Shown piece by piece: positions 1 through 64,000 of a DNA stretch of 64,000 bases. Below the pieces are notes generated by a model. It made no database searches, was not told the DNA's origin, and was given only the letters and a program-made list of their open reading frames with translations. The first letter of the stretch is position 1. Each line of letters opens with the position of its first letter. The stretch lies in contig JAUPSS010000002.1 of the NCBI GenBank assembly GCA_040285825.1, forward strand, positions 1,116,001 to 1,180,000, in the 5' to 3' direction. The stretch is from Eukaryota sp. TZLM1-RC (lineage: Eukaryota > Protista > Metamonada: BaSk clade). The position numbers and the translations under genes are program-made.

Positions 1-2272
1 TAATTGAATCTAGGTAAGATTCATCAAAGATGCTGATTCGAATGGTAAAATAATCCAGTTGAGGTCTATTCACCATAATGTCAACCCCAATCTGCTGTGA
101 AGTCTCAATACCGGCCAAAGAGACGAAAACATGAGGACTTGACTCAAAGGCATTGTTATAGTATATGTCTGTATCAAAAATACTACCCCCACCTCCTCTA
201 TGAAGTCTCCAAGCCGGTTCCCTGGTGTTGAATTGAATGACGCCCGAGTCTATTTGAAATGCTTCTGGGCAGAGAACGGGGTTAATTACATCAGAAATAG
301 AGGGTGGTTGAATATAAAAGAAAATAAAAACAAATAAAGCGATAAATGAACTGTAAAAAACAAACGCCTTGACTTTTTTCCAAGTAAAAAAAGACCATCT
401 ATAAGGTCTTCCTGGCTGAGGTGGTTGGTCGTCGTTGGTCTCTTGATTTTGGTTGACTTCTGATTCATCATTTCCGTCCTGATCAGTACCTACATCAGTT
501 TCGGTAACATAAACACAATCAGAAGGTAGTTCCACGTCGATAGAGTTAGATTCGCCTTCATCACCATCATTTAATTGATCATTTGATTGATCAGTTTCCG
601 ACTGACGACCACCAGACCCAAACACCTTTTCCCCCACAAGTTTCAAATCATTAACATCCTTGACACTTACTCGGGACGGTAATTGCTTCACATCATCCAC
701 CTCCTCACCACTACTATCCATGCTAGCTGTTTCCCCGCTACTGTTTTCGTCTTCTGTGGAGTGGTATTCGAGATCAAGACCAGTAAACTTGGAAAGTTCT
801 GCTGTGAATTCGGGTTGAGAAACTTTCTGTAAATGACCATTTTTTGGTTCTTTTTCTTTTGTCTTCTCTTGCTCTCCTTCACTCTCAAGTTCAGATTCCT
901 CCGTGTCTCCAAGTTTTTCAAGCATGGGATCTGTATCGCCTTGGAATTTCTGCCCCCTAATCAAACCTATTCTTCTGAAAAATAAACAAGTGTTGAGGGA
1001 ATCGTGGACATCTTTGGGGTTTAAAGAAAGATTTGCAATCATTTGAATTCTAGGGCAATATTGTAGAATAAACCTTAGAACGGAGGTGAATAAGCAGTTC
1101 CTATAAGGAATGTGGGTCTTTTTGGAGGTAATTGCATTTAAAACCCCTTCCAAGAAGAACAGACTCTTATTGATCTTTACAGATTCATTAAAAAAGGGAG
1201 AATTTTTTCCCGACTCCTTATCAAAAGCCGCCAAGTCTACCAAAACTAACTTTGAATGGGTTTGTAATTGTCTGGAAACTAAATGAATTGAGAAAATACC
1301 ATGCCCTCTTGTAGACAACATATTAGATTTAGTTTTTCTTATAGTTCTAAATTCAGTACCCCTTGCCAGTTTTACCATTGCATCTCTTAGATCATCAACC
1401 TTGACTTGTCTCAGTCCTGGAATGATGCTGATTTGCTGGTTGGCAGATGCAGACATCACTAGTGAAGTGTTTAATTGAACAGGGCTTTTCTCACCTCTAT
1501 TGTTCTCTTCAATAGAAAGTAAGTCTGAAACACCCTCGCCATGAACTTCGAAATAAGACAAATGAACTTCTTGATCATCAGAAAGATTGTTGAAAATACA
1601 CTTTAAGCACCGTGGAATTAACCCCATAGTTTCGGTGGTGTTTTCAAGAGGTGATCCAAATAAGGTGTAACTTTTCCCTGCACCTGATCCTCCGTGATTC
1701 ATTATAGTTGTTGATTTATTTGCAAATAAGGCTGAAATACTTGGAACTGCAACTTCCTTGAATATAGCCAAGTTATCTTTTGTAAAAACTCTGGTAAAGG
1801 GAAAAGACCACGTTTCCTTCGTGTTGTTGACGCCTTGTTGTGTATTGGTTCTAGGGATCTTCATAATGATGGAATCTGTTGCGTCATCAAGTTCAATGGG
1901 AGACTGGTCGGGATAAGGCTTGAGTCGGCAGAAAACCGCTATTGGTTTTATTGTTTTCCTTTGTCTAGTTGGACTAGAAAGTTCAACTTCATCTCTGTCG
2001 GGGGATCCTACAAGATTAAGATTAAATAATTTGGTTGGGATCTTTCTTCTAGGAGGAGAAGGAGACTTGGGAGTAGGAGTTGGAGATGGTTTTGGTGGAA
2101 GAACATCTCCAGGTTTCCTTGCTTTAACCAGAGGTTTTTTTCTTGGTTCTTCAGTGCTTGTAGTGGAAGAAGTGCGTTTAATAGAAGACTCAGGAGTTGC
2201 TGATGCTGAACGAAGCTTATTCGATTCTGCAAGAGAAGCAAGGTCCTGTAATGTTACGAATTTTGGGGGCAT
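1..2272 (-). CDS. Divergent kinesin (KIF6/KIF9-like motor) + acidic linker + single TM helix + C-terminal H-type lectin-like domain; 3' end runs off the window
   Basis: Absent from the ORF track because the stop lies outside the window. Manual translation from ATG 2272 (MPPKFVTLQDL) gives VFCRLKP, WSFPFTRVF, P-loop HGGSGAGKSYTLFG, GLIPRCL, LSYFEVH, NMLSTRGHGIF, LVLVDLAAFD, INKSLFFL and HIPYRNCLFT. TM segment KKVK-AFVFYSSFIALFVFIFFYI lies at ~310-380, followed by NNAFESSPHVFVSLAGIE...DYFTIRISIFDESYLDSI in the same frame as the ATG. Confidence 0.85.
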   Translation of the reverse strand, partial: MPPKFVTLQDLASLAESNKLRSASATPESSIKRTSSTTSTEEPRKKPLVKARKPGDVLPPKPSPTPTPKSPSPPRRKIPTKLFNLNLVGSPDRDEVELSSPTRQRKTIKPIAVFCRLKPYPDQSPIELDDATDSIIMKIPRTNTQQGVNNTKETWSFPFTRVFTKDNLAIFKEVAVPSISALFANKSTTIMNHGGSGAGKSYTLFGSPLENTTETMGLIPRCLKCIFNNLSDDQEVHLSYFEVHGEGVSDLLSIEENNRGEKSPVQLNTSLVMSASANQQISIIPGLRQVKVDDLRDAMVKLARGTEFRTIRKTKSNMLSTRGHGIFSIHLVSRQLQTHSKLVLVDLAAFDKESGKNSPFFNESVKINKSLFFLEGVLNAITSKKTHIPYRNCLFTSVLRFILQYCPRIQMIANLSLNPKDVHDSLNTCLFFRRIGLIRGQKFQGDTDPMLEKLGDTEESELESEGEQEKTKEKEPKNGHLQKVSQPEFTAELSKFTGLDLEYHSTEDENSSGETASMDSSGEEVDDVKQLPSRVSVKDVNDLKLVGEKVFGSGGRQSETDQSNDQLNDGDEGESNSIDVELPSDCVYVTETDVGTDQDGNDESEVNQNQETNDDQPPQPGRPYRWSFFTWKKVKAFVFYSSFIALFVFIFFYIQPPSISDVINPVLCPEAFQIDSGVIQFNTREPAWRLHRGGGGSIFDTDIYYNNAFESSPHVFVSLAGIETSQQIGVDIMVNRPQLDYFTIRISIFDESYLDSI

Positions 2273-2808
2273 TAAGCCGGCCCCGTTATGGTAGAAGAAT
2301 GATGTACAATGTTTGGAGTGATCTAATCACCTCAGATTGGCAGGAAGTAAAGATTTTGTTCCCTTTTTAGGGATTTCATTTTCAGATGCTTTAATCCATC
2401 CAGCAATTCTGAGTCAATTCGAGCAGTAGTGAAACACAAGATATTGTGCTTTTTGTGTGGAACGTACTTTCGTCTGTTGGTTTTAGTGCTTCATTCAATG
2501 AAAACTTAGAAGACTAATAGCTAAGAGGAGGTAGCCTCTGTGGAATCATCATAAACTATGGTTTTATTGAAAACTGCTTTATTGGAATTATATGTCTTAA
2601 GCTTAAGAGTGTCGTATAATAGCTGATTATAACTCTATCCAAATCAAACTTTGATTTCTTGATAACTTCTTCCTTTTTGTTAACACGAGTAACGTGTAAT
2701 TCTGGACACTGAATCTAACTATTTCCATATATGAATGGTAGTTTTTAGTGATTTTGGCAACCATGAATCCATAAACGGCTAATTTGTGTTGGCTATGGTG
2801 TCACTTTG

Positions 2809-3477
2809 CTAATAGGTCTTTGGACGCCGCCTCTTTTCCCTCTTCTTATTCAAACGCGAGGGCGAACCATGTATTTCTCTTGCTATTCTTCTAATCGTTG
2901 ATCTATCATATAGGCGCCCTGGGGCTGCTCTTTTGTAATAAGGATTTTCAACGTATTCACATTCAAGCCGACACAAGTACTTTTCAGTTACACCATATGT
3001 TTTGGTAGCTGTTGAAGCAAACATTCTTCTATGTTCTTCAAACAGCATAGTGAATTGTGAAGAATACACAATCAGTGTGGAGGATTGTTTCTCTTCCTCT
3101 GTGCAAGGAAGAGATTCACGAACAAAGGACCACATTGTACGAGATAAGCGATGGATTCTTTTATTTGATATTTTAGACATTTTCCTCGTAAACATCAGCA
3201 TATCTTCATACGTCCAAAAAAGATTTGGTTTAGCCAAATAGTATGCAATGTGGTTGAGAATTGGGACTGGAAAGGTTGGAAATGGGTTAGTTATGGGTTC
3301 TTCCTGGCGCATCCTCTTTTGGTTTCTAAGCATTTTAGTTGAAATTCGTCGCTTTCGAGTGACTGTCTGACATTTTGGCTTTTTGGTAGTTGATGCATGT
3401 GAATACGCAAGGGTTGCAGTTACATCTGTGGGAATGTCTTTGGAAGAAAGCTTCCGTGCTTGTGAACGGGTCAACAT
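2809..3477 (-). CDS. Protein with F-box-like segment and XPA C-terminal-like domain
   Basis: First ATG at 3477 (MLTRSQAR). FPTFPVPILNHIAYYL is F-box-like; TATKTYGVTEKYL...VENPYYKRAAPGRLYDRSTIRRIAREIHGS resembles the XPA_C-type motif. Confidence 0.6.
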   Translation of the reverse strand: MLTRSQARKLSSKDIPTDVTATLAYSHASTTKKPKCQTVTRKRRISTKMLRNQKRMRQEEPITNPFPTFPVPILNHIAYYLAKPNLFWTYEDMLMFTRKMSKISNKRIHRLSRTMWSFVRESLPCTEEEKQSSTLIVYSSQFTMLFEEHRRMFASTATKTYGVTEKYLCRLECEYVENPYYKRAAPGRLYDRSTIRRIAREIHGSPSRLNKKREKRRRPKTY

Positions 3478-3536
3478 TAGATTGAACTGTAGATAATCAA
3501 AGTTCAATACTACCAAAGTTGTAGACTGAAATAAAA

Positions 3537-4490
3537 AAATCTTTTCAGGAATATTACCATTGAATGATTAGGGAAAGCATCGACTCCCTTTTTCTACTTC
3601 AATTTTTGAAATTTTTTCATTTAATGCAAAACTAGTACAACTATGCATTGTCATTAATAAATCTTCCCAAAAGGCAAATCTTTCAGAAAACTCAATTTTT
3701 GCATTTCTGCATCCACCGATACAAGCACATGAAGTAAGAATTGATGCCTTTGTCAAACTTAAACCGACATAATGTGAACTAAGATAAGCATGATCAGGAA
3801 TTTGGGACACTTTACATCCTGGTAATTGTGACAAGACTTTTGCACGTAATTCATTGAACTTATGAGCCAAAGGCCAAGTGATAAGACGATTTGTAGAGTG
3901 ACATATATGATTGAAATCGGAATTAAAACAAAGTCTTATAAATGTAAATTTGATATGAAAATGAGAACCTTTAAGGGGGTAATTCATGCTAATGAATGAA
4001 TTCAATATTTTAATTCAAATTTAATAGAATTGAATCAAAAACACTTGAACCCATTAATTGCTGGTCGATTTGTTGTTACTTGTAGTATTTAAAAAACAAT
4101 ATTTTATTCAACAACAAATATGCAAAGTATGTAGTATTTACACACATTATTATAAACCATTCAAATTAAAAACAGTTTCTAAAATTTTTTAGGGGAGAGT
4201 AATATTGAACTTGATCCTCAGTATATTGCAAAGTGTTAGAAGGTTCAAGACCTCAGGTTCACTTAGGCCAATGACCAAAACAGCTTTACAAAATCCTCGT
4301 TGTGCTTATTGTTGGATTTCTTCCATCAACATTTAAAAGACAAAATTGTTCCAAAAGTTTTAACAAAAATGGAACTTAGAGGTGATGTCATATAACCTGG
4401 ATTAGATGGAACCTTCATTTTATTGGATGTAATGTCTGTTGATTCTTGTAATGCCTCAAATGACAGGCTTGCTAATTCATTCAATAACTC
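3537..4490. mobile_element. Composite of CRE-like non-LTR retrotransposon fragments (family A thumb region on -, family D endonuclease region on +)
   Basis: The minus strand encodes HFHIKFTFIRLCFNS...HAYLSSHYVGLSLTKASILTSC. The plus strand at ~4375-4480 encodes RGDVI*PGLDGTFILLDVMSVD. The same composite recurs at 42270-43000. Confidence 0.75.
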
Positions 4491-4493
4491 AGC

Positions 4494-4690
4494 TCATTTG
4501 TCTCGTTTACGAACCTCAGGCTTGTTCAACTGGCCATTAGATCTAACTAAAACATCATCAAGGTAAATTGAAGCAAATGGATCAACAGTAGTAAAATCAA
4601 CAACAACTTGAGAGTAATCCACAAAAGGAGCGATTAAATCACCACGACGAGAATCAAACAAATTATTATCACTATAATGCTTCAACAAGG
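4494..4690 (-). mobile_element. Restriction-like endonuclease fragment of a further CRE-like family
   Basis: RRGDLIAPFVDYSQVVVDFTTVDPF matches the R-x-D...D-x-T motif of RLE domains. Confidence 0.6.
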
Positions 4691-4714
4691 GTTAATTTAA
4701 TATAATATATAATA

Positions 4715-5070
4715 TTTTTTAGCTGGAATTTTTATTAAGAAAAAAAATCTATCTAGAATTCAATATCCTCCAAACAAGCGTCACTATTACTAAACCGACT
4801 CACATATTCTACACCAATAGCTAGAAGTGCCTTTGAAATCATTGTTGGAATAGACTTGAAAACGCAAAAAACAATTCTATTTAACCAGAAAGTGGAATTC
4901 ATTGTTTTACCAGACCTATTCAGTAGTGCAACCCTGAAGGTCCAATATTGCCAAAAAGAGAAATTGCAAACGGCACAAACTGATATTTCACATGTTCTAC
5001 TCTACCTAACTGTGCCAAAGGTTCTTCATATATTTTTATCTTCTTTTTTCGGCGTTAGATAACGGCGAAT
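4715..5070 (-). mobile_element. 3' fragment of CRE-like family B
   Basis: Near-identical to 9630-10035 apart from small deletions; encodes QFVPFAISLFGNIGPSGLH and ACLEDIEF*. Confidence 0.8.
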
Positions 5071-5423
5071 CATATAATATTCAAGACATATATTTATATT
5101 GTTTAAAAAGTTGCGAAAATGATGGAAAATCAACATTTTTGACAGCCAAAAGTAAATTCAAAAACAGAGGTGCATATTTGGGAAACGAAATAAAGAAAGT
5201 TACAATATTTATTGGATAGTAATTGTGAAAAACGAAAAACTGAACAAGTGATGTAGATGATAAACATTGGTAAGTTATATTAGAATAGGGAAACTGAGTT
5301 ATAGAACCCTTCATTTGTTCAACAAAAAACACCAAAAACAATGTCAAATAAAACCTTCTTAAGAATTAACATTTGTAGGTAACAGAAAAAGTAAAAAAAT
5401 CTACAAAAACATCATAAACACCA

Positions 5424-7634
5424 CTATATCCTATCAATGAACTTTTCCTCAAATGAACTGCAACATTTTACTTCTGAAAGTGAATTTAGACACTGAGTGG
5501 CGTTAATTCTCTTCATAAGAACATCAAAACTGGTACTTGGAGGGACCAGAAAAGAAATTCCAATCAAAACTGATAAAAGACCATTCCTATGTTGTGGAGT
5601 TAATAATCGAAGACGAAAATTACTGAATGAAGGTGATTCGATAAGTAACAAAAATCGATCTAACAGTTCAAGATGTAGATTAGTTAATTCTTCACTTAAT
5701 TTAGAAATAATTTTCAACGCCAGGGAATAAAAGCCTGAATACATTGAAATAATTAAGCAACAAATAGAATTAAACTTCATCAATTCAAACAAATCACCTA
5801 TTGATTCTTCCTTGGCATTGAACAGATCTATTCTGGTTTGAATCAGATATTTGTTTGACAACAAAGACAAACACAGTAAAGGAACGACATCCTGGGAGAT
5901 AAATGGTTGGAAATTTAACCACTTATCTGTACTAAAAACAGGAATTAATCCAGAAATAATGCTATTAAAAAGATAATTGATCTCTAACACAGTAGAGTTG
6001 CTGATGATATCTAAGAAATCAGTAAACAAAGTGACACTGACGGAATAATAGATTAATATATTACAAATCTCGTCAAAGAAAATACTTTCAAAATGGGTAT
6101 CTTTAGAATCATTACAATACAGAAGCGAATCTAATAATTGAACCAAGTGCAATTTTTGGTTTGGCAAAATAAAACATAAATGAGCTAAAGAACGAATAAG
6201 AGGTGAACAAAAAGATTTAATTGAAAAGAAATGATGACTAATTAAAGAATCTAATATACGAAAACAAAACGGAAAAGGTTTGAAATCATTTGACCTTTCA
6301 AGACTTGTTTCTCCTTTTTGATCCACATCAAAATCTACTGGAGGGGGAAACATTGATAAAATAACATTAAGCATGGAACTAAAAGATACTAAAAGATTTG
6401 GTTTTGTGTTCGAGTTGCATATGAAATCCACAAAACCATCGAATATTAGCGAAAAATCTTCACACAACTCAGCACATTCATAAAACCTTTGTACATTGAT
6501 CAATTTCAGTAAACCACTGAGAAAAAGAGGAAACATTGAGGAAAATGTATAAACGAGGCGATCATCTTTTGATCGAAGAGTTATTAACTGAAAACAATGT
6601 AGCCAACGGCAACCTTCCTTAATCAAAACATATTGATTGGAGGTCAGAAGGTTTAAAATTGTCTTGGACAAACTCTCCCAATCGACAGACTCAAACTGGG
6701 GGGCATTTGACATCGAAACTACTGGTCTTGGAGATTCAAACAAACAACTAGACAAAGGGTCATTAAATTGATTGCTGACGTCATAATTCTGATCCTCTTC
6801 AACAGGCACCAAACTCTTAAACTTACTATACAAACCATCAGTAACAATACCACAAAACGAACAGACTTCATTAAAAGAAACTTCTTGATCGACAAAGCCA
6901 AGAACAAATAACCTTTCCTCAGAAGAAGACGAAGGGGTGGTTGGGTGATGGTCAGATGGAAAGTCCTTGACCACGAGAGAAACTTCATGTAGAAGGGTGT
7001 GGAGAAAAGGAAAAATGTCAATATTGAGACAGTCCAGGATGAACATCAAGAAGCGAAGACAGAAACACCGAGAAGAAGAGAGAGGGAGGTGAAGGGTTTG
7101 GCTAATAAGGGGAATCATGGAGGAAAGAGAGAAATGAGGAGTATTATTCAAGATGATGTCTTTAAAAACTCGATCTAAGTGAAGAGCAGCCTTGATTACC
7201 TCAGGTGAAGTGTCAACAACGCCATTTACTAATGCTTTAAAAATAGTGTAAGAGTAGGGAAGGATATGGTGGTTGATGCTCTTGGAGATGTAAATGATGG
7301 ACTCAAAGCAGGTTAATCGTACCTTGTCGTCTAGGTCATATATTTGGTTTATTATAGGGGTGATGAGTGAAGAAAGATGAGAGTATAGAGCAATTGTGTT
7401 AGGGTTATCACTGAAGCAAGAGCAAATAACGGAAAGTGAAGTCAATGCACATTGGCGATGGAGAACTTCATGTGCAGTGGTATGTTTAGCTACATCACTG
7501 ATAAGTTGTTTTAATTCAGAGTCAGCTTTACATTTAGAGAACAGAGTGTGAATGTACGTAGATAAAGAATTACGTTTATCAGAGCCTTTACTGTACAGAT
7601 TCAACAGACGTGTGAAGGAAAACTGGGTCACCAT
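5424..7634 (-). CDS. VAC14: VAC14 homolog (PIKfyve/Fab1 complex scaffold)
   Basis: 736 aa HEAT-repeat protein with DLDDKVRLTCFESIIYISK, VDTSPEVIKAALHLDRVFKDII and the C-terminal Fig4-binding motif LIESPSFSNFRLRLL...LIGISFLVPPSTSFDVLMKRI. Confidence 0.9.
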   Translation of the reverse strand: MVTQFSFTRLLNLYSKGSDKRNSLSTYIHTLFSKCKADSELKQLISDVAKHTTAHEVLHRQCALTSLSVICSCFSDNPNTIALYSHLSSLITPIINQIYDLDDKVRLTCFESIIYISKSINHHILPYSYTIFKALVNGVVDTSPEVIKAALHLDRVFKDIILNNTPHFSLSSMIPLISQTLHLPLSSSRCFCLRFLMFILDCLNIDIFPFLHTLLHEVSLVVKDFPSDHHPTTPSSSSEERLFVLGFVDQEVSFNEVCSFCGIVTDGLYSKFKSLVPVEEDQNYDVSNQFNDPLSSCLFESPRPVVSMSNAPQFESVDWESLSKTILNLLTSNQYVLIKEGCRWLHCFQLITLRSKDDRLVYTFSSMFPLFLSGLLKLINVQRFYECAELCEDFSLIFDGFVDFICNSNTKPNLLVSFSSMLNVILSMFPPPVDFDVDQKGETSLERSNDFKPFPFCFRILDSLISHHFFSIKSFCSPLIRSLAHLCFILPNQKLHLVQLLDSLLYCNDSKDTHFESIFFDEICNILIYYSVSVTLFTDFLDIISNSTVLEINYLFNSIISGLIPVFSTDKWLNFQPFISQDVVPLLCLSLLSNKYLIQTRIDLFNAKEESIGDLFELMKFNSICCLIISMYSGFYSLALKIISKLSEELTNLHLELLDRFLLLIESPSFSNFRLRLLTPQHRNGLLSVLIGISFLVPPSTSFDVLMKRINATQCLNSLSEVKCCSSFEEKFIDRI

Positions 7635-8030
7635 TCTTACGGATGCTGTCTACAACAATGTAGTAACTTATTACTAGTGAAGTATTCTTGAGACTGATGT
7701 GGAGGGATTGTGTTTTATATGTGGTTTTCAAAAAGATCTTGTTCTGCTTGGCTCTTTGTATGTTTGCTCGTCTATCTCCTCCATGGGCTTCCATCACTGC
7801 AAACATATTCAGTCAAGCAATTCGATCCTTATTCCATAATACAACTTCATGAATTAATGTGTTATGAAATGACATTTATATCAACAAACTTTGATTTAAT
7901 AAGCGTTTATCTCAATTAGACTTACCATTTCACCGAGAATGATGTTTTATATAATATGTTTTCTCCATTGAAAAGAATTCAATGCTGCCAAAATAGTTTT
8001 CTAACAGTTGTTACTAAATTCTGTAATCAA
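7635..8030 (-). mobile_element. Fanzor1 family-1 internally deleted remnant ('ghost'-like): RuvC-III/C-terminus plus right end abutting the VAC14 ATG
   Basis: The minus strand encodes LWNKDRIA*LNMFAVMEAHGGDR, matching L*NRDRNASLNMLAVMEAHLNGGDR at 44455-44530. The terminal 26 nt match 44649-44674 at 23/26 positions. An upstream patch KTILAALNS resembles KATLSQFNS. Confidence 0.8.
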
Positions 8031-8239
8031 AACCAAAGAGGCTGGCAATATCAGTGATACCGAAGCCACACCCGTTCAAATGAGAAAAAACCTACACAGT
8101 AACAAGAAAAGTGCTGTGGTTGTGAAAATTTATAAAATAATAAATTAATAGTTTCATGAGCTTTTAATCAATTTATCACTAGAGTTTTCAATTGAGGATA
8201 AAGATAGATAAATTGTTTTTTTCCAATAGTCAAATTTTA

Positions 8240-9460
8240 GTTTATTAAACTTACACACTTGACAAAATAAAATCATAACTAATGGAACGAACTTCATAGA
8301 ACCAAGATTTCCTCTACAAAATCTTGATCTGCTTGCTGTCTAGCTAAAGCTTCTCTAATTCGATTGAAAAACCGCGGTAATCTATTAATAATGGCGAATT
8401 GAATTCGAGAGCACTATAAAAAGAGATCAAATCTTGTCGTTGTTTTTTGTTCCCGCTTCTACTCATAGTCTTCCGTTGATCGAAAATGCTAAAGTCACAA
8501 AAACAAGTGGTCTATTTCTATCAGCATTACCTTCTTCGATATCTTTGTAATATTTTCTATGTTTTTCTTTGACTTTAAATTCAAGAGCATTTACATGAAT
8601 AAGTCTTCTTCCTTGAACCAAAGTGCCATTTGCAAGATTACAGGAGACACAGTCAACAACAGCTGCAGAGTTCTCAATCCATGCACAGTATACATCACCT
8701 TTGTCATCAGAACCAATATTATTCAATAACAGTGTTTCCTTCAGCAGAGGCTGTTTATTACACGAGATTCTTGCAGTTCATGCCATTTTAAAAACAGTGT
8801 CTCTAACAGCATCATGTGATGAAGAACGATAAGTCATCAATTTCGAACAATTCAGAGCATGGCGCAAAGTGAGTTGAGGTGAATTCGAACAGATAGATTT
8901 TTCTTGTAATAATTGATTAATGGTAATATTCAAAACTAATCTCATTTTTGTTATAAACGCTTCATTAATAGCACACAGGCCAAAGCTTCGTGGCACAATG
9001 GTCACAAACAGTGAAGATTCTGATGACTGATTTTCACAAACACCTTTTTCCAATAACAATGAGTGAAGATCTTGATTTAAAACAGCCGAGCTGCATATAT
9101 TATTATAAAGATCATTTTCATACATTGCAGTCAATCGTTTCTGTAATGTTCGAAGAATGTATTTTATCTTTAAAAAATTCTTTTCAGGAATATTACTATT
9201 CAATGATTCGGGTAAGCATAGACTCCATTGTTCTACATCAATTTTTGAAATTTCTTCATTTAACGCAAAAATAGTAGAGCTTTGTGTTGTCATCAATAAA
9301 TCTTCCCAATCTGCAAATCCTTTAGAAAAATCAAAAATTGCATTTCTACATCCACCAATAATAGCACATGAAGTAAGAATAGAAGCCTTTGTCCAACCTA
9401 AACCGCCATAATGTGAACTAAGATAAACATGATCAGGAATTTGGAACATTGTACATCCCA
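8240..9460 (-). mobile_element. CRE-like non-LTR retrotransposon family A, 5'-truncated and frameshifted
   Basis: Thumb motif LSSHYGGLG, Cys/His knuckle CSNSPQLTLRHALNC...H, RLE KGDVYC..VVD, and the family 3' end RIQFAIINRLPRFFNRIREALARQQADQDFVEEILV. Confidence 0.85.
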
Positions 9461-9624
9461 GTAATGGATTTATTTAATCAAAAGAGTCTTAATAGAAAAA
9501 CATGAAGTTTGTGTTTGGTTTCAGCAAGCAAATGGAATGCTAGATATTTTTAATGAAGTGCCATATCTAATTTTATTAAATTTTTGAGCATACAATAAAT
9601 TGCGCAAAATAGTAGAATGCTCAT

Positions 9625-10430
9625 AATTTTTTTAACTGGAATATTTATTGAGAGAAAAAAACCCTAGAATCTAAAATCTAGAATTCAATATCCTCCAAAC
9701 AAGCATTACTATTACTAAACCTACTCACAGCATTACGTTCATATTCTACACCAATAGCCAACAGTGCCCTTGAAATCATTGTTGGAATAGACTTGAAAAT
9801 GCAAAAAACAATTCTATTTAACCAGAAAGTGGAGTTCATTGTTTTACCAGACCTATTCAGTAACACTTTTTGGAAATTTTCAAAAAAGTGCAACCCTGAA
9901 GGTCCAATATTGCCAAAAAGAGAAATTGCAAACGGCACAAACTGATATTTCACATGTTCCCCTCTACCTAACTGTGCCAAAGGTTCTTCATATTTTTTTA
10001 TCTTCTTTTTTTCGGCGTTAGATAACGGCGAATCAGCGGAATACACTGAACGAGCAGCAGATTTTTTGCAAACATCAACTGAGACAACATCTACAACATT
10101 GAGAACACCATCGATCTCTGGAGCTACTAGATCTGCCCTTCTTTTATCAAAGGAATCATCAGTTTGTTCTGAAGACAGCTTACGTACTAATGGCTCAATA
10201 AATGCCTCTATATTGAAACTTTTGCACATGGCATATAACTGATCACGAACTGAGTCGTGAACAATTGAGCGATAAGTTATAAAATACTTACAGTTTAAAA
10301 TATGGGAAAGCGTAACAACAATCTTGCAGTGACAAATTAAATCATTTGGTAAAGAACAAGGCCATAGAAAACATCTCATTCTCATTGCAGTGGTCCATTG
10401 GTGATCATTAAGTAGAATGCTCATAATACT
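9625..10430 (-). mobile_element. CRE-like non-LTR retrotransposon family B, C-terminal Zn-knuckle + RLE fragment
   Basis: ICHCKIVVTLSHILNCKYFITYRSIVHDSVRD, IEPL, RRADLVAP...VVDVVSVD, AEKKKIKKY, FVPFAISLFGNIG. Confidence 0.85.
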
Positions 10431-10504
10431 GTACAACTCCCTCTCAATGTCGAGGAAGGTATAATTTATTGCCATCAATTTTTTGATGCAAAGTTGGAAA
10501 ATTG

Positions 10505-10550
10505 TATTTATTGAATTTGCACACTTGATTAAATTAAATCATAACTAAGT
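10505..10550 (-). repeat. Isolated 3' UTR tip of CRE-like family A
   Basis: tttattgaatttgcacacttgattaaattaaatcataactaa matches 39703-39745 and the reverse complement of 35230-35272. Confidence 0.7.
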
Positions 10551-11118
10551 TGGAAAATCGATTTCAAAATGTGATAATCGCAAAGCCAGTACAATTAAAT
10601 CAAAATTGAAAAAATTATGGCCTAAACAACCAACAATTTTTTACCATAAGTAAATTCTACAAATGAATATAATCGATCTTTTTCATGATCAAATCTATTC
10701 AATGAGACAACAAAAAGTTTTCAAAGATTAATAGACTCCAATTTGAGCCACCATCCACTTGTGAACTGTCGTTGACATGGATGAAACATGTATTGTTAAT
10801 ATTTAAATTCAAGTAATCGGATGGTGGACTGTCATGATGTAAATTTGTTCGAATGGTTGAAGGTGGAATGATTCAAAATTGCAAGCTCCAAAATTGACCA
10901 ATTGACAGCCGGAAAAATTATAAAGTTCAATGGAAAGGAAAAATGTATCCACAGTAGAACTAACAATTTTTAAAACAGATTCTCCAAACACAGTTTTATT
11001 ACAACTAGCAACCTCAGAACGTGGAAAGTGGGTCAAAAATAAATAAATAAAGGGATAATTGCAAAAGTACCAGTGAATTGTTCAACAGGAAGAACGAGCT
11101 AACCCTATAAATAACCCT

Positions 11119-13797
11119 ATGGTGGAGTCTGCACTCCCTTTTAAAGTAGTGCAGTGCTCTTCTGAAGATCCTTCTTTTCCTGTTGTCTCTTTATGTCAAT
11201 CTTCCGACAAATCTTCACTTCGGTCTAAAACTGGCTGGGCATCGACAGACTATGCCCCAATACCTCAAGAGATAACTCTTGCACTCGAACAGAGTGTCTT
11301 TATTTCCACCATTGAACTACTATGTCATCCCTATTACATTCCTACTAAAATAGAACTCTACTTAGGGTCTTGTCCTTCCACCTCCTCCTCTCCAACCTTC
11401 ATCTCTGCCACCTTCCGTCGCCTTGGCTACTTTTCCCTCTCTTCAAATGAACACACCAAACACAAAGCAAGAGAGTTCAAAAGGGTTCCAGTTGGTAGTG
11501 ACGCTCAATTTATTAGGTTTATATTACACAGACCCTATCAAAATGAATTAAACCTTGCTAATAAACTAGGATTGGTTAGTGTAACAATCAAGGGTTATAA
11601 ATCCCAAGACTCTTCAAGACCAATCATTAGTGATGGTTCTAAATTAGGAGCACCATCCGAATCTATACAACCTGTAGTTGATTCAACAACAGCTTCCCAG
11701 ATAAAGAGGCTAATTAAAGAAAAAAATAAAGCGATCACTGTTGAGGATTATGACAAGGCGGAGGAGTTAAAGATGTTGATAGAGAAGTTTAGAACTGCGG
11801 GGGAAGAAATTCAAAGACTTGAGGTTCAGAAATCTCGTGCGGTTGCCGTTGAGGATTTTAAACTGGCCAAGAAGATCAAAAATGATATTGACGATTTGAG
11901 ACTTTCTCTTGGAGCTTATAATAATTCAACAAAACCTAAAGCTATCTGTCATCAAAGTCCAAAATTGGAGGTCAAATCTCCCATGAAAATACTTGATAAT
12001 TCACCAATCAATCAAGCAATCAATCCACCAATCAACCAACCATTCACTGATCAAACTGATGAAGAATCTTTACTCAACCCCTTTGACCAATCCTTTTCTT
12101 CTCCTGTCCAGCATCCTGATGATAGACCTATTAGACCTGCTAAAGTTCTTTCTCCAGATCCCCTACCCATTGAAAAGGAATCTAGCCCGCCAAAAGGAAG
12201 GAATGAAGTAGGCGAAAAGGCCTTGAAACCTGGAAATCCTAACATGTATGATTTGGCAGTTGATTCTGTCGAGGGGTTAAATACTACTCCCTTTCTTCCT
12301 GATCAAAAACCAAAATCGGATGACGTTCCCAAATTGACCTCTAAAGACCGGGAAACTGTTGGGGATGTGCTGGCATTAGTCGATGATGATGATATACCTG
12401 CCCTTTTGGTCTCAAAGCAGTGGCACCATCGTGTCAAAGCCGCACAACTTCTCTCTGATCTTATCCCATCTACCCCCTCTCCTAGCATTGGTTATTTGCG
12501 GGCTCTGGAGTTACTAGCTCAAGACAAACATGCAAACGTTCTTGGTCACTGTATCAGTGGTAAATTAGAAGAAACTGAAAGTATTGAGTTTGCCGGGTCT
12601 CTTTTCCAATCAGTATTGAACAACGCACTTCAACTTGCTCCTCCTTTAAAACCAGTTGAATTTTCCAATTTGATTAAAATTTTAATACATAGATCAGGAG
12701 AGAGTAATCTGAGGGTGGCAAATCTTAGCAAACGATCTGTCAAGATTTTCTCTTTATCTTCTCCAGAAAGAGCAGAGCTTGTCGTCTCGTGTGGATCTGA
12801 ACTGTTTATCGGATTGGTGGAAAAAACCAGAAACCAGAAAAAAAACTTTGCTAGAATGTCAAAAGCATTTTGTGCACCCTTATTGGTGATTATTGATGCA
12901 GTTGATGTGTTGCCTCAAAGTTCGCTGAAAACAACTCCAATAACAACAGCCATCAACAACCTCATCTCCGCCTCAGCACTTCATTCAGCTCCTGAGGTAC
13001 GGAACTTGTCTTTGGAACTAATGAAAAGGCATTGCAGAGTAGCAGGGAAACGTAATGTTATCAAGCTATTGCCTGAAGAAAGTGAATTGAAACCTGAGGA
13101 TGTTAAGCTATTGAAGTTTGTTTTGGCAGCTTTGGATTCTATTGAGGATTCATCTGCTCCTAACCCTGACGAAAGACCAATAAAGCCGCAGAAGAAGGTC
13201 GGCAATGTTGTAAAAAATGAAGAAATTATTAGTCAACAGAAAGTTGCTAAAAAAGGAGAAAAACAAAGGAAAAGGGAAGTTCCTGTAGAAGAAATCCAAA
13301 ACGTGGAGCAAGAGGTCGAAAAAGAAATTCCAAAACCTCCAACAGTTGAGATACCACCGTCACCAGCTTTAATCAATGAACCAGATGCTTACCAGATTGA
13401 GGACGATCTTGACTTTAATTGTGACTATTGCGGCTTTGCTTTTGCTGCAGAAAAAGATTTGGATCTGCATTGGTTCAATGTGTGTCCCTACATGACTTCT
13501 TGTCCTTCTTGCCAACAGATCATACCAATTGAATTACTAAATTTACATCTACTACAACAATGTGATAAGTCAAACAGTTACCGAGAATGCGAAAAATGCC
13601 ATGAAGCTGTTGCAAAGAAGAAATACAACCATCACTTCAAGTGGGGCAATTGTAAACCACCAAAACATGGCAAGTTTCTACGCTGTGTATTGTGTCACCA
13701 GAACGTGGATGCTGATAGTTGGCACGAACATGTAGAGGAAAAGTGCTTGGAAAATGAACGAGTTCCTTCCTTTCAAAAGTTGATTTCTGGAAAGTAA
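11119..13797 (+). CDS. CEP104: Centrosomal protein CEP104 homolog
   Basis: N-terminal jelly-roll (HPYYIPTKIELY, FRRLGYFSLSSNEHTKHKAREFKRV), two UVR-like motifs (AITVEDYDKAEELK, AVAVEDFKLAKKIK), a TOG-like helical region and C-terminal C2HC zinc fingers (LDLHWFNVCPYMTSCPSCQQII). Confidence 0.93.
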   Translation: MVESALPFKVVQCSSEDPSFPVVSLCQSSDKSSLRSKTGWASTDYAPIPQEITLALEQSVFISTIELLCHPYYIPTKIELYLGSCPSTSSSPTFISATFRRLGYFSLSSNEHTKHKAREFKRVPVGSDAQFIRFILHRPYQNELNLANKLGLVSVTIKGYKSQDSSRPIISDGSKLGAPSESIQPVVDSTTASQIKRLIKEKNKAITVEDYDKAEELKMLIEKFRTAGEEIQRLEVQKSRAVAVEDFKLAKKIKNDIDDLRLSLGAYNNSTKPKAICHQSPKLEVKSPMKILDNSPINQAINPPINQPFTDQTDEESLLNPFDQSFSSPVQHPDDRPIRPAKVLSPDPLPIEKESSPPKGRNEVGEKALKPGNPNMYDLAVDSVEGLNTTPFLPDQKPKSDDVPKLTSKDRETVGDVLALVDDDDIPALLVSKQWHHRVKAAQLLSDLIPSTPSPSIGYLRALELLAQDKHANVLGHCISGKLEETESIEFAGSLFQSVLNNALQLAPPLKPVEFSNLIKILIHRSGESNLRVANLSKRSVKIFSLSSPERAELVVSCGSELFIGLVEKTRNQKKNFARMSKAFCAPLLVIIDAVDVLPQSSLKTTPITTAINNLISASALHSAPEVRNLSLELMKRHCRVAGKRNVIKLLPEESELKPEDVKLLKFVLAALDSIEDSSAPNPDERPIKPQKKVGNVVKNEEIISQQKVAKKGEKQRKREVPVEEIQNVEQEVEKEIPKPPTVEIPPSPALINEPDAYQIEDDLDFNCDYCGFAFAAEKDLDLHWFNVCPYMTSCPSCQQIIPIELLNLHLLQQCDKSNSYRECEKCHEAVAKKKYNHHFKWGNCKPPKHGKFLRCVLCHQNVDADSWHEHVEEKCLENERVPSFQKLISGK

Positions 13798-15329
13798 TTT
13801 ATTAGTAAATTTGATTGTGTACAATATCTTTTAAGTAAAATTATCATTTTTAATTAATTTCATTGTTTCTAACTCGTAATTTTGTTTTCACCTAACTATC
13901 TGCATGCTCTTAGTTTTGTCAAAATAATTTGAATTTCACACATGCTATTCTGAATGAACATATTTTTCCCCGACTGTTTTTATTAGGTTAGCAATAAGGT
14001 TTTTTTACTTCAAATTGAGTATTTAGAGTCAGTATTTTGTGGTGTATAATCAGAATTGTCGTCATCGACAGAGCAGAACAATTAGGAATTTCTCAAGTAG
14101 AATTGTGGAAAAACTCTGTTGCCCATGAAGAATATAGTTGCAGCAGAGTTGGGTTTAAACAAGTGATTGATTAATGGAAGACTGGAATTAAACAACAATC
14201 AACAATAAATGGAACCAAGTACAAGGCTCTCATATCGTTGTAGATTGGTGAGGATTTTTGTTGGAATTTCTAACAACAACATCCAAATTATTTTTTTTAA
14301 AAAAAATAAAAATTATTGTTGTGAACAATGATGAACAAATATACTGTACAATTGGTATCTCAGTTTGTGACCAGTTTCAGATTTTCAATAATACCAACAG
14401 AATCTTGCTCTTGACTGAATCCCTGGATGATACATCAAATCACTCCCTTTGTTAATTACAAATTCACCAAAATATATGTCAATACTTAAAGAAATTTTAC
14501 TTCGAAAAACGTATTAGATGAACTTAAATTCTTAATTCCACTTTTTGTGATAAGTCATCGTCTCCTTTGATGACACAATCACCTCAGAGATAAGTCTTAT
14601 TTATTTTTTATAAGTTATAAGTTATTTATTTATTTGAGGGATTGTGAATGCGTTGTTGATTTGAATTTAAAACTAGGTATGTGGGCTTTTAATGCATTTC
14701 TAAATGTTCTAAAAAACGCTAATCATCACCATGAAGATAAGTGTCCGGAATTGATGAACTATCGATCAATTTTTCACAATAATCCTCACGATTGTGGTTA
14801 TTAAATGTTCGTGGCTAATGGACTTCATGTCAAAATAATTCTCTTTGGTTCATCTCAAGAACTTCACTGTTTTCATTTTTGGTTGGGAGACTTTGTTGTT
14901 CCATAAAAATACAACATGAAATTGGAGATGACTAGATCAAAAATTGCTTTAGTAAACTCAACTTAGTCAAAATGATGCACTGTTTAGATGTATAGTAAGA
15001 GTACGGTTCTATTTAAAAAAAGAGTACAAATTTACTCTTCATCAAATTAGAGAAAATGTTGATTAAAAAATAATTAATTAATTTTAATTGCAATTATCTT
15101 ATTGCTACTGCTTATTTAGAGCTTTTTACCACCCATAACTGTCATTTTCAGAGTTTGACACAAAAGCTGAAAAACAACATAGATGAACTATTAAATTAAT
15201 GTTCTCCGTTTATTTTTTTGTGGCCACAGATAGACTTCCAACATTAAAAGAAGAAAGACTAACGACAACCACTATCCTAATGTACAAGATATAATACAAC
15301 TACTAGAAAAACCTAATCAAGAACAAAAC

Positions 15330-17213
15330 CTAATCAAAAACAAAATCTGTATCAACATGCATACTCATATTGACATTGGTTTCTGCTGTCATTGGCCTCT
15401 CAGCAAACTCTTTTCCTTTATTAAAGTAATTATCCCACAACCGTGATAGCGGAATATCATCTCTATCAAGATCCACAGACTCCAACAATTTAAGTTTTCT
15501 AATATTGCTCTTATCCACCCTTTCCACTTGCGTCCTCAATTGGGCTGTGCTATTCACAGATTCTGGTCTTTCGCTCTCATTAGACAATGGTAGAGGAGGC
15601 CTGGAGGAAGAAGGAATGGCAGTTGAAGGACGACTTTCAGGGAAAACAAAGGTACTGGTCGTATCAATTGACTGTTCCACCCCAACACCATTCTTTTCAA
15701 GTTTTGAAACAAGAGAAAGGTCATGAGGTAATTCTAAATCACTTTCCTCATCTGATTGATTACTTTCTGATTGATTACTTTCTGATTGATTACTTTCCAA
15801 TACTTTTTCCTCCTCCATAGTAGAATTATTTCCCAAAGAGGGTTTATGAATGGGTCGTTCATCTCTTTCATTACGACCAACAGAGGAAGTATTTGAAGAA
15901 GGAGGATGCAATGAGGAAGTGTGTTGAGTGTCAGGAACACGAGTCGATTGTTGGGCTCTTTCAAACAGTTCCTCGACTTTTTTTAAGTAATTCTCCAAAT
16001 CTTGTTTCGTGGCAAATTCCTTCCTTAAATCTTCCGGTGATATTCCACTACTCTCCACCCTGGAATGAGTGGGCTCACTTGGAGGCAGAACACGGACTGG
16101 CTGGGGGTTAGGGTCATTGTGAGTTTCAAGGTCCAAAACAGAATGCTCAGTAACAGGAGAAGAAAAATTATTAAACCCGGATTTGGTAGGTTTTTCAAAA
16201 GTCAAAACAGTAAAGTTGTCTGGTTGAGTTTTAACCCTGGGAGGAGAGCTCTCAATATCTTTTCTTTTGGAAAGTTCCTGTTCGATCTTCTCCTCATATT
16301 CTTTTTCCCTTCGTTTTTGTTCTTCATCTCTTCTTTTCTTTTCTTCCATTTGTTGTTGAAGAATATGGCGTTGTTGCAATTGTTGATTCTTTTGCTGTTC
16401 AAGTTGATGAGGGTCAATGTAACCTCTTCTCAACTCCGACACACCCGACATAAATGCCTTGTTCGGACTTTTGGAAGGCGATGAAGAAAACGAGCTTGGT
16501 TGATTGATTGGTTCTGAATATTGGTTGAAAGAAGGTGGTTGCATGTGATTTGATTGAACATTTGATTGACTCGCTGGTTGAGACTTGGGTTCTGATGGGG
16601 CTCCATTACCTGGTTGTCCAAAAGGATTAAAGTTGGCCATTTCACGTTCTTTTTTAAGTTCATACTCCATTTCCTTTCTTTTAGCTTCCTCTTGAAGTCT
16701 TTTCTTTTCTTCCATTTGCTGTTGAAGAATTAACCGTTGTTGCTGTTGTTGAACCTTTTGTTTTGCAATTTCATTTGGATCAACATGACCTCTAGTGAGT
16801 TCTGTAAGGCCAGCCATGAACTTCTTGTTATTTGAATGTGGTTCAGAAGAAATGGGCTGTGGAGAATGATTAAAATGTAAGGAACTGTGATCAGAATTTA
16901 AAACTTCATTGCGTTGTGGAGATATTGAAGAAGAAGGATCAGTTTGAGGAGGTGACCGAGAAACTTGATCAAGACGAGTAAGATTATTGCCAAAGTTGTC
17001 TTTAATAGGAGCACCATGGCCAGAACGACCAAAAGGTTGGAAGGACATGCTCTCTCGTTCTAGTTTAAGTTCATATTCACGTTCTTTACGACGTTCTTCT
17101 TCCTTTCGCCGTTGTACTTCTTCCATTTGTTTTTGTAGCTCTAGTCGTCTTTGTTCTTGCAGACGACGTTTATTTTCTATAGAGTCATCGCGACCAAGAG
17201 AAGAGAGGAACAT
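15330..17213 (-). CDS. CSPP1/CCDC66-like coiled-coil centrosomal protein
   Basis: Repeated L-Q-x-Q-M-E-E-K-K-R coiled coils, two of them followed by FQPFGRSGHGAPIKDNFGN / FNPFGQPGNGAP, resembling the CSPP1 NPWGKGGGGAPLRD motif. ESNQS x3 repeat at ~15750-15797. Confidence 0.6.
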   Translation of the reverse strand: MFLSSLGRDDSIENKRRLQEQRRLELQKQMEEVQRRKEEERRKEREYELKLERESMSFQPFGRSGHGAPIKDNFGNNLTRLDQVSRSPPQTDPSSSISPQRNEVLNSDHSSLHFNHSPQPISSEPHSNNKKFMAGLTELTRGHVDPNEIAKQKVQQQQQRLILQQQMEEKKRLQEEAKRKEMEYELKKEREMANFNPFGQPGNGAPSEPKSQPASQSNVQSNHMQPPSFNQYSEPINQPSSFSSSPSKSPNKAFMSGVSELRRGYIDPHQLEQQKNQQLQQRHILQQQMEEKKRRDEEQKRREKEYEEKIEQELSKRKDIESSPPRVKTQPDNFTVLTFEKPTKSGFNNFSSPVTEHSVLDLETHNDPNPQPVRVLPPSEPTHSRVESSGISPEDLRKEFATKQDLENYLKKVEELFERAQQSTRVPDTQHTSSLHPPSSNTSSVGRNERDERPIHKPSLGNNSTMEEEKVLESNQSESNQSESNQSDEESDLELPHDLSLVSKLEKNGVGVEQSIDTTSTFVFPESRPSTAIPSSSRPPLPLSNESERPESVNSTAQLRTQVERVDKSNIRKLKLLESVDLDRDDIPLSRLWDNYFNKGKEFAERPMTAETNVNMSMHVDTDFVFD

Positions 17214-17294
17214 TGTTTTTCGAGTGAAAAAGAAAAATACACTTCTTCGCTTTTAAACACACTTTCTGTAAACATAATGCAAATGGTGTGAGTC
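17214..17294. promoter_or_regulatory. 81-bp divergent (bidirectional) promoter region
   Basis: The ATGs of the CSPP1-like gene (-) and CCT7 (+) are 81 bp apart, head-to-head. Confidence 0.6.
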
Positions 17295-18959
17295 ATGCCA
17301 TTGGACTCATCACAGCAACCAGGAATTATTCTTCTTAAGGAGGGAACCGATGACTCGCAAGGTGTTCCCCAAATTGTATCAAATATCGCTGCTTGCTCAG
17401 CTGTGGCGGATGTCGTCAGAACTACTTTGGGTCCTCGAGGTCTAGATAAGCTTATTAGGACTGCTCGTGATCGTACTATCTCTAACGACGGTGCAACTAT
17501 AATGTCTCTTCTCGATGTTGTTCATCCCGCCGGAAAAATGTTGGTCGATATATCTCGATCACAAGATTTTGAACAAGGTGATGGAACAACTTCCGTCGTG
17601 GTTCTTGCTGTCGAACTGATGAAACTCGCCAAGCCCTTCATTGAAGACAAAGTTCATCCTCGCTTCATCACATCTGCTTATAGACTTGCTCTCTCTAAAT
17701 GTTTGGAAAAGATCGAAGAACTTCAAACCACCATGACTGACTCTCAAAAGTTGTTGGAAAAGTGCGCTGCCACGTCAATGTCTAGTAAACTCATTGCTGG
17801 TTACCGTGATTTCTTTGCTCCAATGGCCGTGAATGCTGTTATGCACCTTAAGGATCATGATTATGATCTCTCACTTTTGGGTATAAAAAAGGTACCAGGA
17901 GGTTCAATGGAAGACTCTGTTTTAGTTGATGGAGTGGCCTTTCAAAAAACCTTTTCCTATGCAGGATTCGAACAACAGCCTAAAAAGTTCAAGGATCCCA
18001 AGATTGTGCTACTTAATGTTGAACTTGAGTTGAAGGCCGAAGCCACAAATGCTGAAGTACGTCTATCTGATCCCGATCAGTTTAAGTCTATTGTTGACGC
18101 TGAATGGCAAATCATTTACGACAAACTTGATGCAATCACTGCCTCGGGGGCGAATATTGTGTTATCAATGATGCCGATTGGGGATCTTGCCACTCAATAC
18201 TTTGCTGATCGTGATATTTTCTGTGCTGGTCGAGTTCCCAAGGATGATATGCGAAGGGTATCCACTGCCACGGGAGCTTCTGTTCAAAGCTCATGCAACA
18301 ACCTTTCTTCAGAAGTTTTGGGTACTTGTGAAGTTTTTGAAGAACGTCAGATCGGATCTGAACGTTTTAATCTCTTTTTGGGTGTACCAGAGTCAAAGAC
18401 GGTTACCATCATTCTCAGGGGTGGTGCTAATGAGTTTATTGAAGAAGTTGACCGTTCACTCCATGATGCTATCTGCGTTGTTAAGAGAGCTGCACAGAGT
18501 TCTAATATTGTTGCCGGCGGAGGAGCAATTGAAATGGAACTATCTAAATATCTCCGTGAATTTTCCAAAACTATTCATGGTAAGCAACAACTAATGGTTG
18601 CTGCTTTTGCTCGTGCTCTTGAGGTGGTACCTCGTCAACTCGCTGAAAATGCTGGTTTTGATACTGTTGACGTAATGAATAAGCTTCGACATTATCACCA
18701 TGTTGGAAATACCTGGGAAGGAGTTGATATAGATAATGGTGGAACTTGTGATTGTTACGAGACCTTTGTTTGGGAGCCATCATCTATAAAGGTTAATGTA
18801 CTCGCTGCTGCAACCGAAGCTGCATGTACTATTCTTTCTGTTGATGAAACTATCAAAAATCCAAAGGCGGAGCAAGGTCAACAGCAGCAGCAACCTGTGC
18901 GCGGTCGTGGAAGGGGTAGAGGTCGTGCTCCACGAGTTTTAAGAGGCCGTGGTGGTTAA
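17295..18959 (+). CDS. CCT7: T-complex protein 1 subunit eta
   Basis: [72 protein letters not shown], and an RGRG tail typical of CCT7. Confidence 0.97.
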
Positions 18960-20338
18960 ATGATCAAAACTGTATTAAGTATTAAAATAAATCAAACTTT
19001 GACTCTTTGAACCTTTTCAAATTTGTATAAAGTTTTATTACGCAACATGTGTCAGATTTTTTCATATTCATTCCAGAATATTGAAGACCACAATCAATTC
19101 AATGCACTATGGAGGTTAACTATCCTTAAAACTTATACCAGACATTAAATAATTGGTGATGATAGTCTCAAGTGATAACAATAGTATTGGAAAAGTGTTC
19201 ATGAACGGAGTATGCAGTCCATGTTCAAGTCATCATAGTGAATGGTATCAAATTTCAAGTTCAAAAAATTTAGTGAATTTTTATCAGAATTGTCTACCCA
19301 ACATCATGTTAAATACAATTTGTAGGTATCTAAAGTTTCCCCTACACAAAAATTCATTTCGTTCAATCAGGGGGTTACTATTATGGCAGGACCATTATTT
19401 GTTTTTACATTGAGCCAACAATGTTTAAATTATATGCATTAGTTTCCTTTAAACATAAATATTAATACTAAAAGGCCATTTAAACACATTTGTAGCCAAA
19501 TATGCATGGTCAAAGCAAGAGTTGTTTTTGAATTTGAGTTATCATTTCTAGGTTTACCTTCTATCTTCTACAACCCATACTATTCTTCATCAAAAGCCCC
19601 TAATAAAAGAACAAACGTGTAATCCATGACTTTGTAGTCTGTTCAATCTTCCTTAGAAGCTGTAAGGGAAAAGAAAGCGTTAGATCAGCCGACTTCACCA
19701 AATGTCGATGTTCAAACTCACTCTGTCTCATTCTGTCGACAAGAAGGTTTCATAGACTGCTAATCTGTATAAGTGTGACTAGGGGGTGGTATAATCAATT
19801 TTGATAATGAATAAGCGATTTTTAATGAAAATTTTTCAAAAGCTGTAGTTATAATAGCTGAAGTGATGGAACACGTTGGATGCCTAATTATGTTATGATC
19901 TTGCCGTAATAACGACCCCTTGCTACACTTCCATTTTAGTAAGAACTTATGAAAATTCCTTCATCAAAATATATTTTTTATCCATTCAGAACAAACATTT
20001 TCTGTAAAGCAAACCACAAGTGATTATCATATTTATGGAACTTGCAGCCCGTTATTTTTTGTACAGTATTTGTTGAATGACTATTTCATCACATTTTGGG
20101 AAAACAAGGATGTCATCAGAAGACTTGATATATAAATTAAGCTTTTGACGACTGTAAAGTTTAACGAAATAACCAAACTAAAACACTATTAATAGAGCTC
20201 TTTTTTGAGTTAAAAAACAGTATACGGTATTTGGAAAAACATTTGGGTTTCAAAAACTTTGGAATTTGTTCAGGCTTATCCCAGTTTGGTGGAATTTCCA
20301 AATCATTTTCCAACACCTTTTGGTCCACCCACAGTACA

Positions 20339-21406
20339 ATGCTTGTTAAGTTCCTGTTACAACAGAATCTGGAGAGTCCCATTATCACTTCCATTCCCAA
20401 CACTCAACCCATTTCATCTTGTTTGCCTACACTTGCTGTTAAAACCAACCTTACCATTAAAGAATTAGAATCTCGATTCTTCTACAAGGTTAGATCTCTC
20501 AAGGACCCTAGTCCAGATTCACGTGTTACACTTGACGAAACCGTTGATCAGCTTCAACTTTCTTTCAGTTCTGCAATCCTTGTTTGTGAAGAAGAACGTG
20601 TAGATCTCCCGCCAAAACCCAACACAACTAGTCTTACCTCAAAACCTCCCTCCCCTGCTCCGGCTGTCCGTACTTCTGCACCTCACTCTACCCTCACAAC
20701 CTCTACAACTCAGACATTTTCCCCTCAAACTCAAACATTTGGTTCCAATGTTTGCTTTGAGTGTCCGGAATGTGCGAGAAGATCTCAACTCGAATCCTTT
20801 TCAATTTGTACACAAACACTCAAACCTAAGGAACCGAAAGTTGAGGAAAAAGTTTTTATTGATGAAGATTGTCAAACTGTTCAAGCCTGTCTCAATTCTA
20901 TACAGATCCAAACCGAAGAGGAAGAGTTAAGTGATGGCTCTGAGGTTGATGAATCAGAAGAAGAATTTTCAAGTAGGAACCCTTTGAACTGTTCAAGAGT
21001 AGAATTGTCTTTGGAAGAGCTGCTACCACTGAAAAGCAACAATAAACCAGTTAGTCAAATTCTGAATGATTCAAATGAATTTTGTCTGAACGACAGTCGG
21101 TCGTTATCAATGAACACTTCAATAAGACCAAAATCGTTATCAAAGTCCCCCAAGTTGACCCCCAAGTTCAAACCAAATGTCTACAATGTCAAAGTGTTAC
21201 CTTTACCACCCTCGCTGAGAGAGGAATCTGTGTTGCGAAGGGCTTTTGGTTCATTTGGATCAATACTGTCAGTTGAGTTGGGTGTAGATAAAGAGGGGGT
21301 TTCGGCTCTAATCACTTTTAGTAACAGGAATTCAGCAATCAGTGCTGTTGAAGCTCTTAACAATGTATCTTTTGATTCTGCTCAATTGAAAGTTGTTTTG
21401 GTTTAG
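20339..21406 (+). CDS. Hypothetical protein with C-terminal RRM
   Basis: First ATG at 20339. C-terminal RRM: NVKVLPLPPSLREESVLRRAFGSFGSILSVEL...ALITFSNRNSAISAVEALNNVSFDSAQLKVVL. Confidence 0.75.
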   Translation: MLVKFLLQQNLESPIITSIPNTQPISSCLPTLAVKTNLTIKELESRFFYKVRSLKDPSPDSRVTLDETVDQLQLSFSSAILVCEEERVDLPPKPNTTSLTSKPPSPAPAVRTSAPHSTLTTSTTQTFSPQTQTFGSNVCFECPECARRSQLESFSICTQTLKPKEPKVEEKVFIDEDCQTVQACLNSIQIQTEEEELSDGSEVDESEEEFSSRNPLNCSRVELSLEELLPLKSNNKPVSQILNDSNEFCLNDSRSLSMNTSIRPKSLSKSPKLTPKFKPNVYNVKVLPLPPSLREESVLRRAFGSFGSILSVELGVDKEGVSALITFSNRNSAISAVEALNNVSFDSAQLKVVLV

Positions 21407-21725
21407 GTTTTTTAAAGAGTTTAATTTTAATTTGTTTATATGTTTTATTACTTTCAGAATTGCACTCAGATTGGACAAATCTGTTAATCTTTCTTTTGAA
21501 TAGAGAAGTTTAGTTAATTAAGATTAATTTATAAATATAAATAATATTCGATAAAGTTTATTGTCAGCTAGGAATCTGAGGTTTCTGACAATTTACCATT
21601 ATCTCCACAAACATGTGCTTTTGGTTCTGAATACTCCTAAAGCTATTCAATGGTGAAGAAGTTGGACAAAAAGAAGATAAAGTCACAGAAAAAATACTTT
21701 TGGCATTTGTTTTTATTGTCACATC

Positions 21726-23720
21726 TCAATTTAAATTTTCATAAATATTCAACAATTCTGGGGGCAAATCACCTACTTCATCCTCCCAAGCACCATTTAA
21801 TATTGCAAACTTGGTATTCTCTATTTGCTGGTTGACTGAATCGGCACCATCAAAATCATCATTTTCCACAAATATTTGCAATTGACTTTCCAATTCATCT
21901 AGACTTTCTAATAAAGATTTTAAAGAAGCAGATTCTTGAACAACAGAAAAGAATTCCTTCAAAACAGCGGTTATTTGAATAAAGTGATTAAATGAATCAA
22001 ATTCTTCTACAATAAATATAGTTTCCAAGCATTTTGAAAACAATTGATTTCGTACCAAAGAAAAAGCTGAATTGCTATTAATTTCAAGATTTAAGTTTTT
22101 CAAAGAACAATCAACTTCAGTCAAATCATTCCTGAGCCTTTCCAAATCAGAAATTAATTGGTCTCGTGATTGATTCAAATTTTGAAGCTCCTGACTCACA
22201 ACTTTAGCTTCCTTAAATTTTCGCTCCTTTACAAATGAGCTCTTTTGTGTCTGTAATGCTTCAATATTTGAACTGACAGCTGTCAACTTGCAGCTCTGTG
22301 ACGAAATAACCTCGATTAGACCATTTTTCTTATTTTCAAGCATCATAATTTCATTTTTTAAAGCAAAGTGCTCGCTTCCAAGACTCTTGAACCTATCAAC
22401 CAAACTTACCAAGTCCTTACAATTATAAAGTAAGCTGTCAGGAATCACCATGTAGGAGTCATTAAGATCTCGAAGGGTTTCCAAGAACTCAAAATCAATT
22501 GTTTCCAAAATTGAAGGATTATTGGTCTGAAAAGCAGTGGAAATTAAACAAAACAGAGCATAAACACTGGCGATACATGTCTGTGAAAGATTTGAATTCA
22601 AAATAGCATGTTTTTCCGCCAAAAAGTTGTTCAATTTCTTAATCTCAGACTCTATTAATTGCTTTTTTTCCTCACAATGTTTAGCATTTTCCTCTAATTC
22701 AAGCTTTGGAGCCTTTAACAAAGATAATTCAGATTTTACACATTCAATATCATTAGAAACTTCATCAATTGAGGAATTAATTTGGTGTAATTCAGAACAA
22801 AAGGGTTGTTTAGCCAAATCTAAATTACTAAGAGCATTTATCTTCTCCATTTCTGCAATTTTCAATCCTTTTTTGGCTAATTCTACCTGCTTTTCCAACC
22901 AGTCAACCACAGACTGGGAAACTTTTACTTTTCTCTGACATAATTCATAGTACATCCGTTCATCAACAACAGCCTTGTCCATTCTTTCCTCTATACTACC
23001 CAGCTCTTGGTTAAGCTCAGCCTTGCTCTGGTTTAGTAAATGAATCCTTTCTTCTAGTTCAACTTCACCATCAAATGATAGTTGACTGGCTTTGAGGGTC
23101 AATTCTTCTGATTGATTGCCTAATTCGCTTACCTGTGAATGGAAACCTTCAATATACTCCTGAACCTGACCTCCTTCAGCATCCAAGGCCATAAAATCAG
23201 ACTCTAGCTCAAGCAAATCACCAGAATAGTCGTCCAATAACCCACATAATGAATCAACATTGGGAGGATTGCTAATTAAAGCTTGGTACAATGCAGAGGT
23301 GTCTACTGACTTTGCTGGGGGAAGAATTCGAGGGAGTTCAGTAGATGTAAGGGTAGGTTCAGTTGAAAGTTGAGTGTTAGCGATACTAAATGAGGATTCT
23401 TCATGAGCATCAGAATCAACAAAATCAAAGCTTGAAGGTTCGCCATCATTAATGAATGAGAAGGACGGTTCTGGAGAACCACTGCTCTTTTCACTGTGTT
23501 CATAATCAATGCTATCTTCTTGTTGGAAGTCAAGTTCTAATGACTCATTGGCTGCAACTTCATCAACTACAAAGCCGAAGCCATGTGTGGTTGGTTCTTT
23601 AGTGAAGTCATTATCATCATTAACAAAAGAGAAGCCTCCTTCATCATTGTCTGAAGTAAGGTTGGTGTCAGATATTGTTTCTGCAGGTTCTGATAGTTCA
23701 AGTCCAGAGAAGAGAGACAT
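21726..23720 (-). CDS. Acidic coiled-coil protein with UVR-like motifs
   Basis: 664 aa intact ORF with N-terminal SLFSGL and F-S-F-[IV] repeats, and motifs FVKERKFKEAKVVSQELQ and FVENDDFDGADSVNQQIE. Confidence 0.75.
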   Translation of the reverse strand: MSLFSGLELSEPAETISDTNLTSDNDEGGFSFVNDDNDFTKEPTTHGFGFVVDEVAANESLELDFQQEDSIDYEHSEKSSGSPEPSFSFINDGEPSSFDFVDSDAHEESSFSIANTQLSTEPTLTSTELPRILPPAKSVDTSALYQALISNPPNVDSLCGLLDDYSGDLLELESDFMALDAEGGQVQEYIEGFHSQVSELGNQSEELTLKASQLSFDGEVELEERIHLLNQSKAELNQELGSIEERMDKAVVDERMYYELCQRKVKVSQSVVDWLEKQVELAKKGLKIAEMEKINALSNLDLAKQPFCSELHQINSSIDEVSNDIECVKSELSLLKAPKLELEENAKHCEEKKQLIESEIKKLNNFLAEKHAILNSNLSQTCIASVYALFCLISTAFQTNNPSILETIDFEFLETLRDLNDSYMVIPDSLLYNCKDLVSLVDRFKSLGSEHFALKNEIMMLENKKNGLIEVISSQSCKLTAVSSNIEALQTQKSSFVKERKFKEAKVVSQELQNLNQSRDQLISDLERLRNDLTEVDCSLKNLNLEINSNSAFSLVRNQLFSKCLETIFIVEEFDSFNHFIQITAVLKEFFSVVQESASLKSLLESLDELESQLQIFVENDDFDGADSVNQQIENTKFAILNGAWEDEVGDLPPELLNIYENLN

Positions 23721-25790
23721 TTGGTGTCTGTGAAATTCACTCCTGTTTTCAACTTTCTCAATGTCTACTCACAGGCTGTAAAAGACATGTAGCGTCATTT
23801 GACAAAGACAATCATGATCTTTATCAATGGGCTACCTCACTTAAATACACCTACTGCTTTCACAGAACAAAGCCTCGCGACTTGATGTATCTAAGTGGAT
23901 CTACCAAATTCTACTAAGGCATTTGTAGATCGGTCTCAAAAGTTATTTTTTCTGTATGCCTCAGCAGAGCTTCTGGGCAAATGTATCTTTCCACCGACAA
24001 TTCCGCTTTCTTCTTAATTTGAATATTTTTTGTAGCGGAAATATCTCTGCCATATACTATTTGACACTCGTCCTTTTGATAACACAACCATTTTCCATTT
24101 TCTGAAAGCCCTTGCTGATCCATATCGATTGACTTTTCGGTAATGAGAAGCTAAATTAGCAGAACTTACAGCAAGATAGAGTTTTCAGGATGTCCAGCCA
24201 GCCTTTGAGATTTCTTGAGACTCTCTCTCTGAACCGTCTCTCTTTTCGTCTGCGGTTATCAAATTTAATTATTTTCCATTTCTGGCGATTACTTTCCAAA
24301 TACACTTTCCTCCTGACCAAATTCCAATGGTTCAAATATTGGTTGGGAGAGTGTTTACTGGGTGAAGGTTTTGTCATGTATCTTCTGCCAGTTGGACAAG
24401 GGATAACTCCACATTGATAATCATTTAAGAAGTAACCACATAATCTTGATTGGCCCAGATCAACGCCAATAAGGGGCCTTTCAGGTAAAATTTCGACTGG
24501 ATGTCTACATCTTCGACGGGGCATTTTTTAGTGCCCTTCAACTGTGTTTCTCTTGTTTTGTTGGCATCAGGGCAACTTTTTATTTCCTTTTTTAATCTTC
24601 GTTTCTTTTTCGGTGATTCATCCAGCTCATCTGTGTTTTCTGAGTCATTGTTTTTACCTTCAAAGGTCAAAAGCAGTTCATTACCAATAGTTTTCAATAA
24701 AAAATTTTTAAACCTATTTTTCAAACTTTTTCTGTTGATATTAAATTTTAGGTAAGGACATGTATTTTTGATGAACTTTGTTTTGGAAGATGATCCTTCA
24801 ATAAGTGGAAATTTTTTCACAGAGTGGAAAGCATGTGAAGGTACCTCAATAAATTTAGAACCTTGATGAGAAGCTAAAGATAATATTGTAACTTTCTTCC
24901 AGCAATGCATATGAGAAAAAAACGAGTAAGTATTGTGAAATTTTAATATCAAAGAGAAAAGCTTACCAATTTCCTTTGATGAAACGGTGATTTTATCATG
25001 TGAAGACAGTAGAGAAGCAGTGGCAGGAAATCTTTGAAGTAGACTCAAGATAAACTTATATGCATTTAATAAAAAAAATCTGTTTCTTGAATTATTCAAA
25101 TTGAAATTGATGTAGTGTTCGAGAACAGAATCAACAATTACTTCTTCGGATTGCTCATTTTCTGTTCTTACACTAGCTTCTAAAGGTGCCCAGGGTTCAT
25201 CTGGTATAAGAGAGAGAAGATAATTGGTGAAGAGATTCGTTTTATCCAGGCCTCTGCGATGAGCACGAATGTAGTATTTTGTCCAGGATTGAGAAATTTT
25301 AGGTAAACTTGTCTCAACGTTAGAAGCCAATTGACGAGCCGGACAAGTAAGGTAAGGAGATAGCCCTTTTCGATAGGTAAAATTACATCTGTGGGACTGC
25401 AGCCAAGCATTGAAGAAAATATTAAATGAATTTTATAAGGAATTAGAGAATTTTCCCATGAAGAAACAAGAGACCTATCTTGTGGGCATTCAGAAATCCA
25501 CTGTGAAAGATATGCAGTAATTGGCGTTGTCCTTTGCATGTGGTTGGCTTTGGAAAAGAACCAGTGGTGATGACGGTCATAAAAAGATACCATACATCTT
25601 GTTCCACTAAAGCTCTAGATGCTAACGGAAAATTTAGAAGAAAAGATTGCGGCAATAAAGAAGCTTCATGACAATTCTCGTTGACCAAAAGAAGGTCAGT
25701 CCGAATTTGTTGCACTGCTACAGGGGTCAGTAGCGAGTTAAGTGCACAAGACCGAGTGAATACACTTGACACAGAGGGGGTGTCTGACAT
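23721..25790 (-). mobile_element. Fanzor1 family-3 pseudogene (several frameshifts, RuvC-II region apparently deleted) plus ~190-nt 3' non-coding end
   Basis: Pieces in successive frames: N-terminus VFTRSCALNSLL...HEASLLPQSFLL (25790), a middle ORF at 24425-25330, RuvC-I PLIGVDLGQSRL (~24455) and RuvC-III WLCYQKDECQIVYGRDISATKNI (~24040). Confidence 0.7.
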
Positions 25791-26064
25791 GTAGTGAAAA
25801 TAAAGAGCTCATCTTTCAAATTTTATATTTGTCACCCCATTTTCGACTTCTGGTTGTCTGTTCTGGGAGGTCTTTAACCCTCAACTTGGTTTTGGGAGGT
25901 TTTCGCTATTCCCACACTTTCCCCTCACTTCATAAACTAGGTTCTTATTTCCCTCACTTACCTTCTTTTCTGAGCTTTAGGACTCCCCCTGTACTCTTTT
26001 TACTGGTTTTTCTACTCATTTTTGATTCATTTTTACCTTATACCTATTCAAACTGAAGATACAA

Positions 26065-26383
26065 AGAAGAAAGTCTCAGATAATACTGCTCCTCCTCGTG
26101 AATGAGCCTATATTGATAGTCTTTCATTAGAAGAAGCAAAATGGGATGTTCAAGCTGGTTGTCTCGATGCATCAGAACCCCAGCTACTTTTGGATGAAAT
26201 TCCAGAGTTTTATTTAAGGGCCACGACCTTCGATAAACAAACCCAAAACCCTAAGGAATTTTTCGAGTGTCCTGTCTATTCAACATCCATTGGGGGTCCT
26301 ACTTTTGTTTGGTTGTTTACCTTCGTACCAGAGCTCCAGTTTCTAAGTGGAGGCTTGCAGGAACAGCATTGTTATTGAGTTAG
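26065..26383 (+). pseudogene. Fragment of dynein heavy chain C-terminus
   Basis: APPRE*AYIDSLSLEEAKWD...FECPVYSTSIGGPTFVWLFT, then a frameshift to LRTRAPVSKWRLAGTALLLS*, followed by a 3'UTR-like TGTA/AATAAA segment. Confidence 0.8.
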
Positions 26384-26868
26384 TTTTTTGTATTATTATT
26401 TTAGAAGAATTAATTGCATATTAAATAAATCAATGGTTTATTTCCTAGTGTTCAAATGGATTCAAAGAATGAGCAAAGACATCTTTGTTAGCTTCCTGAT
26501 AAGGAATCAACATTAGTGATGGAGTCGCATCAGCAGTCTTTGTTGTTTTTGTGTTACTGTAATAATACCCAATATCCGAACAATACCCAGCAGGTGCTTG
26601 TAATGCCCTTAGTATTTCCATTTCCAATGTGAATCATTTGTATTGACCTAAATGTAAGGCTGGTTTTGGTTTTTCTGTTCTTGCCCTATTGAAATTTCCT
26701 TAAAGAACATCAACTTCAGAAATAACACATTTTGCAAAATTCTTTTAACAAGTCTTTTAACAAGTCCGATGAGACCATTTTATCAAACTAGGCCGAATCG
26801 TTGACTAATCTGAAGTAAAAACTAAAATTCAAACCTAAACCTAAAATTCATCCACAGAATCAAATTCA

Positions 26869-27137
26869 TTACTTCCTGCCAATCTGAGGTGATTAGATCA
26901 CTCCAAACATTGTACATCATTCTCCTACCATAACGGGGCCGGCTTAATGCCCCCAAAAATCGTAACATTACAGGACCTTGCTTAGCCTTTTTATTAACCT
27001 TCTATGTTTTCATTAAATACAGCACTAAAACCAACAGACGAAAGTACCTTCCACACAAAAAACACAGAATTTTGTGTTTCACTATTGCACGACTTGACTC
27101 AGAATTGCTGGATGGATTAAAGCATCTGAAAATGAAA
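26869..27137 (+). repeat. Inverted, block-permuted copy of the kinesin 5' region (2237-2351 and 2375-2505)
   Basis: 26869-26983 is the reverse complement of ~2237-2351 (upstream region + first ~12 codons). 27006-27137 is the reverse complement of ~2375-2505. The block order is swapped relative to the source. Confidence 0.9.
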
Positions 27138-27849
27138 ATATATTAAAATAATATAAATTTTTGGAAATTCCTGCTGTGAATATTACTTATCATGCATTCC
27201 TTATTCATTGGTAAAAAATCAACTAGAATTTCTCATGTGTGGATTTCATTCCGGAAGAAAAGCCCAGAAATATTGTTCACCCATTTTCAACTTACCTATG
27301 ACATTTACTTTATCAGATTTCATTTACATAGACGTTATCTCTACAAAGAAGGCTGCATCAGAAAATTCAAAATTACGTGCTCTCCATAGTCATTTGGTCC
27401 TTGCTGAAAGTCAAAGCGTAAAATGTTTACCCTTCTGAGAAAACTCAACAGTGTATTGTGATTCTGGGTGTATATGTTTTTCTTTGTCCTTCGCAATTCT
27501 CTTAAAATGTTCGATAAGCTTGGAACACATTCAATTGCCATTTGTTGGCGCCTCAAAGCTAATATAATATGATTAGAATATAAATCTACTTTTCCTCATT
27601 CATATTATCTCAGACTTTCTTTAATCATTTAGACTTACGTCAACACATTGACAGTCAATTTTGAATTTCGTTTCTCAAAACGTCTCTCAATTTTATCCAT
27701 TCCATATTTGACTTCTGATTTGAAAGAATTACAGAAGGAGCCTTCAATCAATCAAGACTTAATTTGAAAAGCTCATGATTAGATTGATTTTTATTCAGAA
27801 AAAGTTCCTGAAGATGCAGTAATGAAACACTACAGTTTTTCGTCATTTC

Positions 27850-28950
27850 TATTTATTGAAAACGATATTTCATTTTGTTAGAAAACTGACTACTTTCACT
27901 ATTAATGTAACAGTGACTACTATCGATAAAATTAAAGAACTATTAAACGTTAATAAAGTTATTAAAACAATCAAAGAAATATATCCTAATTCCCAAGACA
28001 AGGAATTACAGACAGAAAATGCTTTTTTTGAACTACAGTTGCGGAAAAACTGGTTAACATTACTCTACGTCTTGTCAAGCACTAACAGTTTTAATGTCGA
28101 ATTGACAACCTTGGAATTAAGTTTCTGGTCTACAAATTGGATCCAATAATTTGTCTAATCTTGGCTTGAGGAAGAATTGTTTTTATTTTATTAATAGTAA
28201 ATTATTGACTTATTCGTTTTTATCTATTTAAGTCAGTAACATTTATTTACAAACAACATTAAAGAGGCCACAAATATGTAGAGTTTTGAACAACAAAGAA
28301 TTTTTAATGGCAAATAATAGTTATTAGAGATCAAACCACACTACTGAAGTTCAGCTAAACTTCGATTCTTATTACATAAAGAAAGTATAAAAAAAGCAAG
28401 TATGCGTTGCTTCAAGTAGAGCAAAAACTAAGCAGACCTCAGTAAAAAATCCCCTCCTGTATATTTTACATCAACAACAAATGTGCTTCTTCCAGCAGTA
28501 CCATAAACTGGTATACCAATTGGTAATTCAGTGGTCTGTTGAGTGACTACCGTTCTCTATATGGACTACAGTTGCGGAGAAACTTTCTCAAGCCTTCAAT
28601 GGAATTGACGTCAATGACATTGATAATAATGTCGAAAGAAATACTTCAACAAAGAATGAAGTACAAATTATTAATTCAATAAAAAGAAACTGTTCCACAA
28701 TCACAATTACTCATGACAGTAGAGGCTTTTTCTCCGAAAATGATATGATTATTAATAATAAATACTATGTAGAAATAAGGTCTGGAGTATTCACTTCAAT
28801 GTCTGGCCATTCTCCCTACAAAATAAATGTTGCGAACTGGCTAACATTATTCTACGCCTTAACAAGCACTAACAATTTTAGTGTGGAATTGACAACCGTG
28901 GAATTGAGTCTCTGGTTGAGACAGTGGATCCAATAGTCTAGCCTTGGCTT
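27850..28950 (+). pseudogene. Degenerate fragments of a repetitive gene family with internal duplication
   Basis: NWLTLLYVLSSTNSFNVELTTLELSFWSTNWIQ* (28045-28149) is duplicated as NWLTLFYALTSTNNFSVELTTVELSLWLRQWIQ* (28835-28936). No intact ORF. Confidence 0.45.
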
Positions 28951-29580
28951 GAGATTTGGATAGTTCAGACTTTGTTTCCTCAAGTTGAGATTCAGTCAGT
29001 GTAGCATTAAGTGGTACTGCTGTGTGAGACACTGTGCGGCTTCAATAGCTTGTTGGGACTCTTCTTTACTTGCTTTATGATGAGATTGGAGACGGGAGAG
29101 GGTGCGTTCGCAAGCAGCATAATTTTGATAAAAGTGATATTGCTCGGAGCGCAATAGAGCATTCTCATCAGAAAAAGTTTGTGTGGAAAAATGGAGCACA
29201 TCAAAAATGAGAGCAACAATGTTTGGCTGTAATTGTGCCAATTATTGGCAAGACAATTTGAGATGGTGGCATATATGGTTGAGAAATATGGGGTAAGTAG
29301 CAGCAAAAAAGAAGTGACGAAATGAAATTCAAATGCGAATAAGAGAAATGGTAACCACACAACCAAACTCCATTCACCAACTTTTGCATCATGTAGTTCT
29401 TTTTTGAAGAAAGGAGAACATTCAAAATGTAACCTTGAGCGATATGTATTATCAATAAACATTTCAAACTAACTTTACTTTGAATTGACAGCTATAAGTC
29501 TGGTTGATTTCACCAGATTTTCAAATTAAGGAAATCAATTGTTAATCATTTCTCACTGTTTCCCTTCTTTGTTGACTGTC

Positions 29581-31757
29581 ATGAATAACGCTCTACAAAC
29601 CACAACTGTCGGAGCGTCTGGTAACCAGTTCTTTGGCTCAGAGCCACGAGAAGCTATGGAACGCCAGTCCCAAGTTCTCCCAGTATTGAAGGCTCATGCT
29701 ACTCACCTAGCACGACTCTTTGTGCTCCAATACCCAGAATACTCTATGTGGCTTACTCAAGGCCAGTTCTGGAGCCTCTGTTTCGACTTTGTTTGTGAAA
29801 GAGAATCCAAACAAAGGAGGCAATTTGAAAAACATGCTCTGGTTTTTCAAGCACTGCAACATCTCGTTCAGTAATTCTGGTCTTGGCACCCACTGAATGA
29901 AATTACGTCAGCCGATGGTGGTAAATTCAGATACCATTCCAGTATGCATGGCAGTCGAAGGATTCAACTGAGGAAAGTCTTTTGCCAGCTGTTGGCTGAC
30001 GGCCCTGTCGTTTGGAAAAATAACTTTTCAAGAGCTGTGTCATGTGTCTCAATTAGTCCTAAAAAGTACGCCGAGTGTGTACTTCAAGATTTTCAGCAAT
30101 GCACGAGCATATTTTGACTCATTGGCTAAATATGACAGCAAATGCCTATATTGGTGGGGGTCGAAATATGTTGGAAACCTCAATCAGAAATGAACGATGT
30201 ACCATTAATATGGAAACTGCCGGCCAAATTTTTCAGTCAGGACTGAATAATTTATCTTTCGTAGAAGAAAACTGCCCTGAGGTTATGAAAAGGCACTCTC
30301 TCTCGCCTTTATCCCGTTGCTCTCCATGCTTCTGTAGTTTGGATACAAAGTCGAGTTTTATTTTACAAAGCTAAATGAAACCAAAGAGCTGCTGAAAAAA
30401 CCCTTATCGGTTTTTAATATATATAAATTTATCAACTACCATTTTTTCGAATGGTGATTCTTTGTGGTTCATGTTCACCCAGAAATCGAAAAAAACTTGT
30501 AGTGGCCCGACTAAAGCGGAACTTAAGTCGAGACGTGTCTCTGGAAATTATGATTTTCATAACTCTGAAACGAAAAGAAAATATAATGTACATAGAAAAG
30601 CTAATCCACATCAAAGACCACGGTTACCAGTGGAAGAACAGCCCAATTATCGACATCCTGATGAAAATTTGTTTTTTGTTAGCCATTTGTGGTAGACTAT
30701 TGGTTCTTTCCGAAATTCTGCACACTTATATGAGGGTTCAGGCCTGCTGCTAAACCCAAAAGAACGAAAATCAAATCACCCTCCCCCTCTCACTCATGTA
30801 ACTCATAATGCTTATTCCGCTCAGAGCTTCCAAGAATATCTGATTGAAATAGGTTTACATTATGTTTCAGAATCTGAGGAATGTCTAAATATTCTTCAAC
30901 TATGTGTGGAAACCTGCAGCGTGGTGCAAGAAAAAAAATTAGAAGAGATAAGTTTGATTTTTTCATACGAAGACAAAAGAGACTAACTGGTCTTATTAAC
31001 AAAACTAAACGCTCATCAATTAAAGCTACCAATTTTACATATTATGACCGACAAACTTCTTCTTGAAAATCATGATTGTCTTCAACATCACTTCACTTAA
31101 TACCCCATCAAAATTGACTGCATACTAAGAGACTATAGATTAGAGATCAACAGCCAGTGGAAGAACAGCCCTATTATCGAGATCCTGATGAAAATTTGCT
31201 TTTTTAGCCATTGATCCCAACCACAGCAATCTTTGTAATTAGACTACTGGTTCTTTCCGAAATTCTGCACATGTATTTGAAAGTTCTGGCTTGCTACTAA
31301 ACCCAAAAGAACGAAAATAAAATCACCCTCCTCTTCTCACTCAAGCAAATCCTTATACTTATTCTGCTCAGAGCTTCCAAGAATATCTGATTGAAATAGG
31401 TTTACATTATGTTTCTGAATCTGAGGAATGTCTAAATATTCTTCAATTATGTGTAGAAACCTGCTTGGTGCAAAAAAAAACTTAGAAGAGATAAGTTTGA
31501 TTTTTTCATACGAAGACAAAAGAGACTAACTGGTCTTATTAAAAAAACTAAACGCTCATCAATTAGAGCTACCAATTTTACATATCATGACCGACAAACT
31601 TCTTCTTGAAAATCATGATTGTCTTCAACATCACTTCACTTAATACCCCATCAAAATTGACTGCATACTAAGAGACTATAGATTAGAGATCAACAGCCAG
31701 TGGAAAAACAGCCCTATTATCGAGATCCTGATGAAAATTTGCTTTTTTAGCCATTGA
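29581..31757 (+). mobile_element. Fanzor1 family-2 pseudogene, copy A (3' part replaced by a CRE fragment)
   Basis: HLARLFVLQYPEYSMWLTQGQFWSLCFDFV aligns with LLAKIFAVRFPEDSRFLTQPQLWIQFLDLV at 52150. RuvC-I LFLAIDPNHSNLC (31200) matches VFWAIDPNHSNLC (53040). DKFDFFIRRQKRLTGLINKTKR resembles NTLDFFIRKRKRFSSIINKVKK. Confidence 0.75.
30628..31757 (+). repeat. Tandem duplication (~527 and ~543 bp units plus a partial third) of the Fanzor RuvC-I region
   Basis: The anchor cagtggaa(g/a)aacagccc occurs at 30628, 31155 and 31698; units are highly similar with small indels. Confidence 0.9.
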
Positions 31758-31759
31758 TC

Positions 31760-31992
31760 ATTGACTTCAAAAAATGGTGCAAGAAAAAACAATGAAAAGA
31801 TTTGATATTTTTTTATGGCGTTCACGGATTCAATTTGCCATTATTAATAGATTACCACGGTTTTTCAATCGAATAAGAGAAGCTTTAGCTAGACAGCAAG
31901 CAGATCAAGATTTTGTAGATGAAATCTTGGTTCAAAGATAGTCGTCCCATTGGTATTGAGTTAATTGAATTAAGTGTGCAAATTCAATAAAT
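31760..31992 (+). mobile_element. CRE-like family A 3' end
   Basis: KMVQEKTMKRFDIFLWRSRIQFAIINRLPRFFNRIREALARQQADQDFVDEILVQ plus a 3'UTR ending gtgtgcaaattcaataaat. Confidence 0.85.
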
Positions 31993-32123
31993 GTTTAAAA
32001 ATTCAAAAAGAGAGCAGGGAAAGAATTGAACTTTAATTTCTGGTACAATAAAATTGTTTTCTGTTCAAACTCAAAAGATTTGATGATGTTGATACGTGTA
32101 TAGAGGATATTTAGTTCTAGTTT

Positions 32124-34796
32124 ATGTCCATTGTTTTATTTGATTATAAACTAAAAAAACCAAAAGACCAATTACGAAAACCCCAAGAACACATGTTCTA
32201 CCCTGACCTTGTCAGCGACCAGTCCATTCCATTAGGCCCACAGTACAACACCGTAAATAGTCAAACTACTCCACTTTTCACTGACCATGACGACATTGTG
32301 GCAACTGTTGTTTCTTTAAATAGTGTTTGTCGTTCAATGGACCCTTCCCTATCCACTACTCTTACAGAAGTTTGTAAAAAACTTATGAGTTCTTCGGTTG
32401 AAACCAGGAGACTTTTTCTCTGCCTCAATGGCCATGGACCCTTAATTGACTTTATCTCACATGTTTCTAACCACCTTCGTCTACAGCTTCAAAAACTCCA
32501 TTATCCAACTGAATTTTATTCTGCTGCTTTTGATGGATCCCTCTCTACATCTGATTCCTTCGAATTACTGTGTCAACCCGTCCCACTCTCCACATCTGTC
32601 ACTTTCCCGACCAATGTGACCCCTGCAGCTCTCATCCATGCTGTGGGTGTCATAAAGTATCTATCAATAGATTGTTATAATGCTGATAACCCAGACGATT
32701 CTGACGAAGAAAAGGATGACGATACCATTGAATCAATGCTCACCAATAACTTTGTAATCACTCCTTCTTTAGCAGAAGATCTCATCACTCTGGCTATGTC
32801 CACACCATTGGCTTCTTCTGACTTTTTCGGCACCTCTGAACCCCTTGAATTCCTGGTGGTGGTCTCTTCTGCAGCAGCCGAGGCCTTGAACTTTTCCTCA
32901 TCTGACTTACTATCCAAGCCCAATTGTATAAATACTCAACAAGCCCTACCTTTACCAGGGTCATTGGTTGCTTTCTCCTTAATGAAACCAGTGGAGTTTT
33001 GTTTGTTCAGCAGGGTGTTGGGTCCTCTTACTGCTCTTCCCAATCCCAGTGTCTTGGACAATCATTTTGGATTGATTAGGTTGATTGAGAATGGGTTAGA
33101 TACTTTACCTTCCCCTTTTGTGCATCCTTCTCCTATTTCGAGCTCATACGTTCATAGTTTATTATCGAGCCTTGATTTCCTGCCTTGTCGTCTTGGTCTT
33201 ATGCTCTCTCTTCAGTGCTTGGTTGCTCCTTTCTGTTCAAAGTTCATGGATGATGAGATGTTTAGTTTCATTATCAGACTTGTAGGAGCCCCAAACACTG
33301 ATTCCTTACTTTCACAACTGAAACAGCCAAACAAGAGATCAAGAGCAAAAAGAGATTTACTTCAAACGATTGCTGCATCAGCTGTCCTTTTCCTTCCTAG
33401 AACCCAGAGCAGTGGGTATTCGTGGAGTGAAATTTCTCAAGTTATAGTAAGCAAAAGAGGATTAGATCTTTCATCAGCCGAGGACTTTACTTTGAGACAG
33501 TTACGCTTACTTAATTTGGGAAGGGGTGATCGTAACTTAAATTCAATTTTGGAATTAGTCCTGTCAGGCTGCAGAGCTGAACTTCTTCTGACCATGGCCA
33601 GCCTTTCGAACGGGCCTTTTAGGTCCTTTTTCCTTAAAAAATTGTTTTCGGCACCTCTTCCATGTTTCCTTTCACTGAAACATTCACTTGGGTTACTTGC
33701 ACAACGCAGATGGGATCCTCAAGTGGGAAGTGTCTCTAAGTTTACTCAAGCCAGGTGCTTTGACCATCGCCATGACATTTTAGTAGCTGCATGTGCAAGG
33801 TTGTTGTTTACTATTTCTTCATCTTTTTCCACTGATAGCTTGGGGGCTTTGACTGGCTTAAATGAACGAACATTAGAAGGGATTGATACTGATCAGCTAG
33901 AACTAGTTGTTGAGCACAATCCCAATTCGGTGTTTGGGGTTTTGGTAAAGACGGCAAGAGTTCTATCATATACATTTCCTAATGAAGAAGAGTTGTTGGA
34001 GGAGGATGATGAACATTTGCCAAATTCCAACACAACTGCAAGTGATTTACTAAGGTGTAATAGATTGATTGGAATTTCTCGACTATTACCATTCTTTGAT
34101 TCATTTCTTCATACTGATCACCCCAAATTTCTATGTGCAAGACGACCAGAAGAACATTCTATTCTGAAAACAAGGGCACTTTTGGTAAGGAAAGCTGGGC
34201 TGATTCCCATTGTTATTGATAACATTTTAGTTGATCTTGATACAGGACCTAATAGACTTGAATCTTGCTTTGATTTCTTGGGTTCATGTCTACGTTTTCC
34301 TCTTCTTCGCAGTGTCGTCTCTGAGTGTGTAAATGGTGAACAAGGGGAAAAGTTCTTTGAGATTGTTAGAAATCATTGTTCGGAGTCTGCCTTGTTCATT
34401 CGATCCTTGGTCTTTGAATGTAATTTTCAAAAAGATTATAATCCATTCGAGCCTGTTTTACAACAATTTAGTGACCAAATACTGCACAGTGGTGATGTCT
34501 TGAAGAAATTATTAACCAATATCAATTTAACCAATATTCAAAGGGGTAATATTTGTGTGTTCAATTCAGCCTTGATGATTTTGTATTTAAATTCTCCATT
34601 ATTGGATACAATTTCTTTTTCTAAAAAGGAAACAGATGCGCTTTTTGATTTTATTAGAATGTGGAAAAAAACCTATCTTATTGCACAAGCAGAAATTACA
34701 TCATTTTATGCTTCTTGTTCCCTTCCATTAAGGAGATCTCTTCCAGGAATTGTGGAAAGATTGTTAACTAAGTTAAGCGTCAAAGGAAAGGCTTAG
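32124..34796 (+). CDS. TRPC4AP: TRPC4AP/TRUSS-like (DCAF) protein; start may be ATG 32193
   Basis: C-terminal motifs KAGLIPIVIDNIL...LESCFDFLGSCLRF, ESALFIRSLV, NIQRGNICVFNSALMILYL and FIRMWKKTYL parallel the TRPC4AP C-terminal conserved domain. Confidence 0.7.
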   Translation: MSIVLFDYKLKKPKDQLRKPQEHMFYPDLVSDQSIPLGPQYNTVNSQTTPLFTDHDDIVATVVSLNSVCRSMDPSLSTTLTEVCKKLMSSSVETRRLFLCLNGHGPLIDFISHVSNHLRLQLQKLHYPTEFYSAAFDGSLSTSDSFELLCQPVPLSTSVTFPTNVTPAALIHAVGVIKYLSIDCYNADNPDDSDEEKDDDTIESMLTNNFVITPSLAEDLITLAMSTPLASSDFFGTSEPLEFLVVVSSAAAEALNFSSSDLLSKPNCINTQQALPLPGSLVAFSLMKPVEFCLFSRVLGPLTALPNPSVLDNHFGLIRLIENGLDTLPSPFVHPSPISSSYVHSLLSSLDFLPCRLGLMLSLQCLVAPFCSKFMDDEMFSFIIRLVGAPNTDSLLSQLKQPNKRSRAKRDLLQTIAASAVLFLPRTQSSGYSWSEISQVIVSKRGLDLSSAEDFTLRQLRLLNLGRGDRNLNSILELVLSGCRAELLLTMASLSNGPFRSFFLKKLFSAPLPCFLSLKHSLGLLAQRRWDPQVGSVSKFTQARCFDHRHDILVAACARLLFTISSSFSTDSLGALTGLNERTLEGIDTDQLELVVEHNPNSVFGVLVKTARVLSYTFPNEEELLEEDDEHLPNSNTTASDLLRCNRLIGISRLLPFFDSFLHTDHPKFLCARRPEEHSILKTRALLVRKAGLIPIVIDNILVDLDTGPNRLESCFDFLGSCLRFPLLRSVVSECVNGEQGEKFFEIVRNHCSESALFIRSLVFECNFQKDYNPFEPVLQQFSDQILHSGDVLKKLLTNINLTNIQRGNICVFNSALMILYLNSPLLDTISFSKKETDALFDFIRMWKKTYLIAQAEITSFYASCSLPLRRSLPGIVERLLTKLSVKGKA

Positions 34797-35170
34797 TTGT
34801 TTCTTAATATTAAATCAGTGCGGTTTTCTTCAGACAGGATTGGTTTCGGTGGGTTTTTTTGACATTTGTATTTTTTTAATTTCCACTAAATAAACTAGTT
34901 TTTGAAGAATTACCCTTTTTTAATCATCAATGGGTGTGTATTTCAGAGACTTTAACACCCGGGCTCAATATTGCGCTATAAATTATAAGCTTAATTAATT
35001 TACAGTTTGGTTGTTCTAAATTGTAGTAATTGTAGGTGGCTTTTATAACGTTTTACATTGCTATTTTAAGATTTCATATACAGATGTCTTATCTATTGAT
35101 TCTAATTAATTGAGCCCCTGTAAACGCTTCCTGTTTGTTGAAGAATTGTAAGTCAAGACTACACATTTCC

Positions 35171-35294
35171 AGACATTAAGCAGATCAAGATTTTGTAGAG
35201 GAAATCTTGGTTCAATGATAGTCGTCCCATTAGTTATGAGTTAATTTAATTAAGTGTGCAAATTCAATAAATATAACTTTAGACATTAAGCAGA
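35171..35294 (+). mobile_element. ~100-bp 5'-truncated CRE-like family A insertion with 14-bp flanking direct repeat
   Basis: agacattaagcaga occurs at 35171-35184 and 35281-35294, around the family A 3' tip (gatcaagattttgtagaggaaatcttggttcaa...caaattcaataaat). Confidence 0.85.
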
Positions 35295-35363
35295 AAAACA
35301 ATGAATGTTCAAAAGATTTGCAAGTTTTAGTTTTCCAGGCTCCAACCCACGCCATATCCTTGA

Positions 35364-37556
35364 ATGGCTTCCCCTCATGACAACTTTGTCTCTGACGGAT
35401 CTCCCTATACTCCCTTGACTTCTTCTCCTTCTCCCCACTTCACTACTGTTTCTGAACCGTCCTCAGCCCTCTCTTCTCCTAAACTTCACCGTGATCGTTA
35501 CTCTCAGCTTTCTCCTGATGAACAACGATGGAAAATACATGATCGTCTTCAATCTGCTAAGCAAAAACGTTCCGAACATTTACGACGAAAGAAGGATGTC
35601 TGGAAACGAGAACAAGAGAAAATAAACCTAGCAAATCAACGCAGAGAAGAGAAGAAGGACCAAATTCTACACACTTCTGAACAAAGACAAAGGTCTGCGC
35701 AAGCACGAAGGGAGCAAAACATGAAGGAAATCAAAGATAAAACCACTGAACAGTTAAGTAAGGTTTCAGAAGCCTTATTTGTCCATAACTTGGCCAAGGA
35801 TTCCCGGAGCTTCGGAATCCACGAGCTCAATATTAGGAAGCAAGCCAATGCTGATGATAGAAGAAAGCAAATGTTGAAGAGTCAGACGGAAAACTTAAAG
35901 TTGTCAAATCATGATAGAATAGAAAAGGCTCAGAAGAAGAGAGAGATGATTGAGGCTGAAAAGATTGAAAAGTTTAAGCGGAATGAAGAGAAGAGAGAGT
36001 TTCAAAGGGGTAAAGTTAAGTCCTCGCCAGTTAGTTATAGAGAAAGTCAAGAAGGGTCAATTAAAGAAAGGGTCAAGAATGTCGATACAGTCAATCAATT
36101 GAATGATTTTGTGGGAAGGTGTGAACGTGAAGGTCAAATATTAGGATCAGAATTCAAAAGCAAACTTGAAACATGCCAAGATTATCTTGATTTTTGTGAT
36201 TCCAATCAAGGGATTCAACTAATCAATTTGATTGCAGAGTTTCAGCTGTTAGTAACTGGGTTAGTTTCCGAAATCAGTTCATCGCCTTCCTCTGCTCGTA
36301 ATCAAAAATTCAAAAATTTCCAGAGAATTATCCAGGAAATCACAAAGGAAAAGTACTCAGTATCTTCTGAAACTGTTGCTAAATTTCTTATTGCAACCGA
36401 ATTTATCGACTGTTTTTTCACTCTCATCGCCTCATCATCTTTGTTGAATTTTGAACACAAAAAGTCTTTATTAAGTATAGTTGTGTCTTTTTTGAAGGAA
36501 CTTAATACTCAAATGATCATTAATTATATTTATTTATCCAAAAAGTTTGTTATCATTATCTCTCTTATTATTAATCTTATCGAGACTACCCCCAAAAAGA
36601 AAGCAAATTCAATTAGTTTGCTTCTATTTGGTTTAATTGAGTTTGTTCTCTATCTGTTTAGTTTTATTGGACCTAATAGTCATTTAGTTTACGAAAACTG
36701 CTCTGATTTTATAGACTTTTCCTTGCAATCTGGTTTATTCAAGACAATGCTAGAATATTTTTATGAAAATTTATTGTCTGATTCTAAAATGAATTTAGTA
36801 TTTGAATTTTTCCACAAGTTTGCTCTATTTTTTGACACCTTAATCATTCATAATCACTCAATCTCCGAGTCAACTCTACGTTCCGGTTTCGTTTCTTCCA
36901 TTTTAACTTCCCTTTTCGACACTCTGTCCGCAATTGTTCTCTCAATCTGTGACACCTTTGCCACCAAGTCTTTTAGAGAGACTACTCAGTCCCTCCCTTC
37001 GTCACCCTTTACCCATGCTCTTCGGTCAGCCAGAAATATACAAGTGTCGAATGAAAAGCTATTGTTTATTGCTTCTTGTCTTTCTTTGGTTAATAAGTTG
37101 GGATCATTACAGCACCTTCACCCTTTTATTTCTGATTGTTTGGTTTTTAATTCGGTTCTGAGGTTGGAGTTTTTACACACCAGCTCTGCTTTACTGGCGC
37201 TTTGTTGTGCTAATTTAGAGGAACCGTCTTATTATTCTATTTCGGCCACAATTTTAGATTTATTCGTTTTTATTTCAAAGACTGAAAGTGGCAGGGAAAT
37301 CTTTTCAAGTTTTTCCATCGGCAATATGAATCTAATATCCCGATTATTGAACCTTCCATTTACTTTTTTCAGTGATTCCCTGTTAAAAGTTCGTCTTTTC
37401 TCTGTAATTTGTTTTTGTTTCATATCTGAAAGAAATAGAAGTTTAATTCTAGAGGAAATTAATCCAAGCTTTCTCATTGATTTTCTTAATCATAATCATT
37501 CAGGCACTTACTTGTCTATTGAAGAAAAGAACTTGGTCTTGGAACTTTTGACATAG
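35364..37556 (+). CDS. SCAPER: SCAPER-like protein
   Basis: Coiled coil RREQNMKEIKDKTTEQLSKVSEALFVHNL and C-terminal LISRLLNLPFTFFSDSLLKVRLFSVIC...RNRSLILEEINPSFLIDFL match SCAPER conserved blocks. Confidence 0.75.
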   Translation: MASPHDNFVSDGSPYTPLTSSPSPHFTTVSEPSSALSSPKLHRDRYSQLSPDEQRWKIHDRLQSAKQKRSEHLRRKKDVWKREQEKINLANQRREEKKDQILHTSEQRQRSAQARREQNMKEIKDKTTEQLSKVSEALFVHNLAKDSRSFGIHELNIRKQANADDRRKQMLKSQTENLKLSNHDRIEKAQKKREMIEAEKIEKFKRNEEKREFQRGKVKSSPVSYRESQEGSIKERVKNVDTVNQLNDFVGRCEREGQILGSEFKSKLETCQDYLDFCDSNQGIQLINLIAEFQLLVTGLVSEISSSPSSARNQKFKNFQRIIQEITKEKYSVSSETVAKFLIATEFIDCFFTLIASSSLLNFEHKKSLLSIVVSFLKELNTQMIINYIYLSKKFVIIISLIINLIETTPKKKANSISLLLFGLIEFVLYLFSFIGPNSHLVYENCSDFIDFSLQSGLFKTMLEYFYENLLSDSKMNLVFEFFHKFALFFDTLIIHNHSISESTLRSGFVSSILTSLFDTLSAIVLSICDTFATKSFRETTQSLPSSPFTHALRSARNIQVSNEKLLFIASCLSLVNKLGSLQHLHPFISDCLVFNSVLRLEFLHTSSALLALCCANLEEPSYYSISATILDLFVFISKTESGREIFSSFSIGNMNLISRLLNLPFTFFSDSLLKVRLFSVICFCFISERNRSLILEEINPSFLIDFLNHNHSGTYLSIEEKNLVLELLT

Positions 37557-37971
37557 GAGTTTGTTTAGTTTTTTTTTGCTTCTTTATTAGTTTCTTTGTA
37601 TATTATCATTTTTTGTTCATGGAGTTGTTATTCCAGAAACTCTAATTTATATTATTCTTGCCTGACCACAGAGTCGTTCCTTCAATAAATTTGTTTCTTT
37701 TCTCTCAATCTTTCTTTATCATTAGTATAATATTATGACCTAATGGAGCTAAAAGTGTTTGCAGAGATAGGTTTTGAAGATTTGTCTGACAAAGCACTTA
37801 ATTGTTGCGAAAAGTTTATTTATTTCTTTTATTGGATATTGGACATTGAACAGTCAAACAATTTAAGTTATAGAGGGAGTAAGACGATTGACCAAAGTAC
37901 AAAGTACAACTAAAACACACTATATATCTATAACACACAGTGTTTGTTCGTTGATATTAATAATTAATTAA

Positions 37972-38225
37972 TCAGTAGAAGCAGAAATTCTTTTGAAAGA
38001 CTTCCAACAGTTGGTTCAACAAAGAACAATGAAGAGATTCGATGTCTTTTTGTGGCGCTTAAGAATTTAATTCGCTGATATTAATAGATTACTTCATTTC
38101 TTTAATCAAATAAGAGATGCAATGGCGAGAAAACAGAAAGTCAGGCTATGGTAGGGTAAATCTTGGTTCAATGCATTTAGTCCAATATCTAATTTAACTT
38201 TATTAAGTGTTATAGTTCAATAGAA
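37972..38225 (+). mobile_element. Older, diverged CRE-like family A 3' end
   Basis: SVEAEILLKDFQQLVQQRTMKRFDVFLWRLRI*FADINRLLHFFNQIRDAMAR. Confidence 0.75.
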
Positions 38226-38349
38226 TAATTCGGATTCAATACTATAAAAGCAGTTGATAAAATGTCTACAAAGCAACATTAACATTGATTTAACCATATC
38301 GTTAACATTATTACTAAAATTTAATTTATTGAACTTATTATTAAACTTG

Positions 38350-39420
38350 ATGATTTAGAATTAAATAAATGGAAGAAATATTATCTTGACTGTTTGCCCT
38401 TGACACTTGGAGTAAATGTTTTCCTGATAATGTACAGGAAATACTACCAGGAAATACTAGTCTACTAGAAAATATGAGGTATATTGTTGAAAAAATGCAT
38501 CAAAATTGAAGGCTTGGATTTTAGTGTTCGTCGTGGATCGGCCAAAAATGATAATCCCACATTCGCCAATTTTCTGTTAGATGCCCAAAACAGTTCCTCT
38601 TTGTGTTTAATTTCTCAAATTCCTCAAATTTATGGTCTTCTTTCAGATAATACCACATTTTCTTCTACAATACGCCTTCAATGTTGCATTTGGCCTGATA
38701 AGGTTTCCAATATTTTGATATTTAAATGAGGATCAAAAATTTCTCCAAATCATCTTGTTAATTGTAAACACTTTATTACTCTCCGATCAAATTTTCATGA
38801 CACAGTTAGTGATCAACTCTATTGTATGTCAAAATCACAAAAAATTGTTTCCTATTTAGAACCATTACTCTTTCGTTTGGTTGATGAAGATGCTTTGAAT
38901 TCTTTTGGTCGAAATAGAGCTGATTTAATGCTTGAAGGTTTTGAGGGGACGACTATCATTACTGATGTGAATTCAACTGATGTGTGTAATAATTCTTTTA
39001 TACCATTAGCTCAGTCAAGACACAAAAATCCGCTGTCTGTTGCCGAAAACACTAAAATTGCTAAATATAGAGCAAAGTTGCTATCCTTGAATGCTGAATC
39101 ACATACTCATTATGTCCTTTGCCCATTTGCTTTTCCCCTACATGGCACGCTTGGACCACTTGTTTTATCTTTATTGGATGATTTTGTTGAAATTGTGCAA
39201 CAACATACAGGATGAATTTTTGACAAAATGTTTTGGAAGAAGAGAATTGTATTTTCAATTTTCAAAGGTGTTGTCTCCTTATTATCTTCTGCTTTTTTAC
39301 CTCTTGGTCGTTTTTATGAAGGAGAGATTTCCAGTCAATTGTTTTTGGCTGATTTGGGATATGAAGATATAGAAATTTAAGTTTGTACAATAGTGTTTTG
39401 TTATTATTTATTAATAAATT
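38350..39420 (+). mobile_element. CRE-like family C, 5'-truncated
   Basis: HLVNCKHFITLRSNFHD, LEPLL, NRADLMLEGFEGTTIITDVNSTD, AENTKIAKY and LCPFAFPLHGTLGP; homologous to 59725-60500. Confidence 0.85.
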
Positions 39421-39464
39421 AAGGTCATTTTTTGATTTTATGCTTTATAGCAAAGATTTCAAAA

Positions 39465-41990
39465 CATTTATTGAACTTCCATACTTAACAAAATAAATTC
39501 ATAATTAATGGATTTTATTTAATTGAACCAAGATTTCCTCTACAAAATCTTGATCTGCTTGATGTCTAGCTAAAGCTTCTCTTATTCGATTGAAAAACCG
39601 AGGTAATCTATTAATAATGGCAAATTGAATCCGAGAGCGCCATAAAAAAATATCAAATCTTTTCATTGTTTTTTCTTGAACCATTTTTTTAGAAGAAATT
39701 AATTTATTGAATTTGCACACTTGATTAAATAAAATCATAACTAATGGGACGACTATCATTAAACCAAGATTTCCTCTACAAAATCTTGATTTGCTTGCTG
39801 TCTAGCTAAAGCTTCTCTAATTCGATTGAAAAACCGCGGTAATCTATTAATAATGGCAAATTGAATCCGTGAACGCCATAAAAAAATATCAAATCTTTTC
39901 ATTGTTTTTTCTTTAACCATTTTTTGGAAGTCATCCAAAAAAGTTTCTGCTTCAACTGATAATCTTCCATTTATCGAAAATGGAAAAGCAATAAAAACCA
40001 GCTGTGTATTTCTATCGATATTTGCATCTTCAATTTCTTTATCATATTTTCTATGTTTTTCTTTTGCTTTAAAATCCAGAGCAGCCACAGGATTAAGTTT
40101 CCTTCTGTGAACCAAAGTATCGTTTGCAACATTACATGAGACAAAGTCAACAATAGCTTCAGAATTATCAATCCAATCACAGTATACATCACCTCTATCA
40201 TCAGAACCAAAATTATTCAGAGAAAGTGTTTCTTTCAGCAGGGGCTCTTTGATACACGATATCCTTGCAGTTTGTGCCATATTGAAAACAGTGTCTCTAA
40301 CAGCATCATGTAATGAAGAACGATAAGTTATCAATTTAGAGCAATTTAGAGCATGGCGCAAAGTGAGTTGAGGTGAATTCGAACAAATACATTTTTCTTT
40401 TGATAATAATTGGTTAATGGGGATGTTCAAATATAATCTCATTTTTGTTACAAATGCTTCATTAGTAGCACACAATCCAAATCTTCGTGGTACAATGGTT
40501 ACAAAAAGTGAAGAATCTGACACCTTGTTTTCACAAACACCCTTTTCCAATAACAATGAGTGAAGATCTTGATTTAAAACAGCCGAGCTGCAAATATTAT
40601 TATAAAGATCTTTTTCATACATTCCAGTCAATCTTTTCTGTAATGTTCGAAGAGTGTACTTCAAATTTAAAACATTTTTTTCTGGAATGTTGCCATTGAA
40701 TGATTGGGGAAAACATCGACCCCATTTTTCTACATCAATTCTTGAAATTTCTTCATTTAATGCAAAAACAGTGGAACTTTGCGTTGTCATCAATAAATCT
40801 TCCCAATCTGCAAATCTTTCGGAGAACTCAAAGATTGCATTTCTGCATCCACCAACAAAAGCACACGAGGTAAGAATAGAAGCCTTCGTCCACCCTAAAC
40901 CACCATATTGTGGACTAAGGTAAGCATGATCTGGAATTTGAAACATTTTACATCCCAGTAATTGAGACAGAACTTTTGCACGTAACTCATTAAACTTTTG
41001 AGCCAAAGGTCTAGTGACGAGAGGATTTGTAACCATTTTTGGAAATCATTCAAAAAAATTCCTGCTTCTACTGATAGTCTTCCATTTATCGAAAATGGGA
41101 AAGCAATAAAAACAAATGATCTACTTCTATCAGCATTAGCTTCTTTGATATCTCTGTCATATTTTCTATGTTTTTCTTTGACTTCAAATTCAAAAGCATC
41201 TACGGGATTAAGTTTTCTTCTTTGAAACAAAGTGTCATTTGCAACATTACAGAAGACAAAGTCAACAACAGCTTCAGAGTTCTCAATCCAATCACAGTAA
41301 ACATCACCTCTATCATCAGAACCAAAATTATTCAGAGAAAGTGTTTCCTTCAGCAGGGGCTCTTTGATACACGATATCCTTGCAATTCGTGCCATATTGA
41401 AAACAGTGTCTCTAACAGCATCATGTAATGATGAACGATAAGTTATCAATTTAGAGCAATTATGAGCATGGCGCAAAGTGAGTTGAGGTGAATTCGAACA
41501 AATACATTTCTCTTTTGATAATAATTGATAAATGGGGATATTCAAATATAATCTCATTTTTGTTACAAATGCATCATTAGTGGCACACAATCCAAATCTT
41601 CGTGGTACAATGGTTACAAAAAGTTAAGAATCTGACGACTTGTTTTCACAAACACCCTTTTCCAATAACAATGAGTGAAGATCTTGATTTAAAACAGCCG
41701 AGCTGCATATATTATTATAAAGATCTTTTTCATACATTCCAGTCAATCGTTTTTGTAATGTTCGAAGAGTGTATTTTATATTTAAATAATTCTTTTTGGG
41801 AATAATGCCATTGAGAGATAGGTAAAGCATCGACTCCCTTTTTCTACATCCATTTTTGAAATTTCTTCATTTAATGCAAACATAGAACTGCGCGTTGTCA
41901 TTAATAATTCTTTCCAATCTGCAAATCTTTCAGAAAACTAATTTTTTGCATTTCTGCATCCACCGATAAAAGCACACGAAGTAAGATTTT
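39465..41990 (-). mobile_element. Head-to-tail array of three CRE-like family A copies
   Basis: A short 3' copy at 39465-39690, a longer copy at 39698-41030 with an intact 425-aa thumb/Zn-knuckle/RLE frame (LSPQYGGLG, CICSNSPQLTLRHALNC, RGDVYC..IVD, AKEKHRKY), and a third copy at 41030-41990. Confidence 0.9.
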
Positions 41991-41999
41991 TTGATAATT

Positions 42000-42265
42000 T
42001 TTATTTATTCCGATAAAAAGCAAACTATACGACAAGGTTAAAATTCTGTGTCTTCATAACACAAATCAGCCAAGAAGAATTGACTAGGGGTTTTTCTTTC
42101 ATAAACGCGTCCAAGAGATAACAAAGCTGAAGATAATAAGGAAACAACACCTTTGAAAATTGAACATACAATTCTGTTTTGCCAAAAACTCTTCCAGTAC
42201 GTTGTTTCACAATTACAACAAAATCATCCAGAAAAGACAAAGCAAGAAAACCAAGCGTGTGATGA
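42000..42265 (-). mobile_element. CRE-like family C 3' fragment
   Basis: SFLDDFVVIVKQRTGRVF, matching the family C C-terminus. Confidence 0.75.
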
Positions 42266-42269
42266 AGGG

Positions 42270-43375
42270 AACGAAGTAAGAATTGATGCCTTTGTCCAAC
42301 CTAAACCGCCATAATGAGGATTAAGATAAGCATGATCAGGAATTTGGGACATTTTACAACCTAGTAATTGTGACAAAACTTTGGCACGTAATTCATTAAA
42401 TTTCTGGGCCAAAGGCCCAGCGATAAGAGGATTTATAGAGGGAAATATATTATTAAAAATGGAATTGAAACAAAGTCTTATAATGGTAAATTTGATATGA
42501 AAATGAGGACTTTTAAGGGGGTAATTCATGCCAATGAATGGAATCAATGCAATAATTCAAATTTAATAGAATTGAATCACAAACACTTGAATCCATTAAT
42601 TGCTGGTCGACTTGTTGTTGATACTTGTAGTGTTTACACAAATTATTATAAACCATGCAAATTCAACACAGTTTCTAAAATTTTATTAGGGGAGAGTAAA
42701 ATTGAACTTGATCCTCAGTATATTGCACAGTGTTAGAAGGTTCATGAAGCTGATCCCTTCTCAGATATTCCCTTAGTCCAAAGAAGAACTCTAGTCGGAG
42801 TTTATTGTCTGAGGGATACAGATTTAACCATGAAAATTATTTAATTTTTCTCTTACACCTTTTTGTTCCATAAGTTTTAACAAAAAAAGGAATTAGAGGT
42901 GATTTCATATTACCTGGATTAGATGAAACCATCATTTTCTTGGATTTAAAGTCTGTTGATTCTTGTGCCTCAAATGGAAGTCTTGCTAGTTCTGAAGTTC
43001 ATAATCCTCTTTTAAATGCTGAAAATTTCAAAACCAAAAAATACAATGAACGTTTGTCCAAATTGTTCAGTCAATAGCATGCAAAATACAATTTGTATCC
43101 ATTTGTATTTTCTTTACTTGGTTCACTTGCTCCAACGGCTATACGGTTTTTGGCAGATTTTGAACTGATTGTAAAGGGAAGAACTAACAGAAATTTTAAC
43201 AGATTGTTTTGGCAAAATAGAATTCTGTTTTCTATTTTTAAGGACATGTTAAAAACAGTTTCTGATGCTTTGCTTTCTCTTGGATCTCACTATGGGAGAG
43301 TTGCATCTAATTGTTTTGTTTTGGGAAAGATGGATTATTTAGAAGTTGATTTATAAGTTTTCTAATAAATAAATG
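42270..43375. mobile_element. Second copy of the A(-)/D(+) composite, running to the family D 3' end
   Basis: Shares the junction and linker with 3720-4480. The plus strand encodes RGDFILPGLDETIIFLD...YPFVFSLLGSLAPTAIRFLADF...FWQNRILFSIFK. Confidence 0.8.
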
Positions 43376-43414
43376 TTATTTAAAAAGGGATAAAAAATAT
43401 TTTGTATTACACAA

Positions 43415-44674
43415 TTGAAAAAATTGAATATGCGTTTCAAGAGACACATTCAAGAGCTTTCCTGTGATTACTTGGATCGGTTTGTTGATGTTTTCTACAA
43501 TGTTAAGAGAAACAATAAGGTTCTGAGAAAGCAAGATAAGACAAACTTCTCATCATTTATCAAGTTAAATCTCTCTTTTTCAAAGGATGTAGGGTTATTG
43601 AGGGCAAAACATCTACAATGAGCAATAGTCCCATCAATTATTTAGCTTTTGATTAATGGCCATCCCCCTCATTTACTTCCAACTACTTCTAAAAAGGAAA
43701 AATATTCACAATTTGTTTTGTTTTGTCAAAATCAAATTTGTATTGAAGAGCATTGTTACATTAAAAATTGTCAGAAGCCGACCAAACTCTTTCATGCTCT
43801 GCCTTTGAAAAATTCATTGGATTTAAACAGCAGTATAATTAATCAAATGACTGAAAGAACAATTAGTTTATTAAGAGGTGAAATTCCTCAAGACATCAAT
43901 ATTCCCCAAAAAATTAATTACTCATTCAACTTGAGAAATAATGATCACACGACTAAATCTGTATTAGAATGGAAAGCAACGTTATCCCAATTCAATTCCA
44001 AACGCTGCAGGTTTGATAGATTTATGGCAAATATTAAACAGAAGAATTATGTGAATAGTATCGTTGGTGAAGTCTATCATCAAAAAATATTTAGGAAACT
44101 AAGATGGTGGGCTGAGATTAATCGCACAAGATCTGAAGCAAAAATGATTCAGAGATTTAAATCAATAAATGATGATCCCAGCCAAGTAGTTATTGGAATT
44201 GGAGACTGGGAACAACGAAAACACATGAAATTCAAAGAACCTATCAAAGGAAAAGGTTTGAGAATTTTATTCAAAAAAAACTGGTTATAAGGTCTTTTTG
44301 ATTGATGAGTTTCGAACCAGTTGTTGTTGTTTCAATTGCAAGAAAGCGGAGAAAACAGTTTAAACATTCTGGTGGTGCAGAAATCCTAGGCCATCGAAGA
44401 GGCATGAGATGTCTATTCGTCACGGGCTTACCATGTGTAAATCAAGCGAAAGTTTGTGAAACAGAGACCGAAATGCTTCGCTGAATATGTTGGCAGTGAT
44501 GGAAGCACATCTAAACGGTGGAGATAGAATGGAATACCTACAGAGAGTCAAGGTTGATGAAAGTTCAAAGAAAATGGTATCAAGGAGAAAAACTTCCACT
44601 TCACAAAAACTCAGTCCCTCAACATCGGTTTAAAAAGGACACTTATTTCATTGTTATAGACATCATCTGTAAGA
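43415..44674 (+). mobile_element. Fanzor1 family-1 pseudogene (RuvC-I region missing) with right end abutting the kelch gene ATG
   Basis: YHQKIFRKLRWWAEINRTRSEAKMIQRF, VVIGIGDWEQRKHMKFKEPIKGKGLR, frameshift, GYKVFLIDEFRTSCCCFNC (RuvC-II E + Zn finger), RHGLTMC and NRDRNASLNM (RuvC-III). Stop at 44631-44633. Confidence 0.9.
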
Positions 44675-46138
44675 ATGACTTCGCCGACACCAATTGATCT
44701 TAATCGTCTTACCTTGGATACTAAAACACTTATAAATGTGCCACAATGGAACCGTAAGAACATATTGCACTCAAGTAACCCTTCTTATACACAATGTACA
44801 TTTTACTCAGATATATTGATCCTACACGATAAGTCAATGACTAGAGTATCCCAATGTGGCTCAATTAACACAATCACATTCACAAACTCTCCTCCAAGAA
44901 GGAGGTTTGGTTCTATGTCTCAGGCCAACTCATTAGTTTATCTTTTTGGCGGGTTAGATGAGAATAACCGCCCCTTAAGAGATCTTTGGTGTATCCGAAT
45001 TCACGATGATCCTCAACACGCTCATCAGTGGACAAAAGTTCGTTCCCAAGGTGATTTACCTCCTCCAAAGTTTGGGGCCTTGTTATCTTCATTTCAGCAT
45101 TATTTGATTCTATTTGGAGGAGCTGGTCAAGATTCCAGTAGTCACGATTCTTTGTTCATCCTCAACACCCAATCAAATCTATGGCTACGAAGCCTTGTGC
45201 CCCCAAATATAAAGGCCATATCAAAATGGCCATCTGCTCGAGCGTTAGCTTCTCATTTCACAGTCAATGGTTTTCTCTATCTGTTTGGTGGATGTTCTTG
45301 TCTACCTCCGAATGCAGATCCTGCATCAGAGATTACTTCGGCTAGACTGTGGGGACGAACAAATAATGAGCTCTGGAGACTGCGATTGTCCAGTATTTGT
45401 TGTAATGACTCCATGGAGCCCCCCACAGGAAGATGGGAGAAAATTAGTATATCAGGTGCCGTTCCTTCACCAAGAGCCGGTGCCTGTGTTTCTCCCTTAC
45501 CTTTTGAGGGCAAAGTCTTGATCATGGGAGGTTTTGCAACCTTCCCTCGGTCCTCTTGCGCTGATTCTTTCTTGTTGGACTGCTACAGCCACATGTCATC
45601 CCCTCTTCGTTGCAGGGGCATAGAAAGACCCCCTCACAGATCGTTGACTACTGTTGCCACATCTTCTCTCGGATTTGTTTTATGTGGAGGTTTGAGTACT
45701 TCTGGACCTTGTTCTGATGTCTACTCTCTCGATTTTATCGACTCATCATCTACTCCTTGTACACCAGTCTCTGCTACACCAACGTCTTCTGTTAAAGAGA
45801 TATACAGTCCTCGTTCTCTTTGCTCTGAACCCAATAGTGCAAGATCCAGTTTTAATGGACTTCCATCGTTAAAGGAGGTTGTTCCTAACGTCAAGTCTCC
45901 ATTTTCTAGACCTTGTACCTCTGAAGTTTCTTCTCCGACGAGCCCTAGGTTGACCAAAGCTCAACAACCGTTATCCACTAATACTCAACAAAGTATTTCG
46001 TTGTTGAAATCATTATCATCTGTTGCAGAAACTTGTTTTGATTCTCCGACCCCTCGGATTCAACAAGCCATTTCTTATCTGAAAAGTTCTATTTCTATTA
46101 TTGTTGAAGAATTGGAAAAGCAGAATAGTGGAAATTAA
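44675..46138 (+). CDS. Kelch-repeat protein
   Basis: Repeats of PPRRRFGSM..VYLFGG, PPPKFGA..LILFGG, PSARALA..LYLFGG and PSPRAGA..VLIMGG, followed by a Ser/Pro-rich tail. Confidence 0.9.
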   Translation: MTSPTPIDLNRLTLDTKTLINVPQWNRKNILHSSNPSYTQCTFYSDILILHDKSMTRVSQCGSINTITFTNSPPRRRFGSMSQANSLVYLFGGLDENNRPLRDLWCIRIHDDPQHAHQWTKVRSQGDLPPPKFGALLSSFQHYLILFGGAGQDSSSHDSLFILNTQSNLWLRSLVPPNIKAISKWPSARALASHFTVNGFLYLFGGCSCLPPNADPASEITSARLWGRTNNELWRLRLSSICCNDSMEPPTGRWEKISISGAVPSPRAGACVSPLPFEGKVLIMGGFATFPRSSCADSFLLDCYSHMSSPLRCRGIERPPHRSLTTVATSSLGFVLCGGLSTSGPCSDVYSLDFIDSSSTPCTPVSATPTSSVKEIYSPRSLCSEPNSARSSFNGLPSLKEVVPNVKSPFSRPCTSEVSSPTSPRLTKAQQPLSTNTQQSISLLKSLSSVAETCFDSPTPRIQQAISYLKSSISIIVEELEKQNSGN

Positions 46139-46217
46139 TTTATTTTGTACAATACATAGGATATCTTTTTACCAATAAACACATGAAATCCTTTTTTCTT
46201 TCACTTCTTATCAACAA

Positions 46218-46418
46218 ATGGAAAGACTACATTCTCGAGATGAATACATTTCCAAAACCGAAAAAGATATGTCGTTAGAAGAAGGGTTTGTTGGAAAAGA
46301 GCCGCATGACCGAATAGACGACATTGCTGATCAAATGGAGACAGAACCAAAGGAGGAGGAGGAGACTTCTCATGATAGAGATGATGATGATTTGGTGGTG
46401 GGAAGGGATTGGGAATAA
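46218..46418 (+). CDS. Possible small acidic protein (66 aa)
   Basis: ATG-initiated, purine-rich, coding-like ORF squeezed between the kelch and CTF18 3' ends; no recognised family. Confidence 0.4.
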   Translation: MERLHSRDEYISKTEKDMSLEEGFVGKEPHDRIDDIADQMETEPKEEEETSHDRDDDDLVVGRDWE

Positions 46419-46474
46419 GTTGGGTAGAGACAAATATTTAAATAGAATTAATTGAATAATTAGTCTTTATTGAA

Positions 46475-48649
46475 TCAAAGCAATTCATCAATAACGACGG
46501 ATCTGCGGACCGCCTTGGTGGCTCCTTCATGAAATTTAAAGGTAATTGGCAGTTTTTTAGATTTCCTGTTAATTTTTGGTGATCCAATGGCCAAAAAAGA
46601 CGATAGACTGGTTTTTCGTCGCTTGACTTCAGGAGAAAGAACAAGATCAGCTGCCCTCGCTCTAACTGTTGGTGTTAGGGGTCCTGGGTTAGAATCACTA
46701 CTATCCAAATGTTCAAGTTCTCTGTTTAAAACCATTAAGAGATCATTGGATAAATTACCACAACCAAGAATTAATGAAGAGATATCAGGTTCCAAAACCA
46801 ATTGTGTTGAACCATCAGCCAGACTGGTCTTAGTAAATGAAAATCCAAAATTTGAGAGAAAGCTAACTGAAAACTTAATTTTTAAAAGATCCTCCTCAGA
46901 AGGTGCAAAACAACTGGAAATATTTGGTATAATGATATTGAAAATACTTGAAAGTAAAAACAATCTGGCTGAAGTAATTGAAAAGAAGCTTTTAAAAATT
47001 GGTGATAAAAGAGAATGAAAAGACTCTAATATAGAGTGTTGTTTAATGACTTCAAACTTTCTGGAAAAACAGTCACGAGAAATCCGAGGACTTGAATTGA
47101 CTGACTCCACAGAAAGTCGTTGTCGAAGGGTCATTAATGCCAGGACCTGGCTTGACCGTGACGTGGCATTGGCATTTGAAAACAAAGAAGCATAACTTAC
47201 ATGTTTCCGAAGCAATGGGTCTGAAAAATAACTAACAGCTGAATGATGAGATAGTTCAAAAAGAGGTGCAAAGTCGTCAAAAGTCTCCAGAACATTGAAG
47301 AAATTCACATCATCAAAGGGAAAGCTTTGTTTTAAAAAAATAGCAGACAATAAATTTCCAAATTTAAATTTATCATCAGGATTACTAGTTTCGTTCATAA
47401 GAGTCTGTGAATCTAATTTTCCTGTCCCTTTAGTAACCATTTGTAATTCTGTAATACATTTTCTTATATCGCCACTGAACTGACTAATTAACTTTGATAA
47501 TGTTGTATTTGTTGAACTAATACCTTGAGCTTTGCATATGTGAGTCAAGCGGTCAAGAAGTTTCTGATTAGAGGGAGGGTGAACTTCAATTATTAAACAA
47601 TACTTTCTTAAATTGCGAAGAACTGTGGAATAAAGATTGTTACAAATACAAATAACCGGCCTTAAAACTTTTTGCTTTTTTATCGAATTAATTAAAAAAT
47701 TAATTGAAGAATTGCTCCTTTTAACATCAGCACTGTTCAAACCATCAACCTCATCCAAGATAACCAAAGTTGGTTTTTCCTTTTTTATCTTCCCCTTGTT
47801 GTTTCTTTTAAGACTCAGTGAGTGACACCCCAAAGAACCCTGCAGAGGTTCCAACAAGCTCTTGTCAGTCCTTTCCAACGAAGCGTTAATGGTCAATGGT
47901 TTGTAACCCAACTGCTGAGCACAGACCTCAGCCAACGTAGTTTTGCCAATGCCAGGAACTCCATGTAAAAGAAGGACAGGAAGAGACGGTGGCTGGGCAG
48001 AGGATTGGTTCGAAAACACAAGAGGTTCAAATGACTTAATGAACCCCAAAACTTTTCTATTAACTACATCATCAGACAACAAATTTTTGAACGAGCTGGG
48101 GCGATAAAGATCAGTGAACAAATCGTACTGAAACTTTGATTTGGGTTTAAAAAGCTGATTGGAGAGTAATTGTTTTTTCTTCTCCTTACTAGCCTCTTCT
48201 CTCCACTTTGTGACACTGGCACCAAACCTAAAGGAAGAAGAGCATGAATGAGAGGTAAGTGGAAGACATTTTGACTTGATGTGAATAGTGTCTTTTGCGA
48301 TTGGTTTTAGGGGTACTGAAGGGTGAATAAGAGAATCTGCAATCGAGATAGGCTCCCAAGAAGACTTTTTAACAGGAGGGGGTGAAGGCGACGGAGAAGG
48401 GGTCATTGGACGTGAGGGAGGTGGGGAAGGAGGTGCATTACTGATTGGGTTTCCCGTAGCGGTGGGTTCAGGTTCATTCATTTCATCTACCAGATCGTCA
48501 AAGACATCTTCAAAAGGTTCCAAGTCGTCAAAAATTGGTGGAGGGTTAGGTTTCTGTTTATGTACATTAGCCTCTTCTTGATCTTTGAGAAGAGCTTCAA
48601 ATTCAAGTTCTGGGTCGTAAAAGTCGTCATCACTACCGAAAAGGTCCAT
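46475..48649 (-). CDS. CTF18: Chromosome transmission fidelity protein 18 (RFC-like clamp loader)
   Basis: LFTDLYRPSSFKNLLSDDVVNRKVL, Walker A GVPGIGKTTLA, INASLER, Walker B VILDEVDG, RPVICICNNLY, SGDIRKCI and the C-terminal FKFHEGATKAVRRSVVIDELL. Confidence 0.95.
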   Translation of the reverse strand: MDLFGSDDDFYDPELEFEALLKDQEEANVHKQKPNPPPIFDDLEPFEDVFDDLVDEMNEPEPTATGNPISNAPPSPPPSRPMTPSPSPSPPPVKKSSWEPISIADSLIHPSVPLKPIAKDTIHIKSKCLPLTSHSCSSSFRFGASVTKWREEASKEKKKQLLSNQLFKPKSKFQYDLFTDLYRPSSFKNLLSDDVVNRKVLGFIKSFEPLVFSNQSSAQPPSLPVLLLHGVPGIGKTTLAEVCAQQLGYKPLTINASLERTDKSLLEPLQGSLGCHSLSLKRNNKGKIKKEKPTLVILDEVDGLNSADVKRSNSSINFLINSIKKQKVLRPVICICNNLYSTVLRNLRKYCLIIEVHPPSNQKLLDRLTHICKAQGISSTNTTLSKLISQFSGDIRKCITELQMVTKGTGKLDSQTLMNETSNPDDKFKFGNLLSAIFLKQSFPFDDVNFFNVLETFDDFAPLFELSHHSAVSYFSDPLLRKHVSYASLFSNANATSRSSQVLALMTLRQRLSVESVNSSPRISRDCFSRKFEVIKQHSILESFHSLLSPIFKSFFSITSARLFLLSSIFNIIIPNISSCFAPSEEDLLKIKFSVSFLSNFGFSFTKTSLADGSTQLVLEPDISSLILGCGNLSNDLLMVLNRELEHLDSSDSNPGPLTPTVRARAADLVLSPEVKRRKTSLSSFLAIGSPKINRKSKKLPITFKFHEGATKAVRRSVVIDELL

Positions 48650-48674
48650 GTTGATTGTGGAAAAAATAAAAAAA

Positions 48675-48855
48675 ATATTCTTTCTATTTTTTCTATTTTT
48701 AAGGGAATGGTAAAACTAATTTCTGATTCACTCTCTTCTTTTGGAAAATTTGCTGGACCTGTAGCAATTAATTGCTTTGATGTAGGGGAGGCAGGTTTTG
48801 AGGATGTGGAGTTTTAGTTGAGTATTTCTTGTTTTCATATTCCTTATTAAATGAA
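48675..48855 (+). mobile_element. CRE-like family D 3' tip immediately upstream of CTF18 (antisense)
   Basis: FSIFKGMVKLISDSLSSFGKFAGPVAINCFDVGEAGFEDVEF* resembles FSIFKDMLKTVSDALLSLG...CFVLGKMDYLEVDL* at 43230-43356. Confidence 0.7.
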
Positions 48856-49215
48856 TAAAAAAAGAAAATTATTTAAAAAAAATAAAAAACTAAAAGAAAT
48901 TTGGTTTTATTTAGAAATGTGTCTATGCATTCATCTGCCTTTAAAGATGTTGATTCTACTTTTTGATGAGTTTCGAGGGTAATTATTGGTAAGAAAATGA
49001 ATGATATGTCATATGGGGAATGTCATTCTGTCATGAACAGGGTTGGAGAAGTGTGTATCAGGAGGATTTCAAAGTTTAAATCATCTTCTTAGTGTTGGAT
49101 ATCATATCAAACTCATTTTTAATTCACATGTATATATGTTTCAACTAATGACAACATCAACAATTTCTAAAAGAATTGTTGAATATAAAAATCAAATCAC
49201 TTTAAACTGTAGTAT

Positions 49216-50120
49216 TCAATACTGAGGAACCCTGCTGATAACCACCCCAAACCTTGATTCTACAGTTTTCTTCACAAACATGCTGGTTAATGTCTGCTGC
49301 TTCCCTTTTCCCTTGTTATTCTTTACCTTTGCCCCTGCTCTCCGTTTTTTCCCTGCAACACGAACTGCACCCCAGTCACCCCAATCTACTTTAACACATT
49401 TTTCATTCAGCAAAATCTCAGCAGTTGACCAAGCGTACCGAACGTGCCTACCCCAGCCAAAAACAGGACACAAATTATTATTAAGCCATTGTTTAGTTTT
49501 TGGATCTGCGGGATAACCAGAAAGATCACAGCCAACATCTTGCTTTAATAACAAATCCCGCTTTACCTTGGCTACAATACTGGCGGCCGACACAATAGGA
49601 TAGAGACTGTCAGCTTTGCTTGCAACAGTGAAGTTAATGTTAGGAAACTCTGAAGTAAGGAATTTCTTGTAAAAACTGGGCTTGCCTGCAATTAAAGGAG
49701 AGATTGAGGAACATATCCAATGTATCCACGTATATATGACTTATAGAGAATGAGGACAGCACTTGATTGATGAGTTGAATGACAGCAGATTTTGCGATAT
49801 CATTCAGAGACAGAGGTTCATTTGCAAGTTGCTGTGATGAGATATCTTGAGCAGAAATTGCTTTACTAAAAGAAGTGAACGATTCAAGATTATTCAACAA
49901 TTCTGCAATAGACTCTCTGTCAGTGGATGTCAATACTTTCGAATCTGCAACAGGAATGTCAGTAAGTGAAGTTGTGTAATCGAAATCAGAAGAAGGGATA
50001 TTTATACAAGCAATTGTGTAAACCATACTGCCCAAAACCGGTCCTCTACCAGCCTTGAAGTAAGCAAGCCGTACAAGAACAAACTTCATCAATTCCACAA
50101 ACAACAAGATTGGAGGCCAT
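49216..50120 (-). CDS. RNASEH2A: Ribonuclease H2 subunit A, three exons (introns 50054-50084 and probably 49686-49716)
   Basis: Spliced reading: MASNLVVCGIDE|AGRGPVLGSMVY...VADSKVLT...HIYVDTLG|KPSFYKKFLTSEFPNINFTVASKADSLYPIVSAASIVAKVKRD...SGYPADPKTKQWL...VFGWGRHVRYAWST, with a C-terminal PIP-like QQTLTSMF. Confidence 0.92.
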
Positions 50121-50299
50121 GGAAGAAGAGAGGGGAAAAAGCTCTGGCCTATAGTAGTTGTAGGTCTTATGAGTTACAGTTAAAAAAGGCAATGTTGTAA
50201 AATAGTATTTTGATTCAAGTGGTGACTAAAGTACTTTATCATTTTAGACATCCCTGATTTTGAATACATCTGGTGCAGCTGTCATTTCACTTTTTCCTC

Positions 50300-50960
50300 A
50301 CAAATTTTTCTCAAAATCTCACAATATGATGTCATCTGATAACATAACCCCTGATTCATCTTTACGTCGACAGCTTGACTCTTCATATGTTGTTTCTAGC
50401 AAAAAAAATTGCTTCTGAAAAACTGTATAATCATAGGTACAAGAAAGGTTTAGTATTAGTTTTTGTAACTTTATTGATCAACACTACTTCATCACCTTTT
50501 GAGACTCAAAAGGTGTTGCTTATGCTGTCAAGGAGAACAATAGTATGTTCCTTCGACTCCACCGCTATGTCTAAAAATGTTGCTACAGTTGAGTCTCATA
50601 AAGTTTCCAGAACAAAATACAGAAACTCTAATTCGTTGAAATATCGAAATGAATCTCTTTGAACACTCACCGTTTTGCGATATTTTGCAGAGAAGGTTTC
50701 TATTGGATTGGAATCTGCACAATATGGAGGAAGAATGAGAATCTACACCTGCCTTTCCTAATCCATGAATGATTTTCTCGTGATCGTGTATGTTACATTC
50801 ATACAATACTACACGACTTCGTCGACCACCTGACGTATGGAGGAAATTTTGGGACATCCATGAGTTGATCAATGAAAAAAATTGAGATCGTTCATAATGG
50901 CCTTTTTGAATATGTAAGTGAACATATCCATTGACGTCGATGGTCACACATGCAGATTTT
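50300..50960 (-). mobile_element. IS630/Tc1-mariner DDE transposase remnant
   Basis: RVVLYECNIHD (VMDN-like position) and, after a frameshift, LPPYCADSNPIETFSAKYRK, resembling LPPYSPDLNPIE. Confidence 0.65.
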
Positions 50961-51004
50961 TGTTTATGTAAAAAAAGAGAAACTTCGTTTTGATTGGTAG
51001 TTTT

Positions 51005-51410
51005 TCAAAGTGAACCAACGAAACTCTTTCAGTAACAAACCCACTAAAATCCCAGGTTTAAGCAATGTTGTTTCCATCAGTGGTCATAGTGATATTAATA
51101 CTGCCCTTGACTAGAGTGGTTAAGTTTTTGTATGGGGCAAGTTGAGTAAAATAAGTGATGATTGTGAAGATACTGAGGAACCAAGATGTACTGAAGCTTT
51201 CGCTAATATAGAAGGTATTTCTGTAGGTGATGATTTTTTTGGCCTACAATAGAAACACTGTTTGGGCTTGGGGAAGGAACGATAAAGGTCAATGAGGTAC
51301 AGGTGATTTGATCAATCGATCACAGCCTGTCAAATTATCATTTGGTTCTGAAATACTTGGAACTTTTCATGATCCAAAACAGCCTTTGAACAGCATGTTT
51401 AGTGGTCTCA
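51005..51410 (+). pseudogene. RCC1-repeat gene fragment
   Basis: PTKIPGLSNVVSISG...ALD*SG*VFVWG and TVWAWGRNDKGQ*GTGDLINRSQPVK, with in-frame stops. Confidence 0.75.
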
Positions 51411-52085
51411 TTCAACTCCCTTTTCTCAACTACTATTCCTCTCTATGCCGCTCTCCTTCCATTAACTATTGATGGCGACTACTCTCGCTGATCTTTTTCA
51501 CTTAGTACTGCGTTGTGTTACAATTGAATATATCTTGCTTGTTGAAACACTTCCTTTACGAAGATTAGTCAATCATTATGTCTATTTTGATGAAATGGTC
51601 TCAGCGAACCTGTTTATGTTTAAAGACAATTCTTCATCTCAACTTTGAACATCTTTTTATAGCAGTTCGTTCGAGGATTTTGTTTTCGACAATTTTAACC
51701 AAAATGGAATGTTTATTGATTTTTTGAATACAAAATATGTATACATGGATCAGCTGTACAACATAATACTTGCATTGGGGTTCAGCTAATGTACCTACTA
51801 TACTACTGTAATAGTGTAAAAAGAGAATCAATCCAGGGGTTTTCATCAGTATCTACAAAAGCAGGGAATAGAAGATAGGGAATAGGGACGATTGGCAGGC
51901 TAAGAATTGCTACAAACCTTTAACGAAGCCAAAACATTTGCCTCTTCCTTGTTGATTCGTCATTCCATCAGCAAATGTTGCTATAATAGAAAAGCCAACA
52001 GCTCCACCAAGATCACTGGCAAACTCAGATATAACTGAAGAAGGAGCGGAAAATACCTTCCATTTCCAGTAAGGTTTATGCAGTC

Positions 52086-53876
52086 ATGGATACGTGCCTG
52101 TTCTCTTTATCAGTTCTTTAAGCAGCCAGTTTCTGATTATATTGATGGACTGCTTGCTGGCCAAAATTTTTGCTGTACGCTTCCCTGAAGACAGTCGTTT
52201 TCTGACTCAACCACAATTATGGATCCAGTTTCTTGACCTTGTGGCGGTATCTGAGCCAAAAGTCAGACATCCATTCAACAGACCTGACAAAGGTCATGTG
52301 TATGAGAAGCTCCAGCTATCCTCTACATCATGGCCGTTTGCTGTCTTGTTCATGTCGAGAAAAGGTCGTAATCATGCGCTACCCACTAGTAGGCCTCTCC
52401 AACAACTAGTGGATGCAAAGTGCCGCCAGTTGCAAGGCAACTACCAGCAGCTCCCGGTCTTGTGACGTGGAAGCTCAACTTCTTCCGCTCGTATGCAGTA
52501 GGTCATAATTCCCCTGCACCAGCCTCTTATGCTGGCTCTGTACTTCACAACAATACGAACTTTCGGGAAGAGTGACCCTTAATCAAGGGAATAGTACCTA
52601 CATTTTCCGTCGCAGATTAATAATCCAAAACAACCTCGAGCCAGCCTTTCCGCATACCTTTAGACGACAGAGACTTACCCCTATTTCTAGTTTGAAGCCT
52701 GCTTTTGTTCCCTTTTCCACATTGGTTCTCAACCATTTTATCTCCAAAACACAACACAAACAATTTTGAAAAACCCATATTTATTGTTTGAAACAAAAGC
52801 TAATGACTGCGCCGTGTCTTCTAATGGTGATAGTGTCCGTATAACTTTCTCACCCCACCCAAAAGCAACACGAGTGAGACTGTCTGCCTTGGCTGATTAG
52901 AACTCCAGAGGGGAACTTGATTACTACGAAACCACTGGGAATAGAAAACAAACCCTGCAAGCCAAGGTTGAACAGTCAAGACTTCGCCAGAAACCTAAAG
53001 CTACTGAGTGGTAGGCACATGATGATGAAACGGAAATGGTGTTCTGGGCTATCGACCCCAACCACTCAAATCTATGTGGTTCCAGCATTAGAACACGTTC
53101 AGGGCCGACCGTTTCCAATATCTTCTTTGTACCAAAGTATCGAAAAGTCAATCTTTCCGTTTCACTGACACATCAATAGATGTTCATGACGTGCAGAAAT
53201 TGAACCATTATCTGCTTGAAATATCAACTAACGGTGACTATAAGGTCTATGAAGGTATCAACAAAAAACGATCATTGCTGTAGCAGCAATTACATCTGAG
53301 TGCTCGAAAAGCATTGATGAGAAACACACTTGACTTCTTTATAAGAAAACGGAAAAGATTCAGCTCAATTATCAACAAAGTGAAAAAATTTGCAAACGGT
53401 CGAGAAGTAAAGGTGTAGTTTGGCAATGGAGGTAGTGGTCCATCATGTCAAAAAGTGAAAACACCACGCAAGGCGTTTCTCAAGTTGCTTCAAGATCGGA
53501 GATGAATACATGGCATCTGCAAAGGTGAACTGCTGCAAGATGCTACACCAAAAGATCTATCAAGAAGTTGATGGTGAAGTTAAAGTTCACAACACCTATT
53601 TCAGTTGTCCCGAAGGTAATCCAGTTTGGTGTAAAGACATTTCTGCATCACTAAATCAGCTAGAAATTTCAATTAGTGGGCACTATTATGGAACCAGATT
53701 AGAAGCGTTCCAGAGACCACAAAGAAACTAGCTTCAAAGCTACGTATTGTTCTAGAGGAGAAATGGGCTCACTGAGATTGGTGGCCAATTATTCGCGGAT
53801 TCTAGAACGTCAGTGGACGATCTCACCAAGAATGACAGTTCTTGGAATAAGTTTGAAAACCATACTAGTAGACAAA
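52086..53876 (+). mobile_element. Fanzor1 family-2 pseudogene, copy B, plus ~145-nt 3' non-coding end (candidate omegaRNA)
   Basis: All three RuvC acidic residues are visible in broken frames: WAIDPNHSNL (~53050), V*FGNGGSG..KTPRKAFLKLL, DEYMASAKVNCC (~53502) and SCPEGNPVWCKDISASLN (~53635). Stop at 53731. Confidence 0.8.
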
Positions 53877-56198
53877 ATGCTGCCTCCCCTCCCCTCTTCA
53901 TTGTACTTGTGTAGTAATTCTAATGACCCTTTTCTATGGTTTTTTTCTTCCCTGTGGGTTAATTCAGACGAACATCTCGAATTAACTATACCTGATACCG
54001 TTATTTTACAACACGGTAGTCCCACTCTCTGGTTATTTACTGCTAGAGATCAGAAAATACGAAGACATTTGTCTAACAAGGTCTCTCTTCCTGCCATCCG
54101 TGATTCTTTCCTTACATCTTCTCAAAAGCTTTTCCCTTCATCATCTCCATCTTCACCTTTCGTCCGGTTTTTCACATCTGATAAGCCCACTACTTTGACC
54201 AAAGCTGAATTTAGAGCTAGAATCCTCAACCAAGATCCACACAATCCCTTACCAATAAGGTGTTGCTTTCAATTAAATGTTCTTGATTTCACATTTAGTT
54301 CATATTCCTTTTCTATAACCTACTCTTTGGCAGTGTCCGAAGAAGACCGTTTTCAATCGGAAGTCAACCAATCAATAAATAATCACCCTCAAATTGTTGA
54401 CGTCATTTCTCCCTACTTTAAAACCGCAATCACATCATCAAAGAAACTGATTGATTGGCTGCAGACGGTCAATCAGTGCGAAATCAAGTTTATTAAGTTT
54501 TTGTTCTGTCTAACCCAATGTAAGACTCTATATTTACTCTATCCAAGTGATGTTGTTTTGAACAAGGGCTCTTTTTCACCAGTTGAGATTCCAGGGTCAC
54601 CATTAATTAAACCTAAATTGGGGGATGTACAGACTGAATTGAAGACAAGGGAAAAAAAAGTGACGTGTAAGTTGGGATTGTGCTGTCAGTCTGATTTGAT
54701 TGATTCTGAGCTTTTCAACAGTTTTCAAACCAATTCAGAGCAACAGACGTCATCTTTTGAGCGTTTTCTTGTTGAATCTGCTAGAATGTATTATAGAAAA
54801 ACAGACCCTTATTTAATTAATGCTCGACTCTCCAGAATTCCTGCCACTATTTACAGAGATCTATTGAGAGTTTGTTCTCATTGTGGTGTTTTGGTACGAG
54901 TTTATGACTCAAAATTTAGAAAAGAGATTAGTTTGTCGAAACTTGAAAATTTGAATTCTGATAGGAAAATGTCGACAGTGTCTCCCAAGCTATCACAAGA
55001 TTCTAATCTTTTGACTTCGACAATTTCTGCCGATAAAAGAAAGTCATTGACTCTTTCCAGAATTGATGAATTAAGAAACGTTTCAGTTTCCGTTCTGGAG
55101 AAAAGAGCTCCCGGTGGTCAGACTGAAAATTTTGACAGCTTGACAACATGTCTTGAGTTGGAGAATTTTTCATTGAAATTTCCTCTTTTTTCAACAATTC
55201 CGACTTTTCATTGGAATAAATTTTTTAATCAAATAACCATCAATTCCTCCACTGTTAATTTCAGCATTTTCAAAGCTCAACCTCCCAAATTCAGAATTGT
55301 GTTCTTTACATCTTTGTTTTACGATATTCCAACGACCAACTCTTTCTTCCATAACCTCTCTATCGTCAGTCCTGTTGAAGTTGTTGCCATTGGTCTTCCC
55401 GGTCACGTGGGAACGGATTTTCCGTCTATTGACTTGGATAATTCTTTTTTGGCTGATGTTGGAATTGAAGCACTTCAAGAACTTATTAAACAAAACATTG
55501 TTGAAGATTTCCTTTTCAAAAAAGATCTTCCATTATTAATCATGTATGGGGGTGAAGCATGCCCCTTGGCTCTCTCCATTGCCACACTACTTTCACAAAG
55601 AGGGTTAGCTTTGAATTTGGTTGGCTTCATTGGAATCTCGCCCTTGATTCCCAATAATGTTTTACTTGAAAAACTTCAAAGTGCCTTGTTTGCTAATGTG
55701 GATTCTCATTTAAATTCTTCATTCACCCTTGATTTCTTCTCAAATGATTACTTGGCCAGGTCGCGAAGCACACACTTGGTGGCTGAGTATTTCAACTCGT
55801 TACCTTTTTCCCCTTGTCATTACCACTCACAGCTCTCAGGTCTCCAGAAGTCTGTTGACTCTTCCTTTAGTAATGTCATTAACAAGGTTAAGGAGATGAG
55901 GCTCTTACGATTACTACCAACATTGATAATTCAAGGTCAGTCCGGTCTATTTCAACCCTGTATTAATTCAACTGTGTCCCTTCTAACACAACTCGCAGGA
56001 GGTTCTAGCTTTGTTTGCAGTGATCCAGCTAACCTTTTTGTTGTGCGCTTAGACAAATTTATCTCTAGAGTCTGTCTTGAAAACCTTGATTCAGGAATGT
56101 TTCTTTTGGAGGAGTCTAGTACAGAGGTAGTGTCTTTGGTGACTGCTTTTGCTTTTAATGTGCTTAAGTATTTGTCAAGGAAGAGCAGTACTGTCTAG
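53877..56198 (+). CDS. Hypothetical protein with degenerate C-terminal alpha/beta-hydrolase-like fold
   Basis: Long intact ORF, open from 53763; the start at 53877 is inferred from composition. Contains VVAIGLPGHVGT, IMYGGEACPLALSIA in place of GxSxG, and LPTLIIQG. Confidence 0.7.
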   Translation: MLPPLPSSLYLCSNSNDPFLWFFSSLWVNSDEHLELTIPDTVILQHGSPTLWLFTARDQKIRRHLSNKVSLPAIRDSFLTSSQKLFPSSSPSSPFVRFFTSDKPTTLTKAEFRARILNQDPHNPLPIRCCFQLNVLDFTFSSYSFSITYSLAVSEEDRFQSEVNQSINNHPQIVDVISPYFKTAITSSKKLIDWLQTVNQCEIKFIKFLFCLTQCKTLYLLYPSDVVLNKGSFSPVEIPGSPLIKPKLGDVQTELKTREKKVTCKLGLCCQSDLIDSELFNSFQTNSEQQTSSFERFLVESARMYYRKTDPYLINARLSRIPATIYRDLLRVCSHCGVLVRVYDSKFRKEISLSKLENLNSDRKMSTVSPKLSQDSNLLTSTISADKRKSLTLSRIDELRNVSVSVLEKRAPGGQTENFDSLTTCLELENFSLKFPLFSTIPTFHWNKFFNQITINSSTVNFSIFKAQPPKFRIVFFTSLFYDIPTTNSFFHNLSIVSPVEVVAIGLPGHVGTDFPSIDLDNSFLADVGIEALQELIKQNIVEDFLFKKDLPLLIMYGGEACPLALSIATLLSQRGLALNLVGFIGISPLIPNNVLLEKLQSALFANVDSHLNSSFTLDFFSNDYLARSRSTHLVAEYFNSLPFSPCHYHSQLSGLQKSVDSSFSNVINKVKEMRLLRLLPTLIIQGQSGLFQPCINSTVSLLTQLAGGSSFVCSDPANLFVVRLDKFISRVCLENLDSGMFLLEESSTEVVSLVTAFAFNVLKYLSRKSSTV

Positions 56199-57936
56199 AA
56201 TTGTTGAATTTAATTTGTATATTAGAATATATATATGATTATTTAAATCTTCATTCTTTCTTTAATGTTTGTTTTCATATTTTTTTAGAAATAATGATAA
56301 ATGAGATTCAATTTTGTTGGTGCCCCTGGGCTTATTTAATTTGAGTAGAAAGTAAATCATCTTTGTCTCAACTTCACGACTTAAGGCAACAATAACTATT
56401 GGCCTTTTTTAAGTCTAAGTATACCTCCATATAACTACAGCATCCTAACAGCACATAAATATTTTGTCTTGGTAAGAGCTGTCATGCATCTCTGGAAGAG
56501 ATACTCTTGACATTTTAACTTAAAAATGACATTTTAAAAATGACATTTTACTTTACAGAGACTTTAGTGAGAGCAGCATTCAACACAGTTCTATAGCTAA
56601 ATGTAAAGATTCATCCTTCAAACAAGGGTTGATAAAAGGAAACACTAAGTGTATTGGATAAGTGATGCTAAACTATTGAAAAACATATATAGGTGAAATG
56701 AACCACTCTACCAAATACCAAAATGTAACAACCTTGTACAAATTGAAACAATGAAGCAGAAAGTTGAAAGATTCAAGCGGTGTCCTCAGTAGCCTCAACT
56801 TCTGGCAAGAGATAACTATAGAGAGTTTCCAGTAAAGCCATGTTTCTGTCACCTATGTCGTTTACTTCATCTTCACAGAACAATCGAATAGACTCAGCAA
56901 CATCTTCATGGGATATGGAACCCTGAGAAAGAATCGTCTCCATGTTGAATGTAAGGACAAGCTGAAATGCCATTTTTTTCAATTCTTCGTCAATGGCTTT
57001 TCATGTTGATCTTTCTTTCCATCTCCATTCGCATCACCACCGCCACTACCCCCACCACCCCCACTACCATTTTTGTTTGTTTCTCTACCAGCTTGTCTCA
57101 ATTCTTTTCTTATGTTTGTACTTTTAGATAGGTGCTTTCCTTTCCTTTTCAAATTTTGATTCTTTACACCCAATCACTAATCACTATAATGTAGTCATGA
57201 ACACGTGTCGAGGTTTGTCAAACTTTTCCTTAATTTTCCGGATTAGCTTCATGTTAAGACCTTTTTGTTGGCCCTTGTTTGTTTCTTTTAATATTAAATT
57301 CATTGTATTTGGTTCAATAAGTGCCAAGTTTTCTTAACATATCTTTTGCATTAATATACTCAAACTTCATCTAAATTGGTTGATTTTGATTGTTTCCTCA
57401 TTTGAGAATCGGAAAAATTTTTGTATAACCGTTGCAGAAGTATTCATCTTACCGCTTCTTTGTCTTTTTCCATTGTTTCAGAAACCCAAGTGAAAAATTT
57501 TGTTCACCTTGAGTAAAGGAGTCAAAAAGGAGTGAATATTATCAATATCTTCTTTTTTGCGTTTTTCTTTGGTTTGTTTCCTCATCCTCATTGTTACTTC
57601 ACCTTTATCAATTAGAATTTTTGGACAGCAATCATCTTTGTTTAATCACTTTGAAACAGCTTGAATCAAATCATTCTTATTTGGATCTGCAGCCAGTAAT
57701 AAATCAGAATCTGATGATGCTAATTTTTCCATTGAGATGTCACTTTAATCAACATCCCTAGATTTTTTTGTTTTGTGATTATTTTGTACCAAACAGGTCT
57801 CTTCTTTTGAATTGAATTGAGATCAAATGTCCATTGGTTACAATCATATTGCCACACACAAAAAAGGAACTTCATTGGGAAGGATATTCTACGGGATAGT
57901 GCAGGTTTTTTCTTCAACATTATTCAAACAAAATTC

Positions 57937-58893
57937 TAAGGCTGTCCAAAGTTCGGTTCGGTTTGGTTCGGTTCGGTTCACGGTCCTCAATCTTGTGGAA
58001 CCTGAACTGGTTCGGTTTACGTAATTCACGAACCTGAACCTGAACCAGTCCGAACCGATTGAAACAATTGGTATATCATTTATTTTGAGAAACTCATCAA
58101 AAACTCGAAACACATTAAAACTAAAGGGTGGATGAGCACCATAGTCCACATTTTTTGGCTGGTTCAGTAAAATGATCTTCTTCATCTGATTGTTCAACAT
58201 TTGAAGTCACCAGCAGCTCTTCATTTTTTAACATTTTTTCAAAAGATTCGACATGGTGTTGGTTAGTTGGTGTATTCGGCAGTTTTTCTTTCCGAATTCG
58301 TGGATCTAATAAACCACTGACTACCATATCTTCATCTGCTATGAACTGCCAGTATCTTTGCATCGTTGCGAACATGAGACTGGCTTTTGTTAGGATCCAA
58401 TCCGAGGTCAAATCATTTTCTATGTGTTCAATTATATTGTCTTTCAGTTTAGACATATAGAACAGTGCAATCCCTTCTGAACAATATTTGAAACCAGAGA
58501 GTTTTGTAGTGACCTTATAAAAAGGATCTAAGAAACGGATGACTTCAATTAATACATTTCTCTCAATTAAAGATAATTGAAGTGTACGGAACGTTGGATC
58601 CCTCGATGTTTCTATTGTTACATCAATCACATTTAAATATTGTAGATATTTAATAGATATTTAATATTTGTAAACATCTTACAACAAGACTTCATGCAAG
58701 TGTTCTACCCATACAATAAGTTCTCATGGTATTATGGTTTATAATATACATCTTTATTTTAAGTTGAAATCCAAAAATATAGCAAATGCTATATGTTCTG
58801 GTTCGGTTCACGAAATCCTGAACCAGAACCGTTCAGGAGAATCGGTCCAGACCGGTTTGGACTTTTGAGCGAACCGAACTTTGGACAGCCTTA
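57937..58893 (-). mobile_element. Non-autonomous hAT DNA transposon (957 bp)
   Basis: 24-bp TIR taaggctgtccaaagttcggttcg / cgaaccgaactttggacagcctta, 8-bp TSD caaaattc (57929-57936 and 58894-58901), subterminal ggttc/gaacc repeats, and an internal transposase piece FLDPFYKVTTKLSG...LLDPRIR. Confidence 0.95.
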
Positions 58894-59724
58894 CAAAATT
58901 CCTTACATGGTTTTTATAGATTTTATGTTGTGATTTAATTCAAGTTTGATAAAATTTGTTGATTTTTGTTGGAGAGGGAATCTTAAACTGCCATTTAGAA
59001 ATTTTGCTGAATCCCATAGCAATTTAGCAATTTCACTAGTTTTTGACATTTTGCCTGATAGTTGAATGACTGTATTAATGTTACTAGCCATACATTTCAT
59101 TTGAGTCAACATTTCCAACCATGATTTTGTACGCAAACGAATAGATCTGGGTATAATTGAACTAGCTTTTGGCAAAACTTGATAGGTCTATAATGGAGAT
59201 TTTAGTGATTCACCTCTAGAATTCAAGCAAATATTGCTCACCAAGTAACCCAGAAAATCGGTATGACTGAAAAAGGTCATTGGCGATTGGTACAGTTTCT
59301 CAATGACACTTTGTGTTCCCATAAATTTAGGTAAAATTTTGGTACAACAAAATATGAAAAGACTATGTGACGGAGAGATTGCTTTCAGTCACCCAGGATT
59401 CTTGCACAAATTGTTGCAGAGTCGATTTCACATTGAGGCATCATTTTTTAACTTTTAAAATCTGCAAAATAAGAAAAGCTGTTCGAGTTTTGGTAATCTT
59501 GGCTAGTCATAATTTCTCTTTTTCATGTTTTAAATTTAATTTACCAAGTCCCGATTTTTTAGAATGATTAAATTGAAAGTGTAGAGTATGTGATCGACAA
59601 AATGTTATTCATTCTTCATAATTTACTCGTTTTTTGCTTCAATTTCCAAGCGTGTTGCTTTTAAGGCTGCAAAGTCTTTGGCGCCTTCCAAATTTGGAAT
59701 TAAAACTAATCATGGCACTTGACC

Positions 59725-60876
59725 CAACATAATGTTCGACTAGGCTCGTGCAAAGATGATAATCCCGTTTTCGCAAATTTTCTGTTAGATGCCCAAAACA
59801 GTTGCTCTTCGTGTTTAATCCCTCAAATTTATGGTCTTCTTTCAAATAATACCACATTTTCTTCTAGAATACGCCATCTCTGTTCTATTTGGCCTGATAA
59901 GGTTCCCAATAATTTGATTTGCGAATGTGTATCAAAAATTTCTCCAAATCATCTATTTAATTGTAAACACTTTATTACTTTCCGATCAAAAGTTCATGAT
60001 GCAGTTACTGATCAACTCTATTGTATGTCAAAGTCACACAGAATTGTTTCCTATTTAGAACCATTACTCTCGTTTGGTTGATGAAGATACTTTGAATTCA
60101 TTTGGTCGAAATAGAGGTGATTTAAAACATGAAGGTCTTGAAGGGACGACCATCATTACTGATGTGAGATCAACTGATGTGTGTAATAATTCTTTTATAC
60201 CGTTAGCTCAGTCAAGACACAAGAATCCGCTGCATGTTGCCGAAAACACTAAAATTGATAAATATAAAGCAAAGTTGCTATCCTTGAATGCTGAACCGCA
60301 TACTGTTTATTTCCTTTGTCCATGTCCTTTTTCCCAACATAGGTCCCTTGTTTTTATTGCTTTATCTTTCTTGGATGATTTTGTTCAAATTGTGAAACAA
60401 CGTACAGCAGATATGTTGCACAAAACGTTTTGGCAAAACAGAATTGTATTTTCAATTTTCAAAGGAGTTGTCCCTTATTATCTGCTGCTTTGTTATCTCT
60501 GACAAGAGGGGATTTGGTTATTCCTGGCTTAAATGGAAGCTTCGCAATTAGATACCGTGTCTATTGACCCTTGTAATCCTTCGAAAAATATTTAATTAAT
60601 TCTGATGTCAATAGCCCTCTTTTTGCTTGGAAAAAAACAAAAATGCTAAATACGCAAAATCTACTCCTTCTGTCAATACAAATTCACTTGTTCAATTTAA
60701 TCTATGCCCGATTGTTCTTCTCTGCTCGGTTCCTGAGGTGATGCTGCTTTGACATTCCTTGAGAATTTCAGTGTAGCTGTAAAGGAAAGTACTGAAAAAA
60801 TAGCATGTATGTGTACTGCTGAAATAGGATTGAGATTTCAAGTTGTAAGGGAATGTTGAATTGATTTCTGGTTCAC
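59725..60876 (+). mobile_element. CRE-like family C fragment followed by a family D-like fragment
   Basis: ICECVSKISPNHLFNCKHFITFRSKVHD, NRGDLKHEGLEG and FWQNRIVFSIFKG; from ~60505, RGDLVIPGLNGS. Confidence 0.8.
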
Positions 60877-60955
60877 TGTTGCCTAAAGTCTATTGTAGTA
60901 AAGAAAAGTCTGATTTATTTTCCATTCATATTATATAAGCCTTAAGGCGCCAACA
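60877..60955 (-). repeat. Putative 79-bp 3' LTR
   Basis: Begins TGTTG directly after the PPT and ends CAACA where the interrupted CRE fragment resumes; contains TATATAA and AATAAA. Confidence 0.65.
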
Positions 60956-63900
60956 CTGCTTCTTCCCTTTTTCAAAATAAATCAGCTTATATGAATATGA
61001 AATAAAAACTATATACAAATAACGAAATAACTATAATAAATACATATAATCGATATAATATAAATAATCGACATAAACTAAGAATTAGCTCCTCTTCCTA
61101 ATTCTATTGCTGCGTCTAGGCTTCTTAGAAGGCGTAGACTCATTGGAGGTACCTTGTCGTCGACTAATGGTACGTTTTCCAATTTTCTTGTTATCCTTAC
61201 AAAATAACTTATAAGCTTCTGAGTGTCTAACCGAATGGAGTGGCTCTTCTGTTGTCTCACCGCCAAACCATTGAACAGTACAGAAACTACCTGAATCAGA
61301 GTGGTATTCTGAAAGGATTTTCTCTATAACGTGTTTTTCGGAATCGCCTGCAGCGACTGCCTTGAGGAACTCAATGTCCTGTGGATTTTCTGCGTTATAG
61401 GTTTTGCAATCTTTCTTGGCAGCTTTTAATTCCGTGCCAGTAGTAAGATTCTTCTATAATAAAGTGGATTTGGAAGGAAGGTCAACAACTAAAAATGGTC
61501 CATTCCAAGATCCATGCAATTTATTATTTTGCTTGGTTTTACGTAAGACGTAGTCACCAATATTAAATGCTAAAAAACACGAATTAGTATTATCTACTGC
61601 AGACGGAGTATTTAATGTTTGGTGACGCTCTGCTTTTTCCCTTTTTTCTTGTAGACGAGTGTTTTTCATTTTGATGTCATCTAATAAGGGGATATTAGTT
61701 TCAAATTTGGATAAATTTCCTCATATATTAGCAGGGTCTGTTCTTGGGCTAATCGAAGAACCGAAGATGAGTTCGTATGGGCTAAAACCAGTTTTTCTGC
61801 TTTTAGTAGAATTTATTAATAGTTGGGATATAGGTACGTATGTAGACCAATTTCCGTAATCGTTGAAATCTATTAATAGTTTCCTTAAGCATTGAAGAAC
61901 GTCTCTATGTTTACGTTCTACAAGTCCATTACTTTCTGAATAGTGGGGAATTGAGTTACCTAATCTGTTACACACTATTTTAAAAGTCTCGTTGGCGAAC
62001 TCAGGTCCATTATCGCTATGAATTAACATAGGTATGCCAAAGCTAGCGCAAACATTCCAAATTAAAGCATCTGCGGTTTCTAAGGCATTGAGTTCTTTTA
62101 GAGGGACTAAAATTGTATATCCAGTAAAAGAGTCTACAAATACTAAAAGATATTTATTTCCTTCGTTGTCGGAATTTAGGGGTCCAATTGTATCGACGTT
62201 TAATCTGGCAAAAGGACGATCTGCCCATAAAGATCCTGTGGAAGGTGTTTTTGATCTTTTAACTGGAGCCGTTTTTTGACAAGTTGGGCATCTTTTGACA
62301 TGATTAATGAGGTCCTTTCTCATATTGGGCCAGTAGAAATCGCTTTTGGATAGTTTGTGTAAACTATCGTTTTTACTAGGGTGACCAGATTGAACCAAAC
62401 CATGTATTAATAGTAGTGCCTGTTTTCTGAGGCTCTTTGGAATCAAAATTTTGTTTTTATTATTTTTCCAAATTTGAGTATTTTTATCTAGAATTGCATT
62501 TTCAAATAACGAGTCGTTGTTGTTTTTGGCTATTTGTTGTTCGGATCTTATCCTAGAGAACCAAGAAGAAAAAATAGGTAGGTCTTGGTGTCTACTTAGA
62601 GATGAGATTGATGGGATGTCTTCAAGGTCCGAATCAGAATCATCGTCTAGTGGAGGTATCTCGTAATTTGAAAGTAAAGTATCTGGTATATTTATGCTAC
62701 AAATAGAAGGAGTTTCCTCGTTTTGATCCAAATCAATATTCCTCGATAACATATCTGCCCAATGGTTGTCTTCACCAGGTTCGTGGACTATGTCAAAGTC
62801 GAATTCAGATAGTATCGGCAGCCATCTCTTTACAATTCTATTTTTCTCTGGGGCTGTAGCCAGGAATGCAATGTTTTTATGATCTGTGAAAATTGTTAAA
62901 TGTCTAGTTAACAAGTAGCTTTCTAAACAACTTTCAGTTAAAATCAAAAGTATTGCATATAATTCTTTTTGTAATGTGGACCATTTTCTTTGTGTTTCTG
63001 TAAGTAATCTACTGTAGAATGACAAAGGTTTTACTTTCCTTTTATTTAGCGGGGTTCCTGCAGGGGAGTAGGGCTCAATTTCTTGCCAAATAACACCTCC
63101 TACTGCTACATCTGAAGCGTCAGTACTTATTAATACTCGCTTGCCCGGAGCTGGTAATTCAAGGGGCATGTGGTTTACTATTAAGTCTTTTATTTGTTTT
63201 AAGTAATCGTCATGCTTGCTAGTCCATTTAGTTGTTCTGGGTTTTTCTTTAATTAGCTCGTTAATTGGAGCAATTAATTCAGAAATACATGGAAGCCAAT
63301 CTCTAATATAATTGATGGATCCTACCAATGAGCGAACTTCTTTCACTGTTTTTGGTCTAGGGATTCTCATCAAGGCTTCGATTTTTTTCTTACTAATAAA
63401 TCTAGTTTTATCCTGGAAGGTACTTCCTAAAATGTCGATAGGGTGTTTTGATGTTACGAATTTACATTTACGTAAGCCTATATTTACACGTCTATTTCTG
63501 GCGCATTGGAGGACTCTTTGTAATCTCTTATAAAATTCTTCGAATGTCGTTCCAACTATTATGATATCGTCAATGTATATAAAAACGCCGTCTATTTGGA
63601 AAATTTCCATCATTACGTTTTGAAAAACTGCTGGGATGTTCTTTAATCCGAAGCAAGCTCTTTTAAACATGATTGACCTTTCAGGAATTGAGATTGATGT
63701 TTTCTCAATATCCTTATCAGCTACATTCATCTGCCAGAAAGCTTTTGGTAAATCGAGCGTGGCGATGTAATTTGCTCTACTCAAAAATTCTAAAATATCA
63801 CTAATCCTAGGTAGATTAGGCTCTACTGAAATTGTATGGGCATTAACTCCATCTTTACCACTAAAGTCTCCAGTTAACCTGGGTTTCTTGCCGTCAGGAT

Positions 63901-64000
63901 ATATAACTAAGACAATAGGAGAGCTGAATTTATAATTAGATTCAACTGCGTAACCCATTTCGATCAGTTCATCAAATATTTTGTTTGCTATTTCCATTTT
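60877..64000 (-). mobile_element. Ty3/Gypsy LTR retrotransposon (RT-RNaseH-integrase-chromodomain-like, PPT, 3' LTR); 5' part outside the window
   Basis: LDLPKAFWQ, FGLKNIPAVFQ, YIDDII, RNase H TDASDVAVGG and TDHKNI, integrase H-H-C-C plus DTIGP/SDNGPEF/NGLVER. The frame continues past two in-frame stops (61721, 61454) through W-N-G-P-F and VIEKILSE..CTVQWFGGETTEEPL to 61085. PPT aaaaagggaagaagcag. Confidence 0.95.

Follow-up and report, generated by a model that had tools for sequence, protein, structure and literature searches.

Fanzor1 elements in a metamonad genome dock directly before the start codons of unrelated host genes

A family of Fanzor1 elements (family A) in the genome of Eukaryota sp. 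TZLM1-RC docks base-precisely, and in the sense orientation, directly before the start codons of unrelated host genes. The strain is one that we take to be Skoliomonas litria, a free-living metamonad flagellate of soda lakes. The window analysed is a stretch of 64,000 nt from contig JAUPSS010000002.1 of assembly GCA_040285825.1; the genus Skoliomonas is described in PMC11603281. The protein is of a kind already known (Fanzor1) and the insertion signature has precedent. What has no counterpart in the literature searched is the base-precise, oriented targeting of native start codons, together with a family-specific complementary arm in the element end.

The window holds two family-A right ends (Table 1), recognized by a 26-nt motif that occurs there exactly twice, at 44649-44674 (+) and 7660-7635 (-), where none is expected (100 shuffles). 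The first-pass annotation of this DNA had described these copies as 23/26 identical, followed immediately by ATG (44675 and 7634) and diverging beyond it, and as homologous from RuvC-III through the C-terminus to the 3′ end; both descriptions hold, the homology amounting to 64% over 225 columns. The remnant beside VAC14 is supported from 7839 to 7635, while the part that had been assigned to it at 7840-8030, and sequence further upstream, aligns no better than shuffles. Both host reading frames are open, as had been claimed, and supported by Pfam (kelch, 487 aa; VAC14, 736 aa). The latter has the domains Vac14_Fab1_bd (residues 64-159) and Vac14_Fig4_bd (residues 581-712), and gave no sequence match in the PDB. 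The main window copy is a dead Fanzor1. It is frameshifted near 44275, with a stop at 44631-44633; another repeat (42848-43381) severs its exonuclease piece from the rest; and a deletion of about 615 nt after 43823 (gap 1616-2232 on the comparison map) has taken out RuvC-I.

TABLE 1 Coordinates of element parts, element ends, target duplications and host genes. Positions lacking a locus number are in the window; L-numbers are comparison loci, followed after the colon by the position within the locus.
Feature	Position	Strand	Remarks
Element 5′ piece, probable PolB-type 3′-5′ exonuclease fragment	42498..42847	+	85-91% identity to L004/L005 copies
Decayed Fanzor1 N-terminal part	43382..43823	+	73-80% identity to other copies
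Fanzor1 C-terminal pseudogene	43818..44633	+	RuvC-II (DEFRTS), zinc finger, RuvC-III (RD-N)
Motif homologous to 5′ hairpin of putative giant-virus Fanzor1 omegaRNA	44611..44630	+	L002/L005 form 18/20 against viral L012
Terminal hairpin	44648..44678	+	left arm 44648-44660, loop 44661-44665, right arm 44666-44678
Target tetranucleotide AATG, host-derived	44674..44677	+	AATG after 16/16 ends; duplications elsewhere begin at -3 to -1
Host kelch-repeat gene, intact	44675..46138	+	
Older diverged right-end remnant, same family	7635..7839	-	RuvC-III to terminal arm
Host VAC14 gene, intact	5424..7634	-	ATG directly after remnant; Pfam
Probable exonuclease-domain copies	L005:8540-9325; L004:6470-7352; window 42498-42847, 3956-4369		last has no right end
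Target duplication	L002:11419		10 nt, adjoins truncation point; empirical null 0.0008
Target duplication	L010:18917		10 nt; empirical null 0.003
Target duplication	L002:1240		9 nt; empirical null 0.01
Target duplication	L006:12904		10 nt, in register after older end; second copy entered older copy's ATG
Family C right end	L004:14792	+	Vps35
Family C right end	L009:6863	-	eIF3g
Family C right end	L005:20639	-	transferase
Family C right end	L003:16923	+	WD40 gene
Family B	window 25947-23728 (-); L005:2737-~355 (-); L090; GEM-RC1 L089, L091		651-aa open copy
Family D	window ~52400-53857 (+); L006:1-301		ends 19 nt before 53877 and 54 nt before L006:356

Docking was counted in about 255 kb of this one genome. 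Seven comparison loci were retrieved via Fanzor proteins, blind to the neighbouring genes, and an eighth was chosen because the annotated protein there reads through into a host gene. Right ends were located with a profile that left out the last four bases and the ATG. The first-pass annotation had predicted precise insertion at initiation codons and proposed tabulating the 3′ flanks of all copies. The tabulation bears the prediction out: the profile search found 16 family-A right ends in the sample, AATG comes next in all 16, and 13 open a host reading frame in the sense orientation. All seven protein-retrieved loci end at a co-oriented start, the right end being split from the Fanzor ORF by a later insertion in two of them, and the eighth likewise ends at a host start. 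Called starts make up 49 of the 1907 AATGs outside coding sequence (2.6%), which gives a binomial P of ~1e-19. In a separate sample (two runs), at least 13 contigs leave the alignment at 44677-44679, and read depth falls to zero beyond the ATG.

The docked genes include a deaminase, an Rpp14/Pop5-like gene, ApbA, an acyltransferase, an XPG-like gene, a Tudor gene, an LRR gene and a beta-eliminating lyase; spliced host genes (Vps35 and the lyase) were assigned from the first exon. The starts look native, in that position 1 of the ApbA profile falls on residue 7 and position 2 of the acyltransferase profile on residue 11. At L009:10001-11712 the annotated protein P0182 runs from a broken Fanzor through the element end into a host gene that is presumably Akirin-like, judged by a C-terminal motif; the read-through protein is probably an annotation artefact. 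There are three exceptions among the 16 ends. The end at L006:9698 is an older one that was pushed away from its ATG when a second copy inserted there. The gene called at L005:5753 begins 4 nt ahead of the AATG and in a different frame; the ATG of this UCH-like gene was formed inside the variable bases of the element end, and is possibly a rescued start. The sole unexplained end, L009:9503, opens just three codons, and lies (L009:9465-9509) inside or beside another insertion.

It might be supposed that the short motif AATG(A) suffices, and that copies insert anywhere, with selection purging those in coding sequence and keeping those at gene starts. The AATG requirement is indeed real (16/16), and at two of the ends the neighbouring gene does not begin with that ATG. 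However, non-coding DNA makes up 54% of the sample. Its AATGs comprise 1858 non-starts and 49 starts, and other decayed repeats, similar in age, abound in it, so that neutral intergenic copies should dominate; motif and purging together cannot explain the docking. Nor does the end show any detectable extra constraint. This explanation is largely refuted, and we consider it very improbable. Still less can be said for the idea that the 26-nt motif is a general host promoter element with an incidental link to Fanzor. The motif is present at the starts of many unrelated genes, but even in a sample enriched for Fanzor only about 14 of 83 starts have it, the remaining ones being without it, and it is nearly always continuous with Fanzor-derived sequence; its continuity with the Fanzor ORF refutes this idea, to which we give practically no weight.

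The origin of the ATG is indicated by target duplications. At four loci a direct repeat of the start region, 9-10 bp long and spanning the ATG, is found on the 5′ side of the insertion (Table 1), beginning at -3 to -1 and ending at +7 or +8, with 11-140 nt of filler between the 5′ repeat and the element. Since the duplications span the ATG, it was present in the target and is host-derived, which contradicts the suggestion that the element supplies the ATG itself. Two further candidates were left uncounted: L009:11269, with a null of 0.09, and L004:14792, which lies inside another gene. It is by their position that the duplications stand out: a position-blind search of 3.3 kb upstream for repeats was not significant against control genes (3/13 vs 3/61, P 0.06). 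The two window loci and most others show no duplication, and in most copies, the window pair among them, the 5′ end has been overwritten. No empty allele of a docked site was found. The element had also been thought to stop at one fixed base, but the three bases before A(-1) vary, with 33% mismatch against about 5% around them. They are part element and part host, and their variation tracks copy age; the end of the window element falls between 44670 and 44673.

The family-A end folds into a stem of 13 pairs, with the host A-ATG-A completing its right arm (fold z -3.97). Over 14 copies, 84% of the stem cells are paired, compared to 35-48% in slid controls; no compensatory changes were found in these 14 hairpins. 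The arm predicts an A after the ATG, and an A is found there at 8 of 11 young sites, compared with 12 of 63 background genes (P 2e-4). A second Fanzor family, family C, linked to a Fanzor remnant at L005, has all four of its right ends flush at GATGTC starts (ATGTC P 1e-3); its arm complements ATGTCA at three of the four sites, with one mismatch at the fourth. The subterminal arm complementary to the start region is thus specific to each of families A and C.

Families B and D served as internal controls. They lie mostly co-oriented upstream of genes and are not flush, at distances of 7, 19, 54, 63 and ~630 nt, one of these cases being in the related GEM-RC1 genome. Family B falls in one cluster of 82 proteins, and has a defined left end and a terminal hairpin. 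Its window copy, which lacks the outer part of the hairpin, ends 7 nt short of the ATG at 23720 and has a 7-nt arm complementary to it; other family-B copies are not flush. The host ATG after the window family-D copy is probably 53877, the mechanical ORF start at 53763 being inside the element. Another old Fanzor remnant, at L007:15613-15387 (-), lies about 130 nt upstream of a co-oriented start at 15255.

The mapped part of the family-A element is about 3.1 kb and contains no transposase. Its 3′ end is fixed, while the 5′ ends all differ, being variably truncated and often accompanied by filler. The first-pass annotation had called for a search for intact copies, left ends and the mobilising transposase; none was found in the ~255 kb, nor were a RepHel/Rep partner sharing the ends or asymmetric terminal inverted repeats. 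The copy that reaches furthest 5′ (L004, ~6470) has no duplication, nor did the 5′ ends show the right end in inverted form, though the true left end may lie outside the sample. The terminal inverted repeats and fixed left end of the TIR/DDE type were not seen in the family-A copies. The IS200/IS605 type does not fit either, given the presence of duplications and the lack of TnpA in the mapped 3.1 kb. The Helitron2/CRe-type one-ended signature is seen, with a fixed 3′ end bearing a hairpin, 5′ truncation and target duplication. At L004:11181-11818 and L006:10962-12799, two unrelated insertions are found a few bases apart in an A-rich stretch about 100 nt before the family-A right end.

Two of these features, 5′ truncation and variable duplication, are also those of non-LTR elements, and element RNA could have been retroposed by a resident CRE-like non-LTR reverse transcriptase (TPRT), the nicked target annealing to AAUG in a read-through transcript of the donor. 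The filler and the 9-10-bp duplications would fit, non-LTR-like repeats are abundant, and other insertions inside Fanzor copies carry direct repeats of 7-11 nt; in two loci target bases -3/-2 equal the donor end. There is no poly(A) or LINE-shared 3′ tail, and the end matches no other repeat in the comparison loci. We regard retroposition as possible, if doubtful.

The protein has the features of Fanzor1, namely the RuvC triad with its glutamate six residues before the zinc finger, a C4 finger and the RD motif (broken reading frames were searched piecewise or with X replacing stops). RuvC-I, deleted in the window copy, is present in P0026, P0029 and P0015, and the relative P0026 matches the solved Fanzor1 structures 9cf0 (E 1.6e-22) and 8gkh. 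The catalytic D, E and D are retained in family A, although every protein copy examined is broken, and the protein set holds no full-length family-A protein up to 801 aa. The reading frame at L005 is open across the junction between an exonuclease-like domain and the Fanzor N-terminus, and the Fanzor ORF is probably fused in frame to a PolB-type 3′-5′ exonuclease domain. The identity of this domain is based on motifs and a weak match to Pol delta (E 0.68); the fragment has no Pfam match.

The closest proteins outside this genome belong to the giant-virus Fanzor1 clade, to which the C-terminal half is 53-58% identical. These relatives were recovered with an alignment query; the single query P0026 gave no match in the viral scan. 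With SpuFz1, Parasitella Fz1 and the giant-virus clade, family A shares the RuvC D/E/D, the zinc finger and a Fanzor1-type N-terminus. The giant-virus Fanzor1 elements at comparison loci L011-L088 are 2.2-5 kb long, bounded by perfect terminal inverted repeats of 26 bp, and share a conserved internal hairpin loop. The viral elements do not dock flush at starts. Family A lacks such repeats; its 3′ end is short, it probably carries the exonuclease fusion, and it docks at the ATG. Both have the internal 5′ hairpin motif (18/20 bases) and a stem closed at the tip. Among the best 120 matches, none to family A came from other Skoliomonas genomes. A pattern scan of metagenomes gave one chance match, on a bacterial contig, with no ATG next.

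The viral omegaRNA 5′ hairpin motif sits 60 nt upstream of the docking point, and from this likeness 44611-44630 is probably the start of the omegaRNA scaffold. The scaffold would probably end at the ATG, and codons 2-7 of the host gene are a plausible putative guide. The terminal stem takes in AATG(A), and published Fanzor1 scaffolds contain the 3′ duplication (PMC13565253; compare PMC10711439). The right end matches no Rfam family. The motif at 44623-44633 was considered as the tip of an ancestral viral repeat, which would imply a fixed, element-encoded guide, and dropped because it matches the internal 5′ hairpin better.

A guide of this kind invites the explanation that the Fanzor nuclease cuts gene starts in an RNA-guided manner, the break being repaired by copying the donor end. 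Such homing is established for TnpB/Fanzor (PMC13565253), the catalytic residues are retained, and no transposase is visible. Against it, a cis guide made from the codons of one gene cannot find another, and the filled allele keeps AATG and protospacer and would be cut too. In addition, the published Fanzor cut positions, on the non-target strand and 14-19 nt away from the TAM (PMC10432273), do not fit the -1 and +8 of the duplication, so Fanzor cleavage is an unlikely source of it. The RNA-guided targeting proposed in the first-pass annotation is at most putative, and we think homing unlikely.

The same annotation suggested domesticated gene control. According to this suggestion the ends would be promoters or RNA-guided regulators kept by the host, comparable to TldRs, which are TnpB-family proteins at host promoter regions and in that respect partly alike (10.1101/2023.11.30.569447; PMC13565253). 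Remnants of 90-220 nt do persist at essential genes, with the native promoter displaced. However, the short copies that carry duplications (L002:1240, L010:18917) were already short when they inserted, and the copies form a star-like tree, as expected of a selfish burst. Each TldR is a single domesticated gene whose catalysis has been lost, while here there are many decayed mobile copies, all broken where examined, that keep catalytic residues. The last 60 nt diverge by 5.7% compared to 4.2% for the ORF, and since conservation of the end does not exceed that of the dead ORF, domestication is unsupported; we rate it as somewhat less likely even than homing.

Our preferred reading, which we consider fairly probable, is that a transposase-less Fanzor1 element is copied 3′-end-first into gene starts, the site being chosen by pairing and by access at the transcription start. 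The element would be non-autonomous, its mobilising enzyme acting in trans. The geometry of fixed 3′ end and duplication implies that the fixed end of the element becomes joined to a 3′ end of the template strand at -1 to -3. The template strand of the host gene would thus be nicked 1-3 nt before the ATG, and the nicked 3′ end, the complement of AATG, would pair with the donor end and be joined to or extended along the element. Copying would proceed toward the 5′ end of the element and halt at random; the duplication would result from a second nick, placed 7-8 nt inside the coding sequence. Pairing with AATG(A) may set register and orientation. Pairing alone is too unspecific, so access at the transcription start must add a second tier, which would be DNA opened there, presumably with very short 5′UTRs. 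Elsewhere in the window, at 17213-17295, a gap of only 81 bp separates two divergent genes, one for a CCT subunit and the other an unknown gene of 627 aa, a spacing consistent with very short leaders. The coding sequence would be spared and the native promoter shifted upstream; by geometry the element end would be forced to act as the new leader/promoter. A codon guide would put an active nuclease at risk of cutting the filled locus that it came from, and one may speculate that this is why every examined copy is broken.

Among enzymes, a one-ended HUH/rolling-circle reaction like that of CRe-1/2/3 is tentatively and slightly favoured over the resident non-LTR reverse transcriptase, because the CRe elements, which likewise carry Fanzor1, show the same signature. 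The accessible parts of Bao and Jurka 2013 (PMC3627910) describe CRe-1/2/3 as non-autonomous Helitron2-type Fanzor1 elements of Chlamydomonas. They share with family A the fixed 3′ end, variable 5′ truncation, filler after the 5′ duplication and a tetranucleotide target rule, and have duplications of 7-19 bp, against 9-10 bp here. They differ in targeting TTTT, which lies upstream of the duplication, and in having an autonomous Helitron partner; those parts report no link to gene starts. MCi-2 of Mucor circinelloides (same parts of PMC3627910) and Replitron-1 (Craig 2023, PMC10288648) resemble family A in lacking terminal inverted repeats, in having variable 5′ or fuzzy right ends, and in duplications that start with a fixed motif; Replitron-1 insertion is also orientation-specific. 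Their motifs are different, no start-codon specificity is reported for them in these sources (for MCi-2, in the parts accessible), and Replitron-1 encodes its own Rep.

The pairing code and the preference for gene starts each have a counterpart elsewhere. IS608 uses a Y1 transposase and, as far as is known, makes no duplication and has no gene-start preference. In the accessible part of PMC5934647, IS608/IS200-IS605 elements choose their target by base pairing, and family A likewise has a subterminal sequence complementary to, and apparently specifying, a short target, with a family-specific code. Mu and P elements (PMC7337890) strongly prefer Pol II gene starts, as here, but by DDE cut-and-paste and with peaks tens of bases wide, while family A is base-precise, oriented and tied to the ATG. 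A literature search, with most subscription papers outside its reach, turned up neither a Fanzor nor a transposon that targets start codons.

The mobility of Fanzors that lack a transposase and the function of their guides in eukaryotes are open questions (PMC10432273, PMC13565253). Families A and C, with a base-precise, oriented start-codon rule and a visible pairing code, give sharp predictions on target choice, nicks and guide content. It is conceivable, though we think it unlikely, that the arm of the element RNA pairs with the AUG region of a short-leader host mRNA (or with the opened non-template strand), so that host transcripts would guide, in trans, the Fanzor complex and the integrating enzyme to their own start codon. 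If true, this would be a natural RNA-programmed, gene-sparing integration, retargetable via the 6-7-nt arm (AATGA in family A, ATGTCA in family C). The targeting principle is of interest for promoter-proximal integration tools. For the organism, the preferred reading would mean that a selfish element has rewritten the leader/promoter region of a sizeable share of genes, essential ones included, with the coding sequence untouched.
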